Assembly (NCBI GenBank): GCA_018263175.1
Contig: JADFDB010000002.1
Span: forward strand, 1 to 52,142
Source: Spirochaetota bacterium
Lineage (GTDB): Bacteria > Spirochaetota > UBA4802 > UBA5368
DNA: 52,142 bases
Reading direction: 5' to 3'
Positions 1 to 52,142 of the stretch are shown here, one piece after another. Every line of letters starts with the position of its first letter. The stretch's first letter is position 1. The notes under the pieces were generated by a model. That model was not told where the DNA came from, made no database searches, and saw only the letters and a list, made by a program, of their open reading frames with translations. A program made the translations under genes and the position numbers.

Positions 1-1
1 G

Positions 2-286
2 ATGGGCCGTGTGCCCTTCGTTCATGCGCGGAACATCAGGCGGACCGGGGGGCGCAGTTTCCACGAAACCGCCCACTGCACGGAGTCGGGCGACGTGGAC
101 ATGTATCGCGTGGTACGGGAGCTCGCGGAAGCGGGCTTTACCGGCGCGGTGCGCCCGGATCACGGCCGGATGATATGGGGTGAAAAGGGGCGTCCCGGGT
201 ACGGCCTGTACGACAGGGCGCTGGGTGCGATGTATCTTGCCGGGCTCTGGGAGGCGACGAAAAAGTCACTTGATGGCACGATATAA
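2..286 (+). CDS. uxuA: mannonate dehydratase, C-terminal fragment (gene begins upstream of the window)
   Basis: Frame is open to the window edge. FHETAH..GDVDMY..VRPDHGRMIW..PGY order matches the conserved UxuA C-terminus. A LacI-type sugar regulator follows. Confidence 0.8.
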   Translation: MGRVPFVHARNIRRTGGRSFHETAHCTESGDVDMYRVVRELAEAGFTGAVRPDHGRMIWGEKGRPGYGLYDRALGAMYLAGLWEATKKSLDGTI

Positions 287-328
287 AGGGCGAATACTTG
301 TAGCCGGATTATACGGGAGATCGTCAGA

Positions 329-1330
329 ATGAAGACTAAAGTCGAAAGAGCGCGGCGGCTCAAGGATATAGCCAACCGTTGCGGCGTATCGATAAGCTCG
401 GTCTCGCGCGTGCTCAATAACGAGCCAGGCGTATCGGCGGAGACACGGAAGCGTATTCTCGCCGTCGCCGGGCAGCACGATTTCCGGCCGCGCTCGCGGA
501 AGCGCCATCTCACCCGCTCGATGCTCGACCTGCTCGTCGTGATTCCCGAGGAGGAGGAGCTTTCGGCCAATCCTTTCCTGAATATCTCCGAGCTCGTCGG
601 CGCGATCAATGAGGCCTTCAGGGAGGAAAAAAAGCGGGTGGAGATAGCGCCGATCGGCGATTTTATTGACTCGCTGGGCGGCGAGGCGGCCGGCGTGGAC
701 GGGGTCCTGTTCGCTTACCGGAGCGTTGAAGAGAAGTTCCGCGGGCGGCTCGTCGATCTCAGAATACCCTACGTGTTCATCAGCCGCGTCATCCCCGGCG
801 AAAATTACGTTTCATGTAATTATTACAAAAGTATGCTGAGCCTGACGCAGATGATGATCGAAACGGGGCACCGCAGGATCGGTTATCTCGGCAACGCCGG
901 CAATCCGAACAATACCGACCGCTGTCGCGGTTATTCCACGGTCATACGCGAGTCCGGCACGCAGGAGCCCATCAGCATTATGGTGGACTCCATATTCGGT
1001 GTGGACGAGAGCGCGGCGCGCGGTTTCATCGAAAAGGGATGCGATGCGGTTCTCTGTTTCAACGATTATATGGCGATCGGGCTGATAAATCATTTTCAGG
1101 CAATGGGTAGAAAGGTACCCGCCGATATTTCCGTAACCGGGTTCGACGATTCGCCGCTCCGGCGGGTTGCCGCGCCGCTTCTGGTGACGGTCCGCCAGCC
1201 GACCTCGGATATGGCCTTCCTGGCATCGCGCTGGCTTCGGGACAACATTCTCAACAAAAGCAACCGGCGCCTCTGCATCGAGGTGGAAGGGGAGATCATA
1301 GCGGGCGACAGCGTGAGGAAGCGAAATTGA
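329..1330 (+). CDS. LacI-family transcriptional regulator
   Basis: N-terminal HTH IKDIANRCGVSISSVSRVLNN, then a periplasmic-binding-protein-like sugar-binding core (GYLG..., VTGFDD). 333 aa. Confidence 0.9.
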   Translation: MKTKVERARRLKDIANRCGVSISSVSRVLNNEPGVSAETRKRILAVAGQHDFRPRSRKRHLTRSMLDLLVVIPEEEELSANPFLNISELVGAINEAFREEKKRVEIAPIGDFIDSLGGEAAGVDGVLFAYRSVEEKFRGRLVDLRIPYVFISRVIPGENYVSCNYYKSMLSLTQMMIETGHRRIGYLGNAGNPNNTDRCRGYSTVIRESGTQEPISIMVDSIFGVDESAARGFIEKGCDAVLCFNDYMAIGLINHFQAMGRKVPADISVTGFDDSPLRRVAAPLLVTVRQPTSDMAFLASRWLRDNILNKSNRRLCIEVEGEIIAGDSVRKRN

Positions 1331-1331
1331 T

Positions 1332-1727
1332 TCAGAAGCCCAGCGCGCGTGCCGAGGACCACGCCATGAACAGTCCGGCCGCGATGCGCAGGGCGGCGTC
1401 GATAAAGATGAGCCGGCGCCCTGCGGAGGCCGCCATGTCCGATGTGGCCGAGAGGAACATCACCCGGACCCTGTCCGCATAGATGAGTATGAACGGCCCG
1501 GTGAAGACGAGAAGCAATCCGAACGAGAACAGTATGCACCCGGCGGCGGAGCCGCCGGCGCAGGTGAGTGGAAGGCCCGCCGCGATCAGCATGCCCCCGT
1601 GAAGGAAAAAGAGACGATGGGCGATCCAGCGCCGCCAGAGCGCGAGCACCCGCAAAGGAGCGGCCACCTCGAGTGTGCCCATCAGCAGAAGGACTATTCC
1701 AAACGCCATAATGTAAATATTTAGCAT
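1332..1727 (-). CDS. small integral membrane protein, unknown function (about 4 TM segments)
   Basis: The ORF 1332..1976 was trimmed to the ATG at 1727 (MLNIYIMAFGIVLLL...), which has GGAAGGTG just upstream. The sequence is hydrophobic throughout. The longer N-terminal extension would run through repeat copy R1. Confidence 0.6.
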   Translation of the reverse strand: MLNIYIMAFGIVLLLMGTLEVAAPLRVLALWRRWIAHRLFFLHGGMLIAAGLPLTCAGGSAAGCILFSFGLLLVFTGPFILIYADRVRVMFLSATSDMAASAGRRLIFIDAALRIAAGLFMAWSSARALGF

Positions 1728-1899
1728 TGCCGCACCTTCCGGATCGTTCACCCATAAACGCGCCCGCGGGTCGAAAATCAAGCGAAAATCCTCCCTCAAC
1801 CGAAACAAAAAAATGATTGGTTTTTTTGTTTGACATATATTTCTTTTAAAACGCGAACTGAACACCGGCTTGAGCCTGGTTTTAATCGGGGAGGCTTCC

Positions 1900-1978
1900 G
1901 CGGTTGTCGCGTAACCGGGAAAGGCTTTTCCCCTCCTCCGCCGGGGAACGCCGGTTTTGTGACGAATCTTCCGCAAAC
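1900..1978 (+). repeat. extragenic palindromic repeat family, copy R1 (degenerate)
   Basis: 5' box GGTTGTCGCGTAACCGGGAA, hairpin TTCCCC-N9-GGGGAA (1928..1948), 3' box CGAATCTTCCGCAAAC. All three parts align by eye with copies R2-R6. The copy ends 10 nt before the ATG at 1988. Confidence 0.55.
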
Positions 1979-1987
1979 GAGGAAAGC

Positions 1988-3823
1988 ATGGCGATAGAGA
2001 GAAAAGAGATAATCAAATTCGCGAAAGCGAGAAAAAACCACGAGCTTGACGACACGCCGTCGCCCAACCTCTACCGGGACATCTTCCCCTACGACAAGGT
2101 GTGCCGCGTTCCGTTCGGGAACGAGATGATTCCCCTGGTGCCGGCGGGGAGATTTCGCATATCCGACACCACCTTCCGCGACGGACAGCAGGCGCGTCCC
2201 CCGTATACGGTCGATCAGATCGGGACCATTTTCGACTTCCTGCACCGCCTGTCGGGGCCGAACGGCCTCATCACGCATTCGGAGTTTTTCCTCTACACCC
2301 AGAAGGACCGCGAGGCGGTTGAGCGGTGCCGGAGCAAGGGATACGCCTTCCCGCGCATCACCTCGTGGATACGGGCGAACAAAAAGGACTTCGAGCTCGT
2401 CAAGCAGATGAATATCGAGGAAACGGGAATCCTGGCCTCGGTGTCGGACTATCATATCTTCCTGAAACTCAACAAGACCCGCCGCGAGGCCATGGAAGAT
2501 TACATGGAGATCGTCTACACCGCGCTCGAGAACAATATCATCCCGCGGCTCCATTTTGAGGATATAACCCGGGCCGATTTTTTCGGTTTTGTTATCCCCT
2601 TCACCCAGAAGCTGGTAAGGATAATGGAGAAGGGCAAGATCCCCATTAAGATCCGCCTCTGCGACACCATGGGTTATGGCGTGACCTACCCGATGGCCGA
2701 GCTCCCGCGTTCGGTGCCGAGAATGGTCCGCGCCATGATCGACGAGGGCGGGATGCCCGGTGAACTTCTCGAATGGCACGGGCACAACGACTTCCACCGC
2801 GGCTTCACCAACGCGACCTATGCATGGATGTTCGGCTGCGAGACCGTCAACACGACGCTCCTCGGCTTCGGAGAGCGTACCGGCAACACGCCGCTCGAGG
2901 CGATGGTCGTGGAGTATCTCTCGCTTACCGGCGACGATGAGGGCATCGACCTCACCGCGATCACCGACATGGCCCATTACTTCGAATCGATCGGCTTCAG
3001 GATCCCCGAGAACTTCCCGTTCGTCGGCGCCGATTTTAACGTAACACGGGCCGGCATCCACGTGGACGGGCTCGTAAAAAACGAGGAGATCTACAATATC
3101 TTCAACACCGAAAAGCTACTGAAGAGGCCGATCGCGATCGCGATAACCGACAAGAGCGGCACGGCGGGGATCTCGCGCTGGTTGAACAGCCATCTCGGCC
3201 TCGCCGGCGAGGGCTCCATCGACAAGAAGCATCCCGGCGTCGTCGGCATGCACAAGGAGATACTGAGGCAGTACGAGGCGGGCCGTGAGACCTCGATGTC
3301 GAACGAGGAGTTGGAGAAGCTGGCGCGCAAGCACCTGCCCGTGTATTTCATCTCCGAATTCGACCGGATAAAATTCCGCGAGAAGAAATACGCCTTTTCG
3401 CTGCTCGAGCTTTTTCTGGAGAACCCGGACATCAGATCGATGCAGTCGGAAAAGCAGGAGGTCCTGTTGCAGGAGCTCGTCGAGGAGTACCCCTTCGTGT
3501 CCTTCGCGTACGTGGTGGACACAAACGGCGACAAGGTGACCAGGCACATAACGCAGATCACCGACAGGTCGAAGTACGATAAAAACCTCATCGACAAGAA
3601 TTATTCGGACCGCGACTGGTTCATCAACGTGGTGAAGACCGGAAAGATCCATGTTTCGGACATCTTCACCTCGAAGATAACCGGAAGCCTGATGATAACG
3701 GTTTCCGGTCCGATCTCCGATACGAATGACACGCTTGTCGGCGTTCTGGGCCTCGATATACGGTTCGAGGACGTGGCCAAGATAGAGGATATGGAAGTGA
3801 GCGAAAGCACGCGGGGAAACTGA
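1988..3823 (+). CDS. HMGL-like (DRE-TIM) 2-oxoacid:acyl-CoA condensing enzyme of the homocitrate / Re-citrate / isopropylmalate synthase family, with a C-terminal Cache/PDC-like domain
   Basis: DTTFRDGQQ substrate motif and EWHGHNDF metal-binding HxH. SWIRA and SDYHIFLKL blocks are typical of the Re-citrate-synthase-like branch. The last roughly 150 aa (YVVDTNGDKV..YSDRDWF..GKIHVSDIFTSKITGSLMITVSGPI..GVLGLDI) look like a single Cache/PDC sensor fold. Start set at ATG 1988, with GGAAAG upstream. Confidence 0.85.
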   Translation: MAIERKEIIKFAKARKNHELDDTPSPNLYRDIFPYDKVCRVPFGNEMIPLVPAGRFRISDTTFRDGQQARPPYTVDQIGTIFDFLHRLSGPNGLITHSEFFLYTQKDREAVERCRSKGYAFPRITSWIRANKKDFELVKQMNIEETGILASVSDYHIFLKLNKTRREAMEDYMEIVYTALENNIIPRLHFEDITRADFFGFVIPFTQKLVRIMEKGKIPIKIRLCDTMGYGVTYPMAELPRSVPRMVRAMIDEGGMPGELLEWHGHNDFHRGFTNATYAWMFGCETVNTTLLGFGERTGNTPLEAMVVEYLSLTGDDEGIDLTAITDMAHYFESIGFRIPENFPFVGADFNVTRAGIHVDGLVKNEEIYNIFNTEKLLKRPIAIAITDKSGTAGISRWLNSHLGLAGEGSIDKKHPGVVGMHKEILRQYEAGRETSMSNEELEKLARKHLPVYFISEFDRIKFREKKYAFSLLELFLENPDIRSMQSEKQEVLLQELVEEYPFVSFAYVVDTNGDKVTRHITQITDRSKYDKNLIDKNYSDRDWFINVVKTGKIHVSDIFTSKITGSLMITVSGPISDTNDTLVGVLGLDIRFEDVAKIEDMEVSESTRGN

Positions 3824-3844
3824 GTCGTTCCGTGCCGGCGGCCC

Positions 3845-3896
3845 GTGAGCGGCGTGATCGCGGGCGCCGCTCACGGTGCGAACCGGGCCGGTTTTT
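3845..3896. terminator. hairpin pair between convergent genes (probable terminator region)
   Basis: Perfect 10-bp stem GTGAGCGGCG (3845..3854) / CGCCGCTCAC (3865..3874). It is followed by AACCG-GGC-CGGTT plus a T-run (3881..3896) on the plus strand. Confidence 0.5.
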
Positions 3897-3905
3897 ACGT
3901 CCCTT

Positions 3906-4136
3906 TTAAATATGCCGTTCGATCGATTCGATCAGCGCTTCCTCGACTTCGTCGAGCAAGGCAATCCGGTCTTCAAATGGAAGCGATTCGAACGGTCGGA
4001 AGTGCTCCACTCCCTCGTCACCGCTCTCCCCTACCACGGGGGATGAGTCGGTGGCGTCAACCGAAATGGCCGCGCAGACCGTCACCACCATGCCGTTTAT
4101 CCGGCGCCGCGTTGTTATATTTAGCACTGTCCTCAT
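3906..4136 (-). CDS. hypothetical small acidic protein (76 aa)
   Basis: The ATG overlaps the stop of the upstream hydrolase gene by 4 nt (ATGA), suggesting translational coupling. No family recognised. Confidence 0.4.
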   Translation of the reverse strand: MRTVLNITTRRRINGMVVTVCAAISVDATDSSPVVGESGDEGVEHFRPFESLPFEDRIALLDEVEEALIESIERHI

Positions 4137-4939
4137 CGAGATACCCGTTTATTCCGAGGCCGCTCGTCGTTCCCGGCATGGGTGCCGATCCAGGGAAGGA
4201 TTTCGCTCCTGAGGAGATCGAGGTCTTCGCCGCGCGTAAGGTTGTGATCGCCGTCGGGGACAAGGAGGACCCTGTGGCCGGCCGCAAGGGAGTCGTTCAG
4301 GATGCGGGCGTTCCGGACATCGACTACGGTGTCGAGGGCCCCGTGGATGACGAGAACGGGCGCACTGATCGAGCGCATCGCCCGGGGTATGTCGAGCGCA
4401 AGTGCCTCGTGAAAGAATTCGTTATGAACCGGGATGCCGTCGATGACGGTCGTGCCGTTCTCCGGAAGGTTTTTGAAATCACTATCTCCCGACAGCGTCG
4501 CGATGAGCGCCGGGAGATCGACCGGGGTCGCGATGAGGCTCAGGGAGCGCAGACATTCAGGCCGCGAGGCGGCGTAGAGCAGCGCGACGACACCCCCCAT
4601 GCTCGACCCTATGAGGTGCAGGAATCGGACGCCCCGCGTCAGGAGAAAGCGCGCGGCCGTCTCGAGCTCACGGACCTCCTGCCGAATCGAGAATTTGAGG
4701 AAGCTCTGCGGCATCCCGGACACGAACGAAAAGTCGAAGGTTAAAAGGGTGAAACCGGCCCCGGTGATATCGCCCGCAAGGTTCAGGATTTTATACGCGT
4801 CCTTCGAGGAAAAAAACCCGTGGCAAAAGATGACGCCGCCGTACGAGAGGCGGTCCGGATGATACAGGCGCCCTTCGAGGCGAACGCCCCGGTCGCTTAG
4901 AAACTGTATTTCCTCGGTGTTCATGTCGATTAAGGCCAT
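4133..4939 (-). CDS. alpha/beta-fold hydrolase
   Basis: Nucleophile elbow GSSMGG, VIHGALDTVV (Asp) and DGDHN (His) in canonical order. 268 aa. Confidence 0.85.
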   Translation of the reverse strand: MALIDMNTEEIQFLSDRGVRLEGRLYHPDRLSYGGVIFCHGFFSSKDAYKILNLAGDITGAGFTLLTFDFSFVSGMPQSFLKFSIRQEVRELETAARFLLTRGVRFLHLIGSSMGGVVALLYAASRPECLRSLSLIATPVDLPALIATLSGDSDFKNLPENGTTVIDGIPVHNEFFHEALALDIPRAMRSISAPVLVIHGALDTVVDVRNARILNDSLAAGHRVLLVPDGDHNLTRGEDLDLLRSEILPWIGTHAGNDERPRNKRVSR

Positions 4940-4959
4940 AGTATGAATAGACTTGTTTA

Positions 4960-5040
4960 CTATCTTGCAGATATTCGTTTTCTTCCCGCCGCAGGCGGGA
5001 AGAAAAACGGATTAATTCCAAGTAAGGCACCAACTCTACT
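4960..5040 (-). repeat. extragenic palindromic repeat family, copy R2
   Basis: Read on the minus strand: TAGAGTTGGTGCCTTACTTGGAATTAATCCG, then hairpin CGTTTT(T)CTTCCCGCC-TGC-GGCGGGAAGAAAACG (4976..5009), then CGAATATCTGCAAGATAG. It ends 20 nt before the hydrolase ATG. Confidence 0.75.
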
Positions 5041-5142
5041 ATAGCGCATCGTATCGAATGTGCCGGCACGACGGCTCCTGGAACTGCGTAGCAAACCTCG
5101 GGTGAATGGACAATATAATTTTTTATTTTAATCAATTTTTAA

Positions 5143-5225
5143 TAGAGTTGCTGCATAACTGACCGATACGGCCGGTTTTTCCCCGCCTGCGGCGGGAAAA
5201 ACCCGACATTCCCGATATTTGCAAC
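5143..5225 (+). repeat. extragenic palindromic repeat family, copy R3 (inverted relative to R2)
   Basis: TAGAGTTGCTGCATAACTGACC, then hairpin GGTTTTTCCCCGCC-TGC-GGCGGGAAAAACC (5173..5205), then CGATATTTGCAAC. Confidence 0.75.
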
Positions 5226-5255
5226 AGGTCTCGCGCTAGAACGCCGGCAGAGCGG

Positions 5256-5717
5256 CTATGGAGACTTCGCGAGGCGGATCTCGGGCTCAAAATAGCCGTC
5301 AGAGGAGCGGCCGTCTATGACCATTCTGACGGGGGAAAGCTGGAGTATCGGCGTCTTGCCGCCGCCGGGGAAAGCGGCGCGGAAGACAAAGTAGGTCGAT
5401 GATGTTTTGGTAAAGCCGGTTCTGCTCGAGGGGGAGAAAGAATTGCAGTCGTTCTTCATCTCGTAGATGTTGATCCTGATTGAATGGTCATCTTCTATGG
5501 AGTAGATGCCCTTGAAAATGACTGCGCTCGTGTTGAGGTGTATGATGCAGACCGACCGGTAATTTTTATAAAACTGGAAGGTATAGCCGTAGTTTCCCTT
5601 GTAAATAAGGCGCCAGGTGCCGAGAAGCCGGGCGGCCTGGAGCGTATCGGCGGCACCGGGGCCCGCGAGGAGCGCGACCGAGGCGATGATAAAAAGTGAG
5701 GCGAACCGTTTCATCAT
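5256..5717 (-). CDS. secreted hypothetical protein (signal peptide, beta-rich)
   Basis: MMKRFASLFIIASVALLAGPGAA signal-like N-terminus. The ORF 5256..5738 starts on TTG, so it was trimmed to ATG 5717. No family recognised. Confidence 0.6.
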   Translation of the reverse strand: MMKRFASLFIIASVALLAGPGAADTLQAARLLGTWRLIYKGNYGYTFQFYKNYRSVCIIHLNTSAVIFKGIYSIEDDHSIRINIYEMKNDCNSFSPSSRTGFTKTSSTYFVFRAAFPGGGKTPILQLSPVRMVIDGRSSDGYFEPEIRLAKSP

Positions 5718-5781
5718 GCGCGAAGCGTACAGGGACAACCGGCTTTCCGCAATTCTTTTATGAAAGGCGACGTATCCCGGC

Positions 5782-8034
5782 CTACACCGTCGTCAGGGGC
5801 CGTTCGCCGAGCCGCCGTACGACCTCGCCGGGGATTTCGGTGATCCGTTCGCAGCCGGTGAGAATCATCGCCTGCTCGAGCTCGCGTTTGAGCCCGTTAA
5901 GATAGAAGCTGACCCCGCGCGAACCCATCCCGACCGCGGCGATCGCCACCGGGCGGCCGATGAGCACGTAGTCCGCGCCCAGGGCCAGCGCCTTGAGAAC
6001 GTCCACGCCGGTGCGGAAGCCCCCGTCGATCATGATGCGGATGCGTCCGCGGACCTCGCGTACGATCTCCTCGATGACGTCCATCGTGCCGGCCATCTCG
6101 TCGAGTACGCGCCCCCCGTGGTTGGAGATGACGATGCCGTGTGCCCCCGACTCGACCGCGAGGACCGCGTCGCGCACCGTCATGATCCCCTTCAGAATAA
6201 ATGGAGCGCGGGTGGAGCCGATGAGCTCCTTGAGATCCGACGGGCTCTTGGGGCCGACCGCCTGATTTTTCATCGTCATGGTCTTGAAAACGACGGCATC
6301 GATGTCCATTCCCACGGCGACTGCGTTGACCCGTTCAGCGGCGTCGATCCTCAGCATGATTTCCCTGTTGTCGGCCCTGGGCTTGAAAATGGGGACGCCG
6401 GCGCCCTGGGCCTCCGCGAGGGCCTGCAGGCCGATCTTGTATTTGTCCGGTGTGGCGCCGTCGCCGACGAAGGCGATGGTGCCGGCCTCCATGCAGCCCT
6501 GGACGACCGCGCGGTTGTATTCGAGCTCGTCCATGGCGCCGCCCATGTTGGTGACGCTCCCCGTAATCGGGGCCGCCATCACGGGCAGTGTGAGCGGTGT
6601 CCCGAAAAAGGACGTGGAGGTGTCCGGACTCGTGACGGCGTGTATGATTCTCGTGTTGATCTTATACCCCTGGAAGGCCTCGCTGTTGCGCCGGAACGAA
6701 GCGCCGGTCCCGGCACCGCCCATGCCGGGGACCCCCGTGGGGCAGTCCCGCCCGTCGCAGGTCTTGCAGGCGTAGCAGGACTTTTTGAAGCGCTCGCGGG
6801 CGGCCACGCGGATGACCTCCATGGAGAGTTCGGCCTCCTCAAAGACCTCTATGGACAACACGTCGTGACAGCGCCGCACCGCCTCCTCCGCTTCTACGAG
6901 CGTGCCGGCGACGGCTATGATGTGTCCTGATTTTTCCACGTTGGAACGCGGCTCGAGTACGCGGTCGCCGGGTTTGACGTTTATGAAGATTTCGACGATC
7001 CCCGGGATTTTCAGCGCTTCCTCGATGCCGTTCACGCGGCGAACGATGCCCGGCCGGGTGATGATCGCGCGTTCGATCGCCACGCGATGGTGCAGCGGTT
7101 CGAGGTTCCCCGGCTCCTGCCCGAGCGCGATCTCGATCGCGGTGCGGATGAGGTCGACGCCGCTCGAGAGCGGATAGGTATAGGCGGACATGAAGCCGCC
7201 GGACAGCCGCGCGGCGAGCTCCCCGATCATCGGTCCGTGAGGGGTGAGCTTGATGTCGCCCTTCGCGCAGCCGTTGTCGATCCCGAGGGCGCGAATGCCC
7301 TTTTTCATGACTTCACAGGCGGCATGCTGCAGATCTTCAGAAAGCTGTGAGGGCATGGTATGGCCCGTTTCGACGAAGTAGGGCGCGCGTTCGATTATCC
7401 TGTCGGCGACCCCGGTGATGCTGATCTCTCCTTTGTACACGACCGCGTCGATGGAGAGTTCGGGCCCGTCCATGAATTCCTCGATGATGAGCTCGCCGCT
7501 CGGCGAGGCCGCTTTGGCGAACTTAAAGGCGTCGGCGATCTGCGTACGGTTGTCGATGCGCATTACGCCGCGCGCGCCCATGTTGTCGGTAGGCTTGAGC
7601 ACGAGCGGGAACGAGAGTAGCTTGCAGGCCTTTTTGGCGTCCGAGAGGGACCAGACGGGAAGAAAATTGGGACAGGGCACGTTATGGGCCGTAAAGCGCA
7701 TGCGCATTTTGAGCTTGTTGGTGGACGCCTCGGCATCGTCGAACTTGATGCCGGGAAGCCCGAGAGCGTTGGCCACCGCCGCCACCGTCATCGAGGCGTC
7801 GGTCCCCACGGTGAGGACCGCGTGTATGGGCGTAATCTCGTTCTGGGTCTTCGCCGCGCGGACCGAGCCCTCGATATCGCGCGTGGACATAACGATCGGG
7901 ATATCCGCGTATTTCATCCCGAGGGCGTTGGGATTGTAGTCGGTTACGACGACCTGGTGGCCCATTTTTTTCGCGGCCTGGACGGCCGGTGTCTGTAAAA
8001 GGCCTCCGCCGATTATCATGATGGTCTTTTTCAT
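5782..8034 (-). CDS. fusion protein: N-terminal ATP-grasp ligase domain plus C-terminal FMN-dependent alpha-hydroxyacid oxidase/dehydrogenase-like domain
   Basis: The N-terminal roughly 400 aa has an ATP-grasp layout (IIGGG.., FPLVLKPTDNMGARGV, IIEEFMDGPELSID). A Cys-rich linker CYACKTCDGRDC follows. The C-terminal part carries GIVISNHGGR and DGGFRTGVDVLKALALGADYVLIGRP, hallmarks of the glycolate-oxidase/LldD family. The ORF is uninterrupted over 750 codons. Confidence 0.85.
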   Translation of the reverse strand: MKKTIMIIGGGLLQTPAVQAAKKMGHQVVVTDYNPNALGMKYADIPIVMSTRDIEGSVRAAKTQNEITPIHAVLTVGTDASMTVAAVANALGLPGIKFDDAEASTNKLKMRMRFTAHNVPCPNFLPVWSLSDAKKACKLLSFPLVLKPTDNMGARGVMRIDNRTQIADAFKFAKAASPSGELIIEEFMDGPELSIDAVVYKGEISITGVADRIIERAPYFVETGHTMPSQLSEDLQHAACEVMKKGIRALGIDNGCAKGDIKLTPHGPMIGELAARLSGGFMSAYTYPLSSGVDLIRTAIEIALGQEPGNLEPLHHRVAIERAIITRPGIVRRVNGIEEALKIPGIVEIFINVKPGDRVLEPRSNVEKSGHIIAVAGTLVEAEEAVRRCHDVLSIEVFEEAELSMEVIRVAARERFKKSCYACKTCDGRDCPTGVPGMGGAGTGASFRRNSEAFQGYKINTRIIHAVTSPDTSTSFFGTPLTLPVMAAPITGSVTNMGGAMDELEYNRAVVQGCMEAGTIAFVGDGATPDKYKIGLQALAEAQGAGVPIFKPRADNREIMLRIDAAERVNAVAVGMDIDAVVFKTMTMKNQAVGPKSPSDLKELIGSTRAPFILKGIMTVRDAVLAVESGAHGIVISNHGGRVLDEMAGTMDVIEEIVREVRGRIRIMIDGGFRTGVDVLKALALGADYVLIGRPVAIAAVGMGSRGVSFYLNGLKRELEQAMILTGCERITEIPGEVVRRLGERPLTTV

Positions 8035-8170
8035 GGGGACCGCCTGTTCACGCGTAGGGTGTGCGGCTATTCCGGGTTATGTCACACTGTGTCTATATTT
8101 TCGGAGTGAGGGAACGATTTATTGATCTTTTTCTTCTGCGGGCCGGGCAAATAGTGAGCGAGGAATGGAC

Positions 8171-8254
8171 TTGGTGGGAATCCTTGAAATATCGGGTTTT
8201 CCCCGCCGCAGGCGGGGAAAACCCGATATTAGTTCCAGATTATGCACCAACTTT
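8171..8254 (-). repeat. extragenic palindromic repeat family, copy R4 (best-preserved copy)
   Basis: Read on the minus strand: AAAGTTGGTGCATAATCTGGAACTAATATC, then a perfect 20-bp stem AATATCGGGTTTTCCCCGCC / GGCGGGGAAAACCCGATATT with a 3-nt loop (8188..8230), then TTCAAGGATTCCCACCAA. It begins 6 nt after the HAD stop codon. Confidence 0.8.
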
Positions 8255-8259
8255 AATGA

Positions 8260-8916
8260 TTATTTCCATCGCAGGACGGGCCATCCGCGGAGCCGGGCGA
8301 TTCGCCTGAGGCGGCGTCCGGGGGTTACGCACATCGGGAATCCGACCTTGTCCAGCACCGGGAGGTCGGCACCGGAGTCCGCATAGTAAAAAGCCTCCTC
8401 CAGGGAGTTGCCCGTCGCGGCGCAATAGAGAATGACCCGGTTGAGCTTCTCGGCACCATAGCAATATTTTCCGGCCAGCCTGCCGGTCAGAACGCCGTTT
8501 TCGGCCTCGAGGGCGGTGCAGAGGCAGTCGTCCATCTCGAGGTGCTTGCGTACGAGTTCGCAGATGTACGTCGTGGAGGCCGACAAAATGACCGTTTTCC
8601 CGCCGTTGGCGCGGTGAAAGGCTACAGCCTCCGCGGCCGAGCGGCGGATGCGGTCGGTCAGCACATCTTCGAAAAAACGGACGCTGTAGTCCCGGATTTT
8701 TTTCTCAGGCCAGCCGCGGTATTTCATCGCCCAGCGGGCCACGATGGCACCGCTGTCGACGAGTCCCGCCCGGTAGAGGAGCGAGGAGTAAATGCCGAAT
8801 ACGAGCTCGCTGTGGCTGAGCAGGCCGTTTTTGTACGAGTAGCGGACGAGATACCTTCCGCTGCTTCCGGCAAGAAGGGTGTTATCGAGATCGAAAAACG
8901 CGATATATGGTTTCAT
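8260..8916 (-). CDS. HAD-superfamily hydrolase, subfamily IB (SerB-like)
   Basis: Motif I FFDLDNTLL at the N-terminus, a helical cap region, and a C-terminal YADSGADLP acidic motif. 218 aa. Confidence 0.85.
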   Translation of the reverse strand: MKPYIAFFDLDNTLLAGSSGRYLVRYSYKNGLLSHSELVFGIYSSLLYRAGLVDSGAIVARWAMKYRGWPEKKIRDYSVRFFEDVLTDRIRRSAAEAVAFHRANGGKTVILSASTTYICELVRKHLEMDDCLCTALEAENGVLTGRLAGKYCYGAEKLNRVILYCAATGNSLEEAFYYADSGADLPVLDKVGFPMCVTPGRRLRRIARLRGWPVLRWK

Positions 8917-9053
8917 GCATACCCCGCTGTCGCTGGCCTCATGGTGCCGAACGGTCCGAATTTGTCCATATTTTTGTGAAATCGGTGAAGCGGAATTTTT
9001 TTATTATTTACGTTGACAGCCTGCCGTGCGCTCCGATAACCTTTGGTTTTAAG

Positions 9054-10001
9054 ATGAACGGGCTCAAACGAAAAGACATTCTCGATATCCAATCCCTGAC
9101 CACCGAGGAAATATCCCTTATCTGTCAGTCCGCGCGCTATTTCAAGGACCTGTTTACGCGCTCGGTCAAGACGGTTCCGATACTTCGGGGCAAGACCGTC
9201 TGCACCCTCTTTTACGAACCTTCCACGCGGACGCGCATAAGCTTCGAGCTGGCCGCCAAGCGCCTGTCGGCGGATATGATCAATGTGGCCGTGGCGACCT
9301 CGAGCGTGGTGAAGGGGGAGTCGCTTATCGATACCGTGCATACGATGGAGGCCATGAAGGCCGATTACATCGTGATGAGACATGCGGCGTCGCTGGCGCC
9401 GCATTTTTTATCGAAAAATATCGAGGCCTCGGTGATCAATGCCGGAGACGGGTTCCATGCCCATCCTACACAGGCCCTTCTCGACACCTATTCGATCCTC
9501 GAAAAAAAGGGGACACTCGAGGGGCTGCGCATCGGGATCGTGGGAGACATCAAACATTCGAGGGTGGCGCGCTCGGACATGGAGGCGTTCAAGCGCCTTG
9601 GTGCGCGTGTGGTGCTCTGCGGGCCGCCGACCCTTGTTCCGGACGAATTCAAAATATACGATGTGGACATCTCCTACAATTTGGACGAAATTCTTCCCGA
9701 GCTGGACGTCGTCAACATGCTCCGCATACAAAAGGAGCGTCAGAAGGGCTCGCTCTTTCCGTCCCTTCGCGAGTACCACCGGCAGTACGCGTTGACCGGG
9801 GAGCGTCTGGGGCGGTGCAGGAGCGACATTATCGTGATGCATCCCGGTCCCATAAACCGCGGAATAGAGATAGACCACCTCGTGGCGGACAGCCCGAACT
9901 CGATCATCAACGAGCAGGTCACCAACGGTGTGGCGGTTCGCATGGCGATCTTCTACCTGCTGGCCGGCGGAACGCCCCTCGATGAGATGGAAAAGGTGTA
10001 A
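9054..10001 (+). CDS. pyrB: aspartate carbamoyltransferase catalytic subunit
   Basis: EPSTRTR, HAHPTQALLD and MHPGPINRG motifs. The ORF 8907..10001 was trimmed to ATG 9054 (MNGLKRKDILDIQSL). Confidence 0.95.
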   Translation: MNGLKRKDILDIQSLTTEEISLICQSARYFKDLFTRSVKTVPILRGKTVCTLFYEPSTRTRISFELAAKRLSADMINVAVATSSVVKGESLIDTVHTMEAMKADYIVMRHAASLAPHFLSKNIEASVINAGDGFHAHPTQALLDTYSILEKKGTLEGLRIGIVGDIKHSRVARSDMEAFKRLGARVVLCGPPTLVPDEFKIYDVDISYNLDEILPELDVVNMLRIQKERQKGSLFPSLREYHRQYALTGERLGRCRSDIIVMHPGPINRGIEIDHLVADSPNSIINEQVTNGVAVRMAIFYLLAGGTPLDEMEKV

Positions 10002-10003
10002 CG

Positions 10004-11284
10004 ATGGCGATAATAATAAAAAATGGCAGAGTGGTCGATCCGGCCTCCGGCCTCGATGAGCTCATGGACGTGCATATCACCGGGGAGATCGTCTCGCGGG
10101 TGGCCCCGGATATCCCGGTTGAACCGGGGTGCGATCTCATCGACGCGGGCGGGTGCGTCGTGCTGCCGGGCCTTATCGACATGCATGTTCATTTCCGCGA
10201 GCCGGGGAGCGAGGACAAGGAGACCATTATCGGCGGCTCGATCGTGGCGGCCAAGGGCGGCTTCACCTCGGTGTGCACGATGCCCAACACCACGCCGGTC
10301 ATCGACAACCAGGCGCTCGTGCGCTTCATCAAGCTCGAGGCGGAGAAGGGGCCGATCAACGTATTCCCGATCGCGAACATCACCAAGGGGGCGAACGGCG
10401 AGGAGATCACCGAGATGGGCGAGCTCGTGAAGGGGGGCGCGGTCGGCTTCTCCGACGACGGGAAGCCCGTCCTGAGCTCCATACTCATGCGGCGGGCGCT
10501 CGAATACGCGCGCATGTTCGACGTTCCGATCATCACCCATTCAGAGGACACCCTGCTCTCGGACGACGGCATTATCAACGAAGGCACAACAGCGACCCTG
10601 CTCGGGCTCAAGGGGATACCGCGCGAGGCGGAGGAGGTGATGATCGCCCGCGACGTGCTGCTCGCGCGGCTCACCAGGGGAAGGCTCCACATCGCGCACG
10701 TTTCGTCCGGAGGCTCCATCGAGATCATCCAATGGGCCAAATCACGAGGCGTGCAGGTTAGCTGTGAAACGGCGCCTCATTATTTCGCGCTGACCGACGC
10801 GGCGGTTGAGGAGCACCTGTCGATGGCCAAGATGAACCCGCCGCTTCGAACCGAGGAGGACCGTATCGCCATGATAGAGGGCCTGCGTAGCGGTGTCATC
10901 GACGTCATCGCGACCGACCATGCCCCGCACCTTTTAAACGAAAAGATGCAGGAGCTCGAGTACGCGCCCTTCGGCATCATCGGGCTCGAGACCGCGGTCC
11001 CGCTCGTCATCAGCGTGCTGGTTAAGCAAAACGGCTTTTCTCTCGGCGCGGCCTTCAGGCCGCTGACGATCAACCCGTCGAACATCCTCGGCCTCGGTCG
11101 CGGAGAGCTCAAGGCGGGCGCGGTCGCCGACATAGCCATCGTCAATGCGGATAAAAAAATCCGTATCGATGACAGCTTCATCATCTCCCGCTGTAAAAAC
11201 ACACCGTTTATGGGAATGGAGCTGTACGGCTCCGTCGAGTATACCATCTGTTCGGGCAGGGTGGTGTACTCGGCCGGGCATTGA
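10004..11284 (+). CDS. pyrC: dihydroorotase
   Basis: DMHVHFREPG, HIAHVSS and ATDHAPH metal-ligand motifs. Lies immediately downstream of pyrB. Confidence 0.95.
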   Translation: MAIIIKNGRVVDPASGLDELMDVHITGEIVSRVAPDIPVEPGCDLIDAGGCVVLPGLIDMHVHFREPGSEDKETIIGGSIVAAKGGFTSVCTMPNTTPVIDNQALVRFIKLEAEKGPINVFPIANITKGANGEEITEMGELVKGGAVGFSDDGKPVLSSILMRRALEYARMFDVPIITHSEDTLLSDDGIINEGTTATLLGLKGIPREAEEVMIARDVLLARLTRGRLHIAHVSSGGSIEIIQWAKSRGVQVSCETAPHYFALTDAAVEEHLSMAKMNPPLRTEEDRIAMIEGLRSGVIDVIATDHAPHLLNEKMQELEYAPFGIIGLETAVPLVISVLVKQNGFSLGAAFRPLTINPSNILGLGRGELKAGAVADIAIVNADKKIRIDDSFIISRCKNTPFMGMELYGSVEYTICSGRVVYSAGH

Positions 11285-11357
11285 CCCCCGCCCTGCAGCT
11301 TCGGCGGCCGGCGACGTCTTGAGACGGAAGACGCCATCGGCGGCAATGGGTATGCGA

Positions 11358-13880
11358 TCAGGGATACGGCATCTTTATCGTAAAAACCGTTTCCACTCCC
11401 CGCGCATATTCCAGCCCGCCCTGCAACTGCCGGGCGAGGACTCGTGCGAGCTCGATTCCCAGGCCTTTTGAAGCGGCGATATCGAAATCTTCCGGCGGAC
11501 CGATGCCGTTGTCGGCCACCTCGAGCAGAAGGCCGTTTTCGGTCCGTGCGAGCCTGATCCGCAGCCTCCCGCTTCGCCCCTCCGGGAATGCGTGTTTGAG
11601 GGCGTTGGTGACCAGTTCGTTCAGCACGATCCCGATGGATGCCGCCCTCTTGAAATCCACACAGACCCTGTCCAGGGCGAAATCGATATCGATGCTCCTG
11701 CCGGCCTCGAGGTGCGTGGCGAGCAGAGACCTGCCGATCTGTTCGAGGTAGGTGTCTATATGGATTTCATCCCCGCCCTGGGATTGATAGAGCAGCGTAT
11801 AGAGCCTGGAGAGCGTGTTGACCCGGGTGTGGATGTTTTTAAGGCAGGAGCGGGCCTCATCGTTTTTGGAGCGGCCCGCCTCCAGGTTGATGAGCGAGGT
11901 GATCATGCTCAGGCTGTTTTTTACGCGGTGCTGCAACTCGCGCAGCAGAAGCTCCTTCTCCCGCAGTGACCACTCGAGCGCCCGCTCGGCGCGGTGCCGC
12001 TGCAGCGCGATGGAGGCCTGCTTGACGAAGGCCTCGACGATCGAGGTGTTGTCCAGGGTCATGCCGCGCGGCGCGATGAGCAGCACGTTGCCGTAGAGCG
12101 TTTCGTGCCGCGCGAAGCCCATCCCGTAAATGGTCCCGATGTCGAGCAGCCGGTCGATCTCCATACATGCGGTCATGGGCAGGGTCCCGCCCGACAGTTC
12201 GTGGGTTCCACCCGGCGCGATCCTCACCTGCTGGCCCAACAGCGCCTGCCGGTGCTCGACCGGCATTGTTGTCCTGAGGCCGAGGGGGCTTCTGCCGAGG
12301 AGTTGTATCACGCTGTCGAGCACGCCCTCCTCGCCGGCGAGTGCGCGAATGACGGTCGAGTTACCCGACGGGTCGAATTCGTTGACGAGGACTTTGAACG
12401 TGGGCAGAATCTCATGAAGGCAGCGCGCAATGTATTCATGGATATCGACGTTTACGGGCAGATCGACGAAGCCCATCGCACAGCGCGAGAGAAAGGCCAT
12501 GTCGGAGGAATATCGGGTTATTTTCATCTCGGCGATCCGGCGCTCGTCCTCTTTGCGGAGGTATTGCATGCGGGCGAAGAGGAGCGGCGAAATATACCGG
12601 GACATCTCCTCGAGATCTTCGAGGTGGCGGTCGTCGTACCCTCCGGGTTTGTTGGCGAGCGTGAAATTGCCGATGACCCTGTCGCCATACATGATCGGCG
12701 TGCAAAGAGCGTTCGCAAGCGGTGCATGGCCGGGGGGAGCGTAAAGGCCGTCGTTTTGATACAGGGGGCGCCCTTCGGTCAGGGCGCGGCCCCACAGCCC
12801 CTTCCAGGCCTCGTGCGGGAAAACCCGGTCGCTTTTCGGGACATCGCATGAAGCCGGGTTCATTCCGGCCATCGCCAGATTGACGAGTCGTCCCTCTTCG
12901 TCGATATGGCCGAAAAAGGCAAGCTCGCTGTGGAGCATCTCCCGAACGATTCCGAGGATCGCGTCATACAGGTCATCGCCCGGAACGGTGAGAAAAAGCT
13001 GGGCGATTCGGTTGCGAAGATACAGCTTTTTTTCCGAGGAGAGCAGGCGCTCCTCCGCGCGCCTGATTTCGGTGATGTCCCGTATGAACCCTCCCACGCC
13101 GGGGTTCCCGCCGGCAAGGCTGACGGGGAATTTGCGCGACTCGTAAACCCGGCCGTCGACCTCCTCTATACTGATGGCGAGCCTGTTCATCCTGAGGGCC
13201 TGCCGGTCGGTATGAAGGCAGTGTGCGGCCGCGCTTTCGCTCATGAGATCGAAATCGGTCTTTCCGAGGATCTCCCCCTCCGTTCGGTTAAGAAACTCCC
13301 GGTTGGCCCTGTTGAGCATGAGGTAGCGCAGGCGGTCGTCTTTGATAAAGACGAGATCGGTAGTCGAGTCAAGAAGAGATCCATACAGCTCGCCGCTTAA
13401 GCGCGTAAAATCGCGTACGGGGGAGGTGGTTCCGGCGGCCGGCTTGCGCCCTTTCGATGGAGGCTCAATCGCGCCCGGCCGGATAGGAGGTCCGCCGGTT
13501 CCAGCGTGAAGGCGCAGGGCTGTTTCCAGCGAAGCGAGAAGAAGGCCTTTGCCGGATTCCTTTTCCACGAACCCGTAGGCGGCGGGTATACCAGCTTTAA
13601 AAAGATCGCCGGTATCGCGGGAACAGAGAAAGACGATCGGGATGTTTCGGTCCCCGAAAGGGGCGTCGGCCGAAAGGCTTCCACCGGAAGATCGGAAAAG
13701 ATCGAGGTCCGTGAGCAGGAGGTTTATCGTCCGCGCGCCTTCCAGAATTTCGACGGCTTTTTTTACGGTCTTTGCGCGCAGAACGGCATAGCCGGCGGAT
13801 TTCAGCAGTGCGCTGATCGACGGCACACCGTGGAACCCGGCCGATACAAGCAGTATGGTCTTTTTTTCGCGTGTGGACAT
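11358..13880 (-). CDS. sensor histidine kinase with N-terminal atypical receiver, PAS and GAF domains, and a HisKA_2/HWE-type kinase core
   Basis: REC-like N-terminus with LLLTDLDL but lacking the acidic DD pair (ILLVSAG). H-box LQHRVKNSLSMI, N-box ELVTNALKHAF, G-box DNGIG. Confidence 0.85.
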   Translation of the reverse strand: MSTREKKTILLVSAGFHGVPSISALLKSAGYAVLRAKTVKKAVEILEGARTINLLLTDLDLFRSSGGSLSADAPFGDRNIPIVFLCSRDTGDLFKAGIPAAYGFVEKESGKGLLLASLETALRLHAGTGGPPIRPGAIEPPSKGRKPAAGTTSPVRDFTRLSGELYGSLLDSTTDLVFIKDDRLRYLMLNRANREFLNRTEGEILGKTDFDLMSESAAAHCLHTDRQALRMNRLAISIEEVDGRVYESRKFPVSLAGGNPGVGGFIRDITEIRRAEERLLSSEKKLYLRNRIAQLFLTVPGDDLYDAILGIVREMLHSELAFFGHIDEEGRLVNLAMAGMNPASCDVPKSDRVFPHEAWKGLWGRALTEGRPLYQNDGLYAPPGHAPLANALCTPIMYGDRVIGNFTLANKPGGYDDRHLEDLEEMSRYISPLLFARMQYLRKEDERRIAEMKITRYSSDMAFLSRCAMGFVDLPVNVDIHEYIARCLHEILPTFKVLVNEFDPSGNSTVIRALAGEEGVLDSVIQLLGRSPLGLRTTMPVEHRQALLGQQVRIAPGGTHELSGGTLPMTACMEIDRLLDIGTIYGMGFARHETLYGNVLLIAPRGMTLDNTSIVEAFVKQASIALQRHRAERALEWSLREKELLLRELQHRVKNSLSMITSLINLEAGRSKNDEARSCLKNIHTRVNTLSRLYTLLYQSQGGDEIHIDTYLEQIGRSLLATHLEAGRSIDIDFALDRVCVDFKRAASIGIVLNELVTNALKHAFPEGRSGRLRIRLARTENGLLLEVADNGIGPPEDFDIAASKGLGIELARVLARQLQGGLEYARGVETVFTIKMPYP

Positions 13881-14132
13881 GTACCCACCAGTGACCGCCG
13901 CGTATCGCGATGAAGGCCGGCCATCCCGCGTGCCGGTCGTGTTTAGCGACCGGCGCCGGAACGACCCTCGGCGCCCGGTAGGAAGGGCTGCGGCGTTCCG
14001 TAAAGCTCAGGGTGTAGCGTGCATGGAGGGTGGAAAGCTTGCAATCACTTTATCGATCCAAAACCGTGCGGCCACGCGGGTGATGCGCCGCCGGCAGCTT
14101 GCGGCGAAGGCTGCCGACGCATCTGAGGGCAC

Positions 14133-14432
14133 CTATCCGATGTCGAGCATTTTCGCGGCTACGCGGTACCGGCCGCCGGGCAGTCCCTCGACGCGAAGCA
14201 CCTCGATACGGGCGTGCATGGGCTCAAACCTGGGATTGCCGAGGTCGAGGGAAACGGCAAGCCGCTCCCCGGCGGACAGGGCGGTCGCAGTTTCCATCTG
14301 CATCCCGGTGTGGCTCAGATCGAGGCATCGGCCTGAAAAAACGGTGTCAGAGCCGTCGCGGGTGAATGAGAGCCGCGTGTCCATCTCCATGCGGATAAAA
14401 TCCCGCCGCTCGTTATGGTGAAGTCCTGGCAA
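14133..14432 (-). CDS. PilZ-domain protein (c-di-GMP receptor type)
   Basis: RRDFIR (RxxxR) and DLSHTG (DxSxxG) motifs. Preferred start is TTG 14432, 8 nt after AAGGAGG. The maximal ORF extends to GTG 14555 without an SD. Confidence 0.75.
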   Translation of the reverse strand: MPGLHHNERRDFIRMEMDTRLSFTRDGSDTVFSGRCLDLSHTGMQMETATALSAGERLAVSLDLGNPRFEPMHARIEVLRVEGLPGGRYRVAAKMLDIG

Positions 14433-14650
14433 GGGCGATACCTCCTTCTGCCGTGTTATTTCCGGCGGCACCGGCCGCGGGGCATTCGATACGCTTTCCC
14501 TATGAATATCGGCCTGAAGCGGTCCGTATTTAAGGCCCTGAAGCGGCAGGCGCACGGGCGAATGAAATACTTGACTTCGATGGAAAACAGGACAGGATCG
14601 AGGGAACAGGGCCGTACGGATCGGGACGGTTCCCTGATACGAGGATTGGA

Positions 14651-17600
14651 GTGGGAGAGACGAAGAAACAGCTCAGGGCGCTCCTTCGGGCGGCATTCGA
14701 TATAAACTTCCAGGCGATGGTGCACATTGGGAGGGACCGGACAATCCTTGCGATGAACGCGAGCGCGCATGAGCTTGTCCACCGGGTCTACGGCAGGGAA
14801 ATTCTGCCCGGCGAAGCGGCCGCCGGACTGCTTCCTCCCGACGATCTGGATGCTTTCTCGGCCGGTCTCGTGAAGGCGCTGGATGGAGAGCGTGGGCGGG
14901 AGCGGCTTTTCACGATCGTGAAGGGCGTCGACGACGAGGAATACTGGCTCGAGTACCTGTTTTATCCGGTCGAGGTGGATGGTACGGTCGAAAGCGTCTT
15001 CATGGCCGTCGAAAATATCACCGGGCGAAAGATCGCCATCGACGAGATTGCCCGCAGCGCCCGGCGCTATGAGTCGCTGGTGCAGAACTCATCCGACATC
15101 ATCATCGTCTTAAACCGCGACGCGACGGTCCGCTACGTGAGCGATACGGTGGAGCAGATGCTCGGCTACCGCCCGCGGGAGCTTGTGGACAAAGACCTAA
15201 CGGATTGGATATTTGCCGGGGACCTGCGCGCGTTTCGCAACGCGCTCGACAGGGTCGCCTCGCGCAGAGGGACGCAGTTCTTCACTCAGTTCAGGTTCCG
15301 GCACCGTAAAGGCGAATGGGTCTTCTTCGAGGCGGTGGGAAACAACATGCTCGAAGACGAGGCGATACAGGGCCTCGTGCTCAACTGGCGTGACGTGACG
15401 GAGCGGAAGCACTACGAGGAGATGCTGGCCAAAATCAGCAGGCAGAGCGAGCTGATCCTTGAGGCCGCCGGTGAGGGCGTGTACGGAATCAACACGGAGG
15501 GGTTGATCACCTTCGTCAATCCGGCGGCGGCGCGGATGATGGGAATGCGCGTCGAGGAGATGATCGGCAGGGACCACGGCGAGGTCGTTCGCCAGAGCGG
15601 AGAGAACGGCACGCTCCGCCCCGAGGAGGAGGGTCTTTATTTCGAGGCAATGCGCGACGGCAGGGTGCACACCGGGGACGGGGTCCTCTTTCGCCGTCTC
15701 GACGGATCGCTTTTCCCGGTGCAGTATATCGCGACGCCGATCCTCGAGCGCGGCCGAATCGTGGGGGCGGTGGTGACCTTCAACGATATAACCGGGCGCA
15801 GGAGGGCGGAGGAAGACCTGCGCCGGGCCAAGGAGGAAGCCGACGCCGCCAATCGTGCGAAGAGCGAGTTCCTCGCGAACATGAGCCATGAGATACGGAC
15901 CCCGATCAACAGCCTGCTCGGATTTCTCGAACTGCTGCGCGATACCGGCCTCGATTCGACCCAGCGGGAATACGTCGACCTCATAAGCGAAAGCGGACGG
16001 AGCCTGCTCGGCATCATAAGCGACATACTGGATTATTCCAAAATTGAACGCGGTAAAATGGATATCGAATCAAGCGCGTTCCCCGCGCGTTCGGCGTTTG
16101 AGTCCGCGGTCGAGCTGTTCGCCGCACGGGCCTCGGAGAAGCGGATCCGCCTCCTTTCATTCATCGATCCCCTCATCCCGCGCGTGCTGATCGGCGATTC
16201 CCTGCGGGTGCGCCAGGTGCTGAACAACCTGATCGCGAACGCCATAAAGTTTACCCCGCCGGAAGGTACGGTGACCATAGAGGTGGAGTGCGGGGAAAAA
16301 TGTGGGAATGAATGCAGGGTGCGCTTCTGCGTACGGGACACCGGCGTTGGTATCGCACCCGACAAGAAAAGCGTTATCTTCGAATCGTTCCGCCAGGAGG
16401 ACAATTCAATCGCACGGCGTTACGGTGGTACGGGGCTTGGCCTTGCCATCAGCTCGAATTTCGTCCGGCTTATGGGCGGCCAGATAGGCCTTGAGAGCGA
16501 AAAGGGCGCGGGCAGCCGCTTTTTCTTCGAGCTTGTTTTCGGGATCGAGGAGGATGCATCCGCGCCGCAGGCGCCACTTGATGCGGCGATTGGAAAAGTT
16601 TTTATTCTCCGATTCGAGGAAAAGCCGGCGCTTCAGGAGACGATCATCGCGCGCTATCTGAACGCGCTGGGCATCGATGCGCAGGATAGTACATGGAGTG
16701 GCGTATTCTCGGACGAGCTTCGGGGAAGGGTCGTATTCGCCGATGTGAGCCTTCTACCGGAGGAGCGTATACGCGCCATCATGGAGTCGCCGCCGGAGCG
16801 CCTGGTGCTCATCGCCGAGGAGCGGCAGAGGTTGTTCCTCGAGCGGGAAGGCCGGGCCGGCGTCATGACGCTCTACATGCCCCTCTCGGCAACACGGCTT
16901 CTCACCGCGCTCGTCTGCGCGCCGGGGCCGGAGAGGGCCGGATCGCTTTCAGGCGGGGAGGTTCCGTTTAACGGGCACGCGCTGGTTGCGGAGGACGCTC
17001 CGGCGAATCAGAGGCTGATACGGATAATGCTCGAGCGGCTCGGCTTTTCCGTCGCAATCGCCGCCGATGGTATCCGGGCGGTCGAAATGTTTCGCGAGGG
17101 CGCCTTCGATATAATCTTTATGGACATCGGTATGCCCGTGCTCGACGGCGTCGAAGCGGCCGCCCGGATTCATGCCATAGAAAGGGAAGAATCGCGCCGG
17201 CATACACCGATTGTGGCCCTCACCGCGCACGCGGTGAAGGGGGAGCGTGAACGGCTGCTCGCCGCGGGAATGGACGAGTATCTCTCCAAGCCGGTGGACA
17301 TGAGCTCGCTTCGGCGGGTCGCTGAATCATTCCTGAACGGGAGCGGTCGCAGGGGAAGCCACGCGCATGAGGAAGGGGCGGCGCTTCCCGACCTGAACGA
17401 GACGGCGCGCGAGCTCGGGATAGACCGGGAGGAGCTCGGGGGGCTCATCGATGATTTTCTCTCCTCGTCGGAGGAATACCTCGGGATGCTCGATGCATCG
17501 TCGGGAGCCGGCGCGCCGGACACACTGCGCTTTGCCGCGCATCGATTGAAGGGGGCCGCGTCGAATTATCGATTTGCGCGGCTTTCGGAGCTTTCGGGCA

Positions 17601-17707
17601 AACTCGAGGAGGCGGCCGAAAACGGAAACAATGCCGATTTCGGGGCGCTCGTGGCGGGGATACGCCACGAGATGGAGCGCCTTCGAAGGATGCTGCGAAC
17701 GCGATGA
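14651..17707 (+). CDS. hybrid sensor histidine kinase (multiple PAS, HisKA, HATPase, REC, HPt)
   Basis: H-box SHEIRTPIN, G2 box GTGLGLAIS, receiver DIIFMDIGMPVLDG..LSKP, and C-terminal HPt HRLKGAASN. GTG start with GAGGA upstream. Confidence 0.9.
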   Translation: MGETKKQLRALLRAAFDINFQAMVHIGRDRTILAMNASAHELVHRVYGREILPGEAAAGLLPPDDLDAFSAGLVKALDGERGRERLFTIVKGVDDEEYWLEYLFYPVEVDGTVESVFMAVENITGRKIAIDEIARSARRYESLVQNSSDIIIVLNRDATVRYVSDTVEQMLGYRPRELVDKDLTDWIFAGDLRAFRNALDRVASRRGTQFFTQFRFRHRKGEWVFFEAVGNNMLEDEAIQGLVLNWRDVTERKHYEEMLAKISRQSELILEAAGEGVYGINTEGLITFVNPAAARMMGMRVEEMIGRDHGEVVRQSGENGTLRPEEEGLYFEAMRDGRVHTGDGVLFRRLDGSLFPVQYIATPILERGRIVGAVVTFNDITGRRRAEEDLRRAKEEADAANRAKSEFLANMSHEIRTPINSLLGFLELLRDTGLDSTQREYVDLISESGRSLLGIISDILDYSKIERGKMDIESSAFPARSAFESAVELFAARASEKRIRLLSFIDPLIPRVLIGDSLRVRQVLNNLIANAIKFTPPEGTVTIEVECGEKCGNECRVRFCVRDTGVGIAPDKKSVIFESFRQEDNSIARRYGGTGLGLAISSNFVRLMGGQIGLESEKGAGSRFFFELVFGIEEDASAPQAPLDAAIGKVFILRFEEKPALQETIIARYLNALGIDAQDSTWSGVFSDELRGRVVFADVSLLPEERIRAIMESPPERLVLIAEERQRLFLEREGRAGVMTLYMPLSATRLLTALVCAPGPERAGSLSGGEVPFNGHALVAEDAPANQRLIRIMLERLGFSVAIAADGIRAVEMFREGAFDIIFMDIGMPVLDGVEAAARIHAIEREESRRHTPIVALTAHAVKGERERLLAAGMDEYLSKPVDMSSLRRVAESFLNGSGRRGSHAHEEGAALPDLNETARELGIDREELGGLIDDFLSSSEEYLGMLDASSGAGAPDTLRFAAHRLKGAASNYRFARLSELSGKLEEAAENGNNADFGALVAGIRHEMERLRRMLRTR

Positions 17708-17711
17708 GCGC

Positions 17712-18461
17712 TCAAGGCCTGCCGTTGTTGAGATAGACCTCGAGGTCGCCGAAGGAAATATGCAGGCGGACACGCTCCTCGAAATCGGCGAGGGACACGA
17801 GCGTTCCGTAATGCCTCCCCGCCACGACGTTGACCTCCTCGTGCGAAAAGAGCCCCGCGATCACCGAAAGCACCGACGCGTCCTCCGCGTCGACGTCGCC
17901 GAGTGAACGGAGGTCGAAGACGATGTTGTCGTTTCGGGCCTGCTTGAGGAAGACGGTGTTGAAGATCGTTCGGGCCTCGGCGAGCACCTCCCTGTCCTTG
18001 ATTCCCGTCTTAAAGGAAATGAGCGTGGTCCCGGCGCCGCGCGACAGGTTGATGTGCTCGGTGCGCTCTGCGGCCTCCTCGAGCCTCTGGATGCGCCCTA
18101 TGCGCAATGCCGCGTCGATCTTCTGAGTGAGCATGGCATAGGTATGAGGCTTGATGATGTAATCGACCGCACCCTGGCGCATCGCGGTGACGACATCCTC
18201 CTTCTGTGATTTGGAGGTAAGGATTATAATCGGGATGATGCGCGTGATCTCGTCCTTTTTCATCTGTTTCAGGACTTCGAAGCCGTCCATGTACGGCATC
18301 ATGATGTCGAGAAAGATGAGGTCCGGGTTCCCCGTGCGGGCAAGCTCGATGCCCTCCCGCCCGGATGAAGCGACCACCGCGCTGTGGCCCATTTTTTTTA
18401 TCTGGGCTTCGAGGAGCTTCAGCGTGTTTTTGTCGTCATCTATCGCGAGGATCAGATACAT
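17712..18461 (-). CDS. response regulator receiver fused to a STAS-like domain
   Basis: Canonical REC (AIDDD, LIFLDIMMPYMDG, ILTSKS, IIKP). The C-terminal roughly 120 aa has a STAS/anti-sigma-antagonist-like pattern. GGAGG SD. Confidence 0.8.
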   Translation of the reverse strand: MYLILAIDDDKNTLKLLEAQIKKMGHSAVVASSGREGIELARTGNPDLIFLDIMMPYMDGFEVLKQMKKDEITRIIPIIILTSKSQKEDVVTAMRQGAVDYIIKPHTYAMLTQKIDAALRIGRIQRLEEAAERTEHINLSRGAGTTLISFKTGIKDREVLAEARTIFNTVFLKQARNDNIVFDLRSLGDVDAEDASVLSVIAGLFSHEEVNVVAGRHYGTLVSLADFEERVRLHISFGDLEVYLNNGRP

Positions 18462-18564
18462 GGCACCTCCGCCGCCGATGGCGATACCAGTGCATACTGA
18501 AAAAACTCCCGCGTCAAGAGCTTTTGACCGCCGGTGCGACGCAGTGTGCGGACACCGGGAATGC

Positions 18565-19743
18565 TCAGTCGACCTGCAATAAGAGTGATTTAAGATAGGC
18601 CGTCTCGGGGCAGAAGATGCTGACGGGATGATCGGCGGGATGATGACCGGTGTGAAGAATGGAAACGGCCCTGCCCGCGTCCGCAGCGGCTCCGAACACC
18701 ACTTTTTGAAACAGGTCCATGTCGATGAAGCGCGAACACGAACAGGTGAGGACGAGGGCCCCCGGCCGGCATTTTTTTATGGTCTGCAGATTGAGCTCCT
18801 TGTAGCCGCGGCAGGCCGCGGCCACAGACTCCCTGTTTTTGGCGAAGGCCGGCGGATCGATGATGATGAGGTCGTAGGGGATGTCCTCGCCGCGCAGATA
18901 CTCGAAGGCGTCCGCGTGAACGCCGCGTGAACGGTCTCCCAGGCCGTTGAGCAGGGCGTTCCGTTCCGCCATTTGGATCGCCGGAGCGGAAACGTCTACC
19001 GAGACGGCCTCGAGCGCTCCGCCGGCGAGGGCGGCGACGCTGAAACCGCCCGTGTAGGAAAACAGGTTCAGGACCGATCGGCCCCTGGAGATACGCGCGA
19101 TGAGCGAGCGATTGTCCCGCTGGTCGATAAAAAAACCGGTCTTCTGCCCCCGCCGTACGTTCACGATGAATCGCAGGCCGTTCTCCCGGATAATGATCTC
19201 CTCCGGGGTGTTTCCAATGATCTGACCGCTTCGCCCGGCGAGCCCCTCGATCGAGCGGCCCGCATGATCGCTGCGTTCGTACATGCTATGGGGGCTATAG
19301 ACATCCTCAAGCAATCCGATAACGGTTTCCCGCATGCGCTCGATGCCGAGGGTCAGTATTTGAATGACGAGATGTTCGTCATAGCTGTCCACGATCAGGC
19401 CGGGAAGAAAATCCCCCTCCCCGAACACCGCCCGGAAGGCATTGGTCGTCACGGTGACGCCGGTGCGCTTTCTCTTTTCGATCGCGGAGAGCAGGCGCTC
19501 GCGTATGAGGGCGCCGTCGACCGCCCGGTCCCCGAAGGAGAGCATGCGAACGCTTATGCGGGATCTGCCGTTGAAGTACCCGTAGCCGAGATGAGCGCCT
19601 GAACGGTCACACACCGATACGATGGCGCCGTCGGCCGTTCCATCCTCGACCCCGGCGATGGCCCCGGAAAAAATCCAGGGATGGCGCTGGAGAACCGGTT
19701 TGTCCTTGCCGGGGCGCAGGAAGATGCGGTTGAATTCGGTCAT
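18565..19743 (-). CDS. rlmI: class I SAM-dependent 23S rRNA (cytosine-C5) methyltransferase, RlmI-like
   Basis: N-terminal PUA-like HPWIFSGAI, then SAM-binding LNLFSYTGGFSV and IIIDPPAF. The ORF was trimmed to ATG 19743 (MTEFNRIFL). Confidence 0.85.
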   Translation of the reverse strand: MTEFNRIFLRPGKDKPVLQRHPWIFSGAIAGVEDGTADGAIVSVCDRSGAHLGYGYFNGRSRISVRMLSFGDRAVDGALIRERLLSAIEKRKRTGVTVTTNAFRAVFGEGDFLPGLIVDSYDEHLVIQILTLGIERMRETVIGLLEDVYSPHSMYERSDHAGRSIEGLAGRSGQIIGNTPEEIIIRENGLRFIVNVRRGQKTGFFIDQRDNRSLIARISRGRSVLNLFSYTGGFSVAALAGGALEAVSVDVSAPAIQMAERNALLNGLGDRSRGVHADAFEYLRGEDIPYDLIIIDPPAFAKNRESVAAACRGYKELNLQTIKKCRPGALVLTCSCSRFIDMDLFQKVVFGAAADAGRAVSILHTGHHPADHPVSIFCPETAYLKSLLLQVD

Positions 19744-19762
19744 TGCAGGCCGGCCGGCGAAA

Positions 19763-20935
19763 TCATGCCGATTCGTCGCTTCCACCGCCGGCAGAGGCAA
19801 GATTGCGCTTGCGGTATTGCCCGGGGGAGAGCCCCATGTGCTTCGAGAAGACGGTGATAAAGGTCGTATTGGAATTGAAGCCGGCCGCGATGCCGACCGA
19901 GAGTATGGAGCGGTCGGGTTCGTCGACCAGAAGCGTCTTCGCTTCCTCAATTCGGTATTCGTTGACGAAGGTGCTGAAGTTTTTTTTCACGCGCTCGTTG
20001 AGTATCTGCGAGAGCTGATGGGGGCTTATGCCGAGGTCGCCGGCCAGATCCTTGAGGGAGAGCTCCTCATCGGCGAAGGCCTTTTCATCCTCCATGATCT
20101 CGCGCAGGCGCGCGAGAATGCGTTCCAGGTCGAGGCCGTGCAGACGCGAACGCTCGTAGTGCGCCTTCCTGTTCTCAATCTTCAGGAGTCGGTTATAATC
20201 GGGATGGCGCTGGGTGGCCAGGTACACGAGGCAGGTGAAGAGATTCGCCATGAGGACCGCCGCTTTAAGAAGACCGATGGAGACGAGGTCTCCGGCCACG
20301 GCAAGGATATTCGAGCTCACGATGGACAGGGCGAAGAGATAGCCCATGCGCGAAAGGCGTATGGCGCGGCAGGCCGGTTGTTTGCGCCAGATCGTGATCA
20401 TCGAAACGAGCGTGGGAAGCATGGCGAGCACGAGATAGAGTTTCGGGAGCATAAACGACGCGTACACGAGTTTGAAATACGGCGAAAGCGAGGCGAAGCT
20501 TTCCCCCAGGATGGGACGGGCATCGACGAAGCGGTTGTCCGGCTTGAGTCCATCGATAAACAGGGGAAGCGCAAGCAGGATCGCCGAAAACAGGCTCGGG
20601 ACGAAAAGCAGCAGGTACCGCCGCCGGAAGATGAAGCGATTCGAAATGATCCATTTATACCGGAGGGCCATGAGCGGCGGAACCAGAAATATGAACGGGA
20701 CGGGCAGCGTTTTAAGATGGTAGATGCCGGGCCACTGGTCGAAGATGCCGGTGGAATACAGGCTGATATGGAAGAGCCAGAGCCCCAGGCCGGCGAATGA
20801 AAAGGAATAGACGAGATGCACCGGCTCCTTGCTTTTCTGGGCGAACTGGCCAAGCGAGATCACGAACGCGAAAAGCGCCCCGAAGAACATGAGGAAATGC
20901 AGGATCGTTTCAGCCATTGGTTTTTCGGCACTCAT
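19763..20935 (-). CDS. AraC-family transcriptional regulator with a polytopic N-terminal membrane domain
   Basis: About 240 aa of TM helices, then an AraC HTH (LKDLAGDLGISPHQLSQILN ... GFNSNTTFITVFSKHMGLSPGQYRK). Confidence 0.85.
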   Translation of the reverse strand: MSAEKPMAETILHFLMFFGALFAFVISLGQFAQKSKEPVHLVYSFSFAGLGLWLFHISLYSTGIFDQWPGIYHLKTLPVPFIFLVPPLMALRYKWIISNRFIFRRRYLLLFVPSLFSAILLALPLFIDGLKPDNRFVDARPILGESFASLSPYFKLVYASFMLPKLYLVLAMLPTLVSMITIWRKQPACRAIRLSRMGYLFALSIVSSNILAVAGDLVSIGLLKAAVLMANLFTCLVYLATQRHPDYNRLLKIENRKAHYERSRLHGLDLERILARLREIMEDEKAFADEELSLKDLAGDLGISPHQLSQILNERVKKNFSTFVNEYRIEEAKTLLVDEPDRSILSVGIAAGFNSNTTFITVFSKHMGLSPGQYRKRNLASAGGGSDESA

Positions 20936-21014
20936 TCCGCATGTCTTCTGATATGATGCGAGGTGAAATCATACAATCGAAAAAAGTTCCGCAGTAAGTT
21001 TTATAATTATAATC

Positions 21015-21044
21015 TTGAAATGCCCGGGAATCCATGGTTATAAT
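21015..21044 (+). promoter_or_regulatory. sigma70-like promoter candidate for the acyl-CoA ligase gene
   Basis: TTGAAA (21015..21020), 18-nt spacer, TATAAT (21039..21044), in an AT-rich divergent intergenic region. Confidence 0.4.
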
Positions 21045-21148
21045 CCGGATAGACAATATGGTGATTATGATGCTATTATTTTGTATTGATTGCCGGACTG
21101 CCGAAGGCGCGCGGCCCGCGATCGAAGCATACAACCCCGGAGGTGATT

Positions 21149-22978
21149 ATGGCAGTGGACTATTCCAAAGAGTTTGACCGGTTTCTCGAGCGCGAAAAAC
21201 ACCTTGGTCTTATGGTGCGAAGCCGGGCAAAGAAATACGGCGATAAAAAGGTGGCGGTTCGGCACAAACCCCACGGCGAGTGGATTTCCTATAGCTGGGC
21301 CCGGTTCGGTACGATGATCGAGTCGACGGCCAGAGCCCTGCTCGATGCCGGGGCGAAGGAAAGGGAGATGGTCGGGATTTTCGCGGCGAACAGCGTGTGG
21401 TGGGCGGTGGCGGATTACGCCTGTTTCACGATCCGCGCGTGTTCGGTCCCCGTATACGCGACCAACTCGGCGAAGGAGCTGGAGTACATCGTGAACGATG
21501 CCCAGATCCGCATTCTTTTCACCGGCGATCAGGAACAGTACGAAAAGGCCATGGTGGTTAAAAAGACCTCGAAATTTTTAAAGAAGATCGTGGTTTTCGA
21601 CCCCGTGGTGAAAATCCAAAAGAGCGACGACGTGATGTACCTCGATGATTTCATGGCGCTCGGCGTTAAGGTCGGCAGGGACAAAGAACTCGGGGAGCGG
21701 ATCGCAAAGCTCGATTCGGAAGACCTTTCCACACTCATCTATACATCGGGTACGACCGGCGAGCCCAAAGGCGTCATGCTGACGCACAAGAACTGGCTCG
21801 CGATGCTCTTCGCGACCGGATACTACATTCCCATCATCGAGACCGACGTCAATCTGGCCTTCCTTCCGCTGTCGCACGTCTTCGAACGGGCATGGAGCTA
21901 CTTCATATCGTGCAACAACGGCCAGGTCGAGTATTGCCACGACACCAAGGCGATTCTTGAATTTCTCAGGGAGTCGAGGCCGCACTATATGTGCAGCGTC
22001 CCCCGCATGTGGGAGAAGGTTTACGCCACGGTGCAGGACGGCATCGCGAACGCTCCCGAGAAGAAGCAGAAGATCTTTAAATGGGCGATGGCCGTGGGCG
22101 GCGAATACCAGGGCCGCAAGCGCGACAGGAAGTTCATAGGCCCGTGGCTGGGCTTAAAGCACAAGCTGGCCTATACGCTGGTCCTTAAAAAGATCAAGAG
22201 CATCTTCGGCGGCAGAGGCAAGGTGTTCAACTGCGGCGGTTCGGCCTTCTCGGGCGAGATATCCGAGTTCTTTTTCAACGCCGGGGTGCTCCTCCTTCAG
22301 GGCTATGGCATGACCGAGTGCTTCGTCATCAGCGTGGCCAATCCCGAGCATAACAAGTTCGGCACCTGCGGTCCGGTTGTGCCGTTGATGCAGGTGAGGA
22401 TATCGCCGGAGGGCGAAATACAGGCCAAAAGCCCGAGCATGATGTCGGGGTACTGGAACAAGCCGGAGCTTTCGAAGGAGATGTTCACCGAAGACGGGTG
22501 GATAAAGACCGGGGACGTCGGTTTTATCGACGACGAAGGCTACCTCACCATCACCGACCGCATCAAGGACCTTTTCAAGACCTCGGGCGGCAAGTACGTC
22601 TCGCCCCAGCAGATCGAGACCCTGCTCAAGGAGGACATCTATTTCGAGCAGGTGGCGGCGATTGGTGACCAGCGCAAGTTCGTAACGGCGCTCATCGTGC
22701 CCGCGCTCGATCCATTGAGCAACTGGGCGAAGAGAAACAATATCTCATTCTCCTCGCGGGAGGAATTGTTGAAGAACCCGGAAGTGATAAAGATGTACCG
22801 GGAAAAGATCGACCACTACACCCGCGATCTCGGACAGGTCGAGAAGATTAAAAAGTTCACGCTGCTCGGGAAGGAGTTCACCCAGGAGGATGGTGAGATC
22901 ACCGCGACCCAGAAGATACGCCGAAAGATCATCAACCAGCGCTACAAGGATGTTATAGACGCGATGTATGCGGAGTGA
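21149..22978 (+). CDS. long-chain fatty-acid--CoA ligase (AMP-forming)
   Basis: AMP-binding signature IYTSGTTGEPKGV, GYGMTE, GWIKTGD. Start at ATG 21149, preceded by GGAGGTGA. Confidence 0.9.
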   Translation: MAVDYSKEFDRFLEREKHLGLMVRSRAKKYGDKKVAVRHKPHGEWISYSWARFGTMIESTARALLDAGAKEREMVGIFAANSVWWAVADYACFTIRACSVPVYATNSAKELEYIVNDAQIRILFTGDQEQYEKAMVVKKTSKFLKKIVVFDPVVKIQKSDDVMYLDDFMALGVKVGRDKELGERIAKLDSEDLSTLIYTSGTTGEPKGVMLTHKNWLAMLFATGYYIPIIETDVNLAFLPLSHVFERAWSYFISCNNGQVEYCHDTKAILEFLRESRPHYMCSVPRMWEKVYATVQDGIANAPEKKQKIFKWAMAVGGEYQGRKRDRKFIGPWLGLKHKLAYTLVLKKIKSIFGGRGKVFNCGGSAFSGEISEFFFNAGVLLLQGYGMTECFVISVANPEHNKFGTCGPVVPLMQVRISPEGEIQAKSPSMMSGYWNKPELSKEMFTEDGWIKTGDVGFIDDEGYLTITDRIKDLFKTSGGKYVSPQQIETLLKEDIYFEQVAAIGDQRKFVTALIVPALDPLSNWAKRNNISFSSREELLKNPEVIKMYREKIDHYTRDLGQVEKIKKFTLLGKEFTQEDGEITATQKIRRKIINQRYKDVIDAMYAE

Positions 22979-23014
22979 TTGGCGCGCCGCAAGGCGCTGA
23001 TTTCCCATAATTGA

Positions 23015-23045
23015 GCGGCGGGACGCGTGTCCCGCCGTTTCTTTG
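23015..23045 (+). terminator. rho-independent terminator candidate
   Basis: GGCGGGAC-GCGT-GTCCCGCC stem-loop (23017..23036) followed by GTTTCTTTG, 37 nt after the ligase stop. Confidence 0.6.
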
Positions 23046-23143
23046 TCTTGACTTCGGGCCGCCTTCCATGGAACATATTCCTGCGGTTTGTGCACGGCAG
23101 GCCGGGCCGCCGGTAAACTGAATGAACGCCTTGTCGCCAGACC

Positions 23144-23515
23144 ATGCGAAAGAGTGATGGATATCCAAACCGATTGCGCGGCGCGCTCAGCGGCGCTCCG
23201 CGGCGGAAAACAAACGCGGATGCCTCCGGCCGCACCAGGGCGATGGTTGCGGCCGCCGCTCTGATTTTAATCGCACTGATCATTCTGCTTTTTCGAACCT
23301 GCGGACCCCGCACGCGCGGGCCGATCGAGAGTGGGCCTGGGGAAGATCGCCTGAGTGTGCCGGATGGAACGGCGGATCGGGCACTCCTGCGGACGAAGAA
23401 GTCGCCGCGCGCCGAAACGGTTCCGATAGATGAGGACAGGGATCTGCCGGCGGGATCCCCCAGATACGAGGGGCCGGTGGATCTCGGGACGCAGGTCGAG
23501 ATGCTGACAAAATAG
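23144..23515 (+). CDS. hypothetical membrane-anchored protein
   Basis: One TM segment (MVAAAALILIALIILLF). The rest is a charged, Pro-rich tail. No family recognised. The start could be the internal ATG at 23243. Confidence 0.3.
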   Translation: MRKSDGYPNRLRGALSGAPRRKTNADASGRTRAMVAAAALILIALIILLFRTCGPRTRGPIESGPGEDRLSVPDGTADRALLRTKKSPRAETVPIDEDRDLPAGSPRYEGPVDLGTQVEMLTK

Positions 23516-23550
23516 ATCGCCGGCATATGGCCGGATGATCACCACCGGGG

Positions 23551-24465
23551 GTGATGGCGATGAATGGAACGGGGCGGTCGTTGAAAATCGGTTTGGTGCT
23601 GCTTGCGGTCGTTGCACTGCTCTTCAGCGGTGCTGCGTGGTATTTCAGCTCGGTGCTTATGCATCCGGGGCCTTTTGAATGCACGAAAGAACACTTCGTG
23701 TACTGCGGAGATCCGCTGGAACAGGGAATCCCCTTCGAAAAAATAGAATTTCAAAGCCCGGACGGACTGATTATTCGCGGATGGTATATGCCGGCCGGAA
23801 AGTCGACGAAGGCGGTCGTGTTTGCACACGGCCGGGGGGCGAACCGAAATGAGGGGATGCGCTTCGCCGGATCGCTGCACGACGCCGGGTATGCACTCCT
23901 CACCTTCGACTTCAGACACTGTGGGGAGAGTGCAAAATCCTTCAACTCGATGGGTTTCCACGAGAAGAAGGATGTAATCGCCGCGGTGGATTTTTTGGAA
24001 AATAAAAAGGGAATGAAAGGCATCGGCCTGATGGGATGGTCGCAGGGCGCCTCCACGGGAATTCTCGCCATGGCGGAAGATAAACGCATAAAGGCCGGGA
24101 TTTTCGAGGGAGGTTTCGCGAACGCCGCCGACGTGATCGCCGAGGGGGCTGCACGCGATTTCGGCCTGCCGCGCCTGCCACTTCTTCCCGTCGTTCTATG
24201 GCTGTACGGTGTCCGTGGGAAACTCGACACCGACGCGATGAACCCGGAGAAGGCCATCGGAACGATCGCGCCGAGACCGGTATACATCATCCATGGCGAT
24301 GCCGACACCATGGTGTACTACAGCCACGGCGAACGCATCTACAAAGCGGCCGGGCAGCCGAAACAGATGTGGACGGTGAAGGGGGGCCCCCATGTCGAAT
24401 GCTGGCAGATGGATCGTAAGCGTGCAGAGGGCTCAGTAAAGGAGTTCTTTAAGAAGTATCTCTGA
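23551..24465 (+). CDS. alpha/beta-fold hydrolase with N-terminal membrane anchor
   Basis: Nucleophile elbow GWSQGA, IIHGDADTMV and GGPHVE in canonical order, plus an N-terminal TM helix. Confidence 0.85.
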   Translation: MMAMNGTGRSLKIGLVLLAVVALLFSGAAWYFSSVLMHPGPFECTKEHFVYCGDPLEQGIPFEKIEFQSPDGLIIRGWYMPAGKSTKAVVFAHGRGANRNEGMRFAGSLHDAGYALLTFDFRHCGESAKSFNSMGFHEKKDVIAAVDFLENKKGMKGIGLMGWSQGASTGILAMAEDKRIKAGIFEGGFANAADVIAEGAARDFGLPRLPLLPVVLWLYGVRGKLDTDAMNPEKAIGTIAPRPVYIIHGDADTMVYYSHGERIYKAAGQPKQMWTVKGGPHVECWQMDRKRAEGSVKEFFKKYL

Positions 24466-24488
24466 TTGCTCAGTGCGTGTGTGAACAG

Positions 24489-25814
24489 ATGGAGCCCATG
24501 GAAGATCATACTTACAGCGTTTCCGAGATAACCCGCCTCCTTAAAAAGAGCATCGAGGGCAATCCGGAATTCACGAGCGTGTGGGTTAAGGGGGAGCTCT
24601 CAAACGTCACCTACCATTCGTCGGGGCATATCTACTTCACGCTGAAAGACGAGCAGGCCGTGCTCTCGTCGGCGTTTTTCAAGTACGCGAATAAAAGCCT
24701 TTCGTTCAGACTCGAGGAGGGGATGAGCGTGCTCACCCTGGGCTCGTTCACGGTGTACGAAAAGCGCGGCAACTACCAGTTCATCGTCACGCAGATGCGG
24801 CTCGAGGGAATCGGCGAGCTCCTCAAGCGCATCGAGCAGCTCAAGAAAAGGCTTCTGGAGGAAGGGGCGCTCGATGCGGCGCGGAAAAAAGAGAAGCCCT
24901 TCCTTCCACGGAGGATCGGCGTGGTCACGTCACCGACAGGTGCGGCGATAAGGGACATCATAAAGGTGGCCATGCGGCGTTTCCCCAATATCGAGATCGT
25001 GCTCGCGCCCGCCAGGGTGCAGGGCACGGACGCCGTTGCCTCCATCGTCCGGGGAATCGAAGAGCTCGGCCGGCCCGTTCACTCGATCGACCTCATAATC
25101 TGCGGCAGGGGCGGCGGCTCGTTCGAGGACCTGATGCCGTTCAACGAGGAGCCGGTGGTGCGGGCGATCCTCGCCTCGCGTGTACCGGTTATCTCGGCGG
25201 TCGGCCACCAGATCGACCACCCGCTGTCGGACGATGCCGCGGATTACTCGGCTCCCACGCCGTCGGCCGCCGCTGAGATCGCCGTGCCGGTTAAAAGCGA
25301 GCTCGTGGAGGAGATCGATTATCTTTTTATCAGGGCACAGACGGCGCTTGCCGCCCGGATGACCCGTGTGGCCGAACGACTATCGGGCATTGCGGCGCTG
25401 CGCTGCTTCCGCAACCCGCGGGAAATCGTCGCCATGCGCGAGCTCGAGCTCGTCGACCTCGAACAGAGGATAAGCGGAACGCTGAAAGACAGGGTCGCCG
25501 CGGGCCGGCAGGGGCTGCTCGCGCTTCCCGACCTGTACCGCCTGTGGAGATCGGAGGCACGGGAGCGGCGCTCACGCCTCGACGTGGCGTGGGGTGCGGT
25601 CGAGAAGCTCTCGCCGCGCGGCGTGCTCGCACGCGGCTATTCGCTCGCGACCGACGAGCGTGGTCGGATAATCAAAAGCATAAGGACGGTGAGCCCGGGC
25701 GGGTCGATCGGGGTGATGGTGGCCGATGGCTCGATGGGATGCACGGTGAATACCATACAACGCGAGGTGCACGGTGGAAAAGAAAACGCCGGCGAAGGGG
25801 AAGCCAAGCTTTGA
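24489..25814 (+). CDS. xseA: exodeoxyribonuclease VII large subunit
   Basis: OB-fold N-terminus [24 protein letters not shown] and the GRGGGS catalytic region. The start is ambiguous: GTG 24477, ATG 24489, or ATG 24498 with GGAG upstream. Confidence 0.9.
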
Positions 25815-26070
25815 GAAGGCGCTCGGGGAGCTCGAAAAGATAGCGGAACGCCTGGAGGATGGAAGCCTCGGCCTCGAGGAGTCGATAGCGGAGTTCGAGC
25901 GGGGCTCGAGGCTCGCCCGGTACTGTCGTGAGAAACTCGACGAGGCCGAACGCAGGATCGAGATACTCCAGAAGGGCAAGGATGGGGCCGTCGAGAAGAG
26001 GGCCGTACGGGTGAAGCCGGACACCGGCGAGATCGATGACGATGAAGACCTGCAGGGTTCGCTTCTGTAG
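25774..26070 (+). CDS. xseB: exodeoxyribonuclease VII small subunit
   Basis: [32 protein letters not shown] is the typical XseB core. GTG start with GAGGTG SD. Overlaps the xseA 3' end. Confidence 0.85.
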
Positions 26071-26105
26071 CGGGGAACCGGTGAAAATTGTGCAGTGAGG
26101 ACGCG

Positions 26106-26486
26106 ATGAAGAACACACTGACCGTATGCCTTGCGATGTTTTTATTCGTTTCGTGCAAACCGGCGCAGACGGTTTCCTTCTGCGAGGGGGTGACCCCCGA
26201 GGGGAAGGGCTCGGGCTGCGGCCCGCGGTTTACGACGGGCGAGGTCACGATGCTCGTCAGCCTCAAACAGCGCTTCGAAGTCGATACGCTGGCCGTTAAA
26301 ATCCATGAACGCTCCGAGACGAAGGACCGTCTCGTGGATTCCTTCAGCTTCAGCGTCGATCCGGAAAAACAGTCGGCGACGACGAACCTGTCGTTCTATA
26401 ACGAGGGCAGATACCGCGTAACGGTGACCGGGAAGGAGTTGAAAGTTCTCGGGGAGGCCGAGATAGAGGTGGTCGACACCTATTGA
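26106..26486 (+). CDS. lipoprotein, unknown function
   Basis: MKNTLTVCLAMFLFVSC signal peptide with a lipobox Cys. 126 aa. Confidence 0.65.
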   Translation: MKNTLTVCLAMFLFVSCKPAQTVSFCEGVTPEGKGSGCGPRFTTGEVTMLVSLKQRFEVDTLAVKIHERSETKDRLVDSFSFSVDPEKQSATTNLSFYNEGRYRVTVTGKELKVLGEAEIEVVDTY

Positions 26487-26974
26487 CCGGCGGGCTCCTC
26501 CCGCTTGCGCCGTTTCTCTTCGCGGTAGTAGTAGATGAGCAGGAGGAAGGCGCCGATGACGATCGCGGCGTCGGCGACGTTGAACGCGGGCCAGCGGAAC
26601 ACCGCGTCGTCCCCGATGTAGATGAAATCGACAACGCCCGGTTTGCCGAGAACCCGGTCGAGAATATTGCCCACCGCGCCCGACATCACGAGGGCCATGG
26701 CGCCGCAGAAGAGCGGCGTTTTTTGTTTTTCGAGGCCGTAGTACACCACGAGCATCGTAAGTACCAGGATCGAAACGATCAGAAAAAACGCCTGGTATCC
26801 CTGCAGAATGCCGAAGAGGCCGCCGCGGTTGTAGAGGAGCGTGAGCTGGACGAAGCTCCCGACGACGTCGATCCGCTCGTGCAGGCCGATGTGGGCCACC
26901 GCGAGTTCCTTGGTGATGATGTCGAGCGCAAGCGATACGGCGAACAGTATTCCGGCAATGACATGTTTTTTCAT
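26480..26974 (-). CDS. lspA: lipoprotein signal peptidase (signal peptidase II)
   Basis: YNRGGLFG and FNVADAAI motifs, 4 TM segments, immediately downstream of ileS. Trimmed to ATG 26974 (MKKHVIAG). Confidence 0.9.
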   Translation of the reverse strand: MKKHVIAGILFAVSLALDIITKELAVAHIGLHERIDVVGSFVQLTLLYNRGGLFGILQGYQAFFLIVSILVLTMLVVYYGLEKQKTPLFCGAMALVMSGAVGNILDRVLGKPGVVDFIYIGDDAVFRWPAFNVADAAIVIGAFLLLIYYYREEKRRKREEPAGQ

Positions 26975-27003
26975 CGATATCCCCGTTTGTTGTCCAGACG
27001 CGG

Positions 27004-29766
27004 CTACTTGATATTCAGCACGATTTTGGTGCACCGCGGGCAGAGATCCGGGTGCGACGGGTCGGTTCCCGGTTTCAGCGTATAGTTCCAGCAGCGTACG
27101 CACTTCCGGCCAGCGCTTTTAGCGACCCGTATGGATGAATTGTCAAAATCCTCCATGCCGGCCTTTTTCTCCGGAACGACGGTCACCTCCGCGACCTGAA
27201 AGAACCTCCGGGCCTCGTCGCCGAGATCCACGATCATCCGCCGCGTCTTTTCGTTCGCAACGAAGAGTTCGATGTCGGCCTCGAGCGAGGTGCCGATTGA
27301 TTTCTCCTTCCGCTTCGCCTCGAGCGATTTCAGGACATCCCTCTTGATGTCGATGAGCGCCTCCATCTTTTCGGCGATGGCCGGGTTATGGAAGGCCTCG
27401 TCGAGGCGATAATATTCCCGGCTGTGGACCGACTCGGTCCTGCCGGAAAAGCGCCATACCTCCTCGGCGGTGAATGAAAGCACCGGAGCGGCCAGGCGGG
27501 TGAGCGACTCGCTGATCTCGTGGAGCACGGTCTGGTTGGAGCGCCGGAGGACGGAGTCCGCGGCCTCAATATAGAGAATGTCCTTCGAAATATCGAAATA
27601 CAGGGACGACAGCTCCACCGCGCAGAAGTTGAGAATCTTGCGGTAGACCAGATGAAATTCGAATTTCTCGTAATGATCGATCACCTGCCGCGAGAGCTCG
27701 TAGAGTTCGTGCAGTATCCACTTGTCGATGTCGAGCAGATCCGCGTACGGGAGCGCCCGCTCGGGCGTGTAGTCCGAGAGGTTCCCGATGATGAATTTGA
27801 AGGTATTGCGGATTTTGCGGTATGAGTCCGCGATCTGGTTCATCATTTCGAGGCCGATGCGCAGGTCGTTGCGGTAGTCCTCGGAGGAGACCCACAGGCG
27901 AATGATGTCGGCGCCGAACTTATCGATGAGCTGGGACGGCGGAATGACGTTGCCCATGGACTTGCTCATGGCCTTGCCTTCTTCGTCGAGCAGGAAGCCG
28001 TGGGTGAGCACCGTATCGTAGGGCGCGCGCCCGCGCAGGGCGATCGCGGGCCACAGAGACGACTGGAACCAGCCGCGGTGCTGGTCGCTCCCCTCCAGAT
28101 ACAGATCGGACGGCCAGCGATGGTCCTTCCACGAATCGAGCACGACGTAATGTGAAACGCCGGAATCGAACCACACATCGAGAATATCATATTCCTTTTC
28201 GAAGTCCTCGCTGCCGCAGGCGCATTTCGTTCCCCGGGGAATGAGCTCGTGTATGTCGAGCGTGTACCACGAGTCGATGTTCTTTTCGAGCGAAAGCTTC
28301 GAGAAATGGTGAATGCTCTCCGCGCTCATGAGGTTGGTGTGGCATTTTTTGCAATGGAACGAGGGGATCGGCACGCCCCACGAGCGCTGCCGCGAAAGGC
28401 ACCAGTCGGGGCGCGACTCGATCATGCCGCGAAAGCGCGCCTGGCCCCAGGACGGTATCCACCTCGTGTCGTCGGCGGCCTTGAGGGCCGTCTTTCTGAG
28501 ATCCCTGTGGTCGACCATAAAAAACCACTGCTCAGTGGCGCGGAAGATGAGCGGCTGTTTGCAGCGCCAGCAGTGCGGGTAGGAATGCTCGATCTCCGAG
28601 GTATGGATGAAGACGCCCTTTTGCTTCAGGAGTTCGATTACCTTCGGATTCGCGTCGAACACGTTGACGCCCTTCATCTCGGGGAAGTCGTCGGTGAACC
28701 TGCCCTCGTCGTCGACCGGGCAGTAGACGTCGAGCCCGCTCTCCATGCCGAGCACGTAGTCCTCCATACCATGCCCGGGGGCTATGTGGACGATGCCGGT
28801 GCCCTGGTCGAGCGTCACGAAACCGGCGAAAAGGACCTTCGATTCACGGTCGATGAAGGGGTGCCGCACCTTGAGTTTTTCGATCTGGGCTTTCGTGACG
28901 GGTACGGCCTCTCTCTTCGGGATGCCCGTTATGGCCGTCGCCGAGTCGGCGAGGCCGTCGGCCATGATGTAATACTCGTCCCCGGAGCGGTAGGCCGAAT
29001 AGGGAAAGTCAGGGTGAAAACATACGCCGAGGTTCGCGGGAAGCGTCCACGGCGTGGTGGTCCAGATCATCACAAAGAGTTTGTTTTTATCGACGCCGGG
29101 GATTTCTACCGACGACGGATCGACCGGGAACTTCACAAAGATCGACGGTGAAGCGTGGTCGTGGTATTCGACCTCGGCCTCGGCAAGCGCCGTCACACAG
29201 GTCGGGCACCAGTAGATGGGTTTCTTGCCGCGCGTAATGAATCCTTCCCCGAACAGGTCGCCGAATACTTCGAGTATCTTCGCCTCGTATTGCGGCGACA
29301 TCGTGAGGTAGGGGTTCTCGTAATCGCCGAAGATGCCGAGCCGCTTGAATTCCTCCATCTGGATTTTTACGAACCTGGCGGCGTAATCGCGGCAGCGCTT
29401 TCGGATCTCGTGCTTGGGCATCGAGGCGGCCTTTTCGCCGAGCTCGCGCGTGACCTGGAGCTCGATCGGAAGGCCGTGGCAGTCCCAGCCGGGCACATAG
29501 GGGGCCTTGAAGCCCATCATGGTCTTGTGCTTTACGATGATGTCTTTGAGTATCTTGTTGAGCGCGTGGCCCAGGTGGATGTTTCCGTTCGCATACGGCG
29601 GGCCGTCGTGCAGTATATACAGCGGCTTTCCCTCGCGTGCGGCAAGCAGGGCGGGGTAGATGTTCTCTCCGGACCACTGCGCCAGCATTTCGGGCTCGCG
29701 TTTGGGCAGGTTCGCCCGCATCGGGAAATCGGTGGTCGGGAGATTGACGGTCTTCGAATAATCCAT
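27004..29766 (-). CDS. ileS: isoleucine--tRNA ligase
   Basis: HIGH-type motif GNIHLGHALNK, KMSKS motif KAMSKSMGN, and a C-terminal CxxC..CxxC zinc finger. Trimmed to ATG 29766 (MDYSKTVNLP). Confidence 0.97.
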   Translation of the reverse strand: MDYSKTVNLPTTDFPMRANLPKREPEMLAQWSGENIYPALLAAREGKPLYILHDGPPYANGNIHLGHALNKILKDIIVKHKTMMGFKAPYVPGWDCHGLPIELQVTRELGEKAASMPKHEIRKRCRDYAARFVKIQMEEFKRLGIFGDYENPYLTMSPQYEAKILEVFGDLFGEGFITRGKKPIYWCPTCVTALAEAEVEYHDHASPSIFVKFPVDPSSVEIPGVDKNKLFVMIWTTTPWTLPANLGVCFHPDFPYSAYRSGDEYYIMADGLADSATAITGIPKREAVPVTKAQIEKLKVRHPFIDRESKVLFAGFVTLDQGTGIVHIAPGHGMEDYVLGMESGLDVYCPVDDEGRFTDDFPEMKGVNVFDANPKVIELLKQKGVFIHTSEIEHSYPHCWRCKQPLIFRATEQWFFMVDHRDLRKTALKAADDTRWIPSWGQARFRGMIESRPDWCLSRQRSWGVPIPSFHCKKCHTNLMSAESIHHFSKLSLEKNIDSWYTLDIHELIPRGTKCACGSEDFEKEYDILDVWFDSGVSHYVVLDSWKDHRWPSDLYLEGSDQHRGWFQSSLWPAIALRGRAPYDTVLTHGFLLDEEGKAMSKSMGNVIPPSQLIDKFGADIIRLWVSSEDYRNDLRIGLEMMNQIADSYRKIRNTFKFIIGNLSDYTPERALPYADLLDIDKWILHELYELSRQVIDHYEKFEFHLVYRKILNFCAVELSSLYFDISKDILYIEAADSVLRRSNQTVLHEISESLTRLAAPVLSFTAEEVWRFSGRTESVHSREYYRLDEAFHNPAIAEKMEALIDIKRDVLKSLEAKRKEKSIGTSLEADIELFVANEKTRRMIVDLGDEARRFFQVAEVTVVPEKKAGMEDFDNSSIRVAKSAGRKCVRCWNYTLKPGTDPSHPDLCPRCTKIVLNIK

Positions 29767-29963
29767 GGTGTCCTCTTGGCGTATGTAAATCCGGGTCTGT
29801 AGCGTGTCGTTCGCTCCGGGGGGCACGGTCCCGCGGCAGTCTGCTGCATCATCAAGTCTAACGCGTATTTCGCGCCGATCAAAGGATTACTCACGCGATT
29901 GTAAAAAGTTTTGTCAATAGTATTTTTCCGCAGGGCATGGGCCGGATTGTGGGAGATTTGCAT

Positions 29964-29992
29964 GAAAAAAAGGCCGGGCGACGAGCCCGGCC
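29964..29992 (-). terminator. rho-independent terminator downstream of trxA
   Basis: Minus strand reads GGCCGGGC-TCGTC-GCCCGGCC followed by TTTTTTT, 34 nt after the trxA stop. Confidence 0.8.
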
Positions 29993-30025
29993 GTAGTTGC
30001 CGCCTGTACAATCGTGGTAAAGGAT

Positions 30026-30340
30026 CTACTGCAGTTTGCGCTTGAGCAGCTCCGCCGGCTGGACCCCAATCATCCTCTCGACTTCCTTTCCGCGCCTGAA
30101 GAGGATGAGGGTCGGGATGGAGCTGATGCCTAAGCGCTGGGCGGTTCCCGGGTTCTTGTCGGTATTGAGTTTTACTATCCTTGCGCCCCCGTTCAGCTCT
30201 TTGGCCAGGCCCTCGAGTATAGGCGTCTGCATGCGGCAGGGACCGCACCAGGGAGCCCAGAAATCGACGAGCACGGTTCCTTCGCCGGTGAGGACTTCGC
30301 TGCTAAAATTTCCATCGGTAACTTCGGTCACTATGGACAT
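30026..30340 (-). CDS. trxA: thioredoxin
   Basis: WAPWCGPC active site, 104 aa, GGAGG SD. Confidence 0.95.
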   Translation of the reverse strand: MSIVTEVTDGNFSSEVLTGEGTVLVDFWAPWCGPCRMQTPILEGLAKELNGGARIVKLNTDKNPGTAQRLGISSIPTLILFRRGKEVERMIGVQPAELLKRKLQ

Positions 30341-30372
30341 ATCAATTCCTCCATGGGTTGTAAATGATATAG

Positions 30373-30401
30373 AATTTAATAAAATACTTAATAATCGTCA
30401 A
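30373..30401 (-). promoter_or_regulatory. sigma70-like promoter candidate for trxA
   Basis: Minus strand: TTGACG (30401..30396), 17-nt spacer, TAAATT (30378..30373), in an AT-rich gap. Confidence 0.45.
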
Positions 30402-30496
30402 CATTATTTTCCATACTCATTACACTTTTAAGTAGCACTATTGGATAACCGGAGAACAACAAGTCTGATGTTCAGGGGAGAATGTAAACTCCCGAA

Positions 30497-30973
30497 TCAG
30501 GCGTTGAGCTGAAATCCGGGGGCCTCTCCACCTTCGAGGGAGTCGGGCAGAGATTCGATAAAGTCCCGGATCGCGTCGCGCACCCGTCGGTAATGGATGA
30601 GCGCCTCCTCCTCGCTCTTCGCATCCATCGCAAGCAGCGGCGGGTCCTCAAAGCCGCGGTGCATGATCTTGGTCTTTCCCGGAAAGAAGGGGCATTGTTC
30701 ATGCGCATGCCCGCAGACCGTAATCACGTAATCGAACGACAGGTGCGTCACGCTTTCAATACTCTTTGACGTGTGTGCAGAGATGTCAATCCCCACCTCG
30801 ACCATCACGGAAACCGCGCGCGGGTCAAGCCCCTTGGGCGCCGTCCCTGCCGAATGGGCCTCTATACGGTCGCCCCTCAGCCTCCTCGCCCAGCCCTCGG
30901 CCATCTGGCTGCGAGAGGAGTTGCCGGTGCAGAGGAAGAGTATTTTCAGTTTTTCCGGTTTCATGTATTTCAC
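30497..30973 (-). CDS. arsC: arsenate reductase, LMW-PTPase / thioredoxin-coupled type
   Basis: P-loop LCTGNSSRSQMAEG (CX5R) and downstream VCGHAHEQC cysteines. The start is either GTG 30973 or ATG 30964. Confidence 0.9.
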   Translation of the reverse strand: MKYMKPEKLKILFLCTGNSSRSQMAEGWARRLRGDRIEAHSAGTAPKGLDPRAVSVMVEVGIDISAHTSKSIESVTHLSFDYVITVCGHAHEQCPFFPGKTKIMHRGFEDPPLLAMDAKSEEEALIHYRRVRDAIRDFIESLPDSLEGGEAPGFQLNA

Positions 30974-31015
30974 TCGTTTGGGATTTTTTCTATTTTAAAT
31001 AAGGCACCAGGGTAT

Positions 31016-32068
31016 TTATTCCGTATTGTTGAAGAAGCGCCGCTTGAAGAAAAGAGCCACGCTCACAAGCGAGATGAGCACCGGGACTTCAACCAGCGGT
31101 CCGATGACGGCGGCGAAGGCCACGCCCGAGTGAATGCCGTAAACAGCGACCGATACCGCGATGGCGAGCTCGAAGTTGTTGCTGGCAGCGGTGAACGATA
31201 GTGTGGCGGAGATCGGATAGGTCGCGCCGATTTTTTTACTCAGAAAAAAGCTCACCAGGAACATTGCCACGAAGTAAATAACCAGCGGAATTGCGATGTG
31301 TACCACATCCATCGGGATTTTGACAATATACTCGCCCTTCAGGCTGAACATCACGACGATCGTGAACAGAAGCGCGATGAGCGTAACGGGGCTTATTCTT
31401 GGGATGAATTTTTGCTCATACCACTCCCTGGACTTTAGCCTGAGGATGGTGAAGCGCGTGATGATGCCCGCGATGAACGGAATGCCGAGATAGATGAACA
31501 CGCTTTCGGCGATCTGGCCGATCGTGATGTCCACAATACTGCCCTGAAGGCCGAACAGCGGCGGCAATACCGTAATGAAAAACCACGCGTACACGCTGAA
31601 AAAGAGCACCTGGAATACGCTGTTGAACGCGACCAGTCCCGCAGCGTATTCGGCGTCCCCGTGGGCCAAGTCATTCCAGACGATCACCATGGCGATGCAG
31701 CGCGCCAGGCCGATCATGATGAGTCCTGCCATGTACTCGGGATATCCGGAGAGGAAGGAGATCGCGAGGAAAAACATGAGCACCGGGCCGATGATCCAGT
31801 TCTGGATGAGCGAGAGGAGGAGCACCCGCCAGTTTTTAAATACATCCCCAAGATCCTCGTATTTCACCTTGGCGAGCGGTGGATACATCATGAGGATGAG
31901 ACCGATCGCTATCGGTATGTTTGTGGTCCCGGCCTGAAATCGGTTCCAGAAGCGGGCCGTTTCCGGAACGAAATATCCCAGGCCGACTCCGGCGGCCATC
32001 GCAGCGAAGATCCAGAGCGTCAGGTAGCGGTCCAGGAAGGAAAGCTTTTTCATGAGACCGTTTTCCAT
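31016..32068 (-). CDS. acr3: arsenite efflux transporter, ACR3 family
   Basis: N-terminal [13 protein letters not shown] signature, about 10 TM segments, GGAGG SD before ATG 32068. Confidence 0.9.
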
Positions 32069-32141
32069 AATTTCCTCCGGTCATGAGTTATTTCAACAGA
32101 TAAATCCCCGCACGGCCTTGGCAACAGATTGTCGTTTTAGT

Positions 32142-32846
32142 TCAGATAACCGTGTACAGAAGATACACCCCTCCGAGAATAACCAGTACGCCGCATATCC
32201 TTTTAAGGGTGAGTACACTCTTCGACCGCTCGCTCCAGTCGAGATATCGCTGCACCGCACCGATAAAGGTTCCCGCAAGCACGATGATAGAACAGTGGCC
32301 CATGGCGTAGGCCAGAACAAGTGAGACGGCGAAAACGAGTTGTGCCGACGCAAGGCTGAAGACCACACCGAGCATGGGTGCCATGTAGGCGAAGGTGCAG
32401 GGGCCGAGTGCAACGCCGAAGACGAGCCCCAGAATGAGCGCGGCGATTGGGCCACGTCCGGTGAACCGGGGGTTGACTCCGTTCTGCGGAAAGGGTAGTG
32501 GAAGAATTTCGAGCAGATGGAGCCCGATGATGAAGAATATCGCCGCAACGAAATAATTTCCCCAGGGCCCCAGGTCTCCCAGCATCCTCCCTGCAAGACC
32601 CGTGAGAAGCCCGACGAGTCCGATGGTGACGAGGATGCCCATCGCGAAAAGGAGCGCGAGCGCAAACGCCCGGGCCACGCCGACCCGTCCCTGGCCGTCG
32701 ATGAATCCGACGATGAGCGGAATGCTTGCGAGGTGGCATGGAGAGAGAAGAATGCTCGCCACCCCCCAGAGAAAGGCCCCGGAAAGTGCGATTCCGGGGG
32801 AGCCGCCGAGCGTACCCGAGAGCCAGGTGAAGAACTCGAGCAGCAT
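32142..32846 (-). CDS. ccdA: cytochrome c biogenesis / thiol-disulfide transporter, CcdA (DsbD_2) family
   Basis: Six-TM protein with the two conserved Cys-containing helices (LLSPCHL, ALGPCTF). Start overlaps the upstream stop by 1 nt. Confidence 0.8.
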   Translation of the reverse strand: MLLEFFTWLSGTLGGSPGIALSGAFLWGVASILLSPCHLASIPLIVGFIDGQGRVGVARAFALALLFAMGILVTIGLVGLLTGLAGRMLGDLGPWGNYFVAAIFFIIGLHLLEILPLPFPQNGVNPRFTGRGPIAALILGLVFGVALGPCTFAYMAPMLGVVFSLASAQLVFAVSLVLAYAMGHCSIIVLAGTFIGAVQRYLDWSERSKSVLTLKRICGVLVILGGVYLLYTVI

Positions 32847-33361
32847 CAGCGGACCCCTCGCGTCTTTAAAACCCTGATGATCTCCTTTTTTGGGAAGAAG
32901 CCCTCGTGACGGAAATATTCATTTCCGTCCCTGTCGAGAAACACCTGGGTCGGGATGATGCGTATGCCGTACTTTGTACCGTATGGCCTTCCTTCCGGCG
33001 TCCAGACATCGTAAAAAAGGACCTTCACTTGATCCCTATAATGTTCCTCGACCTCCCTAACGATAGGCTGCATCATTTTACAGGGTACACAGTTAAGCGA
33101 GCCGATCTCAATAAAGGTTACGAGTATTTCGTTGCCAGCGGCCGATGCGGATACTGCCGTCCCTTCGTCCGGATCGCGCGATCTTTCAGGGGATATTTCG
33201 CTCGAGGGGGCTTCTGCTTTGCCACACCCGAAGACGCTCCCCACAGCGGAGAGAGCAAACTCACCGATAGAGCAGGAACATTCTCCTTTGAGTAAATTCC
33301 CTCCCAAGGCGAGAACGAATGCAATAAAAACAGGCAAGACGATCTTGAGCCATCTGTTCAT
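32846..33361 (-). CDS. membrane-anchored thioredoxin-fold protein (TlpA/ResA-like)
   Basis: N-terminal TM anchor, CVPC redox motif in a thioredoxin fold, AGGAG SD. Confidence 0.8.
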   Translation of the reverse strand: MNRWLKIVLPVFIAFVLALGGNLLKGECSCSIGEFALSAVGSVFGCGKAEAPSSEISPERSRDPDEGTAVSASAAGNEILVTFIEIGSLNCVPCKMMQPIVREVEEHYRDQVKVLFYDVWTPEGRPYGTKYGIRIIPTQVFLDRDGNEYFRHEGFFPKKEIIRVLKTRGVR

Positions 33362-33432
33362 CTCGTTATCTCCTGACGATTATAATGGTATACCATTCGA
33401 GTGCGGGTGCATGTTGCCAGGTAGGCCGTGCT

Positions 33433-33837
33433 TCAGCCGCAGCACCCGCAACCAGCGGTCACGTTTCCCGGTACTGCGGTCTGGTTTTTGCCGTGGATCG
33501 TTTCGTCAATGCGCGTGACATTCTCTCCGTTCGCCGGGCTCGAGGCCTTTCCCAGCCTCATCTCAGTGAGCACATATGAAAGCGGGAGGATGCCGATGCA
33601 CTCAAAATTCTCGCGCGCGCAGGCGGTTGAGCAGCCGTCGATCGTGATCTCGGTGTTGGCCGCCTTAGCCGTCTGTACGTAGCCTGAAAGAGTGGCTCCG
33701 ATGGCGGCAAGACAGCTTATTTTCGCGAAACTCTCGTCGTGCAGTTTCCGCGCGACCCTGTCTGCGATCTTCCCTACGTCGACGGCACCTCAACAGGCGT
33801 TTACCTTCCGTGTTCCTCCGCAGCAGCATTCGACCAT
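33433..33837 (-). CDS. DGC-domain (putative metal-binding) protein with an in-frame TGA at 33790..33792; candidate selenoprotein
   Basis: My own minus-strand translation: MVECCCGGTRKVNAC-[TGA]-GAVDVGKIADRVARKLHDESFAKISCLAAIGATLSGYVQTAKAANTEITIDGCSTACARENFECIGILPLSYVLTEMRLGKASSPANGENVTRIDETIHGKNQTAVPGNVTAGCGCCG*. There are 118 stop-free codons after the TGA with no usable start near it. The DGC motif is present. This fills an otherwise empty 500-bp gap inside an operon. Confidence 0.6.
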
Positions 33838-33861
33838 AACATGTTCTCGCTGGTTGAAATA

Positions 33862-34095
33862 TTACTCTTTAATTATTTTCTTAATTTCGTCGATGGATGG
33901 CACTTTACCGACAAACTTTACCTCCCCGTTCACCACGAGGGCGGGCGTGATCATTACGCCATAGTTCATGATGTCTTTTATTTCCTTGACCTTGGTGATT
34001 TCTGCGTCGATTTCGAGTTCCGCCACCGCCTTGCGGGTAATCTCCTCGAGCTTGATACACTTGGCACAGCCGGTCCCCAGTATTTCGATTTTCAT
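33862..34095 (-). CDS. small thioredoxin-fold protein (redox-active disulfide protein 2 type)
   Basis: 77 aa with a GCAKC motif (MKIEILGTGCAKC). This type is commonly paired with the ArsP-like permease. GGAGG SD. ATGA overlap with the upstream gene. Confidence 0.85.
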   Translation of the reverse strand: MKIEILGTGCAKCIKLEEITRKAVAELEIDAEITKVKEIKDIMNYGVMITPALVVNGEVKFVGKVPSIDEIKKIIKE

Positions 34096-35375
34096 GGTGA
34101 TCCTCCTTTTGTTTTAGAGCGTATATATTCGATGAGCGCGCGCAGAGTCCGCGCGTCGAGATCAACCGTGTCGAGCATCCGGTTGTTGACGAACAGGGTC
34201 GGTGTTCCGTCAACCATCAGGCGCTCGCCCTCGAAACGGTCTTCCCGTACGCGTTCGAGGGACTCGGAAGAGCTCATGCACGATTCGAAGATTGCCGTGT
34301 CGAGATCGAGGCGCGCGGCCTGGCTTCGCAGCGATCCGATGTCGTGCTCGACGCCGGCCTCGCCGTCAAGGTACAGGGCGGCGGACATCGCGCCGTATTT
34401 CCCCTGACGAGCCGCGCAGACCCCGGCGCGGGCGGCCAGGCAGGAGCTCGCCTCTCTGCGATGATCCATCGGGTCGCGGCACTGCTCGCCAAGCGGAAAA
34501 TTCTTATAGTACACCACGAGTTCGCCGGGCCTTTCTTTTAAGAGATTTTTCAGGCTTTTGTTCATACGCGTGCAGCTTGAGCAGTTGAAATCGCTGTAAA
34601 CGACGATGCGTACCGGCGCACCGGGCGAACCATCATACGGCACGCCGCCGAGTTCGATGCGCGAGTCGAGCACGGCCTCGTAGCGGGCGATGAGGCGGGA
34701 CACCCGCTCATCGCCGCCGAAGCCGGACATCGATTCAACCAGGCGTTCCCGCGCCAAGAGGCCGATGCCGGTCCCCAGCATGATGAGCAGGATGATGACG
34801 AGGGAGTGCAGGAGCAGGCGGGCCCGGCCGAAGGACGCGAGCGATCGGCGCATGCCGGCGGCGCGCGCTCCCGGATCCGTCCGCCGGGCGTACCGCAGGG
34901 CGATCACCGAGGAGAGGAGGATGAGCGCCGCGGCGGCGTAGCTTGCGGTACAGAGCGGGCAGAAGGCCCCGATGAAAAAGGTCGAGACAAGGAACAATAC
35001 GATACTGACGATGCAGGCGGCGGATGAAAGCGCGGCGGAAAGGCGAAGCGGCAACAGGCCGCCCGCCGTATTCCGCCTGAAGGCGGAGACAAAGAGAAAC
35101 GCGAGATAGCCATACAAAGCAAAGCCGAAAAGGGCGATCGGCACGTCGCCGACATGCGGGACGCCGCGAATAGCCGCAAACGCGCTCTTCGCAACAGTGC
35201 GGCAGGCATTTACGCCGCCCCTCGTGGTGCAGAGCGCGTCGGTCGCGCCGATGGAGACGCCGAAGTATTCGAGGATCAGTGCCGCGCTGATAAGTGCCCC
35301 GGCGATCGAGGTGGCGGCGCCGGCAATTATCATGGCCTTCCAAATCCTGGTGTCGGTATGCGTGTTTACCATCAT
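34092..35375 (-). CDS. vitamin K epoxide reductase (VKOR)-family membrane domain fused to a DsbA-like thioredoxin domain
   Basis: VKOR loop cysteines CTTRGGVNAC and CPLC in a TM helix. The C-terminal thioredoxin fold carries FNCSSC. Confidence 0.8.
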   Translation of the reverse strand: MMVNTHTDTRIWKAMIIAGAATSIAGALISAALILEYFGVSIGATDALCTTRGGVNACRTVAKSAFAAIRGVPHVGDVPIALFGFALYGYLAFLFVSAFRRNTAGGLLPLRLSAALSSAACIVSIVLFLVSTFFIGAFCPLCTASYAAAALILLSSVIALRYARRTDPGARAAGMRRSLASFGRARLLLHSLVIILLIMLGTGIGLLARERLVESMSGFGGDERVSRLIARYEAVLDSRIELGGVPYDGSPGAPVRIVVYSDFNCSSCTRMNKSLKNLLKERPGELVVYYKNFPLGEQCRDPMDHRREASSCLAARAGVCAARQGKYGAMSAALYLDGEAGVEHDIGSLRSQAARLDLDTAIFESCMSSSESLERVREDRFEGERLMVDGTPTLFVNNRMLDTVDLDARTLRALIEYIRSKTKGGSP

Positions 35376-35411
35376 CGACCCTCAAATAAAATTTGCAGAC
35401 GGGAACCGGAA

Positions 35412-36710
35412 CTAAAATAACGCCCCGAAGATCATTCCGCAGACGGTCGCCATTACGACGACAAGGCCCACGAAGACCACGGTCTTCTGCGTTCCGAGGA
35501 CGCTTCGTATTACGAGCATATTGGGAAGCGAAAGCGCCGGTCCGGCGAGGAGGAGTGCGAGCGCAGGCCCCTTGCCCATGCCGCTTCCGATAAGCCCCTG
35601 CACGATCGGGACCTCGGTCAGCGTCGCGAAGTACATAAAGGCACCGGCGACCGAAGCGAACAGGTTCGACCACAGCGAGTTGCCGCCGACGGCGAGCTCA
35701 ACCCATTCATTGGGGATAAGACCCTCGTGTCCCGGGCGGCCGAGCAGCGCGCCCGCGATGAGCACGCCGAAGAGCAATAGCGGCAGTATCTGCTTCGCGA
35801 AGTCCCAGGTGGCGGAGAACCAGGGGCCCGTCTCTCCCTTGTCGGTGCTCGTTATAATAGAGAGCCCGATTACGCCGGCGCTGAACGCGATGACGGGTTC
35901 GCGGTGAAACAGCAGCGCGAGCACCGCCGCGGGGATGCCGGCGAGCGCCACCTTCCACCATTTGAGATCGAACCACGACGCGAGCATCAGCGCGAGCGCG
36001 CCGGAAGCGGCCGCGGTAATCACCCATTTATAGGTAAAGATGGCGTGCCATACGCCGGTCTCCTCGACGGGCTTTCCCCAGTTCGCGAAGACGAGAATGG
36101 CGACCATGGTGAAGAAATACAGCGCATTTTTCCAGAGGGCCCGGGAAACCCCGGCCTCGGGCATGTTCACCATGGAGTTGGCCTTTTCCCGTTCCTCCCT
36201 GCGATAGATAAGGTGCATGACCAGACCGATAACGACGCTGAAAAGAACCGCCCCAACCGCCCTGGCCACGCCGATTTCGAGGCCGAGTACGCGCGCGGTG
36301 AGGATGATGGCGAGCACGTTGATGGCGGGGCCGGAATAGAGAAAGGCCGTCGCGGGGCCGAGCCCGGCGCCCATGCGATAGATGCCGGAGAAAAGCGGCA
36401 GCACCGTGCACGAGCAGACCGCGAGGATGGTGCCCGACACCGACGCCACACCATAGGCAAGCGCCTTGTTGGCCGCCGGTCCGAGGTACTTCATTACCGA
36501 GGCCTGGGAGACGAAGACGGCGATCGCTCCGGCAATAAAAAAGGCAGGGACCAGGCACAGGAGTACGTGTTCCTGCGCGTACCATTTTGTCAGATAGAAC
36601 GCTTCCATTATCGCGTTGTCGAAGCGCTGAGTGCCGACCGGCAGGTAAAAAGCGGCCAGAAACACCGCGATAATCCAGAAAAACGGTTTCCATTCGGTTT
36701 TCCAGTTCAT
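35412..36710 (-). CDS. predicted permease, PF03773/ArsP-like family
   Basis: Polytopic membrane protein with the family-typical vicinal Cys motif AVCSCTVLP. Lies next to arsR and the small thioredoxin-like gene. ATG 36710 is preceded by GGAGGG. Confidence 0.8.
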   Translation of the reverse strand: MNWKTEWKPFFWIIAVFLAAFYLPVGTQRFDNAIMEAFYLTKWYAQEHVLLCLVPAFFIAGAIAVFVSQASVMKYLGPAANKALAYGVASVSGTILAVCSCTVLPLFSGIYRMGAGLGPATAFLYSGPAINVLAIILTARVLGLEIGVARAVGAVLFSVVIGLVMHLIYRREEREKANSMVNMPEAGVSRALWKNALYFFTMVAILVFANWGKPVEETGVWHAIFTYKWVITAAASGALALMLASWFDLKWWKVALAGIPAAVLALLFHREPVIAFSAGVIGLSIITSTDKGETGPWFSATWDFAKQILPLLLFGVLIAGALLGRPGHEGLIPNEWVELAVGGNSLWSNLFASVAGAFMYFATLTEVPIVQGLIGSGMGKGPALALLLAGPALSLPNMLVIRSVLGTQKTVVFVGLVVVMATVCGMIFGALF

Positions 36711-36766
36711 GTCAAAGCCCTCCATGGTATGCACGGGATAGAGTCATCATCACATCCCGTGCGCGA

Positions 36767-37102
36767 TCAGCGAACCAGGCGCATCTGGTCGCGGGCGACG
36801 GCCTGCATGACCGACTCGACACAGCCGAAGAAGTCCAGTATGCAGCTCACGCGAAGGCGGTAATAGACCTGGTTGCCGCGTTTTTCGTCGAGGACGATAC
36901 CGGCGTTGCGGAGCACCGAGAGGTGCTTGGATACGGTGGAGGTGTCGGCACCGATGATCTCGGTGAGCTCGCAGACGCAGCGCTCCTCCTTCGCGAGCTC
37001 ATCGATGATGATGAGGCGGCTCGGGTGTGCCATCGCCTTTATTATCCTGGCCCGCGCCTCGTAAAGGGCGAGGCGGTCATTATCGCTCTTCATCGCAGTC
37101 AT
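36767..37102 (-). CDS. arsR: ArsR/SmtB-family metalloregulator
   Basis: HTH ELTEIIGADTSTVSKHLSVLRNAGIV with the CVC As(III)-binding motif (ERCVCEL). The start is ATG 37102 or 37093. The longer ORF to 37165 would run through the putative operator. Confidence 0.85.
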   Translation of the reverse strand: MTAMKSDNDRLALYEARARIIKAMAHPSRLIIIDELAKEERCVCELTEIIGADTSTVSKHLSVLRNAGIVLDEKRGNQVYYRLRVSCILDFFGCVESVMQAVARDQMRLVR

Positions 37103-37271
37103 CCTGTATTTGGCAATATAGCCAAGTAGCCAATATTCCACAATATTTTTTTGTGCCTCTTGCAATTTTTAGCGGACTACAGCTACGAGGATATTTGGCG
37201 GACGTCCTTTTCGGTTTCAGCGGAGAGTGGTGTGCGGGCGATGTACGGGGTCGTTAGCGCGCTCTGCCCGC

Positions 37272-38282
37272 TCAGGCGAGCAGGGGATGGCGGCTGGCCG
37301 CAAGCCGTATGAGACGGCTGCCAAGCTCCCCATAGGAAAGTCCCAGGTGCTCCGCGGCACAGGCCATACTTGCATCGGAGCTTATATCGGGATTGGGGTT
37401 GATATCGAGGATGTAGAATACGCCATTGCGAAGCCGTATGTCAAGCCGTGCGTAATCACGACAGTCGAACGCGTGGAAGCAATCGGCACAGGTCTCTTCG
37501 AGATCGTCGTATTCGGCTTCGGTCAATGTGGCCGGGATCAGGCTTGTGATTATCTCGTAGTGCCTGGACCCCGGGATGAACTTGGCGTCGTAGGTGCACA
37601 GCCGGTCGTGTATGTCGCTGCACTCCGAGAAGTCCATTTCCACGGGCGGAAGCATGAGAAGGGAGCCGTTCCCTATCAGCGAAACATGGAACTCCCGCCC
37701 GTCGATGAAGTCCTCGACGAGGGCGGGCTGATTGAAGCTGCGGTGGATATATCGGATCTGCCGTTCGAGCTCGCGCCGGGTGAGCACGACCGACTCGGAG
37801 CTGATGCCGAGGCTGCAATGTTCGTTGGCGGGTTTGACGATTGCGGGGAAGCAGTTCCAGTCCGCTGCCGATGCTTTTTCGTACACGCCCCAGAGCGGCG
37901 TGGGGAGCCCGCGGGCGGCGAGGGTCTGTTTGACATACTGCTTGTTTTCGCAGTTGCCGATTATCTCGGGCGGAGAGCCGGTGTACACCATGTTGCGCTT
38001 TTCGAGCGCGTGCACCACGGCGGCTTCGCTGTGCGGAACGCCGGGGATTTCCTCGCACAGGTTCATGACGATCCAGTCGGTGGGCTTGTAGCCGGACAGC
38101 GTGCGCTGAAGAGTGTTGCCGTTGATTTCGAGCAGAGAGACGGGATGACCCAGCTCCTCGAGCGAAGAACTAAGGCGCCGTATTTCGGCCGTCTGGCCGT
38201 CTCGTTCGTGTTCTTCCCAGCCGGCATCAAGGTTGTAGATCATGAGAACCGGCAGTTCGGCGGCATCCCTTTGTGAAGGCAT
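37272..38282 (-). CDS. D-alanine--D-alanine ligase-like ATP-grasp protein
   Basis: Ddl-family layout: a pre-ATP-grasp N-domain, AIVKPANEHCSLGIS, EDFIDGREFHV, and ARLDIRL..FYILDINPNP. Confidence 0.8.
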   Translation of the reverse strand: MPSQRDAAELPVLMIYNLDAGWEEHERDGQTAEIRRLSSSLEELGHPVSLLEINGNTLQRTLSGYKPTDWIVMNLCEEIPGVPHSEAAVVHALEKRNMVYTGSPPEIIGNCENKQYVKQTLAARGLPTPLWGVYEKASAADWNCFPAIVKPANEHCSLGISSESVVLTRRELERQIRYIHRSFNQPALVEDFIDGREFHVSLIGNGSLLMLPPVEMDFSECSDIHDRLCTYDAKFIPGSRHYEIITSLIPATLTEAEYDDLEETCADCFHAFDCRDYARLDIRLRNGVFYILDINPNPDISSDASMACAAEHLGLSYGELGSRLIRLAASRHPLLA

Positions 38283-38515
38283 TCTCCTCCCGACGCGCGC
38301 ATCGAGAACCTGCCCCGGACATCAGGTTCTCGCGTCATTATTAAAGAGACATAATGCTTCCCTTGTAGCGGGAAAGCTTTTTCATGTCAAGGCTAATTGG
38401 ATGTCGGGCCGTATTTTACTCATATTTTTTTATAGTGTGCGCGTGCGCCCGCGTGCACTGAAAATTTCTTGAATGCTTTCCGCCCGTGGTTTATGGTCGG
38501 GGACGGAGGCGGCGG

Positions 38516-40858
38516 ATGAACGTGCTGGAATCGAAAGTGGAGTCGCTGGTGCTTCAGAGCGGCGGCATGGAGCTCATGTATGGGCCGCGCGAGAAGACCG
38601 GTGTACTCGTGGTCGAGAGCTTCCCGGCGCTCGGGCGGCTGGCGGCGCTGCGCTTTATCGAGTGGGTCCAGGACAATCCCGGCGGCGTGATAGCGCTCCC
38701 GACCGGTAAGACACCCGAGTATTTCATCAAGTGGACAAAGCATTTTCTCGCGACGTGGAACGAGGAAGCGACGGCGCGCGCGCTCGAGGCGGGGGGCGTC
38801 GATCCGGCCCGCGTCCCGGACCTTCAAAGCCTCCATTTTGTCCAGATCGACGAATTTTACCCGATCGAACCCGCCCATCACAACAGCTTCCATCATTACG
38901 TAAGCACCTACTATATCGACGGTTTCGGCCTCGATCCAGGGAAGGCGCTGCTTATCGACTGCTCGCGCATCGGCCTTCCCGCCAGCCGGGGGCTCGAAAC
39001 GGTATGGCCGGAGTTGACGGTAGACCTGTCGCTTCGTTTGAGGCATGCGAAGAGCGCCACGGAACGGCTGCAGAAAGACGTGCTGCTGCGGATCGATCAG
39101 TGGTGCCATGATTACGAGGAGCGCATACGCTCCTTGGGCGGCATCGGCTTTTTCATGGGCGGGATCGGCCCGGATGGCCATATCGCCTTCAACATGAGGG
39201 GCTCGGACCACCATTCCACCACGCGCCTCACCGAGACGAATTACGAGACCCAGGCGGCCTCCGCGACCGACCTCGGCGGTATCGAGGTGGCGAAGAAGCG
39301 CCTCGTCATCACCATGGGTCTTGCCACCATCACGGCCAATCGGGACTGCGTCGCCGTGATCATGGTCGCCGGCGAGGCCAGGGCGGCCGTGGTACGCGAC
39401 GCGGTGGAGGCGGAGACGGGGCTTCTCCATCCGGCCACGGCGCTTCGCGCTCTGCCCGCGGCGAGGCTCTATGTGACCGGCGGCGCGGCGGCGCTCCTGG
39501 AAGAGAGACGATTCAGGGCCTTCGTCGCGAAGAAGGAGCCCGGACCGGCCGATATAGAACGCGTGGTGCTCGACCTCTCCCTGCGCCTCGGCAAGCCGGT
39601 TGCCGAGCTGGACGGCGCCGATTTCGCGGCCGACCGCTTCGGTGCGCTCCTGCCGTCGAAGACCGCCACGGAGCCCCGGGAGATCGCGGGCGTCGTTGCA
39701 GAGCGCCTGCGGGTGAAAATCGACGAGGGTGCCCGTACGGCCTCGGGTATGCGCTTTCTCCACACGGCGCCGCACCACGACGACATCATCCTGGGCTATC
39801 TGCCCTATGCCGTACGCCATATCCGCGACGCGTCGAACCGGCACGATTTCGCGTACATGACCTCCGGCTTCAACGCCGTCACCAACCGCCACGCGCTCTC
39901 ACTCGTGCGCACGCTCTGCGGCCTTCTGTCCGAGGGGCGCTTCGATGCCCTTATACGAGAGGGCTATTTCAGCCCCGACAACGTTTACGGCCGGCGGCGT
40001 GACGTGTGGCAGTACCTCGACGGCGTGGCGGAGGACCAGCGCGGGACGCGCGACGAGGGGGCCGCGCGGCGCATGCTCCGCAACCTCATCGAGATTTACG
40101 AGGACGGAGACATCGAGAACCTGCGTCACCGCATCAACGAACTGGTCAACTATTTCGAGACGCAGTATCCCGGCAAGAAGGACCTGCCCTACATACAGAA
40201 GTTCAAGGGCATGATCCGCGAGTGGGAATCGGACTGCAAATGGGGCTATCTCGGCTTCGACAGCGCCTCGATCCATCACCTGCGTCTCGGCTTTTATCAG
40301 GGCGAGCTCTTTACCGAGGAGCCGCTCGAAGAGCGCGACGCGCTTCCGGTGCTCCGGCTCCTGCGCGAGGTGCGGCCCGACGTGGTGACCGTGGCCTTCG
40401 ATCCGGAGGGGAGCGGGCCCGACACCCATTACAAGGTGCTGCAGGCGCTTTCGGCGGCGCTCCGGCTCTATGAAGCGGAGAGCGGCCGGACGGATCTCGA
40501 GGTGATCGGCTATCGAAACGTCTGGTATCGCTTCCACCCCTCCGAGGCGGACGTCTTCGTTCCCGTCTCGCTCAATATGTTCGCGGTGCTCCGGAACACC
40601 TTCGAAAACGCCTTCGTCTCGCAGGCCGACGCGTCGTTTCCGAGCTATGAGCACGAAGGCACCTTCGCCGAGCTCGCCCAGCGCATCCAGGTGGAGCAGT
40701 ACCGCATGGTAAAGACCTGTCTGGGGCGGAGCTACTTCTATGAACATACGAGTCCGCTGCTCCGCGCCACGCGGGGATTCGTCTTTTTACGGCGCATGCC
40801 GCTTGCCGAGTTCTATGCCTCAGCGCGCGCGATACGGCGCACGGCCGAGGAGAAGTAG
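38516..40858 (+). CDS. fusion: glucosamine-6-phosphate deaminase/isomerase (NagB)-like N-domain plus LmbE/PIG-L-type deacetylase-like domain
   Basis: ALPTGKTPEYF and GIGPDGHIAFN (NagB family), then HTAPHHDDIILG (PIG-L/LmbE motif). ATG 38516 is preceded by GGAGG. Confidence 0.85.
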   Translation: MNVLESKVESLVLQSGGMELMYGPREKTGVLVVESFPALGRLAALRFIEWVQDNPGGVIALPTGKTPEYFIKWTKHFLATWNEEATARALEAGGVDPARVPDLQSLHFVQIDEFYPIEPAHHNSFHHYVSTYYIDGFGLDPGKALLIDCSRIGLPASRGLETVWPELTVDLSLRLRHAKSATERLQKDVLLRIDQWCHDYEERIRSLGGIGFFMGGIGPDGHIAFNMRGSDHHSTTRLTETNYETQAASATDLGGIEVAKKRLVITMGLATITANRDCVAVIMVAGEARAAVVRDAVEAETGLLHPATALRALPAARLYVTGGAAALLEERRFRAFVAKKEPGPADIERVVLDLSLRLGKPVAELDGADFAADRFGALLPSKTATEPREIAGVVAERLRVKIDEGARTASGMRFLHTAPHHDDIILGYLPYAVRHIRDASNRHDFAYMTSGFNAVTNRHALSLVRTLCGLLSEGRFDALIREGYFSPDNVYGRRRDVWQYLDGVAEDQRGTRDEGAARRMLRNLIEIYEDGDIENLRHRINELVNYFETQYPGKKDLPYIQKFKGMIREWESDCKWGYLGFDSASIHHLRLGFYQGELFTEEPLEERDALPVLRLLREVRPDVVTVAFDPEGSGPDTHYKVLQALSAALRLYEAESGRTDLEVIGYRNVWYRFHPSEADVFVPVSLNMFAVLRNTFENAFVSQADASFPSYEHEGTFAELAQRIQVEQYRMVKTCLGRSYFYEHTSPLLRATRGFVFLRRMPLAEFYASARAIRRTAEEK

Positions 40859-40864
40859 CCGGCG

Positions 40865-42208
40865 ATGAAACCGGCGACGGCCATCCTCCTCGGTGCGGGG
40901 GACCGCGGTGCGATCTACGCGGCCTATGCACTCCGGCATTCCGACCGATTCCGAATCGTCGCGATCGCGGAGCCGGTCGCGGAGCGGAGACGGCACGCGG
41001 CCGGGCTTCACGGCATTCCGGAGGCGAACACGTTTGAATCGTGGGAGGAGCTTCTGGCCCGGCCGCGCATGGCCGACGGGGCGATCATCGCGACCCAGGA
41101 CGCGATGCATACGGCCCCGGCGGTGCGCGCGCTCGGCCTCGGCTACCACGTGCTTCTCGAAAAACCTATGGCGCTGTCGGAGGCCGACTGCCGGAGCATC
41201 GTAGGCGCGGCGGAGGCGTCGGGGCGGGCCCTCTGCGTCTGTCACGTGCTGCGCTACACGGCCCTTTTCCGTACCGTGAAGGAAATATTCGACGCGGGGA
41301 CGATCGGGCGCGTCCTTTCCATCTGCCATGCAGAGAACGTCGCCTATTACCACATGGCGCACTCCTACGTGCGCGGCAACTGGCGCAGGAGCAATGAATC
41401 CTCACCGATGATACTCGCAAAATGCAGTCACGATCTGGATCTGTTGTACTGGTTCGCGGGAAGCCCCCCGCGCTCGATCGCCTCGGCCGGCGGCCTGCAT
41501 CATTTCACCGCGGCAAACGCCCCGCGGAGGGCGCCCGGCCGCTGTACCGACGGTTGTCCCGCCGCAGACGAATGCCTGTACGAGGCCGTCGCGACCTATC
41601 TCCACGGTGTGCCGCTTAAAAAAGCGCTTGCGATGATGAACGCGGGTGCGATCTCGGTCGCGGCGAAAATGCTTCTCGGCGCGCCGGGGCTTTCGCGCAT
41701 CATCCCCGGCCTGCGCTCCTACGTGCGCTGGAGAGAATGGCCGACCTCGACGATCACCGACGACCTCTCGGAAGCGGGCGTACTGCGGGCGCTTCGTGAG
41801 GGGCCGTACGGGCGCTGCGTGTACCGCTGCGACAATGACCAGATGGACCATCAGGAGACGATGATCGAGTTTGAAAACGGTGTTACGGCAGTATTGCGGA
41901 TGCACGGGCTTTCGGCGATGGAGGCTCGTACGCTCCGGATCGACGGGAGCGCGGGCACCCTGCGGGCGAGTTTCGGCGCCGGCGGAGCCCTGGAGGTCGA
42001 TCTGCACGGTTCGTCCAGAGTGAACCGGTACAAAGTGAAGACGGACCTCCTCGGCCACTCCGAGGGGGACGAGGGTATCATGGAGAATTTCGTGGCGGTC
42101 CTCACCGGCGGGTGCAGCCTGACCTCGGCGCGCGAATCGCTCCAGAGCCACCTCATGGCCTTCGCCGCCGACCGCGCGCGGCTGGAGGGACGGGTCGTGC
42201 GATTCTGA
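40865..42208 (+). CDS. Gfo/Idh/MocA-family oxidoreductase
   Basis: N-terminal Rossmann LLGAGDRGAIY and the EKPMALS signature. 447 aa. Confidence 0.85.
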   Translation: MKPATAILLGAGDRGAIYAAYALRHSDRFRIVAIAEPVAERRRHAAGLHGIPEANTFESWEELLARPRMADGAIIATQDAMHTAPAVRALGLGYHVLLEKPMALSEADCRSIVGAAEASGRALCVCHVLRYTALFRTVKEIFDAGTIGRVLSICHAENVAYYHMAHSYVRGNWRRSNESSPMILAKCSHDLDLLYWFAGSPPRSIASAGGLHHFTAANAPRRAPGRCTDGCPAADECLYEAVATYLHGVPLKKALAMMNAGAISVAAKMLLGAPGLSRIIPGLRSYVRWREWPTSTITDDLSEAGVLRALREGPYGRCVYRCDNDQMDHQETMIEFENGVTAVLRMHGLSAMEARTLRIDGSAGTLRASFGAGGALEVDLHGSSRVNRYKVKTDLLGHSEGDEGIMENFVAVLTGGCSLTSARESLQSHLMAFAADRARLEGRVVRF

Positions 42209-42293
42209 GGCATCGGCATCTCGCCGGGCTTTTCCATAATGCAAGCGGTCGGCGCAACGGCATTCCGCTCTACGAAGGCGCGCGGGCCATTTC

Positions 42294-42334
42294 GTAACGA
42301 TGTTACTATTATTGTTGATATTCGTAACATTGTT
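42294..42334 (+). promoter_or_regulatory. operator-like direct repeat (two TTCGTAAC-N-ATGTT boxes)
   Basis: GTAACGATGTTAC palindrome at 42294..42306, and a second TTCGTAACATTGTT box at 42321..42334, 30 bp apart. Both sit in the AT-rich region upstream of the acyl-CoA synthetase/MaoC/TetR genes. Confidence 0.3.
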
Positions 42335-42358
42335 TTTTTATTGACAAATTGTATATAG

Positions 42359-42440
42359 TGGAGTTATTGTACAACTTGGGACGAGGACCGGTTTCCCCCC
42401 GCCTTCGGCGGGGGAAGCCCGATAGTTTGGGCGATTCAGG
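42359..42440 (+). repeat. extragenic palindromic repeat family, copy R5
   Basis: TGGAGTTATTGTACAACTTGGGACGAGGACCGG, then hairpin TTCCCCCCGCC-TTC-GGCGGGGGAA (42393..42416), then GCCCGATAGTTTGGGCGATTCAGG. Confidence 0.75.
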
Positions 42441-42445
42441 TCTAT

Positions 42446-42496
42446 TGGAGTTATTGCATAACCTGGAGCGAGGACCGTTTTCCCCCGCCTTCGGCG
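42446..42496 (+). repeat. extragenic palindromic repeat family, copy R6 (tandem to R5, hairpin truncated)
   Basis: TGGAGTTATTGCATAACCTGGAGCGAGGACCG plus TTTTCCCCCGCC-TTC-GGCG, then divergence. It starts 87 bp after R5. Confidence 0.7.
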
Positions 42497-42666
42497 TAAG
42501 TACCGCGGAGTATAGTTCATTACGAGGTTCTTCCCCGTGCGGGCGAAAAGGGTGGGAGCGCAGGGGTGGAATAACCGGGCATTCAGGGTGCAGCGTCGGC
42601 ATGGCCGCCTGTTCCACTATGGGGCCGGTGCGGCGCGAAGCGCGATAAACAGACAAGGAGGATCGC

Positions 42667-44259
42667 ATGAACTGGAAGAAGCTTAATCTGACCTGGCAGT
42701 ACGTCGAGAAATGGGCCGCCGAGACGCCGGACGCCGAGGCACTCGTGTTCGAAGAGACGCGACTCTCCTGGAGCGGATTCAAGAAGAACATGGACCTTGT
42801 CGCGAAGGCCTTCATCGAGGCCGGCGTGAAAAAGGGTGATCGCGTGGCCACGCTCGCCATGGCGCGCACTGAATTCCCGGTGACCTACATGGCCGCCAAT
42901 AAGATCGGGGCCATCTGGCTCGGGCTCAATCCAAAGTTTACGCTCGACGAGCTGCGCTATCAGGTGAACGATTCGCAGCCGACGGTGCTCGTGGCGGTTC
43001 GCGAATTCATGGGGAACGATCTTTCCGAGACGATCCGCGCCCTCGCGAAGGGATGCCCTTCGATCAAAAAACTCCTCGTGATCGGCGAACCGGTGGAAGG
43101 GGCCGAATCGTACGCCGGGTACGTCGAAAGGCCACGGAAGGAGCTCGACGCCGAGCTCGAGAAGCGCGCCGCCGCGGTCGAGGAACACGACAGTGCGCTC
43201 CTCATGTACACGTCCGGCTCGACCGGGAAGCCGAAGGGCGTGGTGCACACCCATTACAGCATCATCGAGAACATCAAGGTCGAGGTAAAAAAATTTCATT
43301 TCCGCGAGGGCGGCAGGGCGCTGTTGCATTTCCCGATCAACCATGTCGCCGCCGACGTCGAGATAGGCTATGCCGCCATCATGGTCGGCGGATGCCTCGT
43401 CTGCATGGACCGCTTCGATCCGGCGGCGACGCTCGCGATGGTCGAAAAGGAAAAGTTGCACGTGATCGGCCAGGTGCCGGTGATGTTTTTATTAGAGATG
43501 ATGCAGCCCAATTTCAAGGAGGTCGACTGGACGAGCATAGAGCTTTTCGCATGGGCCGGCTCGGCCGCACCCAGGGCGATGATCGAGGCGCTCTCGGCGA
43601 TCTGCAAAAAAACCGGGGCGAATCTCATCACCGGGTACGGTAGTACCGAGGTCTGCGGGTTCGTGACCTACACGGAGAAGGGCGACGACGAGGCGACCCT
43701 GCTCTCCACGGCCGGGAAGATCGCGCCGCCGTTCGAGCTCAGGATCGTCGACGACGCGCGCAAGGAGCTTCCCGACGGCGAGATCGGCGAGATCGCGGTG
43801 CGTGGCGCCTTTATGTTCAAGGAGTATTTTAACAATCCCTCGGCCACCGCCGAGGTGCTCGATAAGGACGGATGGTATTACACGAGCGACCTTGCGTTCA
43901 GGGACGAGCGCGGCTACATCCACATCACGGGCAGGAAATCGGAGATGTTCAAGACCGGCGGCGAGAACGTCTACCCGCGCGAGGTCGAAGAGGTGATCGA
44001 ATCGCAGGATGCCGTGCTCTTCGCGGCGGTTATGGGCGTGCCCGACGAGCTCTATCAGGAGGTTGGCTGGGCCTTCGTGATGCCGACGCCCGGCAAAGCC
44101 GTCACCGAGGAGGAGCTGCGCGAGTACTGTAAGCCGAAGCTCGCCAACTACAAACAGCCGAAGAAGTACTTCATTCGCCCGCTCCTGCCCCTCCTTGCCA
44201 ACGGCAAGGTGAACAAGCTCGCGCTCCGGGACGAGATCAACGAGATGCTGAAAAAATAG
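42667..44259 (+). CDS. acyl-CoA synthetase (AMP-forming, ANL superfamily)
   Basis: MYTSGSTGKPKGV, GYGSTE, YYTSDLA and the C-terminal GKVNK lysine motif. AAGGAGGA SD. Confidence 0.9.
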   Translation: MNWKKLNLTWQYVEKWAAETPDAEALVFEETRLSWSGFKKNMDLVAKAFIEAGVKKGDRVATLAMARTEFPVTYMAANKIGAIWLGLNPKFTLDELRYQVNDSQPTVLVAVREFMGNDLSETIRALAKGCPSIKKLLVIGEPVEGAESYAGYVERPRKELDAELEKRAAAVEEHDSALLMYTSGSTGKPKGVVHTHYSIIENIKVEVKKFHFREGGRALLHFPINHVAADVEIGYAAIMVGGCLVCMDRFDPAATLAMVEKEKLHVIGQVPVMFLLEMMQPNFKEVDWTSIELFAWAGSAAPRAMIEALSAICKKTGANLITGYGSTEVCGFVTYTEKGDDEATLLSTAGKIAPPFELRIVDDARKELPDGEIGEIAVRGAFMFKEYFNNPSATAEVLDKDGWYYTSDLAFRDERGYIHITGRKSEMFKTGGENVYPREVEEVIESQDAVLFAAVMGVPDELYQEVGWAFVMPTPGKAVTEEELREYCKPKLANYKQPKKYFIRPLLPLLANGKVNKLALRDEINEMLKK

Positions 44260-44266
44260 AGGGGAT

Positions 44267-45142
44267 ATGAAGCTCGATTCATCATTTGTGGGAACCCCCC
44301 TGAGGGAATACGGGACCGCCGTAAGCTGGCGCAGCACGATGAATTACGCGGCGGCGATCGACGACGAAAACCCGCTGTATTTCGACGACGAGGGAGGCAG
44401 GGCGGTCATCGCGCCGCCGATGTTTGCGGTGGCGCTGACCTGGCCTATCTCGGAGCGCATCTGGGAGTTTATCGAGGACAAAAATTTCCCCGTGGATATC
44501 ATCAAGACCCAGGTGCACTACACCGAGCATCTGGCCTTTCACCGTCCGGTGCGTCCGGGGGACGAGCTGACGATCAGGGGACGGGTGGCGGCCATCATGC
44601 CGCACCGCGCCGGTACGGTCACCGTCATCCGCTTCGACGCGCTCGACCGCGAAGGGCTGCCGGTCTTTACCGAGCACATAGGGGCGATGATGCGCGGTGT
44701 CGAGTGTGTTGGAGAAGGCCGCGGCGGGGAGGACATCCCGCTCGTGCCCTCCCATGGGAACGACACGCCCGCGCGATGGGAGCGCATTGTACGGATCGAC
44801 CGAATGCGCCCGTTCGTCTATGACGGCTGTACGAACATCGTTTTCCCCATTCATACCTCGGTGGGTTTTGCGCGTATGGTCGGGCTTCCGGACATCATAC
44901 TCCAGGGCACGGCGACGCTCGCCTACGCCGCGCGCGAGATGGCGGATCGCGAGGCAGGCGGTGATTCCCGGAAAATAAAGGAGCTCGCGTGCCGCTTTAC
45001 CGGCATGGTGGTCCCGCCGGGAGACATCCGCGTGCGGCTTACGGACAGGCGCGAACGCGGCGACGGCGCCGACCTCTTCTTCGAGGTGCATGGAGACGGG
45101 GGTCGTGTGCTCTCGAACGGCTATGCGCGCGTCGCCGGCTGA
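44267..45142 (+). CDS. MaoC-like double-hotdog (de)hydratase
   Basis: Two hotdog-fold halves (NPLYFDDE.. N-half; PIHTSVGFARMVGLPDIILQG C-half). Lies 7 nt downstream of the synthetase gene. Confidence 0.8.
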   Translation: MKLDSSFVGTPLREYGTAVSWRSTMNYAAAIDDENPLYFDDEGGRAVIAPPMFAVALTWPISERIWEFIEDKNFPVDIIKTQVHYTEHLAFHRPVRPGDELTIRGRVAAIMPHRAGTVTVIRFDALDREGLPVFTEHIGAMMRGVECVGEGRGGEDIPLVPSHGNDTPARWERIVRIDRMRPFVYDGCTNIVFPIHTSVGFARMVGLPDIILQGTATLAYAAREMADREAGGDSRKIKELACRFTGMVVPPGDIRVRLTDRRERGDGADLFFEVHGDGGRVLSNGYARVAG

Positions 45143-45214
45143 ACCATACGAAAAAGTTCGCGCGGGCCCAAAAGAGGGTTGAGACTTTCGGCGGGAATAC
45201 GGATAGTGCGCCTC

Positions 45215-45865
45215 ATGAAAAGCCCTGTGCGAAAAAAAACGTCGATGCCCCGGCCCGCCCCGGCCGCGGCGGCCTTCCCCGAGAAGCTCAAGCAGCGGCT
45301 CTATCCGGTGGTGCTCGGGCTTTTCGCCGAAAACGACTTCCACCGGGTCAACATCCGCGAGATCTATAAAAAATCCGGCATCAGCCCCAGCACCATCTAC
45401 CGCTATTTCCCCTCCAAGGAGGACCTTCTGTTTGCCATCCTCGACGAAAAGATCGGAGAGATCGGTGCGCTGGTTCGGGAGCATATCAAGGGCATCGAGA
45501 GCGCGCGGGAGGTCCTGAGAAAGATCTTCTGGGTTACGATGGATTATTACGATCGCAATCCCGGAGTGGCGGTCACCGCGTTCATCACCGTGCCCATGCG
45601 TGCCTGGATGAAGGAGCGCTCCTACCGGAGGGAGGACGCCTCGGCCATTCTCGCGGAGGTTGTGCGGCGGGCGCGGGAGCGGGGAGAGATCGATCCGTCC
45701 CTGCGTACCGCACAGATCCTCGATCAGTACTACATGCACTGTTACCGGCAGATACACCTGTGGTATTTCAACGGCATGACGACAAAGCTCGTCGATCGTA
45801 TCCCGATTTTTTTCGATACGCTCTGGAAAACCCTCAGCCCGGCGTCATCGCCGGGGAAGGGTTGA
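45215..45865 (+). CDS. TetR/AcrR-family transcriptional regulator
   Basis: HTH NIREIYKKSGISPSTIYRYFPSKEDL. The ORF was trimmed from TTG 45179 to ATG 45215. Confidence 0.85.
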   Translation: MKSPVRKKTSMPRPAPAAAAFPEKLKQRLYPVVLGLFAENDFHRVNIREIYKKSGISPSTIYRYFPSKEDLLFAILDEKIGEIGALVREHIKGIESAREVLRKIFWVTMDYYDRNPGVAVTAFITVPMRAWMKERSYRREDASAILAEVVRRARERGEIDPSLRTAQILDQYYMHCYRQIHLWYFNGMTTKLVDRIPIFFDTLWKTLSPASSPGKG

Positions 45866-45976
45866 TCGAGCCAAACGAAAGCGCAGGGGCCGCGGGTCAA
45901 TTTATCTTGTGCCGAGCGTTCCCACACGATAAAATCTTCTTGTCAGCGTATCGAATTCCGCTATCTATGACCTGTC

Positions 45977-46006
45977 CCGGCCGACGGAGGCCGGCGATTT
46001 TATTTT
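45977..46006 (+). terminator. rho-independent terminator candidate
   Basis: CCGGCC-GACGGA-GGCCGG (45977..45994) followed by CGATTTTATTTT. Confidence 0.5.
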
Positions 46007-46021
46007 CCAAGGATGATACTA

Positions 46022-46405
46022 ATGATTGAACTGGACTTTGAGAAGAGCGGCGGGCTCATTCCCGCCATCGCCCAGGACTACAAGACCGGCGAGGTCCTCA
46101 TGATGGCCTTCATCAACCGGGAGTCGTGGGAGCTCACGCTCACGACCGGCATCGTCCACTACTGGAGCCGCTCGCGCAGCAAGCTGTGGAAGAAGGGCGA
46201 GTCCTCCGGCAACGTGCAGGAGGTGAAGGAGATCCGTGTGGACTGCGACAACGACTGCGTGCTTCTGAAGATCGACCAGATCGGGGAGGCCGCGTGCCAT
46301 ACCGGATTCAGGAGCTGTTTTTACCGTGTGGTGAAAGGCGAGTCCCTGGTCGAGGACGGCGTGAAGGTGTTCGACCCCGAGAAAGTGTACGGAGAAAAGA
46401 AATGA
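46022..46405 (+). CDS. hisI: phosphoribosyl-AMP cyclohydrolase (monofunctional)
   Basis: [26 protein letters not shown] and [23 protein letters not shown] motifs. ATG 46022 has AAGGA 8 nt upstream. ATG 46013 is the alternative start. Confidence 0.9.
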
Positions 46406-47301
46406 GCGCTGACAAGCTGAAGCTCGGCATCCCCAAGGGAAGCCTTGAGAACGCGACCATAGAGCTGTTCCAGAACGCCGGATGGAGGATATCGGTCTCG
46501 TCGCGCAATTATTTTCCTTCGGTCGATGATCCGGAAATCTCCTGTGCCCTGATCCGCGCGCAGGAGATGGCGCGATACGTCGAGAGCGGCGTGCTCGACG
46601 TGGGACTGACCGGACTGGACTGGATCCTCGAGCACCGGGCGGACGTTGAAATCATCTCGGACCTCATCTACTCGAAGGCGAGCACGCGAAAGGCCAAATG
46701 GGTGCTCGCGGTGCCCGAAAACTCGTCCATCAAGACGATAGAGGACTGTGCCGGGAAGACGATTTCAACCGAGCTCGTGGAATTCACGAAGGCCTACTTC
46801 GCGGAGCGAAACGTTCCGGTGAAGGTCGAGTTTTCGTGGGGCGCCACCGAAGCCAAGGTGGTGGAGGGACTCGTGGACGCGATCGTCGAGGTGACGGAAA
46901 CGGGAAGCACGATACGGGCACACGGGCTCAAGATCATCCACTCGCTTCTCGAAACAAACACCAAGCTCATCGCCAACAAGAAGAGCATGGCCGATCCGTG
47001 GAAACGAAATAAGGTCAACCATATCGCGATGCTCCTGCGCGGCGCGCTCAATGCAGAGAACCTCGTCGGAATAAAGATGAACGTCCCCAAGGGTAGCATC
47101 GACGCGGTCGTCGGGCTCATTCCGAGCATCACCGCGCCGACGGTGGCCGAGCTCTACAAGGCCGAGTGGCTTTCCGTTGAGTCGGTCATCGGCGAGGACG
47201 TGGTGCGCGAGCTCATCCCGCGGCTCATAGAGGCGGGTGCCGACGGCATCATCGAATATCCGCTCAACAAGGTCGTCGGTAAAAAAGACGTGGTTTTTTG
47301 A
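46402..47301 (+). CDS. hisG: ATP phosphoribosyltransferase, long form
   Basis: [12 protein letters not shown]-terminus, DVGLTGLDW, and a C-terminal regulatory domain. The ATG overlaps the hisI stop (ATGA). The track ORF starting at 46126 is an out-of-context extension. Confidence 0.9.
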
Positions 47302-47380
47302 CGGAGCGGGCCGATCGGTTCAGGACGGTAAAATTTATTTGATCTCCGCCGATTGACGCGTACACTGTAGCCGGGCCGAT

Positions 47381-48124
47381 ATGAAAAGGGAACGGATACG
47401 ATTGTTCCGGGAGACCGCGCGCGAAATTGCCCGCTCGATGGAGCGGCCGGTCTTCTACGGGGAGCGGGCCGCTGAGATGGCGTACGCCGCGGACCTGGCG
47501 GACGCATCGGAGGGCGTCGCCTTCGCGCGCTCGGCCATGTGCGACAGCGGCGGTGCGATGGGACACGGTTTCGATCATGCGCATCGGGTCGCCATCGAGG
47601 CCGGCGCGATCGTGCGATGCGAGATGCGGCCCGGTCCGGAATGCGACAGGCTCGCGGAGAACGCCCTTATCGCCGGCTACCTTCACGACATCAGACGCGG
47701 CGAGAAGCGCCATGCGGAGGCCGGGGCGGACCACGCCGGGGAACTCATCCGCGGGCGAATGGACGGCGCCGATTGCGCGATTATCGTTTTTGCCATCCGC
47801 AACCACGAGGCCTTCAGGGACGCGAAACCGGCGGCGGACGCCAGTACGGGCCTCGTTTCGGGGGCCCTCTACGACGCCGACAAGTTCCGCTGGGGGCCCG
47901 ACAACTTCACCGATACCGTCTGGGACATGGCCGAGGCCATGCGGATCGATCCGCTGCTCATCGTCGAGCGGTACGAACAGGGCGTTCTCGGGATCAAAAA
48001 TATCCGCGGCACCTTCCGCACGGAAACGGGAAGGCGCTATGGGCCGGATTTTATCGACAGGGGCCTTTTGATCGGGGAACGGCTGATCGCGCGCCTCAGG
48101 GGAAATATGGACATTTTTTCGTGA
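47381..48124 (+). CDS. HD-domain protein
   Basis: HGFDHAHRVA ... YLHDIRR gives the H...HD metal-binding pattern. 247 aa. No finer family recognised. Confidence 0.7.
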   Translation: MKRERIRLFRETAREIARSMERPVFYGERAAEMAYAADLADASEGVAFARSAMCDSGGAMGHGFDHAHRVAIEAGAIVRCEMRPGPECDRLAENALIAGYLHDIRRGEKRHAEAGADHAGELIRGRMDGADCAIIVFAIRNHEAFRDAKPAADASTGLVSGALYDADKFRWGPDNFTDTVWDMAEAMRIDPLLIVERYEQGVLGIKNIRGTFRTETGRRYGPDFIDRGLLIGERLIARLRGNMDIFS

Positions 48125-48170
48125 TGATGGTATGCTTTTGATGCCGATTTCGCGCGGCGGGAAGACAATC

Positions 48171-49799
48171 ATGGAAGACGTTTCAGCGGCAACGATGGAC
48201 GAGCGCCAGACGGAAAAACGTCAGGGGAACATTCTTATCGTCGACGACGAGCAGCTTGTGCGCAAGGCGCTCGCGCGCTACCTCGTCAAGATGGGGTACA
48301 CGATCGAAACGGCCGAGGACGGCAGCGTGGCGATCGCCAAGCTCGAGTCCGATTCCTACGACCTGGTTCTTACCGATCTGAAAATGCCGAACCTCGACGG
48401 CAGGGAGCTCCTGACGATGATGTCGGAGAAGTTCCCGGACATCCCGAAGATCGTGCTGACGGGCTTCGGCACCAACGACGACATCATCCTCGCGCTCAAG
48501 ACCGGCGCTTACGACTTCCTCACCAAGCCGATTATGGACTTTGCGATCCTCTATCACGCGATCGAGCGTGCGCTCGACCGCAAGCGGCTCAACGACGAGA
48601 AAAACCGCTACGTGGAGCAGCTCAGGCAGATCAACGACATCATCACGATGCTCAACCGCGGAAAGAAGACCGAAGAGATCTTCATGATGCTGAACACCTC
48701 GCTCCGGAAGATCATCCCCTTCAACCGCCTCTCGCTTCTGATGATCGATGATGCCACGGGGGAGGTCGTTACCAAGCTGGTCGAGTCCGACCGGAAGGTC
48801 GAGTACGCCGGCATGAGAAACTTCAGTTTGAGCGATTCACTGCTTAAAGAGGTCGCGCTGGGGAAGGAGGTGGTGCTCATCAACGACCTCGGCGAATACC
48901 TCGCGGCGCATCCCCAGTCCAGACGAACGGAGACGCTGCTCGAGGAAGGATTGCGTTCGTCGATGATGGTGCCCCTTATCATCAACAACCTTACGAGGGG
49001 CTTCCTCGTTTTTAATTCGGTCGAGAAGGGCGCCTTTAACAGCGAGCACAGTTTCTTCATCCGCTCGATCTCAGGCCAGATATCGTTCAGCATCCAGCGC
49101 GCGGAGCTCCTCGACGAGCTCCAACTGCACACCAAAAACCTCGAGCACCTCGTAAAGGCGCGCACCCACGAAATACTGAAGACCCAGAAGACGACCATAT
49201 TCGCGCTCAGCAGACTGGCGGAGGTGCGCGATCCGGAGACCGGCGAGCACCTCGAACGCATACGAAACTTCAGCGTGCTCGTCGGGCAGATTTTGAAATA
49301 CTCCGGCAACGAGCTCGAGATCACCAACGAGTACCTGCGGGACCTCTACGATTCGTCGATTCTCCACGACATAGGAAAGGTCGGCATTCCCGACGATATT
49401 CTGCTGAAACCCGGTCCTCTGTCCCCGGTCGAATACGAGATAATAAAGACCCACACCACGATCGGCCATACGGCGCTGAAAGAGGCCTCGCGCGATCTCG
49501 GAGAGAACTCTTTTCTCAACATGGCCATGGAGGTAACGCTGTACCACCACGAGCGCTATGACGGCGGCGGATACCCGACCGGGCGCAAGGGGCTGGAGAT
49601 CCCGCTTGCGGCGCGGATCGTCACCATCTCGGACATCTACGACGCTCTGACCTCGAAACGGCCGTACAAGGAGGCCTTCTCCCACGACAAAAGCGTCAAA
49701 ATAATGAGGGAAGAATCCTCGCGTTTCGACCCGATGCTTTTTAAAATATTTCTTGATAATGAGGGCGAGTTCAACCGTATTAGAAAGGAATTCAGCTGA
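48171..49799 (+). CDS. response regulator with GAF and HD-GYP (c-di-GMP phosphodiesterase-type) domains
   Basis: REC (LIVDDE, LVLTDLKMPNLDG, LTKP), a central GAF-like region, then HDIGKVGIPD..LLKPGPLS and HHERYDGGGYP. The start could instead be ATG 48132. Confidence 0.85.
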   Translation: MEDVSAATMDERQTEKRQGNILIVDDEQLVRKALARYLVKMGYTIETAEDGSVAIAKLESDSYDLVLTDLKMPNLDGRELLTMMSEKFPDIPKIVLTGFGTNDDIILALKTGAYDFLTKPIMDFAILYHAIERALDRKRLNDEKNRYVEQLRQINDIITMLNRGKKTEEIFMMLNTSLRKIIPFNRLSLLMIDDATGEVVTKLVESDRKVEYAGMRNFSLSDSLLKEVALGKEVVLINDLGEYLAAHPQSRRTETLLEEGLRSSMMVPLIINNLTRGFLVFNSVEKGAFNSEHSFFIRSISGQISFSIQRAELLDELQLHTKNLEHLVKARTHEILKTQKTTIFALSRLAEVRDPETGEHLERIRNFSVLVGQILKYSGNELEITNEYLRDLYDSSILHDIGKVGIPDDILLKPGPLSPVEYEIIKTHTTIGHTALKEASRDLGENSFLNMAMEVTLYHHERYDGGGYPTGRKGLEIPLAARIVTISDIYDALTSKRPYKEAFSHDKSVKIMREESSRFDPMLFKIFLDNEGEFNRIRKEFS

Positions 49800-49823
49800 T
49801 AATGAAGGGGCAGGTTTCCTGAA

Positions 49824-50717
49824 ATGCGGCAGACCATGAATGTTCGTATCGGCGGACCGATAACCCCGGTGGTCAAGAACCTCCTGATTATCAACGCCGT
49901 GGTGTTTCTCTTCCAGCAGTTCGCCGCCATGCTCGCTCCGGGCATGATCGAGAACCTCTTCGGCCTCAACCACCAGGGGCTCGTATACGACTTCCGGTTC
50001 TGGCAGATCGCGACCTATATGTTCCTGCACGGCGGCTGGCTCCACATCCTGTTCAACCTGCTCGGCCTCTGGATGTTCGCCGGCGACCTCGAAACGCTGT
50101 GGGGGAGCCGGCTCTTCCTCCGCTATTATCTCTTCTGCGGCATCGGCGCGGGGATATTCATCGCGGCCATGAATTACTTCGTGGTCGTCAAATACGGCCC
50201 CAATCCGTTCGCTCCCTACGCCCCGACGACCCTCGGTGCCTCGGGGGCGATTTACGGCATCCTGCTCGCGTACGGGCTCACCTGGCCCAACCGGGAGGTG
50301 CTGCTCTACTTTCTCATTCCGGTAAAGATGAAGTACCTGGTCATCGTCTTCGGCGTCATCGAGTTCTTCGGCACGCTTACCAGCGTCAAGGGTATGGGCG
50401 GCAATATCAGCCACATCGGTCACCTCGGGGGCCTGGTCAGCGGACTGGTCTTCATCCTTGTCCGGTCCCGGTCCGGACAAGGCCGGACCGGGGCGAAGCC
50501 CGCCTCCGCTTCTCCATGGGCGAAGCTCATGAAAAAGCGCCGCCTGAGGAAAAAACAGAAGGAGATCAACGAGCGCATCGAGGCCAAACGGATCATCGAC
50601 ACCCTGCTCGAGAAGATCGCGCGCGACGGCATGAGCGCGCTCTCCGACGGGGAGCGCAGCAAGCTCGACTGGGCGCGGCACCATTACTATCCGGACGATC
50701 GCGAAACCATGCATTGA
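49824..50717 (+). CDS. rhomboid-family intramembrane serine protease with a charged C-terminal tail
   Basis: GASGAIYG catalytic Ser motif, HIGHLGGLVSG catalytic His motif, 6 TM segments. Confidence 0.85.
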   Translation: MRQTMNVRIGGPITPVVKNLLIINAVVFLFQQFAAMLAPGMIENLFGLNHQGLVYDFRFWQIATYMFLHGGWLHILFNLLGLWMFAGDLETLWGSRLFLRYYLFCGIGAGIFIAAMNYFVVVKYGPNPFAPYAPTTLGASGAIYGILLAYGLTWPNREVLLYFLIPVKMKYLVIVFGVIEFFGTLTSVKGMGGNISHIGHLGGLVSGLVFILVRSRSGQGRTGAKPASASPWAKLMKKRRLRKKQKEINERIEAKRIIDTLLEKIARDGMSALSDGERSKLDWARHHYYPDDRETMH

Positions 50718-50851
50718 GCATATCTTCGTTTTTGTTCAAATACAGCATCTCCCTCCAATTTATCATTGACAGGCCCGAAATGGCCGGCCACCGTTCGGTG
50801 TGACCGGCCCGTGTGCCGGCGAGGACACTTCATACGATACGAGAATGAACC

Positions 50852-52142
50852 ATGTACTGGAACGAGGAAGTTGAAACCATTGACCGCGCCGGGCTGCAAA
50901 AAATCCAGTTCGAGCGCCTTAAAAAAGCGCTCGCGGCGGGTGCCGCGACCCCGTTTTATAAAAAGGTCTTTGTCGAGCACGGTCTCGACCCGGCGAAGAT
51001 CACCACGCTCGATCATCTGAAAGATATCCCTTTCACCACAAAGAACGATTTACGCGTGAGCTATCCCGACGGCATGGTCGCCGTTCCGAAGCGTTCGGTG
51101 GTGCGGATGCACGCCTCCTCCGGCACGACGGGGAAGTCGACGGTCATCTTCTATACCATGAAGGACGTCGATGAATGGGCGCACCAGGTGGCCCGCGGCA
51201 TGGTCGCGACGGGTACCACTCCCGACGATGTTTTCCAGAACATGATGGGGTACGGTCTGTTTACCGGCGGGCTCGGCCTCCACTACGGGGCCGAAAAGCT
51301 GGGATGCATGGTGATCCCGATGTCGACCGGGAACACGCTCAAGCAGATCCAGTTCATACAGGACTTCGGGAGCACGGTGGTCCATATTACGCCGAGCTAT
51401 GCGCTGCACCTCGTGGAGGAGATACGCGCCCATGGCGTCAATCCCCCGGATCTCGGCGTAAAAAAGGCGTACCTCGGCGCCGAGCCCTATTCGGAGGGGA
51501 CGCGCGACAAGATCCAGGAACAATTCGGCGTGGACGCCTACAACAGCTACGGCATGTCCGAGATGAACGGTCCCGGCGTGGCCTTCGAGTGCGTGCATAA
51601 AAACGGCATGCACCTGTGGGAGGACTACTACATCGCCGAGATCATCGATCCGGAGACCGGAGAGAACCTTCCCGACGGTGAGGAAGGGGAGCTGGTGCTC
51701 ACGCACATCAACCGGGAGGCCATGCCCGTCTTCCGCTACCGTACGCGCGACCTCACGAGGTTCATCCCGGAGCCCTGCCCGTGCGGCCGCACGCACCGCC
51801 GCATCGAGCGCATAAAGGGACGCACCGACGACATGATGATCGTCAGCGGCGTGAACGTGTTCCCGTCGCAGATCGAAACCGTCCTCATGAACATACCGGA
51901 GGTCGGGAACAATTACCAGATCGTGCTCGAGCGCGAGAACAACCTGGACAGGATGCATATAAAGGTCGAACTCTATTCCAAGCTGTTCCACGGCGATATC
52001 AGGGAGCTCGAGCGGCTGAAGAAGAGGATGGGCGAGGCGCTGCGCGCCATCATCACGATCAACCCGAAGATCGAGCTCCTCGAGCCCGGCTCGCTGCCGC
52101 CGAGCCAGGGCAAGGCCAAACGGGTATTCGACAACAGGTCCT
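50852..52142 (+). CDS. paaK: phenylacetate--CoA ligase family protein (3' end beyond the window)
   Basis: Not in the ORF track because no stop falls inside the window. My translation from ATG 50852: MYWNEEVETIDRAGLQKIQFERLKKAL...FTTKNDLR..MHASSGTTGKSTV..YGMSEMNGPGVAFEC, the typical PaaK layout. Confidence 0.85.
   Translation, partial: MYWNEEVETIDRAGLQKIQFERLKKALAAGAATPFYKKVFVEHGLDPAKITTLDHLKDIPFTTKNDLRVSYPDGMVAVPKRSVVRMHASSGTTGKSTVIFYTMKDVDEWAHQVARGMVATGTTPDDVFQNMMGYGLFTGGLGLHYGAEKLGCMVIPMSTGNTLKQIQFIQDFGSTVVHITPSYALHLVEEIRAHGVNPPDLGVKKAYLGAEPYSEGTRDKIQEQFGVDAYNSYGMSEMNGPGVAFECVHKNGMHLWEDYYIAEIIDPETGENLPDGEEGELVLTHINREAMPVFRYRTRDLTRFIPEPCPCGRTHRRIERIKGRTDDMMIVSGVNVFPSQIETVLMNIPEVGNNYQIVLERENNLDRMHIKVELYSKLFHGDIRELERLKKRMGEALRAIITINPKIELLEPGSLPPSQGKAKRVFDNRS

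Follow-up and report, generated by a model that had tools for sequence, protein, structure and literature searches.

The window, by which we mean the whole 52,142-nucleotide stretch of DNA analyzed here, probably contains a recently inactivated gene of the DGC family: codon 16, formerly a serine codon, would have become an opal stop and the ribosome-binding site would have been weakened, with the surrounding arsenic and thiol-redox operon otherwise intact. The remnant lies in an interval of exactly 500 bp without a called gene, between the genes for a 171-amino-acid thioredoxin-like protein and a 77-amino-acid Trx_3 protein, and this interval is the sole unexplained gap in the gene map of the window. 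A preliminary description of the same DNA had pointed to an ORF-less gap of 500 bp in a co-directional operon, which the gene map confirms. The features concerned are:

33433 to 33837, minus strand: remnant of a DGC-domain (PF08859) gene, recognized by translation, the Pfam DGC match, identity to orthologues and synteny with the relative L092
33790 to 33792, minus strand: in-frame TGA at codon 16, just after the invariant Cys15, in place of a Ser codon
33846 to 33851, minus strand: degraded Shine-Dalgarno site AGCGAG, where the ten closest orthologues have AGGAG/GGAG at equal distance
30026 to 37093, minus strand: co-directional host operon of the remnant, from Pfam/NCBIfam matches and the gene map
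33862 to 34095, minus strand: upstream neighbor, an intact MTH895/ArsE-type small thioredoxin (Trx_3; Pfam PF13192, 2e-29; NCBIfam TIGR00412, 111 bits)
32846 to 33361, minus strand: downstream neighbor, an intact 171-amino-acid thioredoxin-like (TlpA-like) protein with a good Shine-Dalgarno site (AGGAG)

On the minus strand, the ATG at 33837 opens a frame that reads MVECCCGGTRKVNAC, meets the TGA at 33790-33792 and then continues for 118 open codons to a second TGA at 33433-33435, giving 134 codons plus the terminal TGA; the frame, its internal stop and its continuation are thus all present in translation as first described. For the Pfam profile search the internal TGA was translated as Cys, and the read-through product matches the DGC profile (PF08859) with E=1.4e-18 and 67.3 bits against a cut-off of 27 bits, over residues 12-106 and hence across the TGA, which bears out the DGC identity proposed earlier. 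All four conserved Cys of the family are present, namely C15, C42, C69 (in the central D-G-C motif, ITIDGC) and C73, and all four are invariant in the alignment of homologous proteins. The frame is 64-70% identical to its orthologues; NCBIfam holds no model for the protein. The frame in the gap is a genuine gene, far beyond what chance would produce. It is the orthologue of an intact 134-amino-acid DGC gene found in relatives at the equivalent place in the operon, and it is a member of the DGC family in all respects but integrity, the coding sequence of the full domain being interrupted by the TGA at codon 16. Two plus-strand ORFs (33428-33682 and 33692-33964) are antisense to the conserved domain and were taken as spurious.

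The operon begins with ArsR (to 37093), followed by an ArsP_1 permease, a VKOR-DsbA fusion, Trx_3, the DGC remnant, the thioredoxin-like protein, CcdA/DsbD_TM, ACR3, ArsC (LMWP type) and a thioredoxin, after which come IleRS and then LspA. Pfam and NCBIfam matches thereby confirm the arsenic and thiol-redox neighborhood that had been noticed from the sequence. In L092, a relative from another metagenome, the same order is kept from an ATP-grasp gene through CcdA, with an intact 134-amino-acid DGC gene at the matching position. As observations on the setting, the operon joins ArsR, ArsP, ACR3 and ArsC to two envelope thiol pathways, an oxidizing one (VKOR-DsbA) and a reducing one (CcdA and the TlpA-like protein), and the block of VKOR-DsbA, Trx_3, DGC, thioredoxin-like protein and CcdA is retained in L092 (3120-8688), which is approximately 65% identical. 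Beside the ATP-grasp gene, on the upstream side of the operon and transcribed divergently from it, the window encodes a protein of approximately 780-790 amino acids with no Pfam match (38486-40858, plus strand), and such a protein occupies the same position in L092 (1-1718). Farther away, the longest ORF at 44282-45757 (minus strand, 491 amino acids) has no Pfam match either; it is probably spurious, the public contig_66 record described below calling a MaoC dehydratase and a TetR on the plus strand there.

Homologues share the N-terminal segment that precedes the TGA: among 29 homologous proteins with 41-73% identity the common sequence is MAECCSGGTRMIYAC-S-GAADVGEIADRVARKL, and similarity extends along both flanks of the stop, with MxECCxGGT..YAC upstream and GAxDVGxIADRVARKL downstream. 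Conservation of these 15 codons ahead of the stop identifies the ATG at 33837 as the true start, and the TGA therefore breaks a conserved gene. The preliminary description had proposed this comparison, holding that homologues starting downstream of the TGA would undo its reading, and no such downstream start is what the homologues have. A start beyond the stop was also rejected within the window, since the nearest ATG, GTG or TTG lies 72 codons past the internal TGA, in agreement with the earlier remark that no plausible start follows closely. With no start for 72 codons, it is predicted that no DGC domain can be made from the remnant. Some public gene calls in the family are themselves short: those for the DGC homologues P0128 and P0158 (L093 38-404; L094 2917-3321) begin approximately 20-28 codons late, with the true Cys-rich N-terminal segment and a CSG motif in frame upstream of the called start. 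Both had been candidates for hidden TGA-truncated homologues, and both were rejected, the in-frame CSG identifying them as mis-called starts.

The lesion is real and common to at least two strains. The nearest public record, contig_66 of ENA ERZ25039527 (774,648 bp), is a related but different sequence: over the left 21 kb (window 1-21284; L091) identity is 98.6% and there are 18 gaps, and over the right 20 kb (window 23862-44095; L090) identity is 99.93%, with 14 substitutions of which seven are synonymous. The 405-bp DGC gene, the TGA and the altered Shine-Dalgarno site included, is identical in the two, and because the TGA recurs unchanged in this diverged second assembly, a sequencing error does not account for it. 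The preliminary description had allowed for such an error at 33790..33792. On that account the real codon would be TCA or TGC and the gene intact; the long-read-style appearance of the source assembly ("contig_66", 775 kb) and the disruption of two of 80 relatives from metagenome-assembled genomes, possibly through errors, could be cited for it. Against it stand the agreement of the two diverged assemblies, a Logan assembly made separately from run ERR12035938, in which the 500-bp gap likewise carries no gene call, and the absence of any intact protein with more than 71% identity among 5.8 billion clusters, and we regard an artifact as highly unlikely. The divergence from contig_66 is itself uneven, the ars-operon region being far closer than the left 21 kb, a pattern suggestive of recombination or a sweep across the ars/redox region in recent times.

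In the proposed course of events, the DGC orthologue of this species would be a small Cys-rich alpha/beta protein accompanying ArsR, ArsP and ArsE (Trx_3) in arsenic-type operons. Codon 16, which encodes Ser in orthologues, has changed to the opal TGA, likely by way of TCG, TCA and TGA, and translation from the ATG at 33837 is predicted to end after 15 residues. As a second, independent lesion the ribosome-binding site is damaged, from AGGAG to AGCGAG. In the window the site reads cAGCGAGaacatgttATG (33851-33846), as though AGGAG had gained one base, whereas in each of the ten closest orthologues the ATG is preceded, at a distance of 6-9 nt, by AGGAG, GGAG or GGAGG. Predicted pairing with the anti-Shine-Dalgarno sequence is -3.6 kcal/mol for the window DGC gene, compared with -5.7 to -11.6 kcal/mol for most genes of its operon and a median of -8.7 kcal/mol for 80 homologous loci, only two of which are as weak. 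The replacements E23K and G94R may add to this picture of inactivation: among the 21 columns conserved at 90% or more, the window departs at these two, and in the number of such deviations it reaches or exceeds the family's 95th percentile. A further replacement, Y13N, lies near the stop.

An early stop within a conserved domain whose orthologues are intact at the same locus, further signs of relaxed constraint (the Shine-Dalgarno site, E23K and G94R) and a lesion present in two diverged assemblies are thus found together, although overall divergence is not accelerated. The DGC frame of the window is 69% identical to its in-group, within which identity is 84%; the corresponding values are 66% and 78% for the thioredoxin-like protein, 82% and 89% for CcdA, and 81% and 95% for Trx_3, so that comparison of percent identities gives no clear excess of change in DGC over the neighboring genes. 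Two properties of the frame speak against a pseudogene here, since it is fully open apart from the TGA and its divergence is proportionate to that of its neighbors. Because the rest of the frame is open and its divergence is in line with the neighbors, the inactivation would be recent, and because the other operon genes are intact with their own ribosome-binding sites, the arsenic and thiol-redox functions presumably persist without the DGC protein. There is precedent for such disruption in two of the 80 relatives, the remaining 78 being intact: the frame of L012 (about 6001-6345) is cut by a stop at GYV*TAKG, and that of L063 (about 6001-6368) is shifted after approximately 30 codons. These could be pseudogenes or assembly errors.

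The codon that relatives carry at the TGA column bears on the proposal, made in the preliminary description, that the gene encodes a selenoprotein. Were UGA-16 decoded as selenocysteine, the DGC domain would have a Cys15-Sec16 pair (CU) where it putatively binds a metal or metalloid. We consider this improbable, even though conservation is strong on either side of the in-frame TGA, the open reading frame is otherwise intact and the TGA is kept in two strains, an allele shared in this way also counting against a pseudogene. Among the 29 homologous proteins the column holds Ser in 26, Ala in three and Cys in none, and it is Ser or Ala at all 80 of the genome loci examined, which come from species-representative genomes, mostly Spirochaetota/Leptospirales together with Smithella/Syntrophales metagenome-assembled genomes. 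The codons at the 77 loci found by motif match are TCC (32), TCA (21), TCG (14), TCT (2), AGC (1), GCC (6) and GCT (1), and the other three of the 80 are Ser by inspection; all five closest relatives have TCG. Among 1.84 billion cluster representatives searched, 1,387 clusters belong to the DGC family, and in 154 motif-bearing family proteins the column is S in 136, A in 14, C in three and G in one (Ser 88%, Ala 9%, Cys approximately 2%). At the C-x-G position of the preliminary description the relatives thus nearly always have Ser, not Cys, and the Ser of close orthologues weighs against selenocysteine. Smithella and Syntrophales form a group rich in selenoproteins, and yet the relatives from their metagenome-assembled genomes all keep Ser or Ala.

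Cys at this column nevertheless appears, from the sequences recovered, to be a rare but real alternative. A column-specific pattern, TGY-TGH-GGN..., scanned over 241 million metagenome records returned seven loci, every one with TGC (FSCCGSADVGE... or FACCGAADVGE...). This CC subclade (L083-L089; e.g. L083 2039-2422) has F[SA]CCG[SA]ADVGE at the beta1-alpha1 loop instead of Cys-Ser and is without the C-terminal GCGCCG tail, and one CC variant is located in an operon of the order ArsR-ArsP-Trx_3-DGC-x-DsbD. The occurrence of CC in the ArsR-ArsP-Trx_3-DGC operon type favors selenocysteine and weighs against a pseudogene, as does the placement of the TGA directly beside the invariant Cys15 in a column with approximately 2% Cys. 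A further TGA at the column was found neither in the 80 genome loci, nor in the column-specific metagenome scan, nor among truncated database proteins; because these collections gave no second example, the TGA of the window would be a singleton at DGC codon 16. It is the practice of NCBI curators to require at least 10 TGA examples at one site before a selenoprotein family is accepted, against which independent members of the DGC family offer no recurrence. The DGC family goes unmentioned in the selenoprotein surveys deep-Sep, BSepDB and Haft and Gwadz, which also counts against selenocysteine.

The position of the residue is suggestive. In the AlphaFold model of P0001, a 71% identical homologue (pLDDT 82), the protein has a small alpha/beta fold in which Cys15-Ser16 end strand beta1 (10-14), ahead of helix alpha1 (19-34); C42 comes after strand 39-40, C69 after strand 62-67, and C73 stands at the start of the following helix. 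The TGA would accordingly fall in the beta1-alpha1 loop, beside the invariant Cys15 and with the other conserved Cys at strand ends, and on the model residue 16 is plausibly at a putative metal site, which is in favor of selenocysteine. A sequence search of the PDB gave no significant match, and Foldseek with the AlphaFold model found no significant relative beyond a generic flavodoxin/Rossmann-like alpha/beta fold. The placement of the stop beside an invariant Cys is striking, yet it is no demonstration of function.

The RNA downstream of the UGA has no structure specific to the TGA-bearing sequence. Rfam gives no match for the whole window at the gathering threshold, and none at E<=10 for 33400-33900 (a local 501 nt), so the covariance-type search near the TGA that had been suggested earlier yields nothing in its favor. 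Minimum free energies of the 76-nt and 48-nt regions past the UGA correspond to z = -0.6 and +0.8 against dinucleotide shuffles. In a ranking by structure together with 49 Ser- or Ala-encoding homologues, the downstream 63 nt of the window come 39th of 50 (z = +0.06, median -0.57) and are thus less structured than in homologues that encode Ser. We defined SECIS-like hairpins by an apical loop of 3-14 nt with G as its first or second base, located 16-37 nt from the UGA, which is the bSECISearch geometry; the best such hairpin of the window (-10.6 kcal/mol) ranks 55th of 81, the median being -13.2. The Ser-encoding L001 has a hairpin of -21 kcal/mol at the equivalent place, and the window substitutions GAG to AAG and GCC to GCA weaken the stem seen there; since a Ser-encoding sequence folds the stronger hairpin at the same site, such structure is not specific to the TGA. 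Two hairpins that had been drawn by hand in the preliminary description take part in no structure better than the shuffles: the first consists of 3 bp, a 2x2 internal loop, 2 bp and a 10-nt loop, and the second has an apical AAA loop approximately 42 nt from the UGA, which is beyond the usual SECIS spacing. Selenocysteine insertion thus lacks its expected stem-loop here, with the reservation that SECIS prediction is imperfect: SECIS servers fail on genuine selenoproteins (Haft and Gwadz 2022, bioRxiv 10.1101/2022.07.06.499078), a point that favors the selenocysteine reading, and because they miss genuine cases the null result weighs against selenocysteine without being decisive.

No sel genes and no tRNA of any kind, tRNA-Sec included, were found in approximately 60 kb (the window and 8.5 kb past its right end) of the 775-kb contig, too small a part of the genome to inform either way. 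The degraded ribosome-binding site would be unexpected for a gene under selection, and with the Ser column, the singleton TGA and the lack of a SECIS-like structure it turns the evidence away from the selenoprotein candidate of the preliminary description and toward the pseudogene that the same description had held in reserve, which is the better explanation on these four grounds. A reassigned code, with TGA read as Trp or Gly, was rejected because no codon ends ordinary genes of the window more often than TGA, and because the DGC gene itself closes with a TGA just where the conserved GCGCCG C-terminus ends. Among bacterial stop codons UGA is generally the leakiest, and near-cognate read-through (e.g. 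by Trp or Cys) of the frame, intact downstream of the stop, could in principle supply a little full-length DGC protein with partial function. We think this unlikely, as a specific read-through signal is absent, the ribosome-binding site is weakened too, and Trp in a Ser position next to a ligand Cys would probably be disruptive.

Taken as a pseudogene, the DGC remnant is an ordinary finding that matters little. The lineage would have lost an accessory DGC protein and kept the remaining ars/thiol-redox operon, which suggests that DGC is dispensable there. It also carries a caution for selenoprotein hunting, in that a TGA beside a Cys in a redox operon is insufficient, and candidates need checks on the residue in orthologues, the recurrence of the TGA, the ribosome-binding site and the downstream RNA structure. 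Were selenocysteine to prove true, this would be the first DGC-domain selenoprotein and a new selenoprotein family, one that originated where a Ser codon had stood, in an ars/thiol-redox operon of a single spirochaete-like lineage. The CU-motif theme known from HgcA, Sao and MerT would then reach into arsenic handling, and there would be a first hint of chemistry for the uncharacterized DGC domain, namely the binding of a soft metal or metalloid at Cys15 and residue 16.

Among known systems, the closest setting is the ArsR-ArsP-ArsE-DGC module described in Pseudodesulfovibrio mercurii ND132 (DND132_2311-2314). With the DGC proteins of such ars-type operons (PF08859, annotated as "putative zinc-binding protein"), the window frame shares the domain (67 bits) and the four conserved Cys, and with ND132-type ArsR-ArsP-ArsE(Trx_3)-DGC operons it shares the neighbors ArsR, ArsP_1 permease and Trx_3. 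What sets the window copy apart from the DGC genes of those operons is the opal stop at its codon 16, together with the degradation of its Shine-Dalgarno site.

A second comparison is with selenoproteins that carry CU motifs and have CC in their non-Sec members, that is, HgcA (PCUGP), SaoL, SaoB, SaoC and a MerT-like family (Haft and Gwadz 2022); CU(G) motifs are documented in metal-handling selenoproteins of anaerobes, those of spirochetes included. If decoded with selenocysteine, the DGC protein of the window would read A-C-U-G, with Cys-Sec and then Gly as in HgcA, and a CC counterpart exists in some DGC homologues, as it does in the CU/CC-motif families. The resemblance of C-U-G to the motifs of HgcA, SaoL and SaoB, with the MerT-like family as a parallel, is in favor of selenocysteine and against a pseudogene. 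The window operon is also like the SAO locus in having an ArsP-family exporter and a Trx_3-type thioredoxin, although its permease scores 107 bits against the SaoE cut-off of 325 and its Trx_3 19 bits against the SaoT cut-off of 65. For the HgcA, Sao and MerT-like families the independent TGA sites number in the tens, the residue regularly found instead is Cys, and Sec machinery is proven in the genomes. For the DGC gene of the window, by contrast, the TGA occurs in a single species, the regular alternative is Ser, nothing resembling a SECIS signal is seen and the ribosome-binding site is damaged.

From ordinary pseudogenes with a single nonsense mutation the window gene does not differ in substance. 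These too have an early stop in a conserved domain with orthologues intact at the same locus, no downstream start, an extra lesion of regulation and some conserved residues replaced. The sole oddity of the DGC remnant in this company is that its stop lies directly beside an invariant Cys.
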